Origin: a virus
Lineage: Duplodnaviria; Heunggongvirae; Uroviricota; Caudoviricetes
DNA length: 14,218 nucleotides
IMG/VR virus record: IMGVR_UViG_2529292920_000009
Reading direction: 5' to 3' (one strand)
Shown: positions 1 to 14,218 of the stretch, piece by piece
Layout of the letters: the number at the start of each line of letters is the position of its first letter
Numbering within the stretch: position 1 is the stretch's first letter
Translations under genes and position numbers: made by a program
Notes under the pieces: generated by a model
Seen by the model: the letters and a program-made list of their open reading frames with translations, nothing else
Database searches by the model: none
What the model was told of the DNA's origin: nothing

Positions 1-2
1 GC

Positions 3-1817
3 TTACATGTCTTTGAAGGCATCGCCATTTTTAATGCGCTGAAAACACATGGTGCGTCCATTACCGTTTATGTCGACGGTGTGGCGGCGTCAATGGCGTC
101 GGTCATTGCGATGGTGGGAAACCCGGTCATTATGCCGGAAAACACCTTCATGATGATTCATAAACCATTTGGCTTTACGGGCGGTGATGCGGAGGACATG
201 CGCACCTATGCCGACCTGCTCGATAAGGTTGAGGCGGTTCTGTTACCCGCTTATGCACAGAAAACCGGGAAAACCACCGATGAAATTGCTGCCATGCTGG
301 CGGATGAGACCTGGATGTCCGGTGCCGAATGTCTGGCACATGGATTTGCTGATCAGGTGACGCCAGCCGTTAAGGCAATGGCATGTATTCAGTCAAAACG
401 TACAGAGGAATTTAAAAAGATGCCGGAATCCATTCGAAACATGATTACTCCGCCACGCAACAGTGCTCCATGCGTACAGGATGATGAACCTGCAGCCTCC
501 CGGACGCCAGTGCAGGCAGCAGCACCCGTGGTGGATGAAAACAGTATCCGTGCGCAGGTACTGGCAGAGCAAAAAGCGCGTGTAAACGGTATTAATGATC
601 TGTTTGCCATGTTTGGCGGGCGTTATCAGACGCTGCAGGCTCAGTGTCTTGCCGATCCTGAATGTTCGCTGGAGCAGGCCCGCGAAAAGTTGTTGAACGA
701 GATGGGGCGCGAGTCCACGCCATCCAATAAAAATACCCCGGCTCATATTTATGCCGGTAACGGTAATTTTGTGGGGGACGGGATCCGCCAGGCGCTGATG
801 GCGCGTGCCGGATTTGAAAAAACCGAACGTGATAATGTCTACAACGGGATGACCCTGCGTGAATATGCCCGTATGTCACTGACTGAACGGGGTATTGGGG
901 TTTCCAGTTATAACCCGATGCAGATGGTCGGTGCGGCGTTCACACACAGTACGTCTGACTTCGGTAATATTCTGCTGGATGTTGCGAACAAAGCCATTCT
1001 GCAGGGCTGGGAAGATGCCCCTGAAACCTATGAACAGTGGACGCGGAAAGGTCAGTTGTCTGATTTTAAAATTGCCCATCGTGTGGGTATGGGGGGCTTC
1101 AGTGCTCTGCGTCAGGTGCGTGAAGGGGCGGAATATAAATACGTCACCACCGGAGATAAACAGGCCACTATTGCACTGGCGACCTATGGCGAGCTGTTCA
1201 GTATCACCCGTCAGGCCATTATCAATGATGATCTGAATATGCTGACCGATGTCCCGATGAAACTGGGCCGTGCGGCGAAATCCACTATTGCCGATCTGGT
1301 TTATGCCATTCTGACGTCTAACCCGAAAATCTCCACAGATAATGTAAGTCTGTTCGATAAAGCGAAACATGCAAACGTACTGGAGAGCGCTGCAATGGAC
1401 GTGGCATCGCTGGATAAAGCCCGCCAGTTGATGCGCGTTCAGAAAGAGGGGGAGCGTCATCTGAATATTCGTCCTGCGTTCGTACTGGTACCGACGGCGA
1501 TGGAGTCTGTTGCTAACCAGGTCATTCGCTCCTCAAGTGTCAAGGGGGCTGACATTAACGCCGGTATTATTAACCCGGTGAAAGATTTTGCGACCGTTAT
1601 TGCAGAGCCTCGTCTTGATGATAACAGCCAGACCACCTTCTACCTGGCTGCGTCCAAAGGCTCCGATACGATTGAAGTGGCTTATCTCAACGGTGTGGAT
1701 ACGCCATATATTGATCAGATGGAGGGCTTCAGTGTGGATGGCGTGACAACGAAAGTGCGTATTGACGCCGGTGTCGCGCCAGTTGATCACCGCGGTCTGG
1801 TGAAATGTACGGCGTAA
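3..1817 (+). CDS. Prohead protease (ClpP/S14-like) fused to major capsid protein; 5' end lies upstream of the window
   Basis: Frame 3 is open from the first base of the window to TAA at 1815-1817, so the listed ORF at 81 is an internal start. The N-terminal part carries a ClpP-like motif (GVAASMAS, then MMIHKP); the C-terminal ~400 aa has the size and position of a major capsid protein immediately upstream of head-tail genes. Family assignment is from memory of E. coli prophage protease-capsid fusions. Confidence 0.85.
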   Translation, partial: LHVFEGIAIFNALKTHGASITVYVDGVAASMASVIAMVGNPVIMPENTFMMIHKPFGFTGGDAEDMRTYADLLDKVEAVLLPAYAQKTGKTTDEIAAMLADETWMSGAECLAHGFADQVTPAVKAMACIQSKRTEEFKKMPESIRNMITPPRNSAPCVQDDEPAASRTPVQAAAPVVDENSIRAQVLAEQKARVNGINDLFAMFGGRYQTLQAQCLADPECSLEQAREKLLNEMGRESTPSNKNTPAHIYAGNGNFVGDGIRQALMARAGFEKTERDNVYNGMTLREYARMSLTERGIGVSSYNPMQMVGAAFTHSTSDFGNILLDVANKAILQGWEDAPETYEQWTRKGQLSDFKIAHRVGMGGFSALRQVREGAEYKYVTTGDKQATIALATYGELFSITRQAIINDDLNMLTDVPMKLGRAAKSTIADLVYAILTSNPKISTDNVSLFDKAKHANVLESAAMDVASLDKARQLMRVQKEGERHLNIRPAFVLVPTAMESVANQVIRSSSVKGADINAGIINPVKDFATVIAEPRLDDNSQTTFYLAASKGSDTIEVAYLNGVDTPYIDQMEGFSVDGVTTKVRIDAGVAPVDHRGLVKCTA

Positions 1818-1840
1818 ACGTCGCAGACAACAACTCTGAT

Positions 1841-1860
1841 GGCCCGTAAGGGCTTTTTTT
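1841..1860 (+). terminator. Weak terminator-like hairpin after the capsid gene (GGCCC-GTAA-GGGCT stem with GNRA loop, then T7)
   Basis: Seen directly: 4-5 bp GC stem with GTAA tetraloop at 1841-1854 followed by TTTTTTT at 1854-1860, 24 nt after the capsid stop. The stem is short, so this may only attenuate. Confidence 0.35.
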
Positions 1861-1903
1861 GTACCTGAAATCAGCCCCTGAACGGGGCTGTGCGGAGACA
1901 GTT

Positions 1904-2227
1904 ATGGCAAAGAATTTTGTAGAAGAAGGAAAAACGGTGGCGATTGTTGCCAGTGCAGCCATCAGCAGCGGAGATCTGGTGCAGGTGGGTGATGTTTTTG
2001 CGGTGGCGCTGACCGATATTCCACAGGGTGAAACAGGCGACGGCATGACCGAAGGTGTGTTTATCCTGCCTAAGCTGAAAACGGATGACATGAAAACGGG
2101 TAAGAAGGTTTATCTGAAGTCCGGAAAAGTTCAGCTGACTAACAGCGGCTCTGATCCGCTGGTCGGGGTTGTCTGGGCAGATGCCGGAACCAGTGCAGAA
2201 GAAGTGCCGGTAAAACTCAATGTCTGA
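1904..2227 (+). CDS. Small phage head protein (DUF2190-like; possible head decoration/stabilisation protein)
   Basis: ATG at 1904 is preceded by GGAG at 1894-1897 (6 nt spacing); the ORF-track start at 1859 is an upstream TTG inside the hairpin region. Product MAKNFVEEGKTVAIV... sits directly after the capsid gene. Family assignment is from memory. Confidence 0.7.
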   Translation: MAKNFVEEGKTVAIVASAAISSGDLVQVGDVFAVALTDIPQGETGDGMTEGVFILPKLKTDDMKTGKKVYLKSGKVQLTNSGSDPLVGVVWADAGTSAEEVPVKLNV

Positions 2228-2495
2228 TCCCTTTTCTCGGCTGGCAGCGCGTATGGATGCGATCACGGTCAGAAAGATGGGAAAGACAGCCTCGATTAAT
2301 GATGTCGATATGGCTGTGATCCCGGGCGAAACACTGGCAGAGCTGAATGCTCTGTCCGGACCTGCTGTCTCTCTGGTGGTGTTTTCTTTGGGATACCGCC
2401 CACGGCGCGGGGATCGCGTTGTTTATGACGGACAACATTGGACGGTCACACGGCATGAACGCTTTAACGGTAAGCCAATGATCTTTATTGAGTAA
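2220..2495 (+). CDS. Putative head-tail joining/adaptor protein (FII-like position)
   Basis: ATG at 2220 overlaps the upstream stop (ATGTCTGA), indicating translational coupling; 91 aa, located between head genes and the Z homologue. Function is inferred from position and size. Confidence 0.6.
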   Translation: MSDPFSRLAARMDAITVRKMGKTASINDVDMAVIPGETLAELNALSGPAVSLVVFSLGYRPRRGDRVVYDGQHWTVTRHERFNGKPMIFIE

Positions 2496-2506
2496 AGAGG
2501 TGTGGG

Positions 2507-3085
2507 ATGAAGGGGCTTGAGAATGCCATCCGCAATCTGAACAGCCTTGATACCCGTATGGTGCCACAGGCCAGCGCATGGGCGATAAACCGTGTGGCAC
2601 AGAAAGCGGTCTCGGTTGCCACCCGGCAGGTTGCCGGGAATACCGTTGCGGGAGATAACCAGGTGAAAGGGATACCCCTGAAACTGGTACGTCAGCGTGT
2701 CCGGGTGTTTAAAGCCAGTCCGTCAGGAAAAATGACGGCCAGGATCCGCGTCAACCGGGGCAATCTGCCCGCCATTAAGCTGGGGACAGCCCGGGTCAGA
2801 CTGGCCCGGCGTGGTGGAAAACTGCAGTACCGTGGCAGTGTGCTGAAGGTGGGTAAATATCTTTTCCGGGATGCGTTTATTCAGCAACTGGCGAATGGTC
2901 GCTGGCATGTGATGCGGCGTATTGATGGCAAAAATCGTTACCCCATTGATGTGGTGAAAATCCCGTTGTCCGGACCGCTGACACAGGCATTTGAAGATGC
3001 CCGCGACCGCATCATTGCTGCGGAAATGCCGAAACAGTTGGGTTATGCACTGAAACAACAACTGAGGTTATGGCTGACCCGATGA
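2507..3085 (+). CDS. Z: Minor tail protein Z (tail completion), lambda gpZ-like
   Basis: ATG at 2507 with AAGAGG at 2495-2500. 192 aa, the same length I recall for lambda gpZ, with a recognisable gpZ-like C-terminal region (NGRWHVMRRIDGKNRYPIDVVKIP...GYAL). Confidence 0.85.
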   Translation: MKGLENAIRNLNSLDTRMVPQASAWAINRVAQKAVSVATRQVAGNTVAGDNQVKGIPLKLVRQRVRVFKASPSGKMTARIRVNRGNLPAIKLGTARVRLARRGGKLQYRGSVLKVGKYLFRDAFIQQLANGRWHVMRRIDGKNRYPIDVVKIPLSGPLTQAFEDARDRIIAAEMPKQLGYALKQQLRLWLTR

Positions 3086-3483
3086 ACCGACATACACAAA
3101 TCCGCCAGGTCGTACTGGCACGCCTTCGGGAACAGTGTGGAGACAGCGCCACGTTTTTTGACGGGCTTCCGGCATTTGTTGATGCGCAGGAACTGCCTGC
3201 CGTGTCGGTGTGGCTGAGTGATGCTCAGTACACCGGAAAAATGACGGATGAAGATGACTGGCAGGCTGTTCTGCATATTGCTGTCTTCATCCGGGCACAA
3301 GCACCGGATTCAGAGCTGGATATGTGGATGGAGAGCACCATTTTCCCGGCCCTGAATGATGTACCGGCACTTTCCGGACTCATCGACACCCTGATCCCAC
3401 TCGGTTTTAACTATCAACGTGATAATGAGATGGCCACCTGGGCGATGGCGGAAATCACGTACCAGATCACGTACACGAATTAA
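3070..3483 (+). CDS. U: Tail terminator protein U, lambda gpU-like
   Basis: Product contains ATFFDG, PAVSVWL and a C-terminal ITYxITY region resembling lambda gpU as I recall it. Start is ambiguous: ATG 3070 (GAGG only 2 nt upstream) or ATG 3082 (aligns better with the lambda N-terminus MKHTELR). Overlaps the Z stop at 3083-3085. Confidence 0.8.
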   Translation: MADPMNRHTQIRQVVLARLREQCGDSATFFDGLPAFVDAQELPAVSVWLSDAQYTGKMTDEDDWQAVLHIAVFIRAQAPDSELDMWMESTIFPALNDVPALSGLIDTLIPLGFNYQRDNEMATWAMAEITYQITYTN

Positions 3484-3493
3484 GGAGGTGGTA

Positions 3494-4237
3494 ATGACCA
3501 CACCAAATCCACTGGCAAAAACGAAAGGTGCGGGAACGACGTTCTGGATGTATACCGGCAACGGCGACGCATTTGCGAACCCTTTGTCGGACACTGACTG
3601 GCTGCGTCTTGCGATGGTGAAGGATCTGCAACCTGGCGAAATGACCGCTGATGCAGAAGATGACACTTATCTCGATGATGAAGATGCAGACTGGAAAACG
3701 ACAACCCAGGGGCAGAAATCCGTTGGTGATACTTCGGCGACGCTGGCCTGGCGTCCGGGTGACAGCGGGCAGAAAAAACTGGTTCAGTTGTTCGACTCCG
3801 GTGAAGTCTGCGCGTTTCGTATCAAATATCCCAACGGCACTGTTGATGTTTTCCGTGGCTGGCTGAGCTCACTGGGTAAAACCATTGCCTCAAAAGACGT
3901 GATGACCCGCACAGTGAAAATCAGCGGTGTGGGGCGTCCGTATCTGGCAGAGGAGGGCACTGAAACTGTGGGCGTTACCGGGCTGACGGTGGCACCGGCA
4001 TCTGCCAGTGTAAAAGTGGGAGCAACCACCACGCTGACCTTTACAGTAAAACCTGACGGAGCCAGTGACAAAGCGATCAGTGTGCATTCGACAGATCCAC
4101 AGACTGCCACGGTGACCCTGAACGGGCTTGTGGCCACGGTGAAAGGCGTGAAGCAGGGCAGTGTCAGCATTGTGGGCATGACTTCTGACGGCGATTTTGT
4201 GGCAGTGGCTGCGGTGGCTGTCAGCGCCGCAGGTTAA
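3494..4237 (+). CDS. V: Major tail protein V with C-terminal Ig-like (Big_2-type) domain, lambda gpV-like
   Basis: Strong SD AAGGAGGT at 3482-3489 and ATG at 3494; the ORF-track start at 3419 is upstream and overlaps U. N-terminus MTTPNPLAKTKGAGTTFWMY...NPLSD...DLQPGEMTA...YLDDEDADW matches lambda gpV from memory; the C-terminal ~90 aa is an Ig-like segment. Confidence 0.9.
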   Translation: MTTPNPLAKTKGAGTTFWMYTGNGDAFANPLSDTDWLRLAMVKDLQPGEMTADAEDDTYLDDEDADWKTTTQGQKSVGDTSATLAWRPGDSGQKKLVQLFDSGEVCAFRIKYPNGTVDVFRGWLSSLGKTIASKDVMTRTVKISGVGRPYLAEEGTETVGVTGLTVAPASASVKVGATTTLTFTVKPDGASDKAISVHSTDPQTATVTLNGLVATVKGVKQGSVSIVGMTSDGDFVAVAAVAVSAAG

Positions 4238-4257
4238 CAGGACGATACTCATCATTT

Positions 4258-4282
4258 GCCCCGGTTATCCGGGGCTTTTTTT
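4258..4282 (+). terminator. Rho-independent terminator or attenuator between V and G
   Basis: Seen directly: perfect 7-bp GC stem GCCCCGG (4258-4264), loop TTAT, CCGGGGC (4269-4275), then TTTTTTT (4276-4282), 20 nt after the V stop. Confidence 0.55.
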
Positions 4283-4294
4283 CAGGTGGAGAAC

Positions 4295-4684
4295 ATGATG
4301 TTTCTGAAACAGGGCACGTTTAATTATGAAAAGCAGTCCGTGGTGCTCAGTGAGCTGTCCGGGCTGCAGAGAATTGAATATCTGGCGTTTGTTCAGCAGC
4401 GAACGGCAAAGTTTGATGCCGAAGAGGGAGAACTGCCGGAGGCTGAACGACAGATTGCTTTTCTGCGGATGGGGATGGATATCAATGCCTGGCTGGTTTC
4501 CCGCTCACAGTGGAATGCGGATCAGTCTAAGGATGTAGAGACGCTTTGCGCATCCGTTATTACAACATGGTCGTATGATGCCCTGGGTGCGGGGGCGGAG
4601 ATGGTTCTGTCGCTGAGCGGTATGGGGACCATTGATAATGCCGGGGATGATGAGCATGAGGCGCTGACGCCGGAAAAGTCCTGA
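4295..4684 (+). CDS. G: Tail assembly chaperone G, lambda gpG-like
   Basis: Tandem ATG at 4295/4298 with GGTGGAG at 4285-4291; MFLK...VLSELSGLQRIEYLAF resembles the lambda gpG N-terminus (MFLK...TLSELSALQRIEHLA, from memory). Stop TGA at 4682-4684. Confidence 0.85.
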   Translation: MMFLKQGTFNYEKQSVVLSELSGLQRIEYLAFVQQRTAKFDAEEGELPEAERQIAFLRMGMDINAWLVSRSQWNADQSKDVETLCASVITTWSYDALGAGAEMVLSLSGMGTIDNAGDDEHEALTPEKS

Positions 4685-5022
4685 CGCGGGAAATGCAGTT
4701 TGTCATGCGGCTTGCCCGGGAGTTCCGGCGGGCAGACTGGCGGCGGATGCTGTCGGAAATGTCGGCCACTGAGCTTGGTGAGTGGGGCGATTATTTCCGG
4801 ATGCAGAGCTTCAGTGATGTGTGGATGGATGCGCAGTTTGCCTCGCTGAAGGCATTGATCGTGAGAATGGTGTCCGGCAGCAGTGATGCTGCGGTGGCTG
4901 ATTTCAGCCTTTTACCGGAAGAGAACGGGATACCGGAGCGAACGGACGAAGAACTGATGCATCTTGGGGAAGGTATTTCCGGAGGTGTGCGTTATGGACC
5001 AGATAGCCAACCTGGTCATTGA
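4672..5022 (+). CDS. T: T portion of the tail assembly chaperone G-T fusion, expected to be made by -1 programmed frameshift from G
   Basis: The -1 frame relative to G is open from 4660 (upstream TGA at 4657-4659) to TGA at 5020-5022 and overlaps the last codons of G (GAA AAG TCC TGA). This is the conserved lambdoid G/G-T arrangement; the exact slip point is inferred. Confidence 0.7.
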   Translation, partial: GKVLTREMQFVMRLAREFRRADWRRMLSEMSATELGEWGDYFRMQSFSDVWMDAQFASLKALIVRMVSGSSDAAVADFSLLPEENGIPERTDEELMHLGEGISGGVRYGPDSQPGH

Positions 5023-5647
5023 TTTGGGGATTGATGCGGCAGAGTTTAAAAATGAAATCCCCCGTATCAAAAACCTTCTGAATGGTGCAGCCAGCGATGC
5101 AGAACGGTCTTCTGCCCGTATGCAGCGTTTTATGGAGCGTCAGACTCAGGCCGCCCGGCAGACAACGCAGGCGGCTTCTTCGGCTGCAACAGCCGCATCC
5201 GTCCATGCGCAGACGGTGGAGAAGAACGCACAGGCTCATGAACGCATGGCCCGCGAGGTGGAGAAAACCCGCCAGCGCATGGAGGCGCTGAGCCAGAAAA
5301 TGCGCGAGGAACAGGCGCAGGCCATGGCTCTGGCGGAGGCTCAGGATAAAGCGGCTGCTGCGTTTTATCGTCAGATTGACAGTGTGAAACAGGCCAGTGC
5401 GGGGCTGCAGGAATTACAGCGTATTCAGCAGCAGATCCGACAGGCCAGAAACAGTGGCGGGATTGGTCAGCAGGATTATCTGGCGCTGATTTCTGAGGTT
5501 ACGGCGAAAACCCGTGTTCTTACACAGGCTGAGGAAGAGGGTACCCGACAGAAAGTGGCGTTTATCCGTCAGCTTAAAGAGCAGGCAACCCGCCAGAATC
5601 TTTCATCTTCTGAGTTGCTTCGTGCTAAGGCTGCCCAGCTGGGGTAA
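4994..5647 (+). CDS. H: Tape-measure protein H, N-terminal fragment (ends at in-frame TAA)
   Basis: ATG at 4994 with GGAGG at 4980-4984; overlaps the end of T by 29 nt. I preferred this start over the upstream ATG at 4964 because of the SD and the lambda-like N-terminus. Confidence 0.75.
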   Translation: MDQIANLVIDLGIDAAEFKNEIPRIKNLLNGAASDAERSSARMQRFMERQTQAARQTTQAASSAATAASVHAQTVEKNAQAHERMAREVEKTRQRMEALSQKMREEQAQAMALAEAQDKAAAAFYRQIDSVKQASAGLQELQRIQQQIRQARNSGGIGQQDYLALISEVTAKTRVLTQAEEEGTRQKVAFIRQLKEQATRQNLSSSELLRAKAAQLG

Positions 5648-5650
5648 GCA

Positions 5651-6673
5651 GTGCTGCAGAAGTGTATATCCGCAAAAATGGAGCAGGCAGGAAAAGCCAC
5701 GCATTCGCTGGGTCTGAAAAGTGCAGCGGCCCGCCAGGAGATAGGCGTTCTGATAGGTGAACTGGCCCGCGGCAATTTAGGGGCGCTGAGGGGATCCGGG
5801 ATAACGCTGGCTAACCGTGCCGGATGGATAGACACACTGATGTCACCGAAAGGCATGATGCTGGGCGGGGTTATTGGCGGTATTGCCGCAGCTGTCTATG
5901 GTCTGGGTAAAGCCTGGTATGACGGTCAGAAGGAGGGGGAAGAATTTAACCGCCAGCTGTCGCTGACGGGGCATTATGCCGGAGTCACTGCCGGGCAGCT
6001 GTGGACGCTCAGTCGTGCTATTTCCGGGAATGGTATCACGCAACATGCTGCAGCCGGTGCGCTGGCTCAGGTGGTGGGGAGTGGTGCATTTCGTGGAAAC
6101 GATATCGGTATGGTGGCGAGAGCTGCCGCACAGATGGAGCGATCGGTTGGCCAGTCGGTCAGCGATACCATAAGTCAGTTTAAGCGGCTGAAGGATGATC
6201 CTGTAAATGCCGCGAAGGCTCTGGACAATGAGCTGCATTTTCTTACTGCCACTCAGCTTGAGCAGATACGCGTCCTTGGGGAACAGGGGCGGTCCAGTGA
6301 TGCGGCACGGATAGCCATGTCTGCACTGGCAGAGGAAACCGGTCGGCGTACTGCGGATATTGATAATAACCTCAATGCGCTGGGCAGTACGCTGAAGTAT
6401 CTGTCTGATTTATGGAGTCGTTTCTGGGATGCGGCCATGAATATTGGTCGTGAAGACTCGCTGGATGAACAGATTTCCGCTTTACAGGAGAAAGTGTCGC
6501 GGGCGAAAAGACTCCCCTGGACGGCATCATCCTCTCAGGTTGAGTACGATCAGCAGCGTCTTAACGAGCTTCAGGAAAAAAACGCCAGAAGGATTTGCAG
6601 GATGCAAAAGAGCAGGCAGAGCGGAATTATCAGGAGCAACAGAAACGCCGTAATGCTGAAAATGCTGCACTGA
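5651..6673 (+). CDS. H: Tape-measure protein H, middle fragment (same frame as the N-terminal fragment)
   Basis: Reading frame resumes one codon after the TAA (GTG at 5651); it contains a hydrophobic Gly-rich segment (GMMLGGVIGGIAAAVYGLG) typical of tape-measure proteins; the frame is lost at the A7 tract near 6576-6582. Confidence 0.7.
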   Translation: MLQKCISAKMEQAGKATHSLGLKSAAARQEIGVLIGELARGNLGALRGSGITLANRAGWIDTLMSPKGMMLGGVIGGIAAAVYGLGKAWYDGQKEGEEFNRQLSLTGHYAGVTAGQLWTLSRAISGNGITQHAAAGALAQVVGSGAFRGNDIGMVARAAAQMERSVGQSVSDTISQFKRLKDDPVNAAKALDNELHFLTATQLEQIRVLGEQGRSSDAARIAMSALAEETGRRTADIDNNLNALGSTLKYLSDLWSRFWDAAMNIGREDSLDEQISALQEKVSRAKRLPWTASSSQVEYDQQRLNELQEKNARRICRMQKSRQSGIIRSNRNAVMLKMLH

Positions 6674-8049
6674 ACCGGATGAATGAAACGGAAGCAGCAC
6701 GACATCAGCGTGAAATTGCGCGTATTAATGCCATGCAGTACGCCGATCAGACTGTCAGGGATGCGGCGATACAACGTGAAAATGAACGTTACGAGAAAGC
6801 CCTGGCATCCGGTAAGAAAAAAACACGCGAAACCCGTAATGATGAGGCCACCCGGTTATTGCTGCAGTACAGTCAGCAACAGGCACAGGTGGAAGGACAG
6901 ATTGCTGCTGCCAGACAGTCAGCAGGCATTGCCACGGAAAGGATGACAGAAGCGCATAAACAGCTTCTGGCTCTGCAGCAGCGCATCAGCGACCTGGACG
7001 GGAAAAAACTGACGGCAGATGAAAAGAGTGTGCTGGCCCGTAAAGATGAACTGATTCTGGCACTGACGCTGCTGGATGTAAAACAGCAGGAGCTTCAGAA
7101 ACAGACGGCACTCAACGAGCTGAAGAAAAAAACAATTCAGCTGACCAGTCAACTGGCTGAAGAAGAGCGTGCTCAGCGTCAACAACATAATCTGGATATC
7201 GCCACGGTGGGTATGGGTGATCAGCAGCGGCAGCGATATCAGGTACAACTGAGTCTTCGTCAGAAATACCAGCAACAGCTGGAGCAGTTGAGGCGGGATA
7301 GTGAGCAGAAAGGGACATATAACACGGATGACTACAGAAAGGCCGAGCAGGCGCTGACGGAGAGCCTGAACCGACAACTGAATGAGAATCGCCGTTACTG
7401 GCAACAGCTTGAAATTGCTCAGGGTAACTGGAAAAACGGAGTCCTGCGTGCACTCCAGAATGTCACTGAGAATGCGGATAACACAGCCTGGACAGTGGAA
7501 CAGTTGTTCACGTCTGCGTTCAGTAGCATGAGTGACTGGCTGGCGACATTCTGTACTACAGGCAAACTCAATTTCAAATCTTTTACTTCTTCTGTGCTGT
7601 CAGATATGTCCAGAATCATGGCTCAGATAGCTTTAATGAAAGCGGTAAAAGGCATTGCTTCCGCGCTGCCTTTTGATTTTGTAGCCAATGCTGATGGCGG
7701 TGTTTATCAGTCGGCTGATTTGAGTCGCTACAGTGGCACGGTGGTTAACCGTCCGACGTTTTTTGCTTTTGCAAAAGGCGCGGGTGTGATGGGGGAAGCG
7801 GGACCTGAAGCCATTCTGCCATTGCGTCGTGGTGCTGACGGTAAGCTGGGGGGTGTGGCGGATATTGGGGGTTCAGGTATGGCGATGTTTTCCCCGCAGT
7901 ACAACATCGAGATCAATAACGATGGCACGAACGGGCAGATAGGTCCGGCTGCCCTGAAGGCGGTTTATGACCTCGGGAAAAAAGCGGCAGCGGACTTTAT
8001 GCAACAGCAGGCCCGTGATGGTGGTCGGTTAAGTGGAGCATATCGGTAA
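6595..8049 (+). CDS. H: Tape-measure protein H, C-terminal fragment (-1 frame)
   Basis: This frame is open from 6565; the ORF-track start at 6595 is a TTG. Gln/Glu/Arg-rich coiled-coil-like sequence ending in the conserved gpH C-terminus; stop TAA at 8047-8049 overlaps the M start (TAATG). Confidence 0.75.
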   Translation: MQDAKEQAERNYQEQQKRRNAENAALNRMNETEAARHQREIARINAMQYADQTVRDAAIQRENERYEKALASGKKKTRETRNDEATRLLLQYSQQQAQVEGQIAAARQSAGIATERMTEAHKQLLALQQRISDLDGKKLTADEKSVLARKDELILALTLLDVKQQELQKQTALNELKKKTIQLTSQLAEEERAQRQQHNLDIATVGMGDQQRQRYQVQLSLRQKYQQQLEQLRRDSEQKGTYNTDDYRKAEQALTESLNRQLNENRRYWQQLEIAQGNWKNGVLRALQNVTENADNTAWTVEQLFTSAFSSMSDWLATFCTTGKLNFKSFTSSVLSDMSRIMAQIALMKAVKGIASALPFDFVANADGGVYQSADLSRYSGTVVNRPTFFAFAKGAGVMGEAGPEAILPLRRGADGKLGGVADIGGSGMAMFSPQYNIEINNDGTNGQIGPAALKAVYDLGKKAAADFMQQQARDGGRLSGAYR

Positions 8050-8378
8050 TGGAGACGTTTCACTGGAAAGTGCGCCCGGATATGAATGTGGTATCAGAGC
8101 CGAAAGTGGTGACAGTGAAGCTGGGCGATGGTTATGAACAGCGTCGTGCGGCGGGACTGAATAACCAGTTGTCGACTTACAGCGTGACGATACGTGTTCG
8201 TAAATGTGAACACCCATCTTTAAAAGCCTTTCTGGAACGGCACGGTGGCGTCCGCGCATTTCAGTGGACGCCACCTTATGACTGGAAACCGATTAGGGTG
8301 GTTTGTCGTAAATGGTCGGCAAGCGTGGGGGCGCTGTGGGTAACCATAACGGCAGATTTTGAACAGGTCGTGGCATAG
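8049..8378 (+). CDS. M: Minor tail protein M, lambda gpM-like
   Basis: 109 aa; METFHWKVRPDM...GDGYEQR...LNNQLSTYSV...WTPPYDWK...FEQVV matches lambda gpM from memory; start overlaps the H stop. Confidence 0.9.
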   Translation: METFHWKVRPDMNVVSEPKVVTVKLGDGYEQRRAAGLNNQLSTYSVTIRVRKCEHPSLKAFLERHGGVRAFQWTPPYDWKPIRVVCRKWSASVGALWVTITADFEQVVA

Positions 8379-8387
8379 GAGGCTCTG

Positions 8388-9086
8388 ATGCAGGATATTC
8401 CACAGGAAACACATCATGAGACGACACGCCTCACTCAGTCAGCCCAGGTGGTGCTCTGGGAAATCGATCTGACAGAGGTCGGTGGTGAACGTTATTTTTT
8501 CTGTAATGAGCAGAACGAAAAAGGTGAGCCGGTTACCTGGCAGGGGCGGCAGTATCAGGCATACCCCATTCAGGGGACAGGATTTGAACTGAACGGCAAG
8601 GGCAGTGCTGCCCGTCCGACACTGACGGTTTCTAACCTGCACGGCATGGTCACGGGGATGGCGGAAGACCTGCAGAGTCTGGTCGGCGGAACGGTGGTCA
8701 GGCGTAAGGTTTACGCCCGTTTTCTGGATGCGGTGAACTTCGTCAACGGAAACAGCGACGCCGATCCGGAGCAGGAGGTGATCAGCCGCTGGCGCATCGA
8801 GCAGTGCAGCGAACTGAGTGCGGTCAGTGCCTCCTTTGTACTGTCCACGCCGACGGAAACGGATGGTGCTGTTTTTCCGGGGCGTATCATGCTGGCCAAC
8901 ACCTGCACCTGGACCTATCGCGGTGATGAGTGTGGTTATCACGGTCCGGCTGTCGCGGATGAATATGACCAGCCGACGTCCGATATCACGAAGGATAAAT
9001 GCAGCAAATGCCTGAGCGGCTGTAAGTTTCGCAATAACGTCGGCAACTTTGGCGGCTTCCTTTCCATTAACAAACTTTCGCAGTAA
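8388..9086 (+). CDS. L: Minor tail protein L, lambda gpL-like
   Basis: 232 aa; ATG at 8388 with GGAG at 8377-8380. Sequence (VVLWEIDLTEVGGERYFFCNEQNEKGEPVTWQGRQYQ...CSKCLSGCKFRNNVGNFGGF) is almost identical to lambda gpL as I recall it, including the C-terminal Cys cluster. Confidence 0.95.
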   Translation: MQDIPQETHHETTRLTQSAQVVLWEIDLTEVGGERYFFCNEQNEKGEPVTWQGRQYQAYPIQGTGFELNGKGSAARPTLTVSNLHGMVTGMAEDLQSLVGGTVVRRKVYARFLDAVNFVNGNSDADPEQEVISRWRIEQCSELSAVSASFVLSTPTETDGAVFPGRIMLANTCTWTYRGDECGYHGPAVADEYDQPTSDITKDKCSKCLSGCKFRNNVGNFGGFLSINKLSQ

Positions 9087-9090
9087 TCCC

Positions 9091-9834
9091 ATGACACAGA
9101 CAGAATCAGAGATTCTGGCGCACGCCCGGCGATGTGCGCCAGCGGAGTCGTGCGGCTTCGTGGTAAGCACGCCGGAGGGGGAAAGATATTTCCCCTGCGT
9201 GAATATCTCCGGTGAGCCGGAGGCGTATTTCCGTATGTCGCCGGAAGACTGGCTGCAGGCAGAAATGCAGGGTGAGGTGGTGGCGCTGGTCCACAGCCAC
9301 CCCGCTGGTCTGCCCTGGCTGAGTGAGGCCGACCGGCGGCTGCAGGTGCAGAGTGATTTGCCGTGGTGGCTGGTCTGCCGGGGGACAATTCATAAGTTCC
9401 GCTGTGTGCCGCATCTCACCGGGCGGCGCTTTGAGCACGGGGTGACGGACTGTTACACGCTGTTCCGGGATGCTTATCATCTGGCGGGGATTGAGATGCC
9501 GGATTTTCATCGCGAGGATGACTGGTGGCGTCACGGCCAGAATCTCTATCTGGATAATCTGGAGGCAACGGGGCTGTATCAGGTGCCGTTGTCAGCGGCG
9601 CAGCCGGGCGATGTGCTGCTGTGCTGTTTTGGTTCATCGGTGCCGAATCATGCCGCCATTTACTGCGGCGACGGCGAGCTGCTGCACCATATTCCTGAAC
9701 AACTGAGTAAACGAGAGAGGTACACCGACAAATGGCAGCGACGCACACACTCCCTCTGGCGTCACCGGGCATGGCACGCATCTGCCTTTACGGGGATTTA
9801 CAACGATTTGGCCGCCGCATCGACCTTCGTGTAA
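9091..9834 (+). CDS. K: Tail tip assembly protein K, lambda gpK-like, with JAMM/MPN and NlpC/P60-type motifs
   Basis: ATG at 9091, 5 nt after the L stop; N-terminus MTQTESEILAHARRCAP. An exact HxHx7Sx2D JAMM motif (HSHPAGLPWLSEAD) is encoded at 9292-9333, followed by a Cys (GVTDCYTLF) and His (PNHAAIYCGDG) pair characteristic of an NlpC/P60-type domain. Confidence 0.9.
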   Translation: MTQTESEILAHARRCAPAESCGFVVSTPEGERYFPCVNISGEPEAYFRMSPEDWLQAEMQGEVVALVHSHPAGLPWLSEADRRLQVQSDLPWWLVCRGTIHKFRCVPHLTGRRFEHGVTDCYTLFRDAYHLAGIEMPDFHREDDWWRHGQNLYLDNLEATGLYQVPLSAAQPGDVLLCCFGSSVPNHAAIYCGDGELLHHIPEQLSKRERYTDKWQRRTHSLWRHRAWHASAFTGIYNDLAAASTFV

Positions 9835-10379
9835 AAACGGGGGCTGAAGCCATCCGGGCGTTGTCCACACAGCTCCCGGCGTTTCGTCAGAAACTGAATG
9901 ACGGCTGGTATCAGGTGCGCATTGCCGGGCGTGATGCAGGTGAAACCGAATTATCTGCCCGTCTTAATGAGCCGCTGGCAAATGGTGCCGTGATCCACAT
10001 CGTGCCGCATCTGGCGGGAGCTAAAAGTGGCGGTGTGTTTCAGGTGGTGCTGGGGGCGGCGCTGATTGCGGTGGCATGGTGGAACCCTGTGGGCTGGCTG
10101 GGTGCCGCGGCTGTATCGGGCATGTATGCGGCAGGGGCCAGTATGATCCTGGGTGGTGTGGCCCAGATGCTGGCACCGAAAGCCCGGACGCCCACAGCGA
10201 CCAGCACGGATAACGGTAAGCAGAACACCTATTTCTCATCACTGGATAACATGGTTGCCCAGGGCAATGTTCTGCCTGTTCTGTACGGTGAAATGCGCGT
10301 GGGGTCTCGTGTGGTTTCTCAGGAGATCAGCACGGCAGATGAAGGGGACGGTGGTCAGGTTGTGGTGATTGGCCGCTGA
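9732..10379 (+). CDS. I: Tail tip assembly protein I, lambda gpI-like
   Basis: MAATHTLPLASPGMARICLYGDLQRFGRRIDLRV... and the C-terminus NVLPVLYGEMRVGSRVVSQEISTADEGDGG resemble lambda gpI from memory; the start overlaps the 3' end of K by 103 nt, as K and I do in lambda. Confidence 0.9.
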   Translation: MAATHTLPLASPGMARICLYGDLQRFGRRIDLRVKTGAEAIRALSTQLPAFRQKLNDGWYQVRIAGRDAGETELSARLNEPLANGAVIHIVPHLAGAKSGGVFQVVLGAALIAVAWWNPVGWLGAAAVSGMYAAGASMILGGVAQMLAPKARTPTATSTDNGKQNTYFSSLDNMVAQGNVLPVLYGEMRVGSRVVSQEISTADEGDGGQVVVIGR

Positions 10380-10397
10380 TGCAAAATATTTCATGTG

Positions 10398-10425
10398 AAA
10401 CCGCCTCCGGGCGGTTTTGTCGTTT
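10398..10425 (+). promoter_or_regulatory. Hairpin between I and J (8-bp stem AAACCGCC/GGCGGTTT, loop TCCG) with a T-rich tail; possible attenuator or RNA processing site
   Basis: Seen directly at 10398-10417, followed by TGTCGTTT; lies 19 nt after the I stop and just before the J Shine-Dalgarno (GGAG at 10428-10431). Confidence 0.35.
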
Positions 10426-10439
10426 ATGGAGCATAACGA

Positions 10440-12407
10440 ATGGGCAAAGGAAGCAGTAAGGGGCATACCCCGCGCGAAGCGAAGGACAACCTGAAGTCCA
10501 CGCAACTGCTGAGTGTGATTGATGCCATCAGCGAAGGGCCGATTGAAGGTCCGGTGGATGGATTAAAAAGCGTGCTGCTGAACAGTACGCCGGTGCTGGA
10601 CAGTGAAGGTAATACCAACATCTCCGGTGTCACGGTGGTGTTCCGGGCCGGTGAGCAGGAGCAGACACCGCCGGAGGGATTTGAATCCTCCGGCTCTGAG
10701 ACGGTGCTGGGTACGGAAGTGAAATACGACACGCCGATCACCCGCACCATCACGTCGGCAAACATCGATCGTCTGCGCTTTACTTTCGGTGTGCAGGCAC
10801 TGGTGGAAACCACCTCTAAGGGGGACCGGAATCCGTCGGAAGTCCGCCTGCTGGTTCAGATACAGCGTAACGGTGGCTGGGTGACGGAAAAAGACATCAC
10901 CATTAAAGGCAAAACCACCTCACAGTATCTGGCATCGGTGGTGGTGGGTAACCTGCCGCCGCGCCCGTTCAATATCCGGATGCGCAGGATGACGCCGGAC
11001 AGCACCACAGACCAGCTGCAGAACAAAACGCTCTGGTCGTCATACACCGAAATCATCGATGTGAAACAGTGCTACCCGAACACGGCACTGGTCGGCGTAC
11101 AGGTGGATTCGGAGCAGTTCGGCAGCCAGCAGGTGAGCCGTAATTATCATCTGCGCGGGCGTATTCTGCAGGTGCCGTCGAACTATAACCCGCAGACGCG
11201 GCAATACAGCGGTATCTGGGACGGAACGTTTAAGCCAGCATACAGCAATAACATGGCCTGGTGTCTGTGGGATATGCTGACCCATCCACGCTACGGCATG
11301 GGGAAACGTCTTGGTGCGGCGGATGTGGACAAATGGGCGCTGTATGTCATCGGCCAGTACTGCGACCAGTCAGTGCCGGACGGCTTTGGCGGCACGGAGC
11401 CGCGCATCACCTGTAATGCGTACCTGACCACACAGCGCAAGGCGTGGGATGTGCTCAGTGATTTCTGCTCGGCGATGCGCTGTATGCCGGTATGGAACGG
11501 GCAGACGCTGACGTTCGTGCAGGACCGACCGTCGGATAAGGTGTGGACCTATAACCGCAGTAATGTGGTGATGCCGGATGATGGCGCGCCGTTCCGCTAC
11601 AGCTTCAGCGCCCTGAAAGACCGCCATAATGCCGTTGAGGTGAACTGGATTGACCCGAACAACGGCTGGGAGACGGCGACAGAGCTTGTGGAGGATACGC
11701 AGGCCATTGCCCGTTACGGTCGTAACGTCACGAAGATGGATGCTTTTGGCTGTACCAGCCGGGGGCAGGCACACCGCGCCGGGCTGTGGCTGATTAAAAC
11801 AGAACTGCTGGAAACGCAGACCGTGGACTTCAGCGTGGGCGCAGAAGGGCTTCGCCATGTGCCGGGCGATGTCATTGAAATCTGTGATGATGACTATGCC
11901 GGTATCAGCATCGGCGGGCGCGTGCTGGCGGTAAACAGCCAGACCCGGACGCTGACGCTCGACCGTGAAATCACGCTGCCATCCTCCGGTACCACGCTGA
12001 TAAGCCAGGTTGACGGAAGTGGCAATCCGGTCAGCGTGGAGGTTCAGTCCGTCACCGACGGCGTGAAGGTAAAAGTGAGCCGTGTTCCTGACGGTGTTGC
12101 CGGATACAGCGTATGGGGGCTGAAGCTGCCGACGCTGCGCCAGCGACTGTTCCGCTGCGTGAGTATCCGTGAGAACGACGACGGCACGTATGCCATCACC
12201 GCCGTGCAGCATGTGCCGGAAAAAGAGGCCATCGTGGATAACGGGGCGCACTTTGACGGCGAACAGAGTGGCACGGTGAACGGTGTCACGCCGCCAGCAG
12301 TGCAGCACCTGACCGCAGAAGTCACCGCAGACAGCGGGGAATACCAGGTGCTGGCGCGCTGGGACACGCCGAAGGTGGTGAAGGGGGGAGCTTTATGCTT
12401 CGCCTGA
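10440..12407 (+). CDS. J: Host-specificity protein J, N-terminal fragment
   Basis: ATG at 10440 with GGAG at 10428-10431; [54 protein letters not shown]... matches lambda J; the frame ends 7 codons after the G6 tract. Confidence 0.85.
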
Positions 12408-13810
12408 CCGTGGCAGCGGATGACGGCAGTGAGCGGCTGGTCAGCACGGCCCGGACGACGGAAACCACATACCGCTTCAGGCAGCTGGCGTTGGGGCGTT
12501 ACACGCTGACAGTCCGGGCGGTAAATGCCCGGGGACAGCAGGGCGATCCGGCGTCGGTATCGTTCCGGATTGCCGCACCGGCAGCGCCGTCACAGATTGA
12601 GCTGACGCCGGGCTATTTTCAGATCACCGCCACGCCGCATCTTGCGGTTTATGATCCGACGGTACAGTTTGAGTTCTGGTTTTCGGAAAAGCGGATTACC
12701 GATATCAGGCAGGTTGAAACCAGCGCGCGCTATCTTGGCACGGGGATGTACTGGATAGCCGCCAGTATCAATATCAAACCGGGCCATGATTATTACTTTT
12801 ATATCCGCAGTGTGAACACCGTTGGCAAATCGGCATTCGTGGAGGCTGTCGGTCAGGCGAGCGATGATGCGGAAGGTTACCTGGATTTTTTCAAAGGCCA
12901 GATAACCGAATCCCATCTCGGCAAGGAGCTGCTGGAAAAAGTCGAGCTGACGGAGGATAACGCCAGCAAACTGGAGGAGTTTTCGAAAGAGTGGCAGGAC
13001 GCTAACGATAAGTGGAATGCCATGTGGGGCGTCAAAATTGAGCAGACCAAAGACGGCAAACATTATGTCGCGGGTATTGGCCTCAGCATGGAGGACACGG
13101 AAGAAGGCAAGCTGAGCCAGTTTCTGGTTGCCGCTAACCGTATCGCGTTTATTGACCCGGCAAACGGGAATGAAACGCCGATGTTTGTGGCGCAGGGCAA
13201 TCAGATATTTATGAACGACGTGTTCCTGAAGCGCCTGACGGCCCCGACCATTACCAGTGGTGGAAATCCACCGGCATTTTCCCTGACATCAGACGGAAAG
13301 CTGACCGCTAAAAATGCGGATATCAGTGGTAGAGTGAATGCGAACGCCGGGACGCTCAACAATGTCACGGTAAATGAAAACTGTACGATTAAGGGCATGC
13401 TGGAGGCGACTCAGGTCAGAGGTGACTTCGTTAAAGCTGTATCCAAATCATTTCCGAAACAGGCTGGTACGTGGGGTAACACGGAAACACCAAACGGGAC
13501 GGTTACAGTCACCATCAGCGATGATCATAACTTTGACCGTCAAATCATTATTCCGCCCATTATCTTTAACGGAATAGCGTATAGCTATCCGGGAAGTGGT
13601 AATAACCCGGGAGGTACAAGTTACACGGGTTATGGTTTCGAAGTTCGCAAAAACGGTGTATTAATCGCATCCAGAGAAACTAAAGGGGCCATTCCCGGTA
13701 GTTACAGTGCGGTTATTGATATGCCGAGTGGCAGGGGAGCGTCACTCTGGAGTTTAAGGTTTTCCATAAAGGCAATCAGTGGGCAGGTAATATCACCGAC
13801 TGTACGGTGA
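12395..13810 (+). CDS. J: Host-specificity protein J, C-terminal fragment (-1 frame relative to the N-terminal fragment)
   Basis: Continues the J sequence ([28 protein letters not shown]..., fibronectin-III-like region); the last ~150 aa look diverged from lambda and are more AT-rich; the frame ends at TGA 13808-13810 after the G4 tract. Confidence 0.8.
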
Positions 13811-13872
13811 TTGTGACCAAAAAAGCCGCTTCCGGCATCAGTATTCGTTGAAATTGTTATAACCCATATAAG

Positions 13873-13899
13873 GGCACCAAAAATGGTGCCTATTTTATT
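13873..13899 (+). terminator. Rho-independent terminator downstream of J
   Basis: Seen directly: 7-bp stem GGCACCA (13873-13879), loop AAAA, TGGTGCC (13884-13890), then TATTTTATT (13891-13899). Confidence 0.6.
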
Positions 13900-14013
13900 G
13901 CAGAAAAGCGAGAGGTAATTATGCGTAAAGGTAACCGGCTCATTTAAACCGTCTGGTCTGTTTCCTCCGGCTCTACAAAAATAATGTCCATCATTTTTAA
14001 TGGACACTATCGT

Positions 14014-14218
14014 ATGAAACACCGGACCTGGATCACTGAAGCTTTACGTCTTCACTTTGAAGAACATTTACCCCGGGTTGTGGCCGGGCGTCGCCTGGGT
14101 GTACCAAAATCAACAGTTTGTAGTATGTTCGTGCGCTTTCGGAGAGCTGGCCTTTCGTGGCCTTTGCCCGCAGGCATGTCGGAGCAGGAACTTGATGCCT
14201 GCCTTTACGGACAATTTT
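14014..14218 (+). CDS. HTH-domain ORF, 3' end beyond the window; possibly the N-terminus of an IS transposase (family not determined)
   Basis: ATG at 14014 opens a frame that runs to the window edge (68 codons). It encodes a helix-turn-helix-like segment (GRRLGVPKSTVCSMFVRFRRAGL) of the kind seen at transposase N-termini. There is no clear SD, and a 7-bp inverted repeat lies immediately upstream (13985-14006). Confidence 0.4.
   Translation, partial: MKHRTWITEALRLHFEEHLPRVVAGRRLGVPKSTVCSMFVRFRRAGLSWPLPAGMSEQELDACLYGQF

Follow-up and report, generated by a model that had tools for sequence, protein, structure and literature searches.

The stretch analyzed here, which we call the window (14,218 nucleotides), is the entire contig AIEZ01000007.1 from the E. 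coli DEC1E draft genome (GCA_000249135.2). It carries a lambda/cdtI-type prophage head-tail module, and both edges of the 14.2-kb contig lie in repeated sequence, the 5' start inside the capsid gene and the 3' end in an IS66-family element. According to the ORF list, and as the initial annotation had reported, the two giant tail genes, the tape-measure gene H (4994-5647, 5648/5678-6673, and 6583/6679-8049) and the tip gene J (10440-12407, 12395-13810, and 13738-13851), each fall into three reading-frame pieces, while the short tail genes are whole: the ORFs of Z, U, V, G, M, L, K, and I, and also that of T, match those of intact relatives in length. The positions given in that annotation for the TAA stop, the A7 run, the G6 run, and the G4 run at 13734-13737 are likewise correct in the sequence. 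Lesion states were read from an alignment of the window to 13 related loci, with 11-13 of them covering each site. This alignment resolves five single-base lesions, three in H and two in J (Table 1), so that the four sites noted initially stand but the count of four does not. H and J together make up 47% of the sequence, and the chance of all five lesions falling there is 0.47^5 = 0.022, a concentration that departs weakly from random.

Table 1. Coordinates of the interrupted tail genes, their lesions, and the lom junction in the window.
Feature	Position	Strand	Remarks
H, lambda gpH type	4994..8049	+	Three ORF pieces as assembled; three indels
G4 run (G5 in relatives; -1 indel)	5641..5644	+	Private; probable consensus error
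TAA stop	5645..5647	+	Same bases in relatives within GGG GTA AGC
A5 run (A4 in all relatives; +1 indel)	5674..5678	+	Private to the contig
A7 run (-1 indel)	6576..6582	+	A8 in closest relatives, GA6 in more distant ones; private
J, tip attachment / host specificity	10440..13851	+	Three ORF pieces
G6 run, -1 frameshift	12383..12388	+	EPEC1 (O127:H6 / O55:H6) prophage lineage
GGGGA (GGGGAA in same-allele relatives; -1 indel)	13734..13738	+	One A lost; private
lom, first 9 nt (ATGCGTAAA)	13922..13930	+	Match to 55989 stops 9 nt into its annotated lom
IS66-family element, left end	13931..14218	+	Contig terminates within the element

H directly follows the G/T tail assembly chaperones, its start overlapped by the T ORF, and precedes M-L-K-I-J, which is the placement of a lambda-type gpH. 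With the three indels removed, H becomes a 1018-aa ORF whose translation matches the Pfam families TMP_2 (168 bits), TMP_4 (60), and Tape_meas_lam_C (78), all above the curated cut-offs and together spanning its full length. The three fragments as deposited match the same families, and what the deposited sequence lacks relative to a lambda-type gpH is a single uninterrupted ORF. The initial annotation had described the first interruption as a plain in-frame TAA, a description that the alignment does not bear out. At the upstream site, G5 is present in all 11 related loci that cover it, the G4 state is carried by none of 1,833 complete-genome records, and every relative aligned reads CTGGGGGTAAGC...CGCAAAATGG across the G4/A5 stretch. 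The TAA stands in the reading frame because of the -1 indel just upstream, and the gain of an A in the following run, a state found neither in the related loci aligned nor in the complete-genome records searched, returns H to frame 33-34 nt past the G loss. A point nonsense mutation is thereby ruled out, as G5>G4 and A4>A5 offset each other around a 33-nt stretch. At the third site, one extra base is present in 13 of 13 loci, DEC1A and DEC2B among them, and a probe of the A7 state found no record at 100% identity, with 343 records at 99.0% over a 102-nt span. In a homopolymer census, A8 at 6576 would exceed every other homopolymer in the window. The repaired 1018-aa protein has no verbatim match in a collection of ~15 billion proteins. 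If the three indels are consensus errors, the real H gene is probably an intact 1018-aa ORF.

The repaired J ORF encodes 1137 aa, and its translation contains FNIII-A_GpJ, Phage-tail_3, Ig_J, Ig_J_second, Phage_Tail_Tip, and Ig_GpJ_C, all six above the cut-offs; the gpJ domain set is thus present and the single uninterrupted ORF is missing. Neither repaired version (KGVS or KGGS) has a verbatim match in the 15-billion-protein collection. The G6 lesion recurs in seven other assemblies, namely four complete E2348/69-lineage genomes, an NCTC assembly, the 2362-75-type draft ADUL01, and DEC1A, represented in our alignment by the loci L001 (E2348/69), L006 (NCTC-type assembly), L010 (ADUL01), and L011 (DEC1A). 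Among 4,295 matching records, a 101-nt probe of the site reached 100% identity only in the four E2348/69-lineage genomes, and the other records have one more base there. The RefSeq label of J in E2348/69 is 'frameshifted'. Because it is identical in seven other assemblies, the G6 frameshift is real; on this pattern of sharing we conclude that G6 is a true inherited frameshift and that J is a pseudogene. Most relatives read GGGGGTG or GGGCGTG at this site, but one locus (L013) has G7, the in-frame allele, and a G7>G6 change is therefore a plausible last step. In-frame alleles one unit longer thus exist for both tracts, G7 in L013 for J and A8 in the closest relatives for H. Recurrence of the lesion in independent related assemblies, a mark of a slipped-strand pseudogene, is seen for G6 only. 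The one-base G repair suggested for 13734-13737 did not hold up. The six loci with the same J C-terminal allele (L002, L003, L004, L008, L009, and L014) all show GGGGAAGC, and the window has lost an A of AA rather than a G of a G5 run; a probe of this state gave no full match among 1,077 records, the best being 98.0% with a 102-nt span. On the consensus-error reading, the real J probably carries only the G6 frameshift.

Downstream of J, lom beyond its first 9 nt is displaced by the insertion sequence. The part of the element contained in the window is 100% identical to L006 13930-14217, and the L006 copy encodes HTH_Tnp_1, TnpB_IS66, and DDE_Tnp_IS66 products. The frameshift in J is real and the IS66-family element interrupts lom, so the tail module is defective whatever the private indels are. 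The earlier expectation that a sequencing artefact would leave a probably functional tail module therefore fails.

The initial annotation had proposed comparing the junctions with intact homologues, and this comparison separates the lesions: G6 is common to seven other assemblies, whereas the other four indels are private. The G4, A5, A7, and GGGGA indels occur in no other assembly, near-identical relatives (including L015, L006, and L010) being free of them. They are also absent from all complete genomes among the 1,077-1,833 matching records returned for each private-indel probe, and a look-up among ~15 billion proteins places each of the three broken protein fragments on a single contig. 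Between positions 7 and 8800, the window differs from L015 by 4 substitutions and 3 indels. DEC1A and DEC2B each have 2 private indels relative to L015, at sites unlike those of the window, alongside 2 and 7 substitutions, respectively. The three DEC drafts together thus show 7 indels to 13 substitutions, compared with 3 to 47 (about 1:15) among well-sequenced members of the prophage lineage (Fisher's test, p = 0.004 for the DEC drafts together and p = 0.02 for the window alone). A tally over the aligned loci gives 11 uncorroborated private indels in ~40 kb of DEC drafts and 3 private indels in ~190 kb of other assemblies (p ~1e-6), each of the latter being corroborated, partly by same-strain assemblies. 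The apparent indel error rate here is thus ~1 per 3.7 kb. O55:H6-type relatives in other assemblies (L006, L010, and L015) have 0-1 private indels. The excess of indels across drafts of one project that sequencing or consensus error would produce is accordingly seen in DEC1E, DEC1A, and DEC2B. Mononucleotide runs hold G5>G4, A4>A5, and A8>A7, and AA>A adjoins G4; all four are private, as homopolymer sequencing or consensus errors would be. Some DEC-private indels sit outside homopolymers, in 1-2-base runs. In a control set of 10 unrelated loci with the same M protein, taken from an M-protein look-up that returned 51,521 blocks, H is intact in 10 of 10 and J in 9 of 10. E. coli drafts from the same sequencing centre that year were made from 454 Titanium reads with Celera assembly (PMC3491183), and the DEC1E platform was possibly flow-based (454-type) as well. 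Because the four indels are private and sister DEC drafts show the same batch effect, the G4, A5, A7, and GGGGA states are most probably sequencing or consensus errors, as judged from who shares what across the assemblies.

Our data thus point to two origins as the likely explanation: one inherited G6 frameshift in J, together with four probable draft errors, in a defective EPEC1 prophage module. A slipped-strand loss (G7>G6) would have occurred in the ancestor of the O127:H6 / O55:H6 EPEC1 clone and then been inherited; it would cut the tip protein J after residue ~650, leaving no functional tail tip, and the IS66-family insertion 9 nt into lom is a second real lesion. G5>G4, A4>A5, A8>A7, and AA>A would be homopolymer-length miscalls of the 2012 draft assembly, possibly aggravated by repeats of the region among co-resident prophages. 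Under-calling by the sequencer and true decay, initially set out as exclusive options, would each hold for some of the lesions, and what remains is a mixture of ordinary prophage decay and draft noise.

All five lesions might instead be real, the four in question being strain-private slipped-strand indels in H and J acquired after the inherited G6 killed J. With J dead, H is free to decay, and some DEC1E-private lesions could therefore be real. Genuine private 1-bp indels do occur in the same module of sister lineages: E2348/69 has its own 1-bp H frameshift (delA, aligned to window position 7105) and a second J frameshift in an A-run, and L010 has an A4>A5 frameshift in M that is common to four contigs. 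Slippage is favored in homopolymers, which three of the four private sites are, the IS66-family insertion in lom marks genuine decay of the element, and the window has a unique K allele as well as real substitutions private to it. However, compared with its nearest relative the window has 3 indels for 4 substitutions, far from the proportion in the well-sequenced relatives, and the other same-project drafts have private indels of their own, not all of them in homopolymers, against 0-1 in L006, L010, and L015. Furthermore, with a TAA lying between the -1/+1 pair 34 nt apart, function is not restored in H, and selection cannot account for the pairing. We therefore consider it rather unlikely that all five lesions are real. 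In a stronger version of this idea, which we regard as very improbable, all five are real and EPEC1 strains have been independently, and unusually fast, disabling both of the largest tail genes in a prophage that carries effectors, through homopolymer slippage. If true, each of E2348/69, L010 (2362-75-type), DEC1A, DEC1E, and DEC2B would have private frameshifts unlike those of the others, implying either selection for 'grounding' the prophage yet keeping its cargo (NleG/NleB/NleC/NleD genes lie downstream of the module in relatives) or a locally raised slippage rate.

Another source of artefact, with platform error not the main cause, would be mis-assembly, with reads of at least two near-identical co-resident prophages collapsed into one contig. 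The contig is short, its two ends lie in repeated sequence (capsid gene and IS66), and E. coli genomes have a median of 3 places matching the module. In addition, the K protein of the window occurs on this contig only among 15 billion proteins, and its K-region DNA has no second copy among 14,784 genomic places. The divergence of the K region, however, is confined to a single clean tract of ~0.9 kb that matches known alleles rather than being a site-by-site mixture, a pattern that looks like natural recombination, and the H indels come without the accompanying substitutions that mixed diverged copies would give. On balance, a collapsed assembly has only a slim chance of being the explanation. 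That every lesion is an artefact, G6 included, leaving the tail module intact and functional, has barely any probability: G6 is a homopolymer and G7 puts J back in frame, but a finished genome, later re-assemblies of it, an NCTC-type assembly, and other drafts all have the identical G6, its confinement to one clonal lineage is what an inherited mutation would produce, and lom carries an IS insertion regardless. Functional recoding at A7, by a programmed -1 ribosomal frameshift or by transcriptional slippage, or a phase-variable G6/G7 switch in J, is rejected as practically negligible: although A7 gives A AAA AAC, a heptamer, when read in the incoming frame, and J occurs with G6 as well as G7, relatives pass the A tract in frame with A8 or GA6, so that the frameshift site is not conserved, H is already stopped by the upstream TAA in this sequence, and the seven other EPEC1-type assemblies, which include four of the E2348/69 lineage, show G6 without length variation.

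For the preferred two-origin reading, the main value is practical, the finding being an ordinary one that implies no new biology. Pseudogene calls in this draft and its sisters from the DEC collection should not be accepted without further checks, as about four of the five frameshifts in this module are probably assembly noise, and counts of prophage decay, tail pseudogenes, and homopolymer mutations taken from 2012-era drafts would run too high.

Runs of at least 7 are more typical sites of error in a high-coverage 454 consensus than G5, A4, and AA runs are. The private lesions resemble 454-type draft miscalls in being 1-base indels in or near mononucleotide runs, private, and at different sites in each same-project draft; they differ in that some DEC-private indels fall in runs of 1-2 bases, an unusual place for errors in a high-coverage consensus. 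Among known prophages, that of E2348/69 (NC_011601.1, 1.066-1.083 Mb) shares the head-tail module (H region 99.8% identical), the same G6 in J, and intact small tail genes, and its H and J are both annotated as 'frameshifted' pseudogenes. Its H lesion, however, is a delA in CAGACGG, with G5, A4, and A8 at the window's three H sites; it also has another J C-terminal allele bearing the second A-run frameshift, and its lom is intact. The sequenced lambdoid phage cdtI (NC_009514) has the same gene order, an H region 99.8% identical, and a module 98.7% identical to the window up to mid-J. In contrast to the window, both H (3057 nt) and J (3498 nt) of cdtI are intact, and its states at the five lesion sites are G5, A4, A8, GGGCGTG, and GGGGAAGC. 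Lambda gpH and gpJ resemble the window's proteins in their Pfam domain sets, their position in the tail operon, and the upstream G/T chaperone pair with its A-rich slip site, whereas the DNA match in H is limited to a 61-nt stretch and lambda H has 853 aa (record annotation) compared with 1018 aa for the repaired H of the window.

Both H and J are split into three segments, as the initial annotation held, and its lesion coordinates all proved correct on checking the sequence. Its count of four lesions fell short: alignment to 13 related loci gives five in the module, three of these indels being in H (Table). The in-frame TAA reported in H is present but is no nonsense substitution, since it is flanked by -1/+1 indels, one G missing from the window relative to its relatives and one A extra 33-34 nt past the G loss, at sites where all relatives read CAG CTG GGG GTA AGC ... 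CGC AAA ATG. The TAA therefore lies in a short run of codons read out of frame, and past the A5 H is again in the frame it had before the G4. At the last site in J, relatives sharing the window's allele read GGGGAAGC, so that the missing base is one of two adjacent As and not, as earlier taken, a G. At the G6 tract, most relatives carry GGGGGTG or GGGCGTG. Repair of the five indels yields an H of 1018 aa and a J of 1137 aa, both with complete Pfam domain sets. Read in the incoming frame, A7 produces a classical -1 slippery heptamer, A AAA AAC, but this motif is probably meaningless: it is not conserved, the relatives having in-frame A8 or GA6.

Table. Features of the window, with lesions given as their state in the window
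Feature	Coordinates	Strand	Detail
ClpP-protease/capsid fusion gene, 3' part		+	head-tail module
Decoration protein and FII-like gene		+	head-tail module
Z, U, V, G, T, H, M, L, K, I, J		+	head-tail module
G gene, 3' end	4672-4684	+	...CCG GAA AAG TCC TGA
T ORF	4693-5022	+	
H	4994-8049	+	tape measure
G5>G4	5641-5644		H
A4>A5	5674-5678		H
A7	6576-6582		H; heptamer 6574-6582
Substitutions against L015	341, 359, 6532 (synonymous), 7058 (Leu/Gln)		alignment over 7-8800
Divergent tract	8840-9723		L end, most of K
J	10440-13851	+	tip attachment/host specificity
G6	12383-12388		J
GGGGA	13734-13738		J; one A lost
Terminator-like hairpin	13872-13891		GGGCACC-AAAA-ATGGTGCCT, T-rich tail
lom, initial 9 nt only	within 13922-14218	+	
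IS66-family element, left end	within 13922-14218	+	contig stops inside

The G6 lesion is shared. The GAAGGGGGGAGC state, identical to that of the window, occurs in the finished E2348/69 genome, whose J is annotated in RefSeq as 'frameshifted', in L006 (an NCTC/DEC1C-type assembly, its J fragment common to DEC1C and two NCTC-type records), in the ADUL01 draft (L010) and in the DEC1A draft. Of 4,295 records matching a 101-nt probe over the tract, only 4 were 100% identical, each a complete genome from the O127:H6 E2348/69 lineage; the remaining matches listed all carry one extra base. Because it recurs in a number of assemblies, all within a single clonal lineage, this lesion is a real, inherited mutation. 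One locus, L013, has an in-frame G7 allele, and a plausible path would lead from GGGGGTG to G7 by substitution and then to G6 by slippage.

The other four indels are private to the window, being absent from all 11-13 loci covering each site, including L006, L010 and the close relative L015. Probes found the window state in no complete genome at any private indel, the best matches being 98.2% for G4 and A5 together (1,833 matching records), 99.0% for A7 (343 records over a 102-nt span, of 1,823 matching) and 98.0% for the 13737 site (1,077 matching records). Each of the three broken products (locus tags ECDEC1E_0974 to _0982) is confined to a single contig among ~15 billion proteins, and in 10 unrelated loci with the window's M protein, H is intact in 10/10 and J in 9/10. 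Four substitutions and three indels are all that separate L015 from the window over 7-8800. The substitution at 7058, in H, is a private non-synonymous CTG where 13/13 relatives have CAG; among the substitutions checked, the others private to the window (6532, 8849, 10817 and 13639) are synonymous.

The window is the whole of AIEZ01000007.1 (14,218 bp; E. coli DEC1E, assembly GCA_000249135.2), and accessions AIEV-AIEZ are drafts of the 'DECA' diarrheagenic E. coli collection published in 2012. Two same-project drafts happen to span the module. Against L015, DEC1A shows 2 substitutions and 2 private indels (G4>G3, inserted A) in 5.6 kb, with a third (TT>T) in J, and DEC2B shows 7 substitutions and 2 private indels (TT>T, G>GG), with two more downstream in A-runs; all these sites differ from those of the window. 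Well-sequenced members of the lineage differ by 36 substitutions and 2 indels (E2348/69 vs L006), 3 and 1 (L006 vs L010) and 8 and 0 (L006 vs L015), all three indels being corroborated by other assemblies (for E2348/69, re-assemblies of the same strain). The indel:substitution ratios, 7:13 vs 3:47, differ by Fisher's exact test (p = 0.004), as does that of the window alone (3:4; p = 0.02), and private indels per kilobase, from counts tallied by hand, are ~17x higher in the DEC drafts (p ~1e-6). We read this excess as a pipeline effect, because strains of the same clone should share a true indel rate and assemblies from one pipeline share an error rate. The DEC drafts were presumably made in a similar way to other drafts of their centre. 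That centre's E. coli drafts of that year combined 454 Titanium reads with Celera 6.0 assembly (PMC3491183).

The private -1 in a G-run of H, followed by a +1 A 34 nt downstream, recurs in order and spacing in K of DEC1A (L011 3740-3774), where a private G4>G3 precedes an inserted A. A stop lies inside both pairs, so neither restores function. The chance of such proximity is ~0.05 for the window pair and ~0.014 for the DEC1A pair. A pipeline artefact may explain the matching pairs better than biology.

Taken together, the comparisons make a mixed origin likely, with G6 inherited and the four private indels arising as draft errors. The competing account, in which all five lesions are real, the DEC1E-private indels included, appears improbable against the indel excess. 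In its favour, one or more private indels could be genuine, H being free of selection because J was already dead, and 2- to 5-base runs are not where classic high-coverage 454 miscalls fall. Genuine single-base decay also exists in this lineage. Besides the shared G6, E2348/69 carries a private frameshift in H, from a deleted A in CAGACGG outside any homopolymer (L001 9206), and a further one in J, A7>A6 (L001 15173); judged from these alleles, the same prophage is decaying independently there. In L010, an A4>A5 frameshift at 8490 (window 8221) cuts M to 77 aa and is real, because the same product occurs on four contigs, one of 5.18 Mb. The choice first posed, between sequencing error with a functional tail and decay with a defective prophage, breaks down: the tail module is predicted to be non-functional even if all four private indels are artefacts, because the J frameshift is real and an IS66-family element interrupts lom. 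The finding is thus an ordinary one, known prophage decay, already annotated in a sister strain, plus draft-assembly noise.

The small tail genes are intact, as first described, with lengths exactly equal to those of intact relatives. The module has a mosaic structure. The best whole-window match to any complete E. coli genome is 97.9%. The end of L and most of K carry another allele as one clean ~0.9-kb tract, which partially matches the alleles of two other related loci (L016/L017) and is set in sequence otherwise identical to L006/L015. The best match to this tract among 14,784 genomic places is 97.9%, and the 247-aa K protein has no second copy among ~15 billion proteins. The tract resembles a patch recombined in from a prophage not yet sampled. 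The terminator-like hairpin follows the J stop and precedes the lom start. The IS end cuts lom 9 nt past its ATG, but the identical end lies inside J in L006; IS sites therefore differ among related strains or prophages.

The lambda/cdtI-type module comes from a lambdoid prophage family that carries effectors; in the related prophages L007, L011 and L006, type III effector genes (NleG, NleB/SseK, NleC-like Peptidase_M85, NleD-like Peptidase_M91) sit downstream of the tail fibre genes. In the H region, phage cdtI and the E2348/69 prophage are each 99.8% identical to the window. At the 3' end of G, a -1 slip at GGAAAAG leads into the frame of the T ORF, in line with the programmed G/G-T frameshift conserved in the tail chaperones of lambda-like phages.

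What the first reader, a model, noticed from the sequence alone, without database searches (positions are those of the whole stretch)
5639..5653. In-frame TAA stop inside the tape-measure gene
H fragments 1 and 2 are in the same frame and separated only by TAA at 5645-5647 (CTG GGG TAA GCA GTG CTG CAG...); the frame reopens at the next codon. This is a nonsense lesion rather than a gene boundary, since no SD or start signal precedes the downstream segment. An alternative is a pair of compensating indels: one extra G in the GGGG at 5641-5644 plus one fewer A in the AAAAA at 5674-5678 would read LGVSSAAEVYIRKMEQAGK... without a stop.
Basis: seen in the sequence. Interest (0 to 1): 0.45.

Follow-up and report, generated by a model that had tools for sequence, protein, structure and literature searches.

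The report
Homopolymer miscalls break tape-measure gene
The stop codon inside this prophage tail tape-measure gene comes from one missing G and one extra A in two short base runs, is seen only in this one 2012 draft contig, and is most likely a sequencing error, so it is ordinary.

Summary
The TAA at 5645-5647 is really in the deposited sequence, in frame within the lambda-H-like tape-measure gene (4994-8049). It is not a nonsense substitution and not a gene boundary. The window has GGGG (5641-5644) where every relative has GGGGG, and AAAAA (5674-5678) where every relative has AAAA. This -1/+1 pair misreads 11 codons and turns the bases T-A-A of GGG GTA AGC into a codon.

All 25 related loci I aligned carry G5/A4, including near-identical sister-strain copies. 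None of about 2000 copies in complete E. coli genomes matches the window allele. The G4 allele has 0 hits in the metagenome and viral collections, against at least 120 viral contigs with G5. The 217-aa truncated product is on record from one contig only, the window itself: AIEZ01000007.1, a DECA-collection E. coli draft.

A third run-length change (A7 versus A8, 6576-6582) also breaks the gene and occurs only in early drafts. Restoring the three run lengths gives a 1018-aa ORF two residues from phage cdtI gp13.

Best reading (about 0.68): homopolymer consensus errors in a draft assembly. Main rival (about 0.27): real, private slippage mutations in a prophage that is already defective. Either way the finding is ordinary.

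The parts
4994..8049 (+). Lambda-H-like tail tape-measure gene. In the window it is broken into three called pieces: 4994-5647, 5678-6673 and 6679-8049.
   Evidence: Gene calls and Pfam hits TMP_2, TMP_4 and Tape_meas_lam_C. It is 99.8% identical to phage cdtI gp13. In-silico repair gives 1018 aa.
5641..5644 (+). G4 run. All relatives have G5. This -1 change shifts the reading frame.
   Evidence: Alignments (25 of 25 loci have G5). Searches found 0 hits for the G4 allele. Searches found at least 120 viral loci with G5.
5645..5647 (+). The in-frame TAA. In relatives the same three bases straddle the codons GTA and AGC.
5645..5677 (+). Eleven misframed codons, *AVLQKCISAK, in place of VSSAAEVYIRK.
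   Evidence: window and cdtI translations side by side.
5674..5678 (+). A5 run. All relatives have A4. This +1 change restores the original frame from ATG 5678 onward.
   Evidence: all 99 readable viral loci are G5/A4.
6576..6582 (+). A7 run. Most relatives have A8 or GA6. This second frameshift in the gene gives the stop at 6671-6673.
   Evidence: Shared only with L020 (AIFC), L023 (AFJB) and L026 (SRR490664). None of 1970 places in complete E. coli genomes has it.
12383..12388 (+). G6 in the J gene where intact relatives have GGGGGTG. The loss of the T splits J into 655-aa and 471-aa pieces.
   Evidence: Shared with L010/L019, L021 and L022, which are separate assemblies, so it is probably real.
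13931..14218 (+). Left end of an IS66-family element, inserted just after the third codon of lom.
   Evidence: annotated as IS66-like TnpA; 100% identical to the IS copy in L010.

Best explanation
The stop codon is a by-product of two one-base length differences in short homopolymer runs, G5 to G4 at 5641-5644 and A4 to A5 at 5674-5678. The first shifts the frame by -1, so that T-A-A, normally split across the codons GTA AGC, is read as a codon. The second, 30 nt downstream, puts the frame back. The most likely cause is base-calling or consensus error in the draft assembly the window comes from (contig AIEZ01000007.1, DECA collection, 2012), not a change in the living prophage. On this reading the real gene is continuous at this point. 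Shown here: the indel pair, its uniqueness to this contig, and the restoration of an intact ORF by repair. Inferred: that the cause is technical rather than biological.
For: (1) The window is the whole contig AIEZ01000007.1 of GCA_000249135.2. The AIEZ accession falls in the DECA draft-genome series.
(2) All 25 related loci carry G5/A4. These include copies that share the window's rare SNPs at 471, 3955, 3967 and 4509 (L010/L019 and L020-L027).
(3) In complete E. coli genomes the best of 2000 places is 97.9% identical over 95 nt, which is the two gaps, so no copy carries either indel.
(4) The G4 allele has 0 hits in metagenome and viral contigs, against at least 120 viral contigs with G5.
(5) The 217-aa product is on record from this one contig only, whereas the neighbouring G protein variant is listed in 31 blocks.
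(6) All three indels in the gene fall in runs of 4 or more bases, which make up 7.1% of the gene. Two of the contig's three private indels lie 34 nt apart with opposite sign. By my estimate the chance of this for independent events is below 1%. Selection cannot explain the second indel, because the stop comes before it.
(7) Other early drafts of the same prophage each carry their own +/-1 changes in A runs: L027 at 6817, L023 at 7126, L021 at 8221, plus the shared A8 to A7. The phage cdtI record, the two copies in the 5.1-Mb contig UFZD01000005.1 (L010, L011), and L022, L024 and L025 carry none.
(8) The A7 allele occurs in none of 1970 places in complete genomes.
(9) A 2012 paper on E. coli genomes sequenced at the Institute for Genome Sciences, which I recall (not verified here) is also where the DECA genomes were sequenced, reports 454 Titanium plus Celera assembly (PMC3491183). 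That platform's typical error is run-length miscalls (general knowledge).
(10) Restoring the three run lengths gives a 1018-aa ORF that differs from cdtI gp13 at 2 residues.
Against: No reads or quality values could be examined, and the sequencing platform of this particular assembly was not verified because the announcement paper is not held. Runs of 4 and 5 bases are short for consensus-level pyrosequencing errors at normal coverage. The contig also has private substitutions (6532, 7058, 10435, 10817), which pyrosequencing errors do not usually produce, so the strain or the contig has some further private differences. The prophage carries a J frameshift shared with separate assemblies and an IS66 insertion in lom. 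The tape-measure gene may therefore be under relaxed selection, where real slippage mutations would look the same.
Confidence: 0.68

Rival explanations
1. The two indels are real, recent replication-slippage mutations, or one clustered error-prone repair event, private to this strain. They lie in a tape-measure gene that no longer matters because the prophage is already defective. This would be an ordinary pseudogene lesion.
For: The J frameshift at 12383-12388 is shared with separate assemblies (L010/L019, L021, L022). An IS66-family element interrupts lom. The related E2348/69 prophage has its own tape-measure frameshift outside any base run, annotated as a pseudogene. The contig also has private substitutions. 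Slippage in runs is the commonest real frameshift mechanism (general knowledge).
Against: Three other lineages with the same J frameshift keep an intact 1018-aa gene (L010, L021, L022), so little time has passed for decay. Three private indels against 4 to 7 private SNPs is a high ratio. Two opposite-sign indels 34 nt apart have no selective explanation. No intermediate with only one indel exists among about 2000 copies. The same kind of private run-length change recurs in other early drafts, whereas L003, L010, L011, L022, L024 and L025 carry none.
Confidence: 0.27
2. A true nonsense substitution, in which a sense codon mutated to TAA.
For: Only that a TAA interrupts an otherwise open frame.
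Against: In every homologue the bases T, A, A are present unchanged. The difference is one G upstream and one A downstream, and the 11 intervening codons are misframed.
Confidence: 0.01
3. A natural arrangement: two adjacent genes, or a programmed recoding event (stop read-through, frameshifting, or termination followed by reinitiation at GTG 5651) that still yields a functional tape measure.
For: GTG 5651 lies 3 nt after the stop, with GGGG 6 nt upstream. Lambdoid tail operons do use programmed frameshifting in the upstream G/T genes (general knowledge).
Against: No homologue is split here. The configuration is absent from every other sequence examined, so it is not conserved. There are no promoter, terminator or RNA-family signals. 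Rescue would need two opposite frameshifts 30 nt apart.
Confidence: 0.02

Closest known systems
Phage cdtI gp13, tail length tape measure protein (YP_001272526.1, NC_009514.1 9697-12753)
   Same: 99.8% nucleotide identity over window 4900-8100. Same position between the T and M genes. The repaired window protein differs at 2 of 1018 residues.
   Different: cdtI has G5, A4 and A8 at the three runs and is a single open 1018-aa ORF. The window has G4, A5 and A7 and is called in three pieces.
Frameshifted tape-measure pseudogene of the E. coli E2348/69 prophage (E2348C_RS05460)
   Same: Same prophage lineage (99.3% identity over window 7-12000) and the same gene broken by a one-base deletion.
   Different: The E2348/69 lesion is a different deletion, outside any base run, at window-equivalent 7105, in a complete genome record. 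It has G5/A4 at the site of this finding.
Homopolymer run-length miscalls in pyrosequencing-era draft assemblies
   Same: +/-1 changes confined to base runs. They are private to single drafts, differ from draft to draft, and are absent from the six panel loci L003, L010, L011, L022, L024 and L025.
   Different: The platform of this assembly was not verified. Runs of 4 and 5 bases are shorter than the runs most prone to such errors.
Programmed -1 frameshift of lambda tail assembly chaperones G/GT
   Same: Same operon; the G and T genes lie just upstream at 4298-5022.
   Different: That signal is conserved and lies between G and T. The TAA in the tape-measure gene is not conserved in any relative and would need two opposite shifts.

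Membership tests
Lambda gpH-like tail tape measure protein | Pfam TMP_2, TMP_4 and Tape_meas_lam_C domains | tested here: met
   Precomputed Pfam hits on fragments 2 and 3. The same three families hit the intact 1018-aa homologues.
Lambda gpH-like tail tape measure protein | Position between the tail assembly genes G/T and the minor tail gene M | tested here: met
   Gene order Z-U-V-G-T-H-M-L-K-I-J in the window and in all relatives.
Lambda gpH-like tail tape measure protein | One uninterrupted ORF of about 1018 codons | tested here: not met
   The deposited sequence has the stop at 5645-5647 and a frameshift at 6576-6582. The feature is met only after in-silico repair.
Sequencing or assembly homopolymer artefact | The change is a +/-1 length difference inside a base run | tested here: met
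   G5 to G4, A4 to A5 and A8 to A7.
Sequencing or assembly homopolymer artefact | Absent from separate assemblies of near-identical sequence | tested here: met
   25 of 25 loci have G5/A4, as do 2000 places in complete genomes. Product look-ups return one contig only.
Sequencing or assembly homopolymer artefact | Produced on a platform prone to run-length errors | tested here: inconclusive
   A 2012 paper on genomes sequenced at the Institute for Genome Sciences reports 454 Titanium with Celera. The DECA announcement itself is not held.
Sequencing or assembly homopolymer artefact | Reads disagree with, or only weakly support, the consensus at the site | not testable with these tools
   No read data are available. 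No Logan re-assembly carrying this contig's private markers was found.
Nonsense (substitution) mutation | Homologues of equal length carry a sense codon one substitution away from TAA | tested here: not met
   Homologues have identical bases at T-A-A and differ by indels on either side.
Natural gene boundary or split tape-measure gene | Homologues also end and restart here, with start signals | tested here: not met
   All homologues have a single ORF. There is no promoter or terminator.
Programmed recoding site | The stop or slippery context is conserved among relatives | tested here: not met
   The allele was found in no other sequence.

The most novel reading that the evidence does not exclude
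The -1/+1 pair is real and arose in a single clustered event, for example a short tract copied by an error-prone polymerase during repair. It would sit in a prophage whose tail genes are decaying and would give a clean example of paired slippage mutations in a newly neutral gene. A weaker variant is that reinitiation at GTG 5651 yields a two-piece tape measure.
Probability: 0.2. Interest if true: 0.12.

Novelty: not a real feature. Interest (0 to 1): 0.05.

Why it matters
It matters mainly for housekeeping. The tape-measure gene in this contig should not be counted as three genes, or as a nonsense-mutated pseudogene, without checking the reads. The same contig shows several other run-length oddities. 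If the lesion were real it would be one more inactivating mutation in a defective E. coli prophage, which is common and expected.

Tried and rejected
- **Reads-level re-assembly of the same strain.** I looked for one through exact-product look-ups of fragment 1, the K protein and fragment 3. Only the deposited contig came back, so the reads question stays open.
- **Sequencing platform.** I tried to read the DECA announcement (PMC3370608) for the platform, but it is not held. Literature searches gave only circumstantial information from one 2012 paper on other E. coli genomes.
- **Strain name.** The name DEC1E is my inference from the accession order and is not verified.
- **Gene-boundary signals.** Rfam, promoter and terminator scans found nothing.
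- **Readings rejected.** A nonsense substitution, a natural two-gene arrangement and programmed recoding are all rejected on the alignments.
- **K patch at 9383-9387.** I considered whether this was another compensating error. It is an allele shared with L011, L020 and L023, so it is real.

Full report
**What is there.** The window reads CTG GGG TAA GCA GTG at 5639-5653. ORFs 4964..5647 and 5651..6673 share a frame. Translating across the site gives a single stop...LRAKAAQLG*AVLQKCISAKMEQAGK. The gene is the lambda-H-like tail tape-measure gene. It lies between the T and M genes in a Z-U-V-G-T-H-M-L-K-I-J block. Its pieces carry Pfam TMP_2, TMP_4 and Tape_meas_lam_C. It is 99.8% identical over 3.2 kb to phage cdtI gp13, a single 1018-aa ORF.

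**What makes the stop.** I aligned window 4900-8100 with phage cdtI and with the E. coli E2348/69 prophage. The T, A and A are unchanged in both. The window has GGGG at 5641-5644 where both have GGGGG, and AAAAA at 5674-5678 where both have AAAA. Relatives read GGG GTA AGC AGT GCT GCA GAA GTG TAT ATC CGC AAA ATG (G V S S A A E V Y I R K M). In the window the missing G brings TAA into frame, 11 codons are misread, and the extra A restores the frame at ATG 5678. The idea of a gene boundary does not hold either, because every homologue has one ORF and there are no promoter, terminator or RNA-family signals at the site. A third run-length difference, A7 at 6576-6582 against A8, causes the next break at 6673. 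Restoring the three run lengths in silico gives a 1018-aa ORF that differs from cdtI gp13 at two residues.

**How widespread it is.**
- A 95-nt query across the site found 2000 places in 1833 complete E. coli records. The best is 97.9% identical, which is the two gaps, so none carries either indel.
- A pattern that allowed either run length matched three species-representative genomes, and all three are G5/A4.
- The G4 allele has 0 matches in the metagenome and viral contig collections.

**Where the window comes from.** An exact-product look-up showed that the window is the entire contig AIEZ01000007.1 of draft assembly GCA_000249135.2, and that the 217-aa truncated product is on record from that contig alone. 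The AIEZ accession belongs to the DECA collection of diarrhoeagenic E. coli drafts published in 2012. The strain name DEC1E is my inference from the accession order.

**Sister copies.** The window's G protein variant, marked by a rare SNP at 4509, led to near-identical copies of the same prophage:
- two copies in one 5.1-Mb contig, UFZD01000005.1 (L010/L019 and L011);
- three other draft assemblies from accession series of similar date (AIFC, L020; AFJB, L023; ADUL, L021);
- one other draft (NJMD, L022);
- four Logan re-assemblies (L024-L027).

These share the window's rare SNPs at 471, 3955, 3967 and 4509, yet all have G5/A4. Against the full panel of 25 loci, the changes private to the window are the indels at 5640, 5674 and 13737, and substitutions at 6532, 7058, 10435 and 10817, plus three more substitutions where few loci cover the position.

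**Artefact or real mutation.** Several results point to error.
- All three indels in the gene lie in runs of 4 or more bases, which make up 7.1% of the gene.
- Two of the contig's three private indels lie 34 nt apart with opposite sign. I estimate the chance of that for independent events at below 1%. Selection cannot have favoured the second indel, because the stop precedes it.
- Other early drafts of this prophage each carry their own private +/-1 changes in A runs: L027 at 6817, L023 at 7126 and L021 at 8221. The phage cdtI record, the two copies in UFZD01000005.1, and L022, L024 and L025 carry none.
- The A7 allele is confined to AIEZ, AIFC, AFJB and one Logan run, and is absent from 1970 places in complete genomes.
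- A 2012 paper on E. coli genomes sequenced at the Institute for Genome Sciences reports 454 Titanium libraries assembled with Celera. I recall, but could not verify here, that the DECA genomes were sequenced at the same institute. Run-length miscalls are that platform's typical error (general knowledge).
- I could not verify the platform for this assembly, because the announcement paper is not held.

Other results point to a real mutation.
- The prophage is defective in its own right. The J frameshift at 12383-12388 is shared with three separate assemblies.
- An IS66-family element sits just after the third codon of lom.
- The E2348/69 relative has its own tape-measure frameshift.
- The contig has private substitutions.
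- Runs of 4 and 5 bases are short for consensus errors.

Three other lineages with the same J lesion still have an intact tape-measure gene, which argues that there has been little time for decay. I put the artefact reading at about 0.68 and a real private pseudogene lesion at about 0.27. The remainder is spread over the refuted or unsupported readings.

**Comparison with what is known.** The gene is a member of the lambda gpH tape-measure family by domains and gene order. As deposited, it fails only the requirement for a continuous ORF. The lesion matches the well-known class of homopolymer errors in early draft assemblies. Failing that, it matches ordinary prophage decay. It has none of the features of programmed recoding, because the configuration is conserved in no relative.

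**Verdict.** The finding is low in interest and has no novelty. Its practical value is a warning not to annotate three genes or a nonsense mutant here without checking the reads.

Noticed in passing
window 6576-6582: A second break in the tape-measure gene, A7 where most relatives have A8 or GA6. It is shared only with three other early data sets (AIFC, AFJB, SRR490664) and is absent from 1970 places in complete E. coli genomes. It is either a recurrent undercall of a long A run or a lineage-specific mutation.
   Followed up: partly
window 12383-12388 and 13738: The J gene is split into 655-aa and 471-aa pieces by loss of a T. Three separate assemblies share this, so it is probably real. A further private loss of one A at 13738 (AA to A) ends the second piece early.
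   Followed up: partly
window 13921-14218: The lom gene is interrupted just after its third codon by an IS66-family element (its tnpA end). Two complete E. coli genomes (NZ_CP045827.1, NZ_CP074764.1) match across this junction at 99.7%.
   Followed up: partly
window 341-13333: The contig alternates in blocks between the alleles of two prophages that sit together in one 5.1-Mb contig (L010 type and L011 type; runs of 28, 78, 38, 36 and 42 sites). This is either real recombination between prophages or a chimeric or collapsed assembly of two co-resident copies. The K protein that spans one switch point is unique to this contig.
   Followed up: partly
window 9383-9387: A 4-nt patch in the K gene (TGAG in some relatives, GACA here) aligns as a compensating indel pair. 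It is in fact a shared allele, also present in L011, L020 and L023.
   Followed up: yes
L002 (NC_011601.1), window-equivalent 7105: The E2348/69 copy of the same tape-measure gene has its own one-base deletion outside any base run and is annotated as a frameshifted pseudogene.
   Followed up: partly
L006 (JAGTSE010000010.1) and L007 (JAEWTL010000010.1): Two metagenome-assembled genomes, labelled as a soil Proteobacteria bacterium and a Bacillota bacterium, carry 8 kb that is 95-97.5% identical to this E. coli lambdoid tail block. The binning is probably wrong or the bins are contaminated.
   Followed up: no
window 6727-6964 versus MT713136.1 251326-251563: The record for Aeromonas phage AP1 holds an unannotated 238-bp stretch that is 98.7% identical to this E. 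coli tape-measure gene. It looks like a foreign fragment in that record.
   Followed up: no

What the first reader, a model, noticed from the sequence alone, without database searches (positions are those of the whole stretch)
6572..6600. Tape-measure frame break falls exactly on a canonical slippery heptamer A_AAA_AAC
In the frame of H fragment 2 the sequence reads CAG GAA AAA AAC GCC; the heptamer A AAA AAC (6577-6583) has the X_XXY_YYZ form of -1 ribosomal slip sites. A -1 shift here enters the frame of the C-terminal fragment (next codon CGC at 6583-6585), which continues 489 codons to the conserved gpH C-terminus. The zero frame terminates 30 codons later. Most likely this is a mutational or sequencing 1-nt loss in an A8 tract, but an A-run like this can also support ribosomal or transcriptional slippage, so some full-length tape measure might still be made from a formally frameshifted gene.
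Basis: partly seen in the sequence, partly recalled or inferred. Interest (0 to 1): 0.55.

Follow-up and report, generated by a model that had tools for sequence, protein, structure and literature searches.

The report
One-base loss in tape-measure A-run
The "slippery site" is what remains after one A was lost from a conserved run of eight A's in a prophage tail tape-measure gene in a draft E. coli contig; it is most likely a sequencing error or an ordinary inactivating mutation, not a recoding signal.

Summary
CAG GAA AAA AAC GCC sits at 6572-6586, the A7 run at 6576-6582, the zero-frame stop at 6671-6673, and the -1 frame is open from 6583 to 8049.

The window is a complete 14,218-bp draft contig of E. 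coli DEC1E (AIEZ01000007.1). It carries a cdtI/mEp460-like lambdoid head-tail module. Every intact relative inspected has A8 at this site and a single 1018-aa tape-measure ORF. No complete E. coli genome holds the A7 version. An A7 run left by an A8 to A7 loss must read A_AAA_AAC in this phase, so the coincidence with a slippery heptamer follows from the deletion itself.

The same gene has two more DEC1E-only homopolymer changes (G5 to G4, A4 to A5). They create an in-frame TAA at 5645-5647, upstream of the site. Gene J is also broken twice, once at a lesion shared with the finished E2348/69 genome. A shift at A7 therefore could not give full-length H or a working tail.

No downstream RNA structure is present. 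A_AAA_AAC is a low-efficiency motif in E. coli, and A7 is below the roughly 9-nt threshold for transcriptional slippage.

Verdict: an ordinary lesion, most likely an assembly homopolymer error, otherwise prophage decay.

The parts
6576..6582 (+). A7 homopolymer. Intact relatives have A8 here, so this is a 1-nt contraction that breaks the tape-measure (H) reading frame.
   Evidence: The intact A8 would be longer than any homopolymer now in the contig, where the maximum is 7.
6577..6583 (+). Heptamer A_AAA_AAC in the zero-frame phase. It is an automatic by-product of the A8 to A7 loss.
   Evidence: The intact gene reads GAA AAA AAA CGC.
4994..5647 (+). H fragment 1 (217 aa, EHU30974.1), ending at an in-frame TAA at 5645-5647.
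5641..5644 (+). G4 run where all relatives have G5. The 1-nt loss shifts the frame into the TAA at 5645-5647.
5674..5678 (+). A5 run where all relatives have A4. The 1-nt gain returns the reading to the original frame 34 nt after the G4 loss.
5651..6673 (+). H fragment 2 ORF (gene called at 5678-6673, 331 aa, EHU30975.1, Pfam TMP_2). It is in the same frame as fragment 1 and ends at TGA 6671-6673 after 29 out-of-frame codons.
6583..8049 (+). C-terminal H frame (gene called at 6679-8049, 456 aa, EHU30976.1; Pfam TMP_4 and Tape_meas_lam_C). It is open from the TAA at 6562-6564.
12383..12388 (+). J frame break. GGGGGTGAG in an intact relative is GGGGGGAG here (loss of T). The lesion is identical in four E2348/69 assemblies, so it is a genuine inherited lesion and shows that the prophage is defective.
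13738..13738 (+). Second J frame break. GGGGAAGC in cdtI is GGGGAGC here (AA to A). It is found only in this contig.

Best explanation
The site is a non-programmed loss of one A from a conserved A8 run (GAA AAA AAA CGC, coding E-K-K-R) in the tape-measure gene of a cdtI/mEp460-like lambdoid prophage. The window is a 2012 draft contig of E. coli DEC1E. The most likely cause is a homopolymer-length miscall in the draft assembly: the longest homopolymer in the contig was under-called by one base. Three further DEC1E-only one-base changes in short runs (two in H, one in J) would have the same cause. The slippery heptamer is what any A8 to A7 contraction leaves in this phase. It has no decoding function. 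Shown here: the A8 to A7 difference, its uniqueness, the other lesions, the lack of a stimulator, and the lack of conservation. Inferred: that the cause is sequencing error rather than a real mutation.
For: 1. All close relatives have A8 and one ORF: cdtI and E2348/69, 6 of 7 IMG/VR contigs and 3 of 3 metagenome contigs. No exact match to the A7 71-mer exists in 1,799 complete E. coli records (1,939 places). The 25 best hits have a one-base gap against the A7 query. All 40 evenly sampled hits are gap-free against an A8 query.
2. The window is a whole draft contig, AIEZ01000007.1 of E. coli DEC1E, from the DECA collection published in 2012. The sequencing centre I recall as having produced the DECA genomes described 454 Titanium plus Celera for its other E. 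coli drafts that year.
3. Over window positions 7-8840 the contig differs from finished E2348/69 by only 10 substitutions but by three DEC1E-only one-base indels. All three lie in homopolymers: G5 to G4, A4 to A5 and A8 to A7. A fourth, AA to A in J, is also unique. With an indel-to-substitution ratio of about 1:10 (my own figure for E. coli), about 0.5 indels would be expected on this lineage.
4. All five H and J fragment proteins occur on this one contig only.
5. The only other A7 copy found (L011, an IMG/VR contig) also has a second A-run contraction in H. L009 has a G-run deletion. Four other IMG/VR contigs have no indels in H. The sister draft DEC2B has H broken at a different place.
6. 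The intact A8 would be the longest homopolymer in the contig.
Against: No reads are available, so the error is inferred and not seen. I could not confirm the sequencing platform of the DEC genomes, because the paper is not held. The prophage is genuinely defective: the J lesion is shared with E2348/69, and E2348/69 has its own real H frameshift. H is therefore free to decay, and real indels also favour homopolymers. All three indels in the 8.8-kb near-identical segment fall in H, which has a probability of about 0.04 if placement were uniform. H does hold 3 of the 5 runs of 7 or more and 7 of the 17 runs of 6 or more.
Confidence: 0.7

Rival explanations
1. The A7 is a genuine mutation. Replication slippage removed one A from the A8 run in a prophage that was already dead, so the tape-measure gene is a decaying pseudogene and the heptamer has no function.
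For: The J frameshift at 12383-12388 is identical in four E2348/69 assemblies, so the prophage was defective before the strains diverged. E2348/69 has its own H frameshift at a different, non-homopolymer position, annotated as frameshifted. Long mononucleotide runs are mutational hotspots (established knowledge). An A7 at the same site occurs in a second assembly, L011.
Against: Four lineage-specific indels against about 5 lineage-specific substitutions is far above the usual indel-to-substitution ratio. A7 is absent from all complete E. coli records checked, although many of those copies sit in prophages. The second A7 assembly carries another A-run contraction, which is the pattern of a homopolymer-prone platform.
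Confidence: 0.27
2. The A7 is a working recoding site. A fraction of ribosomes shift -1 on A_AAA_AAC, or RNA polymerase adds an A, so that a tape-measure protein with the conserved C-terminus is still made from the broken gene (compensatory frameshifting, a 'pseudo-pseudogene').
For: The heptamer has the X_XXY_YYZ form in the right phase, and the -1 frame is open from 6565. A_AAA_AAC is the proven low-level -1 site of IS1 in E. coli. Compensatory shifting on indels in mononucleotide runs is documented elsewhere.
Against: Translation from the H start stops at TAA 5645-5647, so no full-length H can result. There is no downstream structure: z = +0.17 for 104 nt and z = -0.85 for 57 nt, with 38 of 200 shuffles folding as well. 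The only SD-like element (AGGA, 6573-6576) abuts the heptamer. From my own knowledge of dnaX, an SD-like stimulator of -1 shifting lies about 10 nt upstream. AAC to AAA re-pairing is poorly tolerated by bacterial ribosomes. Motifs without a stimulator give only 2-10 times a background of about 0.055%. A7 is below the roughly 9-nt run length at which bacterial transcriptional slippage matters. The arrangement is not conserved, because relatives have A8 and a single ORF. J is broken twice, so no functional tail could be assembled anyway.
Confidence: 0.02

Closest known systems
Homopolymer-length miscalls in draft assemblies (pyrosequencing-type errors), which produce false frameshifts
   Same: One-base length changes confined to mononucleotide runs. 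There are several per gene. They are unique to one draft contig and absent from finished genomes. The longest run in the contig is affected.
   Different: The platform and the reads for DEC1E could not be checked here. One lesion in the contig (J, 12383-12388) is demonstrably real.
Frameshifted tape-measure and J pseudogenes of defective lambdoid prophages, for example the orthologous prophage of E. coli E2348/69
   Same: The same prophage backbone (99.9% identical over 8.8 kb), the same J lesion, and an H gene annotated as frameshifted.
   Different: The E2348/69 H lesion is a single A loss at a non-homopolymer position (window equivalent 7105). That genome has A8, G5 and A4 at the three DEC1E sites.
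IS1 insA-insB' -1 frameshift on A_AAA_AAC
   Same: An identical heptamer in E. coli with no established stimulator and low efficiency.
   Different: In IS1 the two-ORF layout and the motif are conserved and the fusion product is functional. Here relatives have one ORF and A8, and the upstream part of the gene ends at a stop codon.
Lambda G/GT programmed -1 frameshift (G_GGA_AAG), immediately upstream of the tape-measure gene
   Same: The same gene neighbourhood. The window has its own G-T overlap with a shift-prone G_GAA_AAG at 4672-4678. The role of G-T frameshifting in tail assembly is reviewed in PMC5009743.
   Different: The G-T shift is conserved across long-tailed phages and makes a required product. 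The A7 in H is a one-off lesion.
Compensatory decoding of indels in mononucleotide runs: HSV thymidine kinase G-run, apoB A8, and the bacterial 9A/9T 'pseudo-pseudogenes' of Baranov et al. 2005
   Same: A frameshift indel inside a homopolymer that could in principle be bypassed at a low level.
   Different: The bacterial cases involve runs of 9 or more (8 in a few organisms). Here the run is 7, a second lesion with a stop codon lies upstream, and nothing suggests selection for the product.

Membership tests
Programmed -1 ribosomal frameshift site | X_XXY_YYZ heptamer in the zero-frame phase inside an overlap of the zero and -1 ORFs | tested here: met
   A_AAA_AAC lies at 6577-6583, and the overlap is 6565-6670. 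The phase is forced by the A8 to A7 loss, and 17 such in-frame heptamers occur in the window.
Programmed -1 ribosomal frameshift site | A stimulatory element: a downstream stem-loop or pseudoknot about 5-9 nt from the heptamer, or an SD-like sequence about 10 nt upstream | tested here: not met
   The fold of 6577-6680 gives z = +0.17. The fold of 6584-6640 gives z = -0.85, and 38 of 200 shuffles fold as well. The only SD-like AGGA (6573-6576) touches the heptamer. Pseudoknots were not modelled.
Programmed -1 ribosomal frameshift site | Conservation of the motif and of the two-ORF layout in homologues | tested here: not met
   Relatives have A8 and a single 1018-aa ORF. No complete E. coli genome carries the A7 71-mer.
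Programmed -1 ribosomal frameshift site | Measured frameshifting above background that yields a functional trans-frame product | not testable with these tools
   This needs a reporter assay or proteomics. The literature rates A_AAA_AAC as low efficiency in E. coli.
Transcriptional slippage site (bacterial) | An A or T run of about 9 or more (8 in some organisms), with its length conserved among homologues that have a split ORF | tested here: not met
   The run is 7. The threshold comes from Baranov 2005. Homologues have A8 with an intact ORF.
Lambda-type tail tape-measure gene (gpH-like) | Tape-measure domains and position in the Z-U-V-G-T-H-M-L-K-I-J tail module | tested here: met
   The fragments carry Pfam TMP_2, TMP_4 and Tape_meas_lam_C, and the flanking genes carry Phage_TAC_2, Phage_tail_T, Phage_min_tail, Phage_tail_L and Lambda_tail_I. 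The sequence is 99.9% identical to the annotated tape-measure genes of cdtI and mEp460.
Frameshift lesion (assembly error or pseudogene) | A one-base length difference from intact orthologues with no other local change | tested here: met
   The only difference from cdtI and E2348/69 in the 120 nt around the site, apart from one C/T substitution at 6532, is the missing A.
Frameshift lesion (assembly error or pseudogene) | Further independent disruptions in the same gene or element | tested here: met
   G5 to G4 with TAA at 5645-5647, A4 to A5 at 5674-5678, and J breaks at 12383-12388 and 13738.
Frameshift lesion (assembly error or pseudogene) | Read-level evidence that distinguishes a miscall from a real mutation | not testable with these tools
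   No reads or quality values are available. The platform is only inferred.

The most novel reading that the evidence does not exclude
If the A7 is real, low-level -1 shifting on A_AAA_AAC (as in IS1), or occasional insertion of an A by RNA polymerase, could let a trace of protein that starts inside fragment 2 (for example at ATG 5678) continue into the conserved tape-measure C-terminus. That would make this a leaky 'pseudo-pseudogene' in a defective prophage. The product would lack the first 228 or so residues of H and would have no intact J to work with.
Probability: 0.02. Interest if true: 0.2.

Novelty: not a real feature. Interest (0 to 1): 0.05.

Why it matters
It matters mainly as a caution. 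A frame break that falls exactly on a slippery heptamer is the expected signature of any one-base change in a long homopolymer, so it is not evidence of recoding. In draft assemblies such breaks are often base-calling errors. If a scan flags such sites, three checks settle most cases quickly: the homopolymer length in close relatives, other lesions in the same gene, and the provenance of the contig. If the recoding reading were true, it would add only a low-level, functionless example to an already described class (compensatory shifting at indels in mononucleotide runs).

Tried and rejected
- A scan of species-representative genomes for the site, allowing A6 to A10, found nothing, because the E. 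coli representative lacks this prophage.
- The DEC collection paper could not be read by PMC id or by DOI. A search for 'DEC1E' gave nothing useful. The sequencing platform therefore rests on practice at the centre I recall as having produced these genomes and on that recollection.
I compared only its protein sequence. It shows a break at HFL|T, a different position from the DEC1E breaks.
- Loci from the E. coli collection are not exported to the Python sandbox. I rebuilt the E2348/69 locus from an alignment file.
- I considered counting A7 against A8 with very short (about 45-nt) BLAST queries. I dropped the idea because the low-complexity filter would mask the A run and leave no 28-nt seed. 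I used 71/72-nt queries with evenly spaced row sampling instead. This gives 0 exact A7 matches, 65 inspected rows that are all A8 (two samples of the same 1,799 records, which overlap), and no complete census.
- I considered that the contig might be a collapsed repeat. E2348/69 has only one copy of this H segment, so nothing supports that, and it cannot be tested without reads.
- I considered that the conserved A8 in intact H genes might itself be a functional shift site. The homologues are too similar (95-100% identity) for conservation to carry information, so I did not pursue it.

Full report
**1. Observation**

The sequence is as described. In the frame of ORF 5651..6673, positions 6572-6586 read CAG GAA AAA AAC GCC. 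The A run is 6576-6582 (seven A's between G6575 and C6583), and A_AAA_AAC occupies 6577-6583. The zero frame reads ...LNELQEKNARRICRMQKSRQSGIIRSNRNAVMLKMLH* and stops at TGA 6671-6673, after 29 sense codons. The -1 frame is open from the TAA at 6562-6564. From CGC at 6583 it runs 488 sense codons to TAA at 8047-8049 and reads KKRQKDLQDAKEQAERNYQEQQ....

**2. What the window is**

The window is an entire draft contig: AIEZ01000007.1, 14,218 bp, assembly GCA_000249135.2. The deposited proteins EHU30974.1, EHU30975.1 and EHU30976.1 are the three tape-measure fragments of Escherichia coli DEC1E. AIEZ belongs to the DECA (diarrheagenic E. coli) collection of drafts published in 2012.

The contig carries a lambdoid head-tail module: protease/capsid fusion, decoration protein, Z, U, V, G, T, H, M, L, K, I, J and the start of lom. 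Pfam assignments match this order. It is 98-99% identical to phage cdtI, mEp460 and many E. coli prophages.

**3. What the site is**

Phage cdtI and the finished genome of EPEC E2348/69 have GG AAAAAAAA CGCC here, which is A8. This lies in an uninterrupted 1018-aa tape-measure ORF that reads ...LNELQEKKRQKDLQ....

- Six of seven IMG/VR contigs with this segment have A8.
- Three of three metagenome contigs have A8.
- All 17 full-length phage hits span at least one base more than the query.
- Among 5,426 complete E. coli genomes, 1,799 records (1,939 places) hold the segment. None matches the A7 71-mer exactly.
- The 25 best hits have a one-base gap against the A7 query.
- All 40 rows sampled evenly down the ranking are gap-free against an A8 query.

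The window has therefore lost one A from a conserved A8. Because the intact codons are GAA AAA AAA CGC, the loss must yield GAA AAA AAC. The canonical heptamer is a direct consequence of the lesion and is not an independent signal. In-frame X_XXY_YYZ heptamers are also frequent: 17 occur in this window's genes.

**4. Other lesions**

Against cdtI, the H gene differs by 4 substitutions and 3 one-base indels, all in homopolymers:

- G5 to G4 at 5641-5644.
- A4 to A5 at 5674-5678.
- A8 to A7 at 6576-6582.

The first two lie 34 nt apart and cancel in frame, but the shifted stretch begins with TAA at 5645-5647. Fragments 1 and 2 are therefore in the same frame and are separated by a stop codon. No complete E. 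coli genome has the G4/A5 version.

J is split at 12383-12388, where GGGGGTGAG has become GGGGGGAG, and again at 13738, where AA has become A. The first J lesion is identical in four E2348/69 assemblies, whose J is annotated as frameshifted. It is therefore real and inherited, and the prophage is defective. The second J lesion is unique to DEC1E. E2348/69 has its own H frameshift, the loss of an A at window-equivalent 7105 outside any homopolymer. It keeps G5, A4 and A8.

**5. Artefact or real mutation**

Over positions 7-8840 the window and E2348/69 differ by only 10 substitutions, yet the window has three private indels there and a fourth in J. With the usual ratio of roughly one indel per ten substitutions in E. 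coli (my own knowledge), about 0.5 would be expected on this lineage. Several further points favour homopolymer miscalls in the draft:

- All four private changes are run-length changes.
- The intact A8 would be longer than any run now in the contig.
- Every H and J fragment protein is seen on this single contig only.
- The one other A7 copy (L011, an IMG/VR contig) has a second A-run contraction in H. L009 has a G-run deletion. Four other IMG/VR contigs have none.
- The sister draft DEC2B has H broken elsewhere.
- The sequencing centre I recall as having produced the DECA genomes described 454 Titanium plus Celera for its other 2012 E. coli drafts.

I put this reading at about 0.7. The alternative is real replication slippage in a prophage that is already dead. 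It is plausible because this element does decay: the J lesion is shared, and E2348/69 has its own H lesion. I put it at about 0.27. Only reads or re-sequencing can decide between the two.

**6. Recoding**

This reading fails for six reasons.

- Ribosomes that start at the H initiation codon stop at TAA 5645-5647, so a shift at 6577-6583 cannot give full-length H.
- No stimulatory structure follows the heptamer. For 6577-6680 the MFE is -18.9 kcal/mol against a shuffle mean of -19.4 (z = +0.17). For 6584-6640, z = -0.85, and 38 of 200 shuffles fold as well. The SD-like AGGA abuts the heptamer. From my own knowledge of dnaX, an SD-like stimulator of -1 shifting lies about 10 nt upstream.
- Sharma et al. 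2014 (PMC4066793) tested all 64 heptamers in E. coli. Efficient motifs need cognate A-site re-pairing. The AAC to AAA shift is poorly tolerated, and A_AAA_AAC is 'of low efficiency'. Motifs without a stimulator reach only 2-10 times a background of about 0.055%. IS1 does use this heptamer, at a low level.
- Bacterial transcriptional slippage becomes relevant at runs of about nine A or T (Baranov et al. 2005, PMC1088944). This run has seven.
- The split-ORF layout is not conserved (section 3).
- J is broken twice, so a tail could not be built in any case.

**7. Comparison with known systems**

By form, the site resembles the IS1 A_AAA_AAC shift site and the compensatory-frameshift cases reviewed by Atkins et al. 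2016 (PMC5009743). It meets only the heptamer criterion. It fails the stimulator and conservation criteria, so it should not be filed as a recoding site. The gene itself is a member of the lambda-type tape-measure family, by domains and by synteny. The real programmed shift of this module is the G-T overlap upstream, at 4672-4678.

**8. Verdict**

The recoding suggestion is not supported. The lesion is an ordinary one, most likely an assembly artefact, in a defective prophage of a draft genome. Interest is about 0.05.

Noticed in passing
window 4660-4693 (site 4672-4678): This is the G-T tail-chaperone overlap. G ends ...CCG GAA AAG TCC TGA at 4684. The T frame (-1) is open from 4660. The only shift-prone motif in the overlap is G_GAA_AAG, one base different from lambda's G_GGA_AAG (recalled from memory), so the P-site re-pairing GAA to GGA is non-canonical. 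It is presumably the real programmed -1 frameshift of this module.
   Followed up: partly
window 12383-12388: A J frameshift (loss of T, GGGGGTGAG to GGGGGGAG) creates an in-frame G_GGG_GGA heptamer at the break. It is identical in four E2348/69 assemblies, and about 4,000 other E. coli records have the extra base. It is a genuine inherited lesion marking this prophage as defective in the EPEC1 lineage.
   Followed up: yes
window 5641-5678: A pair of opposite one-base homopolymer changes lies 34 nt apart (G5 to G4, A4 to A5). They cancel in frame but expose a TAA at 5645-5647. Neither is found in any complete E. coli genome.
   Followed up: yes
L013 (E2348/69), about 7522, equivalent to window 7105: The finished E2348/69 genome has its own tape-measure frameshift (CAGACGG to CAGCGG), at a different position from any DEC1E lesion. 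PGAP annotates it as frameshifted.
   Followed up: yes
L011 (IMGVR_UViG_2529293041_000016) and L009 (IMGVR_UViG_2529293038_000015): L011 has the same A8 to A7 change plus an A7 to A6 change at window-equivalent 7126-7132. L009 has a G deletion near window-equivalent 6291. These look like homopolymer-type errors in other draft genomes. The identity of these IMG genomes was not determined.
   Followed up: partly
window 8840-13930: Identity to E2348/69 drops from about 99.9% (positions 7-8840) to a mosaic of divergent blocks in the end of L, K, I and J. The J C-terminal region aligns only in part. This is typical recombination among lambdoid tail modules.
   Followed up: no
window 6817-6823 and 7126-7132: Two further A7 runs lie in the Lys-rich coiled-coil part of H. 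H holds 3 of the 5 runs of 7 or more in the contig, so the gene is unusually exposed to homopolymer miscalls and slippage mutations.
   Followed up: partly
window 1-6 and 13931-14218: The contig ends inside the capsid-fusion gene on the left and just after J, in the start of lom, on the right. These are places where lambdoid prophages of one genome typically share sequence, so the contig breaks probably reflect repeats in the assembly.
   Followed up: no

Follow-up and report, generated by a model that had tools for sequence, protein, structure and literature searches.

Organization of the locus

The window, which denotes the whole stretch of 14,218 nucleotides analysed here, corresponds to the entire contig AIEZ01000007.1 of E. 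coli DEC1E (assembly GCA_000249135.2), whose accession falls within the range of the DECA collection (diarrhoeagenic E. coli). DEC1 strains are assumed here to be O55:H6 members of the EPEC1 lineage, and the prophage is presumably PP4. The gene content is that of the head-tail module of a lambda-like prophage, comprising a prohead protease/capsid fusion, tail proteins, G/T, the tape measure H, minor tail proteins (one of the L family), a C40 peptidase, a tail assembly protein of the Lambda_tail_I family, J and the start of lom. The order of tape measure, minor tail proteins, C40 peptidase, tail assembly protein, J and lom is lambda-like. The features discussed below are the following.

4994-8049, plus strand: tape-measure gene H, broken, with three homopolymer-length changes
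10440-12407, plus strand: J N-terminal pseudogene fragment, an ORF of 655 aa, from the lambda gpJ alignment and tblastn (frame 3)
12380-13768, plus strand: central section of J in the next frame, matching aa 648-1108 of the intact protein, from tblastn
12383-12388, plus strand: G6 tract, the site of a 1-nt loss; relatives have GGGGGTG or GGGGGGG
13732-13851, plus strand: last 38-39 codons of J in the third frame, ending at the natural stop TGA (13849-13851)
13734-13739, plus strand: second J frameshift site, GGGGAAGC in relatives and GGGGAGC in the window (one A lost)
13921-14218, plus strand: lom start codon followed by an IS66-family element, with tnpA from ~13984 to the contig end

Reading frames of J

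The first-pass annotation had placed a split of J at the run GGGGGG, which is read directly from the window sequence at 12383-12388 (+), and proposed to check whether an alignment with related J proteins changes frame there. With the J of E. coli 55989 (intact, 1137 aa) as tblastn query against the window, residues 1-649 were recovered in frame 3 (10440-12386), residues 648-1108 in frame 2 (12380-13768) and residues 1099-1137 in frame 1 (13732-13848). The intact protein crosses the junction and switches frame exactly at the G tract, which bears out the proposed split.

The fragment at 10440-12407, annotated in DEC1E as EHU30981.1, carries 651 J residues followed by 4 out-of-frame residues (ALCF A) and a premature stop TGA at 12405-12407. 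Residues 1-651 of lambda gpJ (PDB 8iyk) align end to end with residues 1-651 of this fragment (1479 bits) and none align beyond. The middle part, annotated EHU30982.1 'hypothetical protein', appears as a mechanical ORF at 12395-13810 that starts from the internal Met of SFMLRL. The G6 run by itself is unremarkable, as the window holds 3 such runs against ~8.6 expected from base composition; the meaningful signal is the frame change.

Insertion of one base into the G tract in silico fused the first two parts of J. The earlier suggestion that one extra G restores the lambda-like reading was right locally, but not for the full J: the one-base repair alone gave a 1123-residue protein whose C-terminus is scrambled by the frameshift at 13738, which the first-pass annotation had not noted. 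When the two lesions were corrected in silico, J was 1137 aa long and contained FNIII-A_GpJ, Phage-tail_3, Ig_J, Ig_J_second, Phage_Tail_Tip and Ig_GpJ_C in order (all six Pfam matches with E<=2e-26), which is the complete domain order, as in lambda. Of the two breaks, one (near residue 650) interrupts the first Ig-like domain (Ig_J, 610-714) and the other (near residue 1100) the receptor-binding domain at the C-terminus (Ig_GpJ_C, 1001-1136).

Lambda J is a single ORF, whereas the window J lacks a single continuous frame of ~1130-1240 aa and is split over three frames at 12383-12388 and 13738. The gene belongs to the lambda gpJ / TipJ family as a pseudogene and not as a functional member.

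Authenticity of the one-base deletion

Matches covering the region come from ~200 phage records and from over 4000 complete genomes of E. coli. In every row checked among the matches listed, the match of the relatives was one base longer than the window query, and gpJ is a single continuous CDS in each phage or E. coli relative fetched, which favours a simple indel, as originally proposed, over two separate genes. An exact 65-mer with the G6 tract was present in 4 of 5426 complete E. coli genomes, all of them assemblies of EPEC O127:H6 strain E2348/69, and these four assemblies differ in length and in the coordinates of the 65-mer. The G6 allele was also found in two E2348-like IMG/VR contigs (L024 and L025). 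Exact-pattern scans of metagenome and species-representative genome collections gave no match to the G6 pattern. Over 12282-12624 the window does not differ from E2348/69 at any position; this 343-nt haplotype has variants missing from the more distant J genes compared and is near-exact in only three to four other complete genomes.

An error of sequencing or assembly in the DEC1E draft, with the real gene intact, is a very improbable explanation of the missing base. The suspicion has some ground, as the window is a 14.2-kb draft contig with repeat ends and shows 1-nt indels at four other sites, each in or next to a homopolymer, three of which (5641, 5674, 13738) are missing from complete E. 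coli genomes. The same G6 in the same 343-nt haplotype nevertheless recurs in the four complete E2348/69 assemblies and the two E2348-like contigs, and RefSeq marks the E2348/69 gpJ as frameshifted. Since G6 is present in independent E2348/69 assemblies, it is not a read error; the identical haplotype at 12282-12624, together with 99.8-100% identity between the window and E2348/69 over window positions 1000-9000, demonstrates that the deletion is real and shared by descent. Sequencing error is rejected in this way at the G tract only.

The gpJ pseudogene of E2348/69 is E2348C_RS28990 (NC_011601.1, 1078256-1081970), described in RefSeq as 'phage attachment tail tip protein J, frameshifted'. The public annotation of this sister strain therefore already flags the J lesion, which is an ordinary, known pseudogene. 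Besides the G6 allele and the identical haplotype, E2348/69 shares with the window the same head-tail module, in which the tape-measure gene is likewise annotated 'frameshifted'. The E2348/69 prophage (NC_011601.1) adjoins torT and has the type III effector genes nleB2, nleC and nleD.

Alleles at the G tract

Three alleles were distinguished at the position of the tract.

GGGGGTG: Lys-Gly-Val-Ser, gpJ intact; the common allele, in ~2000 complete genomes
GGGGGGG (G7): Lys-Gly-Gly-Ser, gpJ intact; 14 complete genomes with the exact 66-mer, plus A25
GGGGGG (G6): frameshift, pseudogene; the four E2348/69 assemblies, the window, L023, L024 and L025

The Gly-Val pair in relatives is encoded by GGGGGTG or GGCGTG, and lambda itself is taken here to read KGVSFL, that is, Gly-Val without a G run. 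The G7 66-mer occurs on several J backgrounds; seven of its 14 genomes were fetched, and gpJ was annotated intact in all seven, which carry five different gpJ proteins. The peptide predicted by the first-pass annotation after insertion of one G therefore exists in intact natural genes, and A25, with G7, has exactly that peptide.

As the majority allele is Gly-Val (GGGGGTG or GGCGTG), the lost base could be a T rather than a G. The nearest intact haplotypes compared within the block 12282-12624 were three. A25, the best overall match for window 12100-12700, is one SNP from the window in the shared block and has G7; JNE23-011 (one SNP) and 2015C-4136CT1 (two SNPs) both have GGGGGTG. Because two of these three haplotypes carry GGGGGTG, direct loss of the T is equally parsimonious, and nearest-haplotype parsimony is ambiguous between T loss and G loss from G7.

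Two further considerations bear on the choice. Contraction of a 7-base homopolymer by one unit is a much likelier event than deletion of a unique base. In addition, the prophage contig L023 (IMGVR_UViG_2874945390_000010, 797-823) carries G6 on a clearly different local haplotype, and its haplotype neighbours carry G7. One of these is a second prophage in the same genome (L029, contig 000002, 3520-3547), which has a similar local haplotype, G7 and a J that is intact at this site; from these comparisons, the G6 of L023 is probably an independent G7-to-G6 loss. Because the homopolymer is prone to slippage and the L023 allele lies amid G7 neighbours, slippage from G7 to G6 is the likeliest route and is favoured about two to one over direct T loss.

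A real deletion in which GGGGGTG lost its T directly, with the G6 run as a by-product, is accordingly considered possible but rather unlikely. GGGGGTG is by far the commonest allele (~2000 genomes), two of the three nearest haplotypes carry it, and parsimony ranks a single step from GTG equal to a single step from G7. These points are set against the G7 of A25, which is among the nearest intact relatives, against the established readiness of homopolymer contraction, and against the second G6 allele on a haplotype surrounded by G7 alleles.

Possible recoding and phase variation

A functional split J was considered in two forms: low-level -1 ribosomal frameshifting on G_GGG_GGA, which would yield a full-length product reading through ...KGGSFML..., or production of separate halves, the second by restart at ATG 12395, followed by their assembly. 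The zero frame AAG GGG GGA formally fits X_XXY_YYZ (12382-12388 plus A). ATG 12395 sits 6 nt past the purine-rich G run, which resembles a Shine-Dalgarno sequence (GGGGGGAG), and it overlaps the stop at 12405-12407. The heptamer is, however, a formal match only, a candidate slippery site that was itself created by the deletion, and the segment 12382-12470 folded with a minimum free energy of -30.4 kcal/mol, compared with a mean of -30.65 for shuffled sequences (z=0.08), that is, no stable stimulatory structure downstream.

The two-frame arrangement is not conserved either, as a continuous ORF was found in every matching phage or genome relative inspected. G6 was seen only in the E2348/69-type prophages and L023, which amounts to one lineage plus one probable independent loss against thousands of relatives with a continuous ORF. 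Moreover, the break lies within the Ig_J domain (aa 610-714) and not between domains, J has a second frameshift, and H is broken too, both in the window and, elsewhere in the gene, in E2348/69. Programmed frameshifting was rejected on the grounds that the RNA downstream folds no more stably than shuffled sequence and that the arrangement lacks conservation, and a functional split in either form is given hardly any probability. Restart at ATG 12395 is conceivable, and its product would consist of half an Ig domain joined to a frameshifted receptor-binding end.

A phase-variable (contingency) switch, in which changes in the length of the G tract would turn J reversibly on and off, is similarly remote. 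In its favour, G7 (on) and G6 (off) both exist, and G6 apparently arose at least twice; against it, G6 is rare and fixed in its lineage, with all four E2348/69 assemblies in agreement, and most alleles have no homopolymer above five. A pattern scan of IMG/VR found no match to a G8 tract, G6 was not found in the metagenome or species-representative scans, and the off allele is accompanied by other irreversible lesions. A variant, in which the G7 tract of a minority of lambdoid J genes is a recurrent slippage hot spot and G6 may stay leaky through -1 frameshifting or revert to G7, is credited with little more than that; if true, it would make the tract a leaky or reversible switch on tail-tip production.

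Other lesions and mosaicism

Lesions were called against E2348/69, 55989 and phage cdtI. In H, a change of G5 to G4 at 5641 leads to a TAA at 5645-5647, a change of A4 to A5 at 5674, 33 nt later, restores the frame, and a change of A8 to A7 at 6577 shifts the remainder of the gene. The 5641 and 5674 alleles were not found in complete E. coli genomes, and at 6577 the window departs from all three of these references. The 13738 allele of J was present in 0 of 5426 complete E. coli genomes. At the end of the module, lom is cut ~10 nt after its ATG (13921) by the IS66-family element.

Two side observations concern this insertion. Positions 4944-5231 of L024, after its J-lom region, are 100% identical to window 13931-14218 and represent the same IS element, and a similar insertion is present in a different prophage of strain AUSMDU00014361.

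With two J frameshifts, three H indels including a stop and the IS66-family insertion in lom, the module is that of a defective prophage, and the presence of several lesions in the same tail module indicates that the module is decaying. Part of this apparent decay could be sequencing error, because the window-only indels all lie in or beside homopolymers, lack a match in complete genomes and come from a 2012 draft contig. This doubt leaves the G-tract lesion unaffected.

E2348/69 differs from the window in its remaining lesions. Its J has a second frame change near residue 880 (NC_011601.1 prophage, L012, 14720), its H has a 1-nt deletion at the equivalent of window 7105 (L012, 8750), and its lom is intact. 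The C-terminal part of its J is also a different mosaic variant from ~12857. Outside the near-identical 1000-9000 stretch, the two sequences share ~98% identity (~2% diverged) over 9100-12280 and are unrelated over 12857-13242, where the window resembles 55989. This mosaic structure of J and the genes immediately upstream may result from recombination between prophages, or possibly from a draft assembly in which co-resident prophages were collapsed.

Probable decay of the tail-tip gene

The best explanation of the locus, held with a probability of about 0.9, is that a genuine, vertically inherited 1-base deletion has made J a pseudogene in the lambda-like prophage of DEC1E, as an instance of ordinary prophage decay. 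The proposed course of events would begin with a T-to-G change that turned the common GGGGGTG, encoding Gly-Val, into the G7 allele. The immediate ancestor was most likely an intact G7 gene reading Lys-Gly-Gly-Ser, from which one G would have been lost by replication slippage. The deletion would then disrupt the first Ig-like domain. Since translation would end four codons after it, no full-length J would be made, and a virion depending on this copy of J would be left without a functional tail tip. The tail module would subsequently decay, presumably under relaxed selection.

Damage of this kind has precedent, as frame-shift mutations, deletions and IS insertions are common in the lambdoid prophages of attaching-effacing E. 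coli (PMC2669165). The Sp prophages of O157 Sakai resemble that of the window in being lambdoid and effector-carrying with damaged morphogenesis genes, although that study dealt with a strain and prophages different from those of DEC1E (PMC2669165). In O157, defective prophages were mobilised or complemented with help from co-resident prophages (PMC2669165). If the prophage described here still moves effector genes, it would similarly have to borrow the tail proteins of co-resident prophages.

The value of this reading of the locus is mostly one of annotation: EHU30981.1 and EHU30982.1 are fragments of one J pseudogene and not two genes. The common lesion is, in addition, a small marker of shared prophage descent between DEC1E and E2348/69, and the allele series illustrates how a Val-to-Gly codon change can generate a slippage-prone G7 run.

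Further frame changes in J were observed in the IMG/VR contigs with the G6 allele. L024 has one more at ~2283-2296, near residue 440, and L025 one more at ~593, near residue 66; both may be draft errors or further decay. The J of L023 also shows a further frame change, near residue 789.

Follow-up and report, generated by a model that had tools for sequence, protein, structure and literature searches.

The 3' end of gene J in the stretch of phage DNA analysed here (14,218 bases, hereafter the window) is a diverged, AT-rich module that, with a probability of about 0.88, represents the phage 434 (h434) allelic form of the J receptor-binding end, whose intact protein would bind OmpC and not LamB. 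That lambda and 434 can exchange their J C-termini, and that the receptor changes from LamB to OmpC as a result, has belonged to textbook phage genetics since the 1970s. The module belongs to this long-known 434-type (OmpC) host-range cassette and, therefore, nothing is new in its identity; the exchange between lambda and 434 J ends being already known, the observation holds but is an ordinary one. What is new and most useful is the presence of two frameshifts in J and three in the tape-measure gene H, which had previously gone unnoticed.

Source contig, boundary and base composition of the J end

The window is the complete draft contig AIEZ01000007.1 (assembly GCA_000249135.2), which belongs to the 2012 release of the E. 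coli DECA collection. On it lie the late genes for structural proteins of a lambda-like prophage (cdtI/mEp460 type), in the order ClpP-protease/major-capsid fusion, decoration protein and tail genes Z, U, V, G, T, H, M, L, K, I and J, so that J lies 3' of the tape-measure gene H and of M, L, K and I, and 5' of lom. The best complete relatives are 96.9–98.6% identical over the aligning part, which covers 96–100% of the contig up to base 13930. The start of the contig falls inside the gene for the fusion of ClpP-like prohead protease and major capsid protein (1–1817), and its bases 1–6 match no relative, which suggests a contig-end artefact. The lambda G–T slippery heptamer GGGAAAG is absent from the window near 4600–4700. 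Moreover, a minus-strand ORF of 106 aa (13702–14022), antisense to J and spanning the junction between J and the insertion sequence, was rejected as spurious. The features of the J end and of the region downstream are collected in Table 1.

Table 1. Features of gene J and of the downstream region (positions in the window)
Feature	Coordinates	Strand	Basis
First reading-frame fragment of J (655 aa): hub, FNIII-A domains and start of the first Ig_J domain	10440–12407	+	ORF list; PF24801, PF13550, PF24421 (profile positions 1–40 of 104)
J frameshift site 1, base missing after 12385	12380–12391	+	Alignments
Second reading-frame fragment of J (471 aa as ORF)	12395–13810	+	PF24421, PF24489, PF09327, PF12421
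Diverged AT-rich module, 434-type receptor-binding end of J: last turn of the central straight fibre and Ig-like receptor-binding domain	13364–13851	+	Alignment, GC, Pfam (PF12421 from about 13439), PDB matches
J frameshift site 2, base missing after 13737	13732–13743	+	Alignments, Pfam
Last 37 codons of J and stop, third frame (TGA 13849–13851)	13738–13851	+	Direct reading
Terminator-like hairpin GGGCACC-AAAAAT-GGTGCCT (13872–13891) and T-rich run	13872–13901	+	Sequence
lom, first 10 bases ATGCGTAAAG	13921–13930	+	Homology to all related prophages ends here
Left end of IS66-family element (ISCro1-like), starting GTAACCGG	13931–14218	+	Junction match

The J region was aligned with the J genes of lambda, phage 434 and PhiR49_1 using MAFFT, and DNA identity was calculated per 150-nt interval. 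Identity to lambda J is 0.91–0.99 across most of the gene, 0.79 at 13289–13438, and only 0.41–0.56 from 13364 to the end of J, where the sequences are essentially unalignable. Dense mismatches begin at about 13359–13366 and, over a distance of some 100 nt, identity decreases from ~0.93 to ~0.5, which gives the module a sharp left boundary at about 13360 (residue ~975). At the protein level, J residues 1–975 are 94–99% identical to lambda J (97–99% for the first reading-frame fragment), whereas residues 976–1137 are identical at 64 of 168 positions (38%) to lambda J residues ~976–1132 and do not form a lambda-type LamB-binding domain.

The base composition changes at the same place. The GC content of the module is 0.469, compared with 0.546 in the equivalent stretch of lambda, and all 488-nt intervals upstream in the contig lie above it (mean 0.552, sd 0.034, minimum 0.477). 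Along J, GC at third codon positions (GC3) declines from 0.72 to 0.63 and then to 0.47, the latter step coinciding with the identity break. An earlier drop in GC at about 12600 (0.60 to 0.52) is also found in lambda and, therefore, is uninformative on a swap. The module of phage 434 has a similarly low GC content (0.476), while values of 0.55–0.59 are found in the downstream lom and stf genes of related 434-type phages and 0.52 in J upstream of the module, which is thus a local AT-rich island. This lower GC content (0.47) marks a history of the module separate from that of the rest of J.

Other parts of J also show irregularities. Just after the first frameshift, at 12315–12613, identity dips to 0.88–0.93 against lambda, 434 and PhiR49_1 alike (0.88–0.91 against lambda); this patch holds several amino-acid changes (lambda reads RFTQLALGNYRL there) and probably represents one more small mosaic segment, located in the first Ig-like domain of J. 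Phage cdtI, otherwise the closest relative over the whole contig (98.6%), has about 84 net extra bases in J relative to window positions 12931–12997 (blocks of 36, 27 and 26, minus 5) and carries unrelated sequence in the helical-shaft region, a difference that constitutes a further mosaic junction inside J.

Allele identity and fold

Over the module, 152 of the 162 residues are identical to phage 434 J, with no indels (93.9% identity by tblastn; DNA identity 0.88–0.95), and 160 of 162 to PhiR49_1 (DNA 0.98–0.99), the next allele class lying below 60%. The module is likewise 98–99% identical to those of PhiR49_1, Perceval, Ayreon and the O157 Stx1a/Stx2c phages (98.8% over the domain in the latter), and the whole J gene matches 434 and 'Lambda h434 imm21' at about 95% at the DNA level. 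In the alignment, all insertions and deletions relative to lambda J within 13467–13789 are common to the window, 434 and PhiR49_1, including +6 nt at 13467–13472, +20 nt at 13590–13609 and +12 nt at 13701–13712. The 10 of 162 residues that differ from 434 J fall mostly in variable loops and include KQAG versus KKVG, SY versus DN, TS versus TR, and GRG versus GGG.

A previous interpretation made from the letters of the DNA (the sequence-only reading) had proposed that most of J resembles lambda J, that its C-terminal end departs from it and becomes AT-richer from position 13200 onward, and that a receptor-binding module had been swapped. The first two points agree with the identities given above. 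The departure was also correctly placed at the motif quoted there; however, this motif coincides with the break and, therefore, the boundary lies near 13330–13365 and not at 13200, some 150 nt further to the left. In line with that reading, the GC profile is not flat, and the AT-rich stretch extends over 13364–13851 but does not include 13200–13360, which is no AT-richer than the preceding 600 nt. Finally, the comparison with characterised J proteins (94% identity of the C-terminus to 434 and 38.7% to lambda, high identity to lambda being absent) endorses the swap, together with the sharp boundary, the indels shared with 434, the compositional island and the bimodal distribution of identities described below.

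Six Pfam families match the two J ORF fragments in order, with E values of 1e-13 to 1e-43, forming the series FNIII-A_GpJ, Phage-tail_3, Ig_J, Ig_J_second, Phage_Tail_Tip and Ig_GpJ_C that is characteristic of J. The match to PF12421, 'tip attachment protein J, C-terminal receptor binding domain', spans 13439–13737 (E = 8.8e-19) and ends at profile position 93 of 135, where it is cut by the second frameshift. The best sequence match of the domain in the PDB is A8 gpJ (E = 6e-49, whole domain), and lambda J is matched by phmmer over the full domain (E ~1e-40). The structure was modelled with AlphaFold2 on protein P0001, which belongs to a cluster of 330 member sequences and whose receptor-binding domain is, by eye, identical to the repaired domain of the window. 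The model is all-beta, with pLDDT values of 75–94 over the receptor-binding domain; it represents a monomer of moderate overall pLDDT (73), whereas the real unit is a trimer. Its top Foldseek matches are the central fibre of lambda (closed in 8xck, LamB-bound in 8xcj) and A8 gpJ (closed in 9wca, OmpC-bound in 9wcb), with E = 7e-19 for the receptor-binding domain of lambda J. Thus, the structural comparison that had been suggested along with the swap predicts the same fold as in lambda.

In lambda J, the Ig-like domain bears four bottom loops, L1–L4, that insert into the porin, and the spreading of these loops twists the fibre and opens the tail (PMC11101478). Among the alleles compared here, the variable columns of the alignment are concentrated in four loops predicted between strands (P0001 residues 83–95, 120–139, 153–165 and 184–195), which, by analogy and as placed in the model, would fit the receptor-contacting loops L1–L4 of lambda J.

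Reading frames of J and H and the element downstream

J had been taken in the sequence-only reading as a continuous ORF at 10440–13851, with the diverged region ending at 13810. As assembled, J is not a single ORF of ~1130–1140 codons but occupies three reading frames, and position 13810 is a premature stop created by the second frameshift, not the end of the gene. At the first site, the window reads AAGGGGGGAGC, mEp460 reads AAGGGGGTGAGC, and lambda, 434 and cdtI read AAGGGCGTGAGC; the premature TGA that ends the first fragment results from this frameshift. The second fragment extends from the Ig-like domains through the tail-tip fibre into the receptor-binding domain, of which it includes the first two thirds, and its last 24 codons (ASLWSL...PTVR), located after the second frameshift, are out of frame. 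At the second site, the window reads GGCAGGGGAGCGTC, and PhiR49_1, cdtI and mEp460 read GGCAGGGGAAGCGTC. In the repaired alignment, the last 37 codons of J are identical to the C-termini of 434 and PhiR49_1. Lambda, 434, PhiR49_1, cdtI and mEp460 all have the base that is missing at either site; over J, the window is 2 bases shorter than the phage records, and the top E. coli genome matches all span 473 nt, compared with the 472-nt query taken from the module. Two inserted bases restore a J ORF of 1137 aa. Since J is frameshifted twice, the sequence as assembled would not yield a J protein with this receptor-binding domain.

The tape-measure gene H (~4994–8049) is also divided, in this case into three ORFs, through one-base indels at positions 5640, 5674 and 6575, all at homopolymer runs (G5 to G4, A4 to A5 and A8 to A7). 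The first two are 34 nt apart and their frame shifts cancel each other, leaving a stop codon in between, and repair of the three indels generates one open frame of ~1030 codons from stop to stop. Thus, the five private indels in J and H are all single-base changes at homopolymer runs; after repair, both genes read through, and all the other genes of the contig are open. Furthermore, once J is repaired, 14 of its 15 private substitutions prove synonymous, among them all 4 that lie downstream of the first frameshift, and, therefore, purifying selection has acted on J until essentially the present day. Because all five breaks lie at homopolymers in a draft of 2012 and the private substitutions are synonymous, the breaks are either artefacts or very recent, and it is somewhat more probable that they are sequencing or assembly errors than very recent events. 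The DECA genome project reportedly used pyrosequencing, a method prone to homopolymer miscalls.

The alternative that comes closest in weight takes the frameshifts to be real: J would then be a pseudogene of a decaying prophage invaded by an insertion sequence, and the module would no longer have a receptor function in this strain. It is a minority reading, although one to be taken seriously. The division of J into three frames, the three further one-base indels that break H and the IS66-family element inside lom would all be expected of a decaying prophage. In addition, the repaired 1137-aa J, searched with either V or G at its one ambiguous residue, is found in neither version among 15 billion catalogued proteins. 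However, the five indels are single-base changes at homopolymers in a 2012 draft contig and none of them occurs in finished relatives; the repaired H and J read through beside genes that remain open; and 14 synonymous substitutions out of 15 are unlike what a long-dead gene would accumulate. Positions 6575 and 12385, moreover, vary among related prophages, which would fit a consensus collapsed from several prophage copies. An exact-match scan of representative genomes for the allele at the first frameshift site did not find it. A variant of this explanation, in which real frameshifts mark an inactivation of J selected in a domesticated prophage, is less likely than the tuning to OmpC variants considered below. 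The artefact explanation being the more probable one, J and H are better treated in the annotation of this contig as frameshifted genes, probably by sequencing error, and not as separate genes.

Downstream of J, mEp460 has a rho-independent terminator annotated at the place matching 13872–13901, and lom is interrupted after its first bases by the IS66-family element, whose accessory gene tnpA starts at 14014 and inside which the contig ends. Over the whole junction with this element, the window matches two complete E. coli genomes (AUSMDU00014361 and B1_2) at 99.7%, with tnpA annotated there, and the full element is located between J and lom in locus L004 (15001–17700). In these two genomes, the identical junction adjoins a different J gene, which suggests that the insertion in lom is old and has been moved between prophages by recombination.

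Receptor, exchange and known J proteins

Lambda whose J is replaced by that of 434 uses OmpC, the 434 receptor, in place of LamB (PMC3509688; PMC11101478; Hantke 1978, as cited by a later paper), and OmpC use conferred by 434 J is also given in PMC12502783. Since the cassette of the window is of the 434 type, with 94% identity to 434 J, its intact protein would bind OmpC rather than LamB. The proposal that the phage recognises a receptor different from that of lambda gains support by homology from the 152 of 162 residues shared with an OmpC-using J. As a statement about this phage, it would apply if the two gaps in J are assembly errors, or to an intact ancestor; it would not apply to the sequence as assembled.

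According to the mechanism proposed here, the ~975 conserved residues (hub, FNIII domains, helical shaft and beta-prism fibre), nearly identical in lambda, 434 and this prophage, would build the tail-tip hub and fibre, followed by an Ig-like domain of ~135 residues whose loops would dock into a trimeric outer-membrane porin. Homologous recombination in the conserved fibre, just upstream of this domain, would allow lambdoid phages to swap it as a cassette. The 434-type domain would dock as a trimer on trimeric OmpC, and binding would trigger the same fibre rearrangement and tail opening as described for lambda. This loop-mediated docking on OmpC is proposed by analogy with the structures of lambda J with LamB and of A8 gpJ with OmpC.

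Variation within the 434 type may be of functional relevance. Specificity differs among OmpC variants in other gpJ chimeras and, since the ten differences from 434 J are mostly found in variable loops, specificity towards OmpC variants could differ as well. It has been considered that this sub-allele, set apart from 434 and PhiR49_1 by its receptor-contact loops (KQAG, SYPGSG and GGTSY), is tuned to a particular OmpC variant of its EPEC/EHEC-type hosts, which is speculative and rather unlikely. If true, micro-variation of the loops among 434-type cassettes would follow OmpC polymorphism and determine host range at the strain level. Loop differences within the 434 type could also guide the choice of J chimeras for strain-targeted delivery particles.

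Less probable still is that the module, despite being 434-like, uses a receptor other than OmpC, for instance OmpF or another porin, through its differing contact loops. The concentration of the ten substitutions in variable loops would allow it, as would the observation that, in related phages, one J mutation is enough to add a porin or to change the one used. Nevertheless, the module is 94% identical to 434 J with no indels, and several independent E. coli J types far more divergent than that of the window still use OmpC, namely phi330 (PMC12502783), A8 and 1A2. Nothing usable on receptor tests was found in the literature for mEp460 or for PhiR49_1 (host ECOR13), nor on phi458 in PMC12502783. 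OmpC is thus retained as the probable receptor of the intact protein.

Regarding its distribution, identity to the domain across phage records is bimodal, with 74 records at 90–99%, 169 below 60% (lambda at 38.7%) and none in between, and a large protein search recovers the same two identity bands, confined to Escherichia and Shigella. This bimodality indicates discrete exchangeable alleles and not gradual divergence. The same module (92–99% identity) is joined to otherwise differing J genes and phage backbones. DNA similar to 13380–13851 is present in 2112 of 5426 complete E. coli genomes (39%), while lambda's own J ending (query: positions 3440–3904 of the lambda locus L001) occurs in 98 of the 5426, all copies being at least 99% identical and the five listed being laboratory strains. 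Therefore, the 434 type is the commonest J ending among sequenced E. coli and that of lambda is the exception. That the J C-terminus instead diverged in place from the lambda type, by accelerated point mutation under host-range selection and with no cassette involved, is highly improbable: the two domains are homologous over their full length, with 38% identity and conserved core motifs DDHxFDRQ and DMPxGxG, and few point mutations suffice for a receptor change in lambda and phage 21 J, but the abrupt loss of identity within some 100 nt, the fall of GC3 from 0.63 to 0.47 at the same place, the recurrence of the module on different J genes and backbones, and the lack of intermediates at 60–90% identity all argue against it.

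A scan of representative genomes with the back-translated receptor-binding domain retrieved two Escherichia loci and one 1.35-kb contig. The latter, JAGZNZ010000056.1 (1350 bases), belongs to a Collinsella metagenome-assembled genome and carries a J receptor-binding end 97% identical to that of the window; it is probably a mis-binned E. coli prophage fragment. Similarly, MW057783.1 (48,361 bases), deposited as 'Campylobacter phage CJLB-4', has a J ending with the identity value of lambda at nearly the same coordinates, and is apparently lambda itself, not a Campylobacter phage.

Among known systems, the J gene of phage 434 (OL657226/OL657227; 'Lambda h434 imm21', OM418627) is collinear with window J over the whole gene and lies at the same place in the genome, following H-M-L-K-I and preceding a terminator and lom; the window differs from it in the ten substitutions, in the two frameshifts of J and in lom being broken by the IS66-family element. 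The J genes of PhiR49_1, Perceval, Ayreon, the O157 Stx1a/Stx2c phages, E. coli 55989 (gpJ) and many further genomes carry the module at 98–99% identity and are intact, unlike that of the window, and their upstream part of J is a different mosaic, with 95–97% identity. Lambda J, whose receptor-binding domain is represented by PDB entries 8xcj, 8xck and 8iyk, shares the family (PF12421) and fold of the window domain, but is only 38% identical over the last 162 residues, with five indels that include a 6-residue insertion (PGSGNN region) and a 6-residue deletion (PPYTFA), and its receptor is LamB, whereas the window module is assigned to OmpC by homology. A8 gpJ, an engineered lambda chimera with a natural prophage J ending (PDB 9wca, and 9wcb with OmpC of EDL933), has the same fold as the window domain and represents a solved J-type domain docked on OmpC; with ~50% identity in the domain, it is a distinct allele and the window module is not of the A8 type.

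Follow-up and report, generated by a model that had tools for sequence, protein, structure and literature searches.

The DNA analyzed here (the window) is an entire draft contig of 14,218 bp, AIEZ01000007.1 (assembly GCA_000249135.2; locus L016). It comes from a lambda-like prophage, and its 3′ portion holds the last tail genes, the beginning of lom, and the left end of an insertion sequence (IS). The features discussed below are as follows; coordinates are those of the window and + is the strand presented.

9732-10379: gene for tail-assembly protein I
10440-13851, +: J, the tail-tip gene, from the ORF list and from alignment to the intact gpJ of Escherichia coli strain 104
13872-13901, +: terminator-like hairpin and T-rich tail between J and lom, from a terminator scan, conserved in relatives with an empty site
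13910-13930, +: 5′ stub of lom, made up of the Shine-Dalgarno (SD) sequence GAGAGG (13910-13915) and the first 10 bases of the gene, ATGCGTAAAG (13921-13930), the same as annotated Ail/Lom starts
13921-13947, +: chimeric 8-codon ORF, MRK/GNRLI and a stop, with the junction 13930/13931 inside it
13923-13930, no strand: predicted left copy of the target duplication, GCGTAAAG, from the 8-bp duplications in complete copies; the right copy lies outside the window
13931-14218, +: ISCro1-type IS66 element, left 288 bp of 2,699 bp, cut by the contig end, from identity to complete copies
13931-13952, +: left terminal inverted repeat (IRL), GTAACCGGCTCATTTAAACCGT, with 16 of 22 positions shared with the reverse-complemented right end
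13981-14010, +: leader dyad or hairpin with arms TAATGTCCAT (13982-13991) and ATGGACACTA (14000-14009) and an 8-nt loop, from comparison of left ends
14014-14217, +: first 68 codons of tnpA (IS66 accessory protein, N-terminal HTH domain), from NF038385 and a family profile

Gene J and its terminator in a decaying prophage

The intact frame of J ends with the TGA at 13849-13851. Compared with the intact gpJ of strain 104, the gene is broken by two 1-nt deletions, one near 12388 and one near 13738. The first (GGGGGTGAG to GGGGGGAG) is common to three other assemblies (L010, L014, and L015), and we therefore take it to be real; the second (AA to A) is found in this contig alone. The host is a decaying or defective lambda-like prophage. 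Three homopolymer-length differences in the tape-measure gene, at 5641, 5674, and 6576, resemble sequencing errors.

Sister prophages carry genes for the type III effectors NleG, NleB/SseK, NleH, and Cif downstream of their tail-fiber genes (L001, 11030-12365; L010 and L011, 19564 onward; L012, 16967-20626), and in one of them a reverse-transcriptase-TIR gene adjoins cif. From these effector genes we assign the source prophage to an effector-carrying lambdoid lineage of attaching-effacing E. coli.

A terminator had been predicted immediately downstream of J, and the sequence comparisons bear this out. When we scanned 13600-14218, the sole terminator-like site on the + strand was a stem-loop, GGGCACCAAAAATGGTGCCT, at 13872-13891, followed by the tail ATTTTATTGC. 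Its perfect 7-bp arms lie at 13873-13879 and 13884-13890. The hairpin is kept in uninterrupted relatives, and in L001 its stem shows one compensatory A-T to G-C change (GGCACC/GGTGCC to GGCGCC/GGCGCC). The T run in the window is broken by an A (CTATTTTATT, versus CTTTTTTATT in relatives). Judged by its sequence, the site has the GC-rich stem-loop, the T run, and the conservation of a predicted intrinsic terminator.

An ISCro1-type element within lom

In lambda, the gene downstream of J is lom, which encodes an Ail/Lom outer membrane protein. The original prediction was that different cargo had taken the place of lom here, possibly an IS or a regulator. To locate the boundary we compared the window with phages and prophages that are uninterrupted at this site. 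These align to the window until 13929/13930 and have an annotated Ail/Lom gene beyond; homology ends at this point in 74 phage records and more than 1,200 E. coli records. The uninterrupted relatives read GAGAGG-N5-ATGCGTAAAGTT..., running into full-length Lom. The closest empty site, in E. coli strain 104, is GAGAGGTAATTATGCGTAAAGTTTGTGCAGCA..., which encodes MRKVCAAILS.... Across the insertion site, strain 104 reads ATGCGTAAAGTTTGTGCAGCA..., and the window reads GAGAGGTAATTATGCGTAAAG followed directly by GTAACCGGCTCATTTAA. The stretch GAGAGGTAATTATGCGTAAAG is identical to strain 104 lom, and the ribosome binding site (RBS) and initial codons match annotated lom genes at the same place after J.

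What follows the junction belongs to a mobile element. For a 366-base region at the end of the window, thousands of matching sites exist on E. coli chromosomes and plasmids; there the annotation reads "IS66-like element accessory protein TnpA." The 288 bp from 13931 onward show no mismatch to a 2,699-bp copy (L020) and are 100% identical to many (hundreds of) plasmid copies. We placed the ends of the IS by script in six complete copies. All six were 2,699 bp long, began with GTAACCGGCTCATTTAAACCGT, finished with ...ACGGTTCTGACGAGTCGCTTAC, and were flanked by perfect 8-bp duplications. The right end in complete copies is GTAAGCGACTCGTCAGAACCGT, the reverse complement of which matches the IRL at 16 of 22 positions. 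In the window, the IS terminus GTAACCGG... starts at 13931 and its partner repeat is about 2.7 kb away, outside the window. The IRL has the 5′-GTAA(G/C)CG start of the IS66 family, and the right repeat is seen in complete identical copies.

The complete copies encode tnpA, tnpB, and a transposase labeled "ISCro1 family" by NCBI, and their proteins match IS66_access_TnpA, IS66_TnpB/TnpB_IS66, and transpos_IS66/DDE_Tnp_IS66. Identical complete copies gave matches to TnpB_IS66 and DDE_Tnp_IS66 at E = 2.5e-103; the window itself holds only 68 codons of tnpA. Published ISCro1 is 2,699 bp long and makes 8-bp duplications (PMC12115866); the name was first used for an element of Citrobacter rodentium ICC168, a strain with 24 copies (PMC3072379). 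Our use of the name ISCro1 follows the NCBI label and the published length, not the ISfinder reference.

These alignments establish the identity of the IS and its exact left boundary at 13931, while the intact element and the target duplication at this site are extrapolated from other copies. We conclude with high confidence that a 2,699-bp ISCro1-type IS66-family element transposed into lom of a defective lambda-like prophage, after the tenth base of the gene, in the fourth codon. The proposal of an insertion sequence was thus correct: the 288 bp are identical to ISCro1-type copies that have terminal repeats and duplications. The idea of different cargo in place of lom was wrong, since lom itself is interrupted by the IS, behind the tenth base of the gene. 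Every feature listed in the original prediction exists at its coordinates, but together they make up one IS insertion and are not separate features. For annotation the matter is settled: an ISCro1 insertion forms the boundary after J and separates lom from its start signals. It is the routine disruption of a known accessory gene by a known element.

The element points in the same direction as J and would have inserted by DDE-type transposition, duplicating 8 bp of the target. The predicted right junction reads ...GAGTCGCTTAC and then GCGTAAAGTTTGTGCAGCA, the remaining part of lom. Cut off from its RBS and start codon, lom is most likely inactive. The right end of the IS, the second copy of the duplication, and the remainder of lom fall outside the window because the contig stops inside the repeat. 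Assembly breaks are usual inside multicopy repeats, and the 3′ end of the window is such a break, within a multicopy IS.

We considered whether the phage-IS junction could instead be a draft assembly artifact at a chimeric contig end. In favor of this, the draft contig that makes up the window ends in a repeat and has homopolymer-type indels elsewhere. Against this, the junction falls exactly at the IS terminus, with 288 bp of the IS beyond it, and two complete genomes have the insertion at the same base and in the same orientation. One of these is E. coli AUSMDU00014361 (L001), where GCGTAAAC is present on both sides of the element and lom resumes after it. In addition, the base that precedes the IS in the window, a G, agrees with the lom allele of the closest empty site. 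We consider an artifact very improbable, and we retain transposition into lom as the explanation of the junction.

Other, independent insertions of the same element occur in the J-lom neighborhood. In L002 (5017-7715), ISCro1 lies 5 bp upstream of the window site and is reversed in orientation, with the duplication GCATAATT; this type of arrangement was found in at least four genomes. In L010 (13930-16628, corresponding to window position 13357), an independent ISCro1 sits inside J of a sister prophage, with the duplication GGACGCTC. BLAST matches that reached 5 to 15 nt past the end of the IS had raised the possibility of a TAAA-type target preference. The BLAST listing ranks matches by similarity to the query flank and is therefore biased for this purpose, and we dropped the idea given the unrelated flanks in metagenome copies and in L010.

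The junction also accounts for the 8-codon ORF, MRKGNRLI, that begins with the ATG at 13921 and ends with the TAA at 13945-13947. [quoted passage not shown] The ORF, its SD sequence, its ATG, and its TAA are all at the coordinates predicted for them, but it is a product of the junction and not a gene. Ribosomes that start at the lom ATG would make an 8-residue peptide, stopping at the TAA in the IS repeat, for which no function is expected.

We then asked how widely this junction and ORF occur. Among 5,426 complete E. coli genomes, two have a similar junction and ORF, and both carry the insertion at the same base. An identical junction occurs in none of the complete E. coli genomes; the best matches are two genomes at 95.5% identity over 156 nt, and an exact-match search with 41 nt of the junction against one-genome-per-species contigs found no match. 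The 8-codon ORF is missing at other sites of the same IS, and the empty sites hold full-length lom.

It had been suggested that the ORF could be a leader peptide, or chance. A role as a leader or regulatory peptide acting on the HTH gene downstream would be in keeping with its good SD sequence (GAGAGG), which precedes the ATG by 5 nt, and with its clean stop. However, the SD sequence, the ATG, and three codons are the start of lom itself, the left flanks of other copies of this IS are unrelated and lack such an ORF, the junction is confined to 2 of the 5,426 complete E. coli genomes, and the stop of the ORF is 66 nt upstream of tnpA. We therefore regard a leader peptide as highly improbable: the start signals are those of lom, the end is the IS repeat, and the ORF is missing in close relatives, occurring only in the two complete genomes with the same insertion. 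Nor is it pure chance, being the start of a host gene fused to the end of an IS. This "mini-gene" after J should stay unannotated. More generally, false small-ORF calls repeatedly arise from junctions of this kind, in which the start of a host gene is fused to an IS end.

The 5′ part of tnpA

An ORF that begins with the ATG at 14014 stays open for 68 codons to the end of the window, because the draft contig stops inside a multicopy repeat, the IS. Its translation matches the NCBIfam model NF038385 (IS66_access_TnpA) with E = 1.3e-26 and 93.4 bits, a score that lies below the full-length cutoff owing to truncation. Together with the identity to annotated copies, this match identifies the ORF as the 5′ part of tnpA.

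The original prediction described the encoded segment as HTH, and this reading holds at the level of the family. The window fragment alone gives weak HTH matches (HTH_23, E = 0.033). When we built a profile from 15 N-terminal domains, it matched the HTH of a SorC-type regulator (2w48, E = 4.9e-5), and HTH_23 was matched by all 15 domains, with a best E value of 2.8e-6. The canonical HTH_Tnp_1 of TnpA lies farther downstream, beyond the window.

Could the HTH ORF instead be a phage gene, such as a regulator or moron carried in place of lom, with no transposable element involved? It is located where lambda has accessory genes and contains an HTH-like segment. But its sequence is exactly that of the tnpA 5′ end in an element present in many unrelated chromosome and plasmid contexts, and complete copies of that element bear terminal repeats and target duplications. 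We give this idea almost no credence and treat the ORF as tnpA.

NCBI TnpA WP_001339397.1 (225 amino acids) starts at an ATG at 13984, ten codons upstream and inside the dyad described below. We rejected this start. In relatives, the frame is closed by a TAA or TAG in the loop or 3′ arm of the dyad, or is shifted by loop-length differences of 1 to 4 nt, and position 1 of the NF038385 profile aligns to residue 3 of the ORF that begins at 14014. Because the upstream frame is closed or shifted in relatives, we take the ATG at 14014 as the tnpA start; the comparison indicates a protein of 215 amino acids.

Two relatives have a TnpA of mixed composition. In L059 (316-963; Thauera) and L082 (86 onward; Escherichia sp.), the N-terminal HTH domain is about 31% identical to that of ISCro1 and the C-terminal half is nearly identical. 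The mosaic pattern suggests recombination between IS66 subgroups. The dyad of both keeps AATGTCC...GGACATT, with a longer loop. Within the tnpA coding sequence of the window there is also a perfect 8-nt inverted repeat (14170-14177 and 14195-14202).

A conserved dyad upstream of tnpA

The one point of wider interest at this locus is the leader dyad, a conserved hairpin-forming motif directly before tnpA. A 7-bp inverted repeat had been predicted here and is present: TGTCCAT (13985-13991) and ATGGACA (14000-14006) are exact complements, and they widen to 11-nt arms (13981-13991 and 14000-14010) that are 91% complementary. It is not a terminal inverted repeat, the terminus of the IS being GTAACCGG... 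at 13931. The 10-bp dyad ends 4 nt before the tnpA ATG and its 7-bp core 7 nt before. It is present once in the whole element, at IS coordinates 55 to 76. Taken by itself, an inverted repeat like this would attract no notice; what sets it apart is its conservation.

To determine if the dyad is conserved, we collected relatives by TnpA protein similarity, not by the motif, from one-genome-per-species contigs and metagenomes. We compared 31 left ends upstream of tnpA, 29 of them distinct, with TnpA identity down to about 40%. The block TAATGTCCAT-loop-ATGGACA(C/T)TA was the best conserved noncoding block in the 31 left ends. In the 10-pair helix, 94.1% of cells were paired, compared with 23 to 44% when the 3′ partner columns were slid. 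Two of the helix pairs change on both sides (AU in 11 sequences versus GC in 10, and AU in 25 versus CG in 4), and none of 500 shuffles reached the observed pairing or covariation. RNAalifold independently predicted the same helix. Loop length ranges from 6 to 12 nt, chiefly owing to differences in a T run, and the core 3′ arm ATGGACA ends 6 to 8 nt before an ATG or GTG start in all four subgroups. The predicted fold of the window leader has an energy of −8.6 kcal/mol (z = −2.85 over 48 nt); ten leaders of IS66 elements with a short TnpA (ISEc22, ISEc8, and ISEc23 type) have fold z-scores of −0.9 to −5.1. A search of Rfam gave no match to the leader at E ≤ 1.

Some relatives have the end of another element in the loop. 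An IS3-family end (...TGGGGCGCAGTTCA) lies exactly in the dyad loop of the metagenome relative L181 (300-350), in which the last part of an IS3-type transposase ORF can be seen, and an IS3-family end (...GGGGCGCACTACAC) lies exactly in the loop of another metagenome relative, L180 (about 100-137). The loop of L171 holds a 15-nt piece of the same IS3-family end. In the window, a second, 11-nt pairing (82%) between 13959-13969 and 14011-14021 would surround the dyad and take in the tnpA start codon; by eye, this pairing seems absent in distant relatives.

What might the dyad do? IS66 is a large family, and to our knowledge its regulation is essentially unstudied. The fold-back structures of IS10 and IS50 block translation of read-through transcripts. 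The window has no SD sequence before tnpA except the GGA in the 3′ arm of the dyad, and the start codon is outside the stem. A hairpin in the mRNA leader would hold just these SD-like bases in its stem and so keep tnpA translation low; lower ribosome access is to be expected because the stem holds the GGA, as in the leader of IS200, where a stem-loop in the 5′ untranslated region sequesters the SD sequence (PMC4513863).

Such a hairpin may act especially on read-through RNA, such as that from phage late transcription out of J. A consensus promoter scan of 13600-14218 returned no passing candidate. A looser scan gave candidates that match 7 or 8 of 12 positions, recurrent in position but too weak to claim as promoters. 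Weak −10-like hexamers (AATAAT, AATAGT, GAAAAT, and AACAAT) recur 3 to 9 nt upstream of GTCCAT, with −35-like hexamers 16 to 18 bp upstream of them, in several lineages in a CCGTCTG... block just interior to the terminal repeat. If transcription started near these −10-like hexamers, native mRNA would begin too far downstream to include the 5′ arm, and folding would be limited to read-through RNA. Folding of this kind would shield the element from phage late transcription leaving J.

The same symmetry could reflect a DNA operator for a dimeric HTH protein. TnpA is the obvious candidate and would then autorepress the tnpA promoter. InsA of IS1 and InsA of IS2 autorepress at their left ends. TGTCC...GGACA is nearly invariant across TnpA proteins that are only 40 to 60% identical, while the flanking noncoding DNA diverges, and TnpA has two HTH-like regions, one with similarity to HTH_Tnp_1/"IS2 repressor TnpA" and the other at the N terminus. 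Symmetric covariation is equally expected for a dimer site, and wobble pairs are not in excess over mismatches: among one-sided changes in the helix, G·U and A·C counts are about equal, so these changes do not distinguish RNA from DNA. An operator is harder to reconcile with the spacer between the arms, which varies from 6 to 12 nt with the T run even in close relatives and which a rigid dimer site would tolerate poorly. The hairpins of ISEc8, ISEc22, and ISEc23 keep the fold with arms of different sequence and length, and the dyad keeps its position with respect to the start codon rather than the IS end.

Taking these observations together, we favor the reading of the dyad as a hairpin-type control limiting tnpA expression, and put its chances at about even. 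The broader proposal, that it is a family-wide cis-regulatory leader hairpin of IS66 elements that holds TnpA translation low and silences read-in transcripts, is plausible, and we advance it tentatively. We think an operator rather unlikely, and the remaining weight falls to roles other than hairpin control or an operator. In the full-text literature that we searched, which did not include Han et al. 2001 (IS679/IS66), we found no account of an IS66 leader hairpin before tnpA.

The locus can be set beside several known systems. Its left 288 bp are identical to copies labeled "ISCro1 family," which have the tnpA-tnpB-tnpC order and GTAA... termini; the window shows the left end only. Like lambda lom, the interrupted gene lies immediately after J, and the intergenic terminator-like hairpin, the SD sequence, and the first 10 bases match lambdoid lom; unlike in lambda, only those 10 bases stay joined to the RBS, the remainder lying beyond the IS, outside the window. 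ISEc8, ISEc22, and ISEc23 have the same gene order, and ahead of their tnpA is a hairpin whose motifs are related to those here (...GTGGACGCTATCC-ATG in ISEc22, compared with ...ATGGACACTATCGT-ATG in the window). However, their TnpA lacks the N-terminal HTH domain of about 100 residues, and their hairpin arms differ in sequence and length. Finally, like the stem-loop of IS200 tnpA, the dyad is a conserved left-end inverted repeat just upstream of the first gene of the IS, predicted to form over the RBS region, whereas its stem has only a GGA in place of a strong SD sequence and leaves the start codon outside, and the dyad may instead be an operator.
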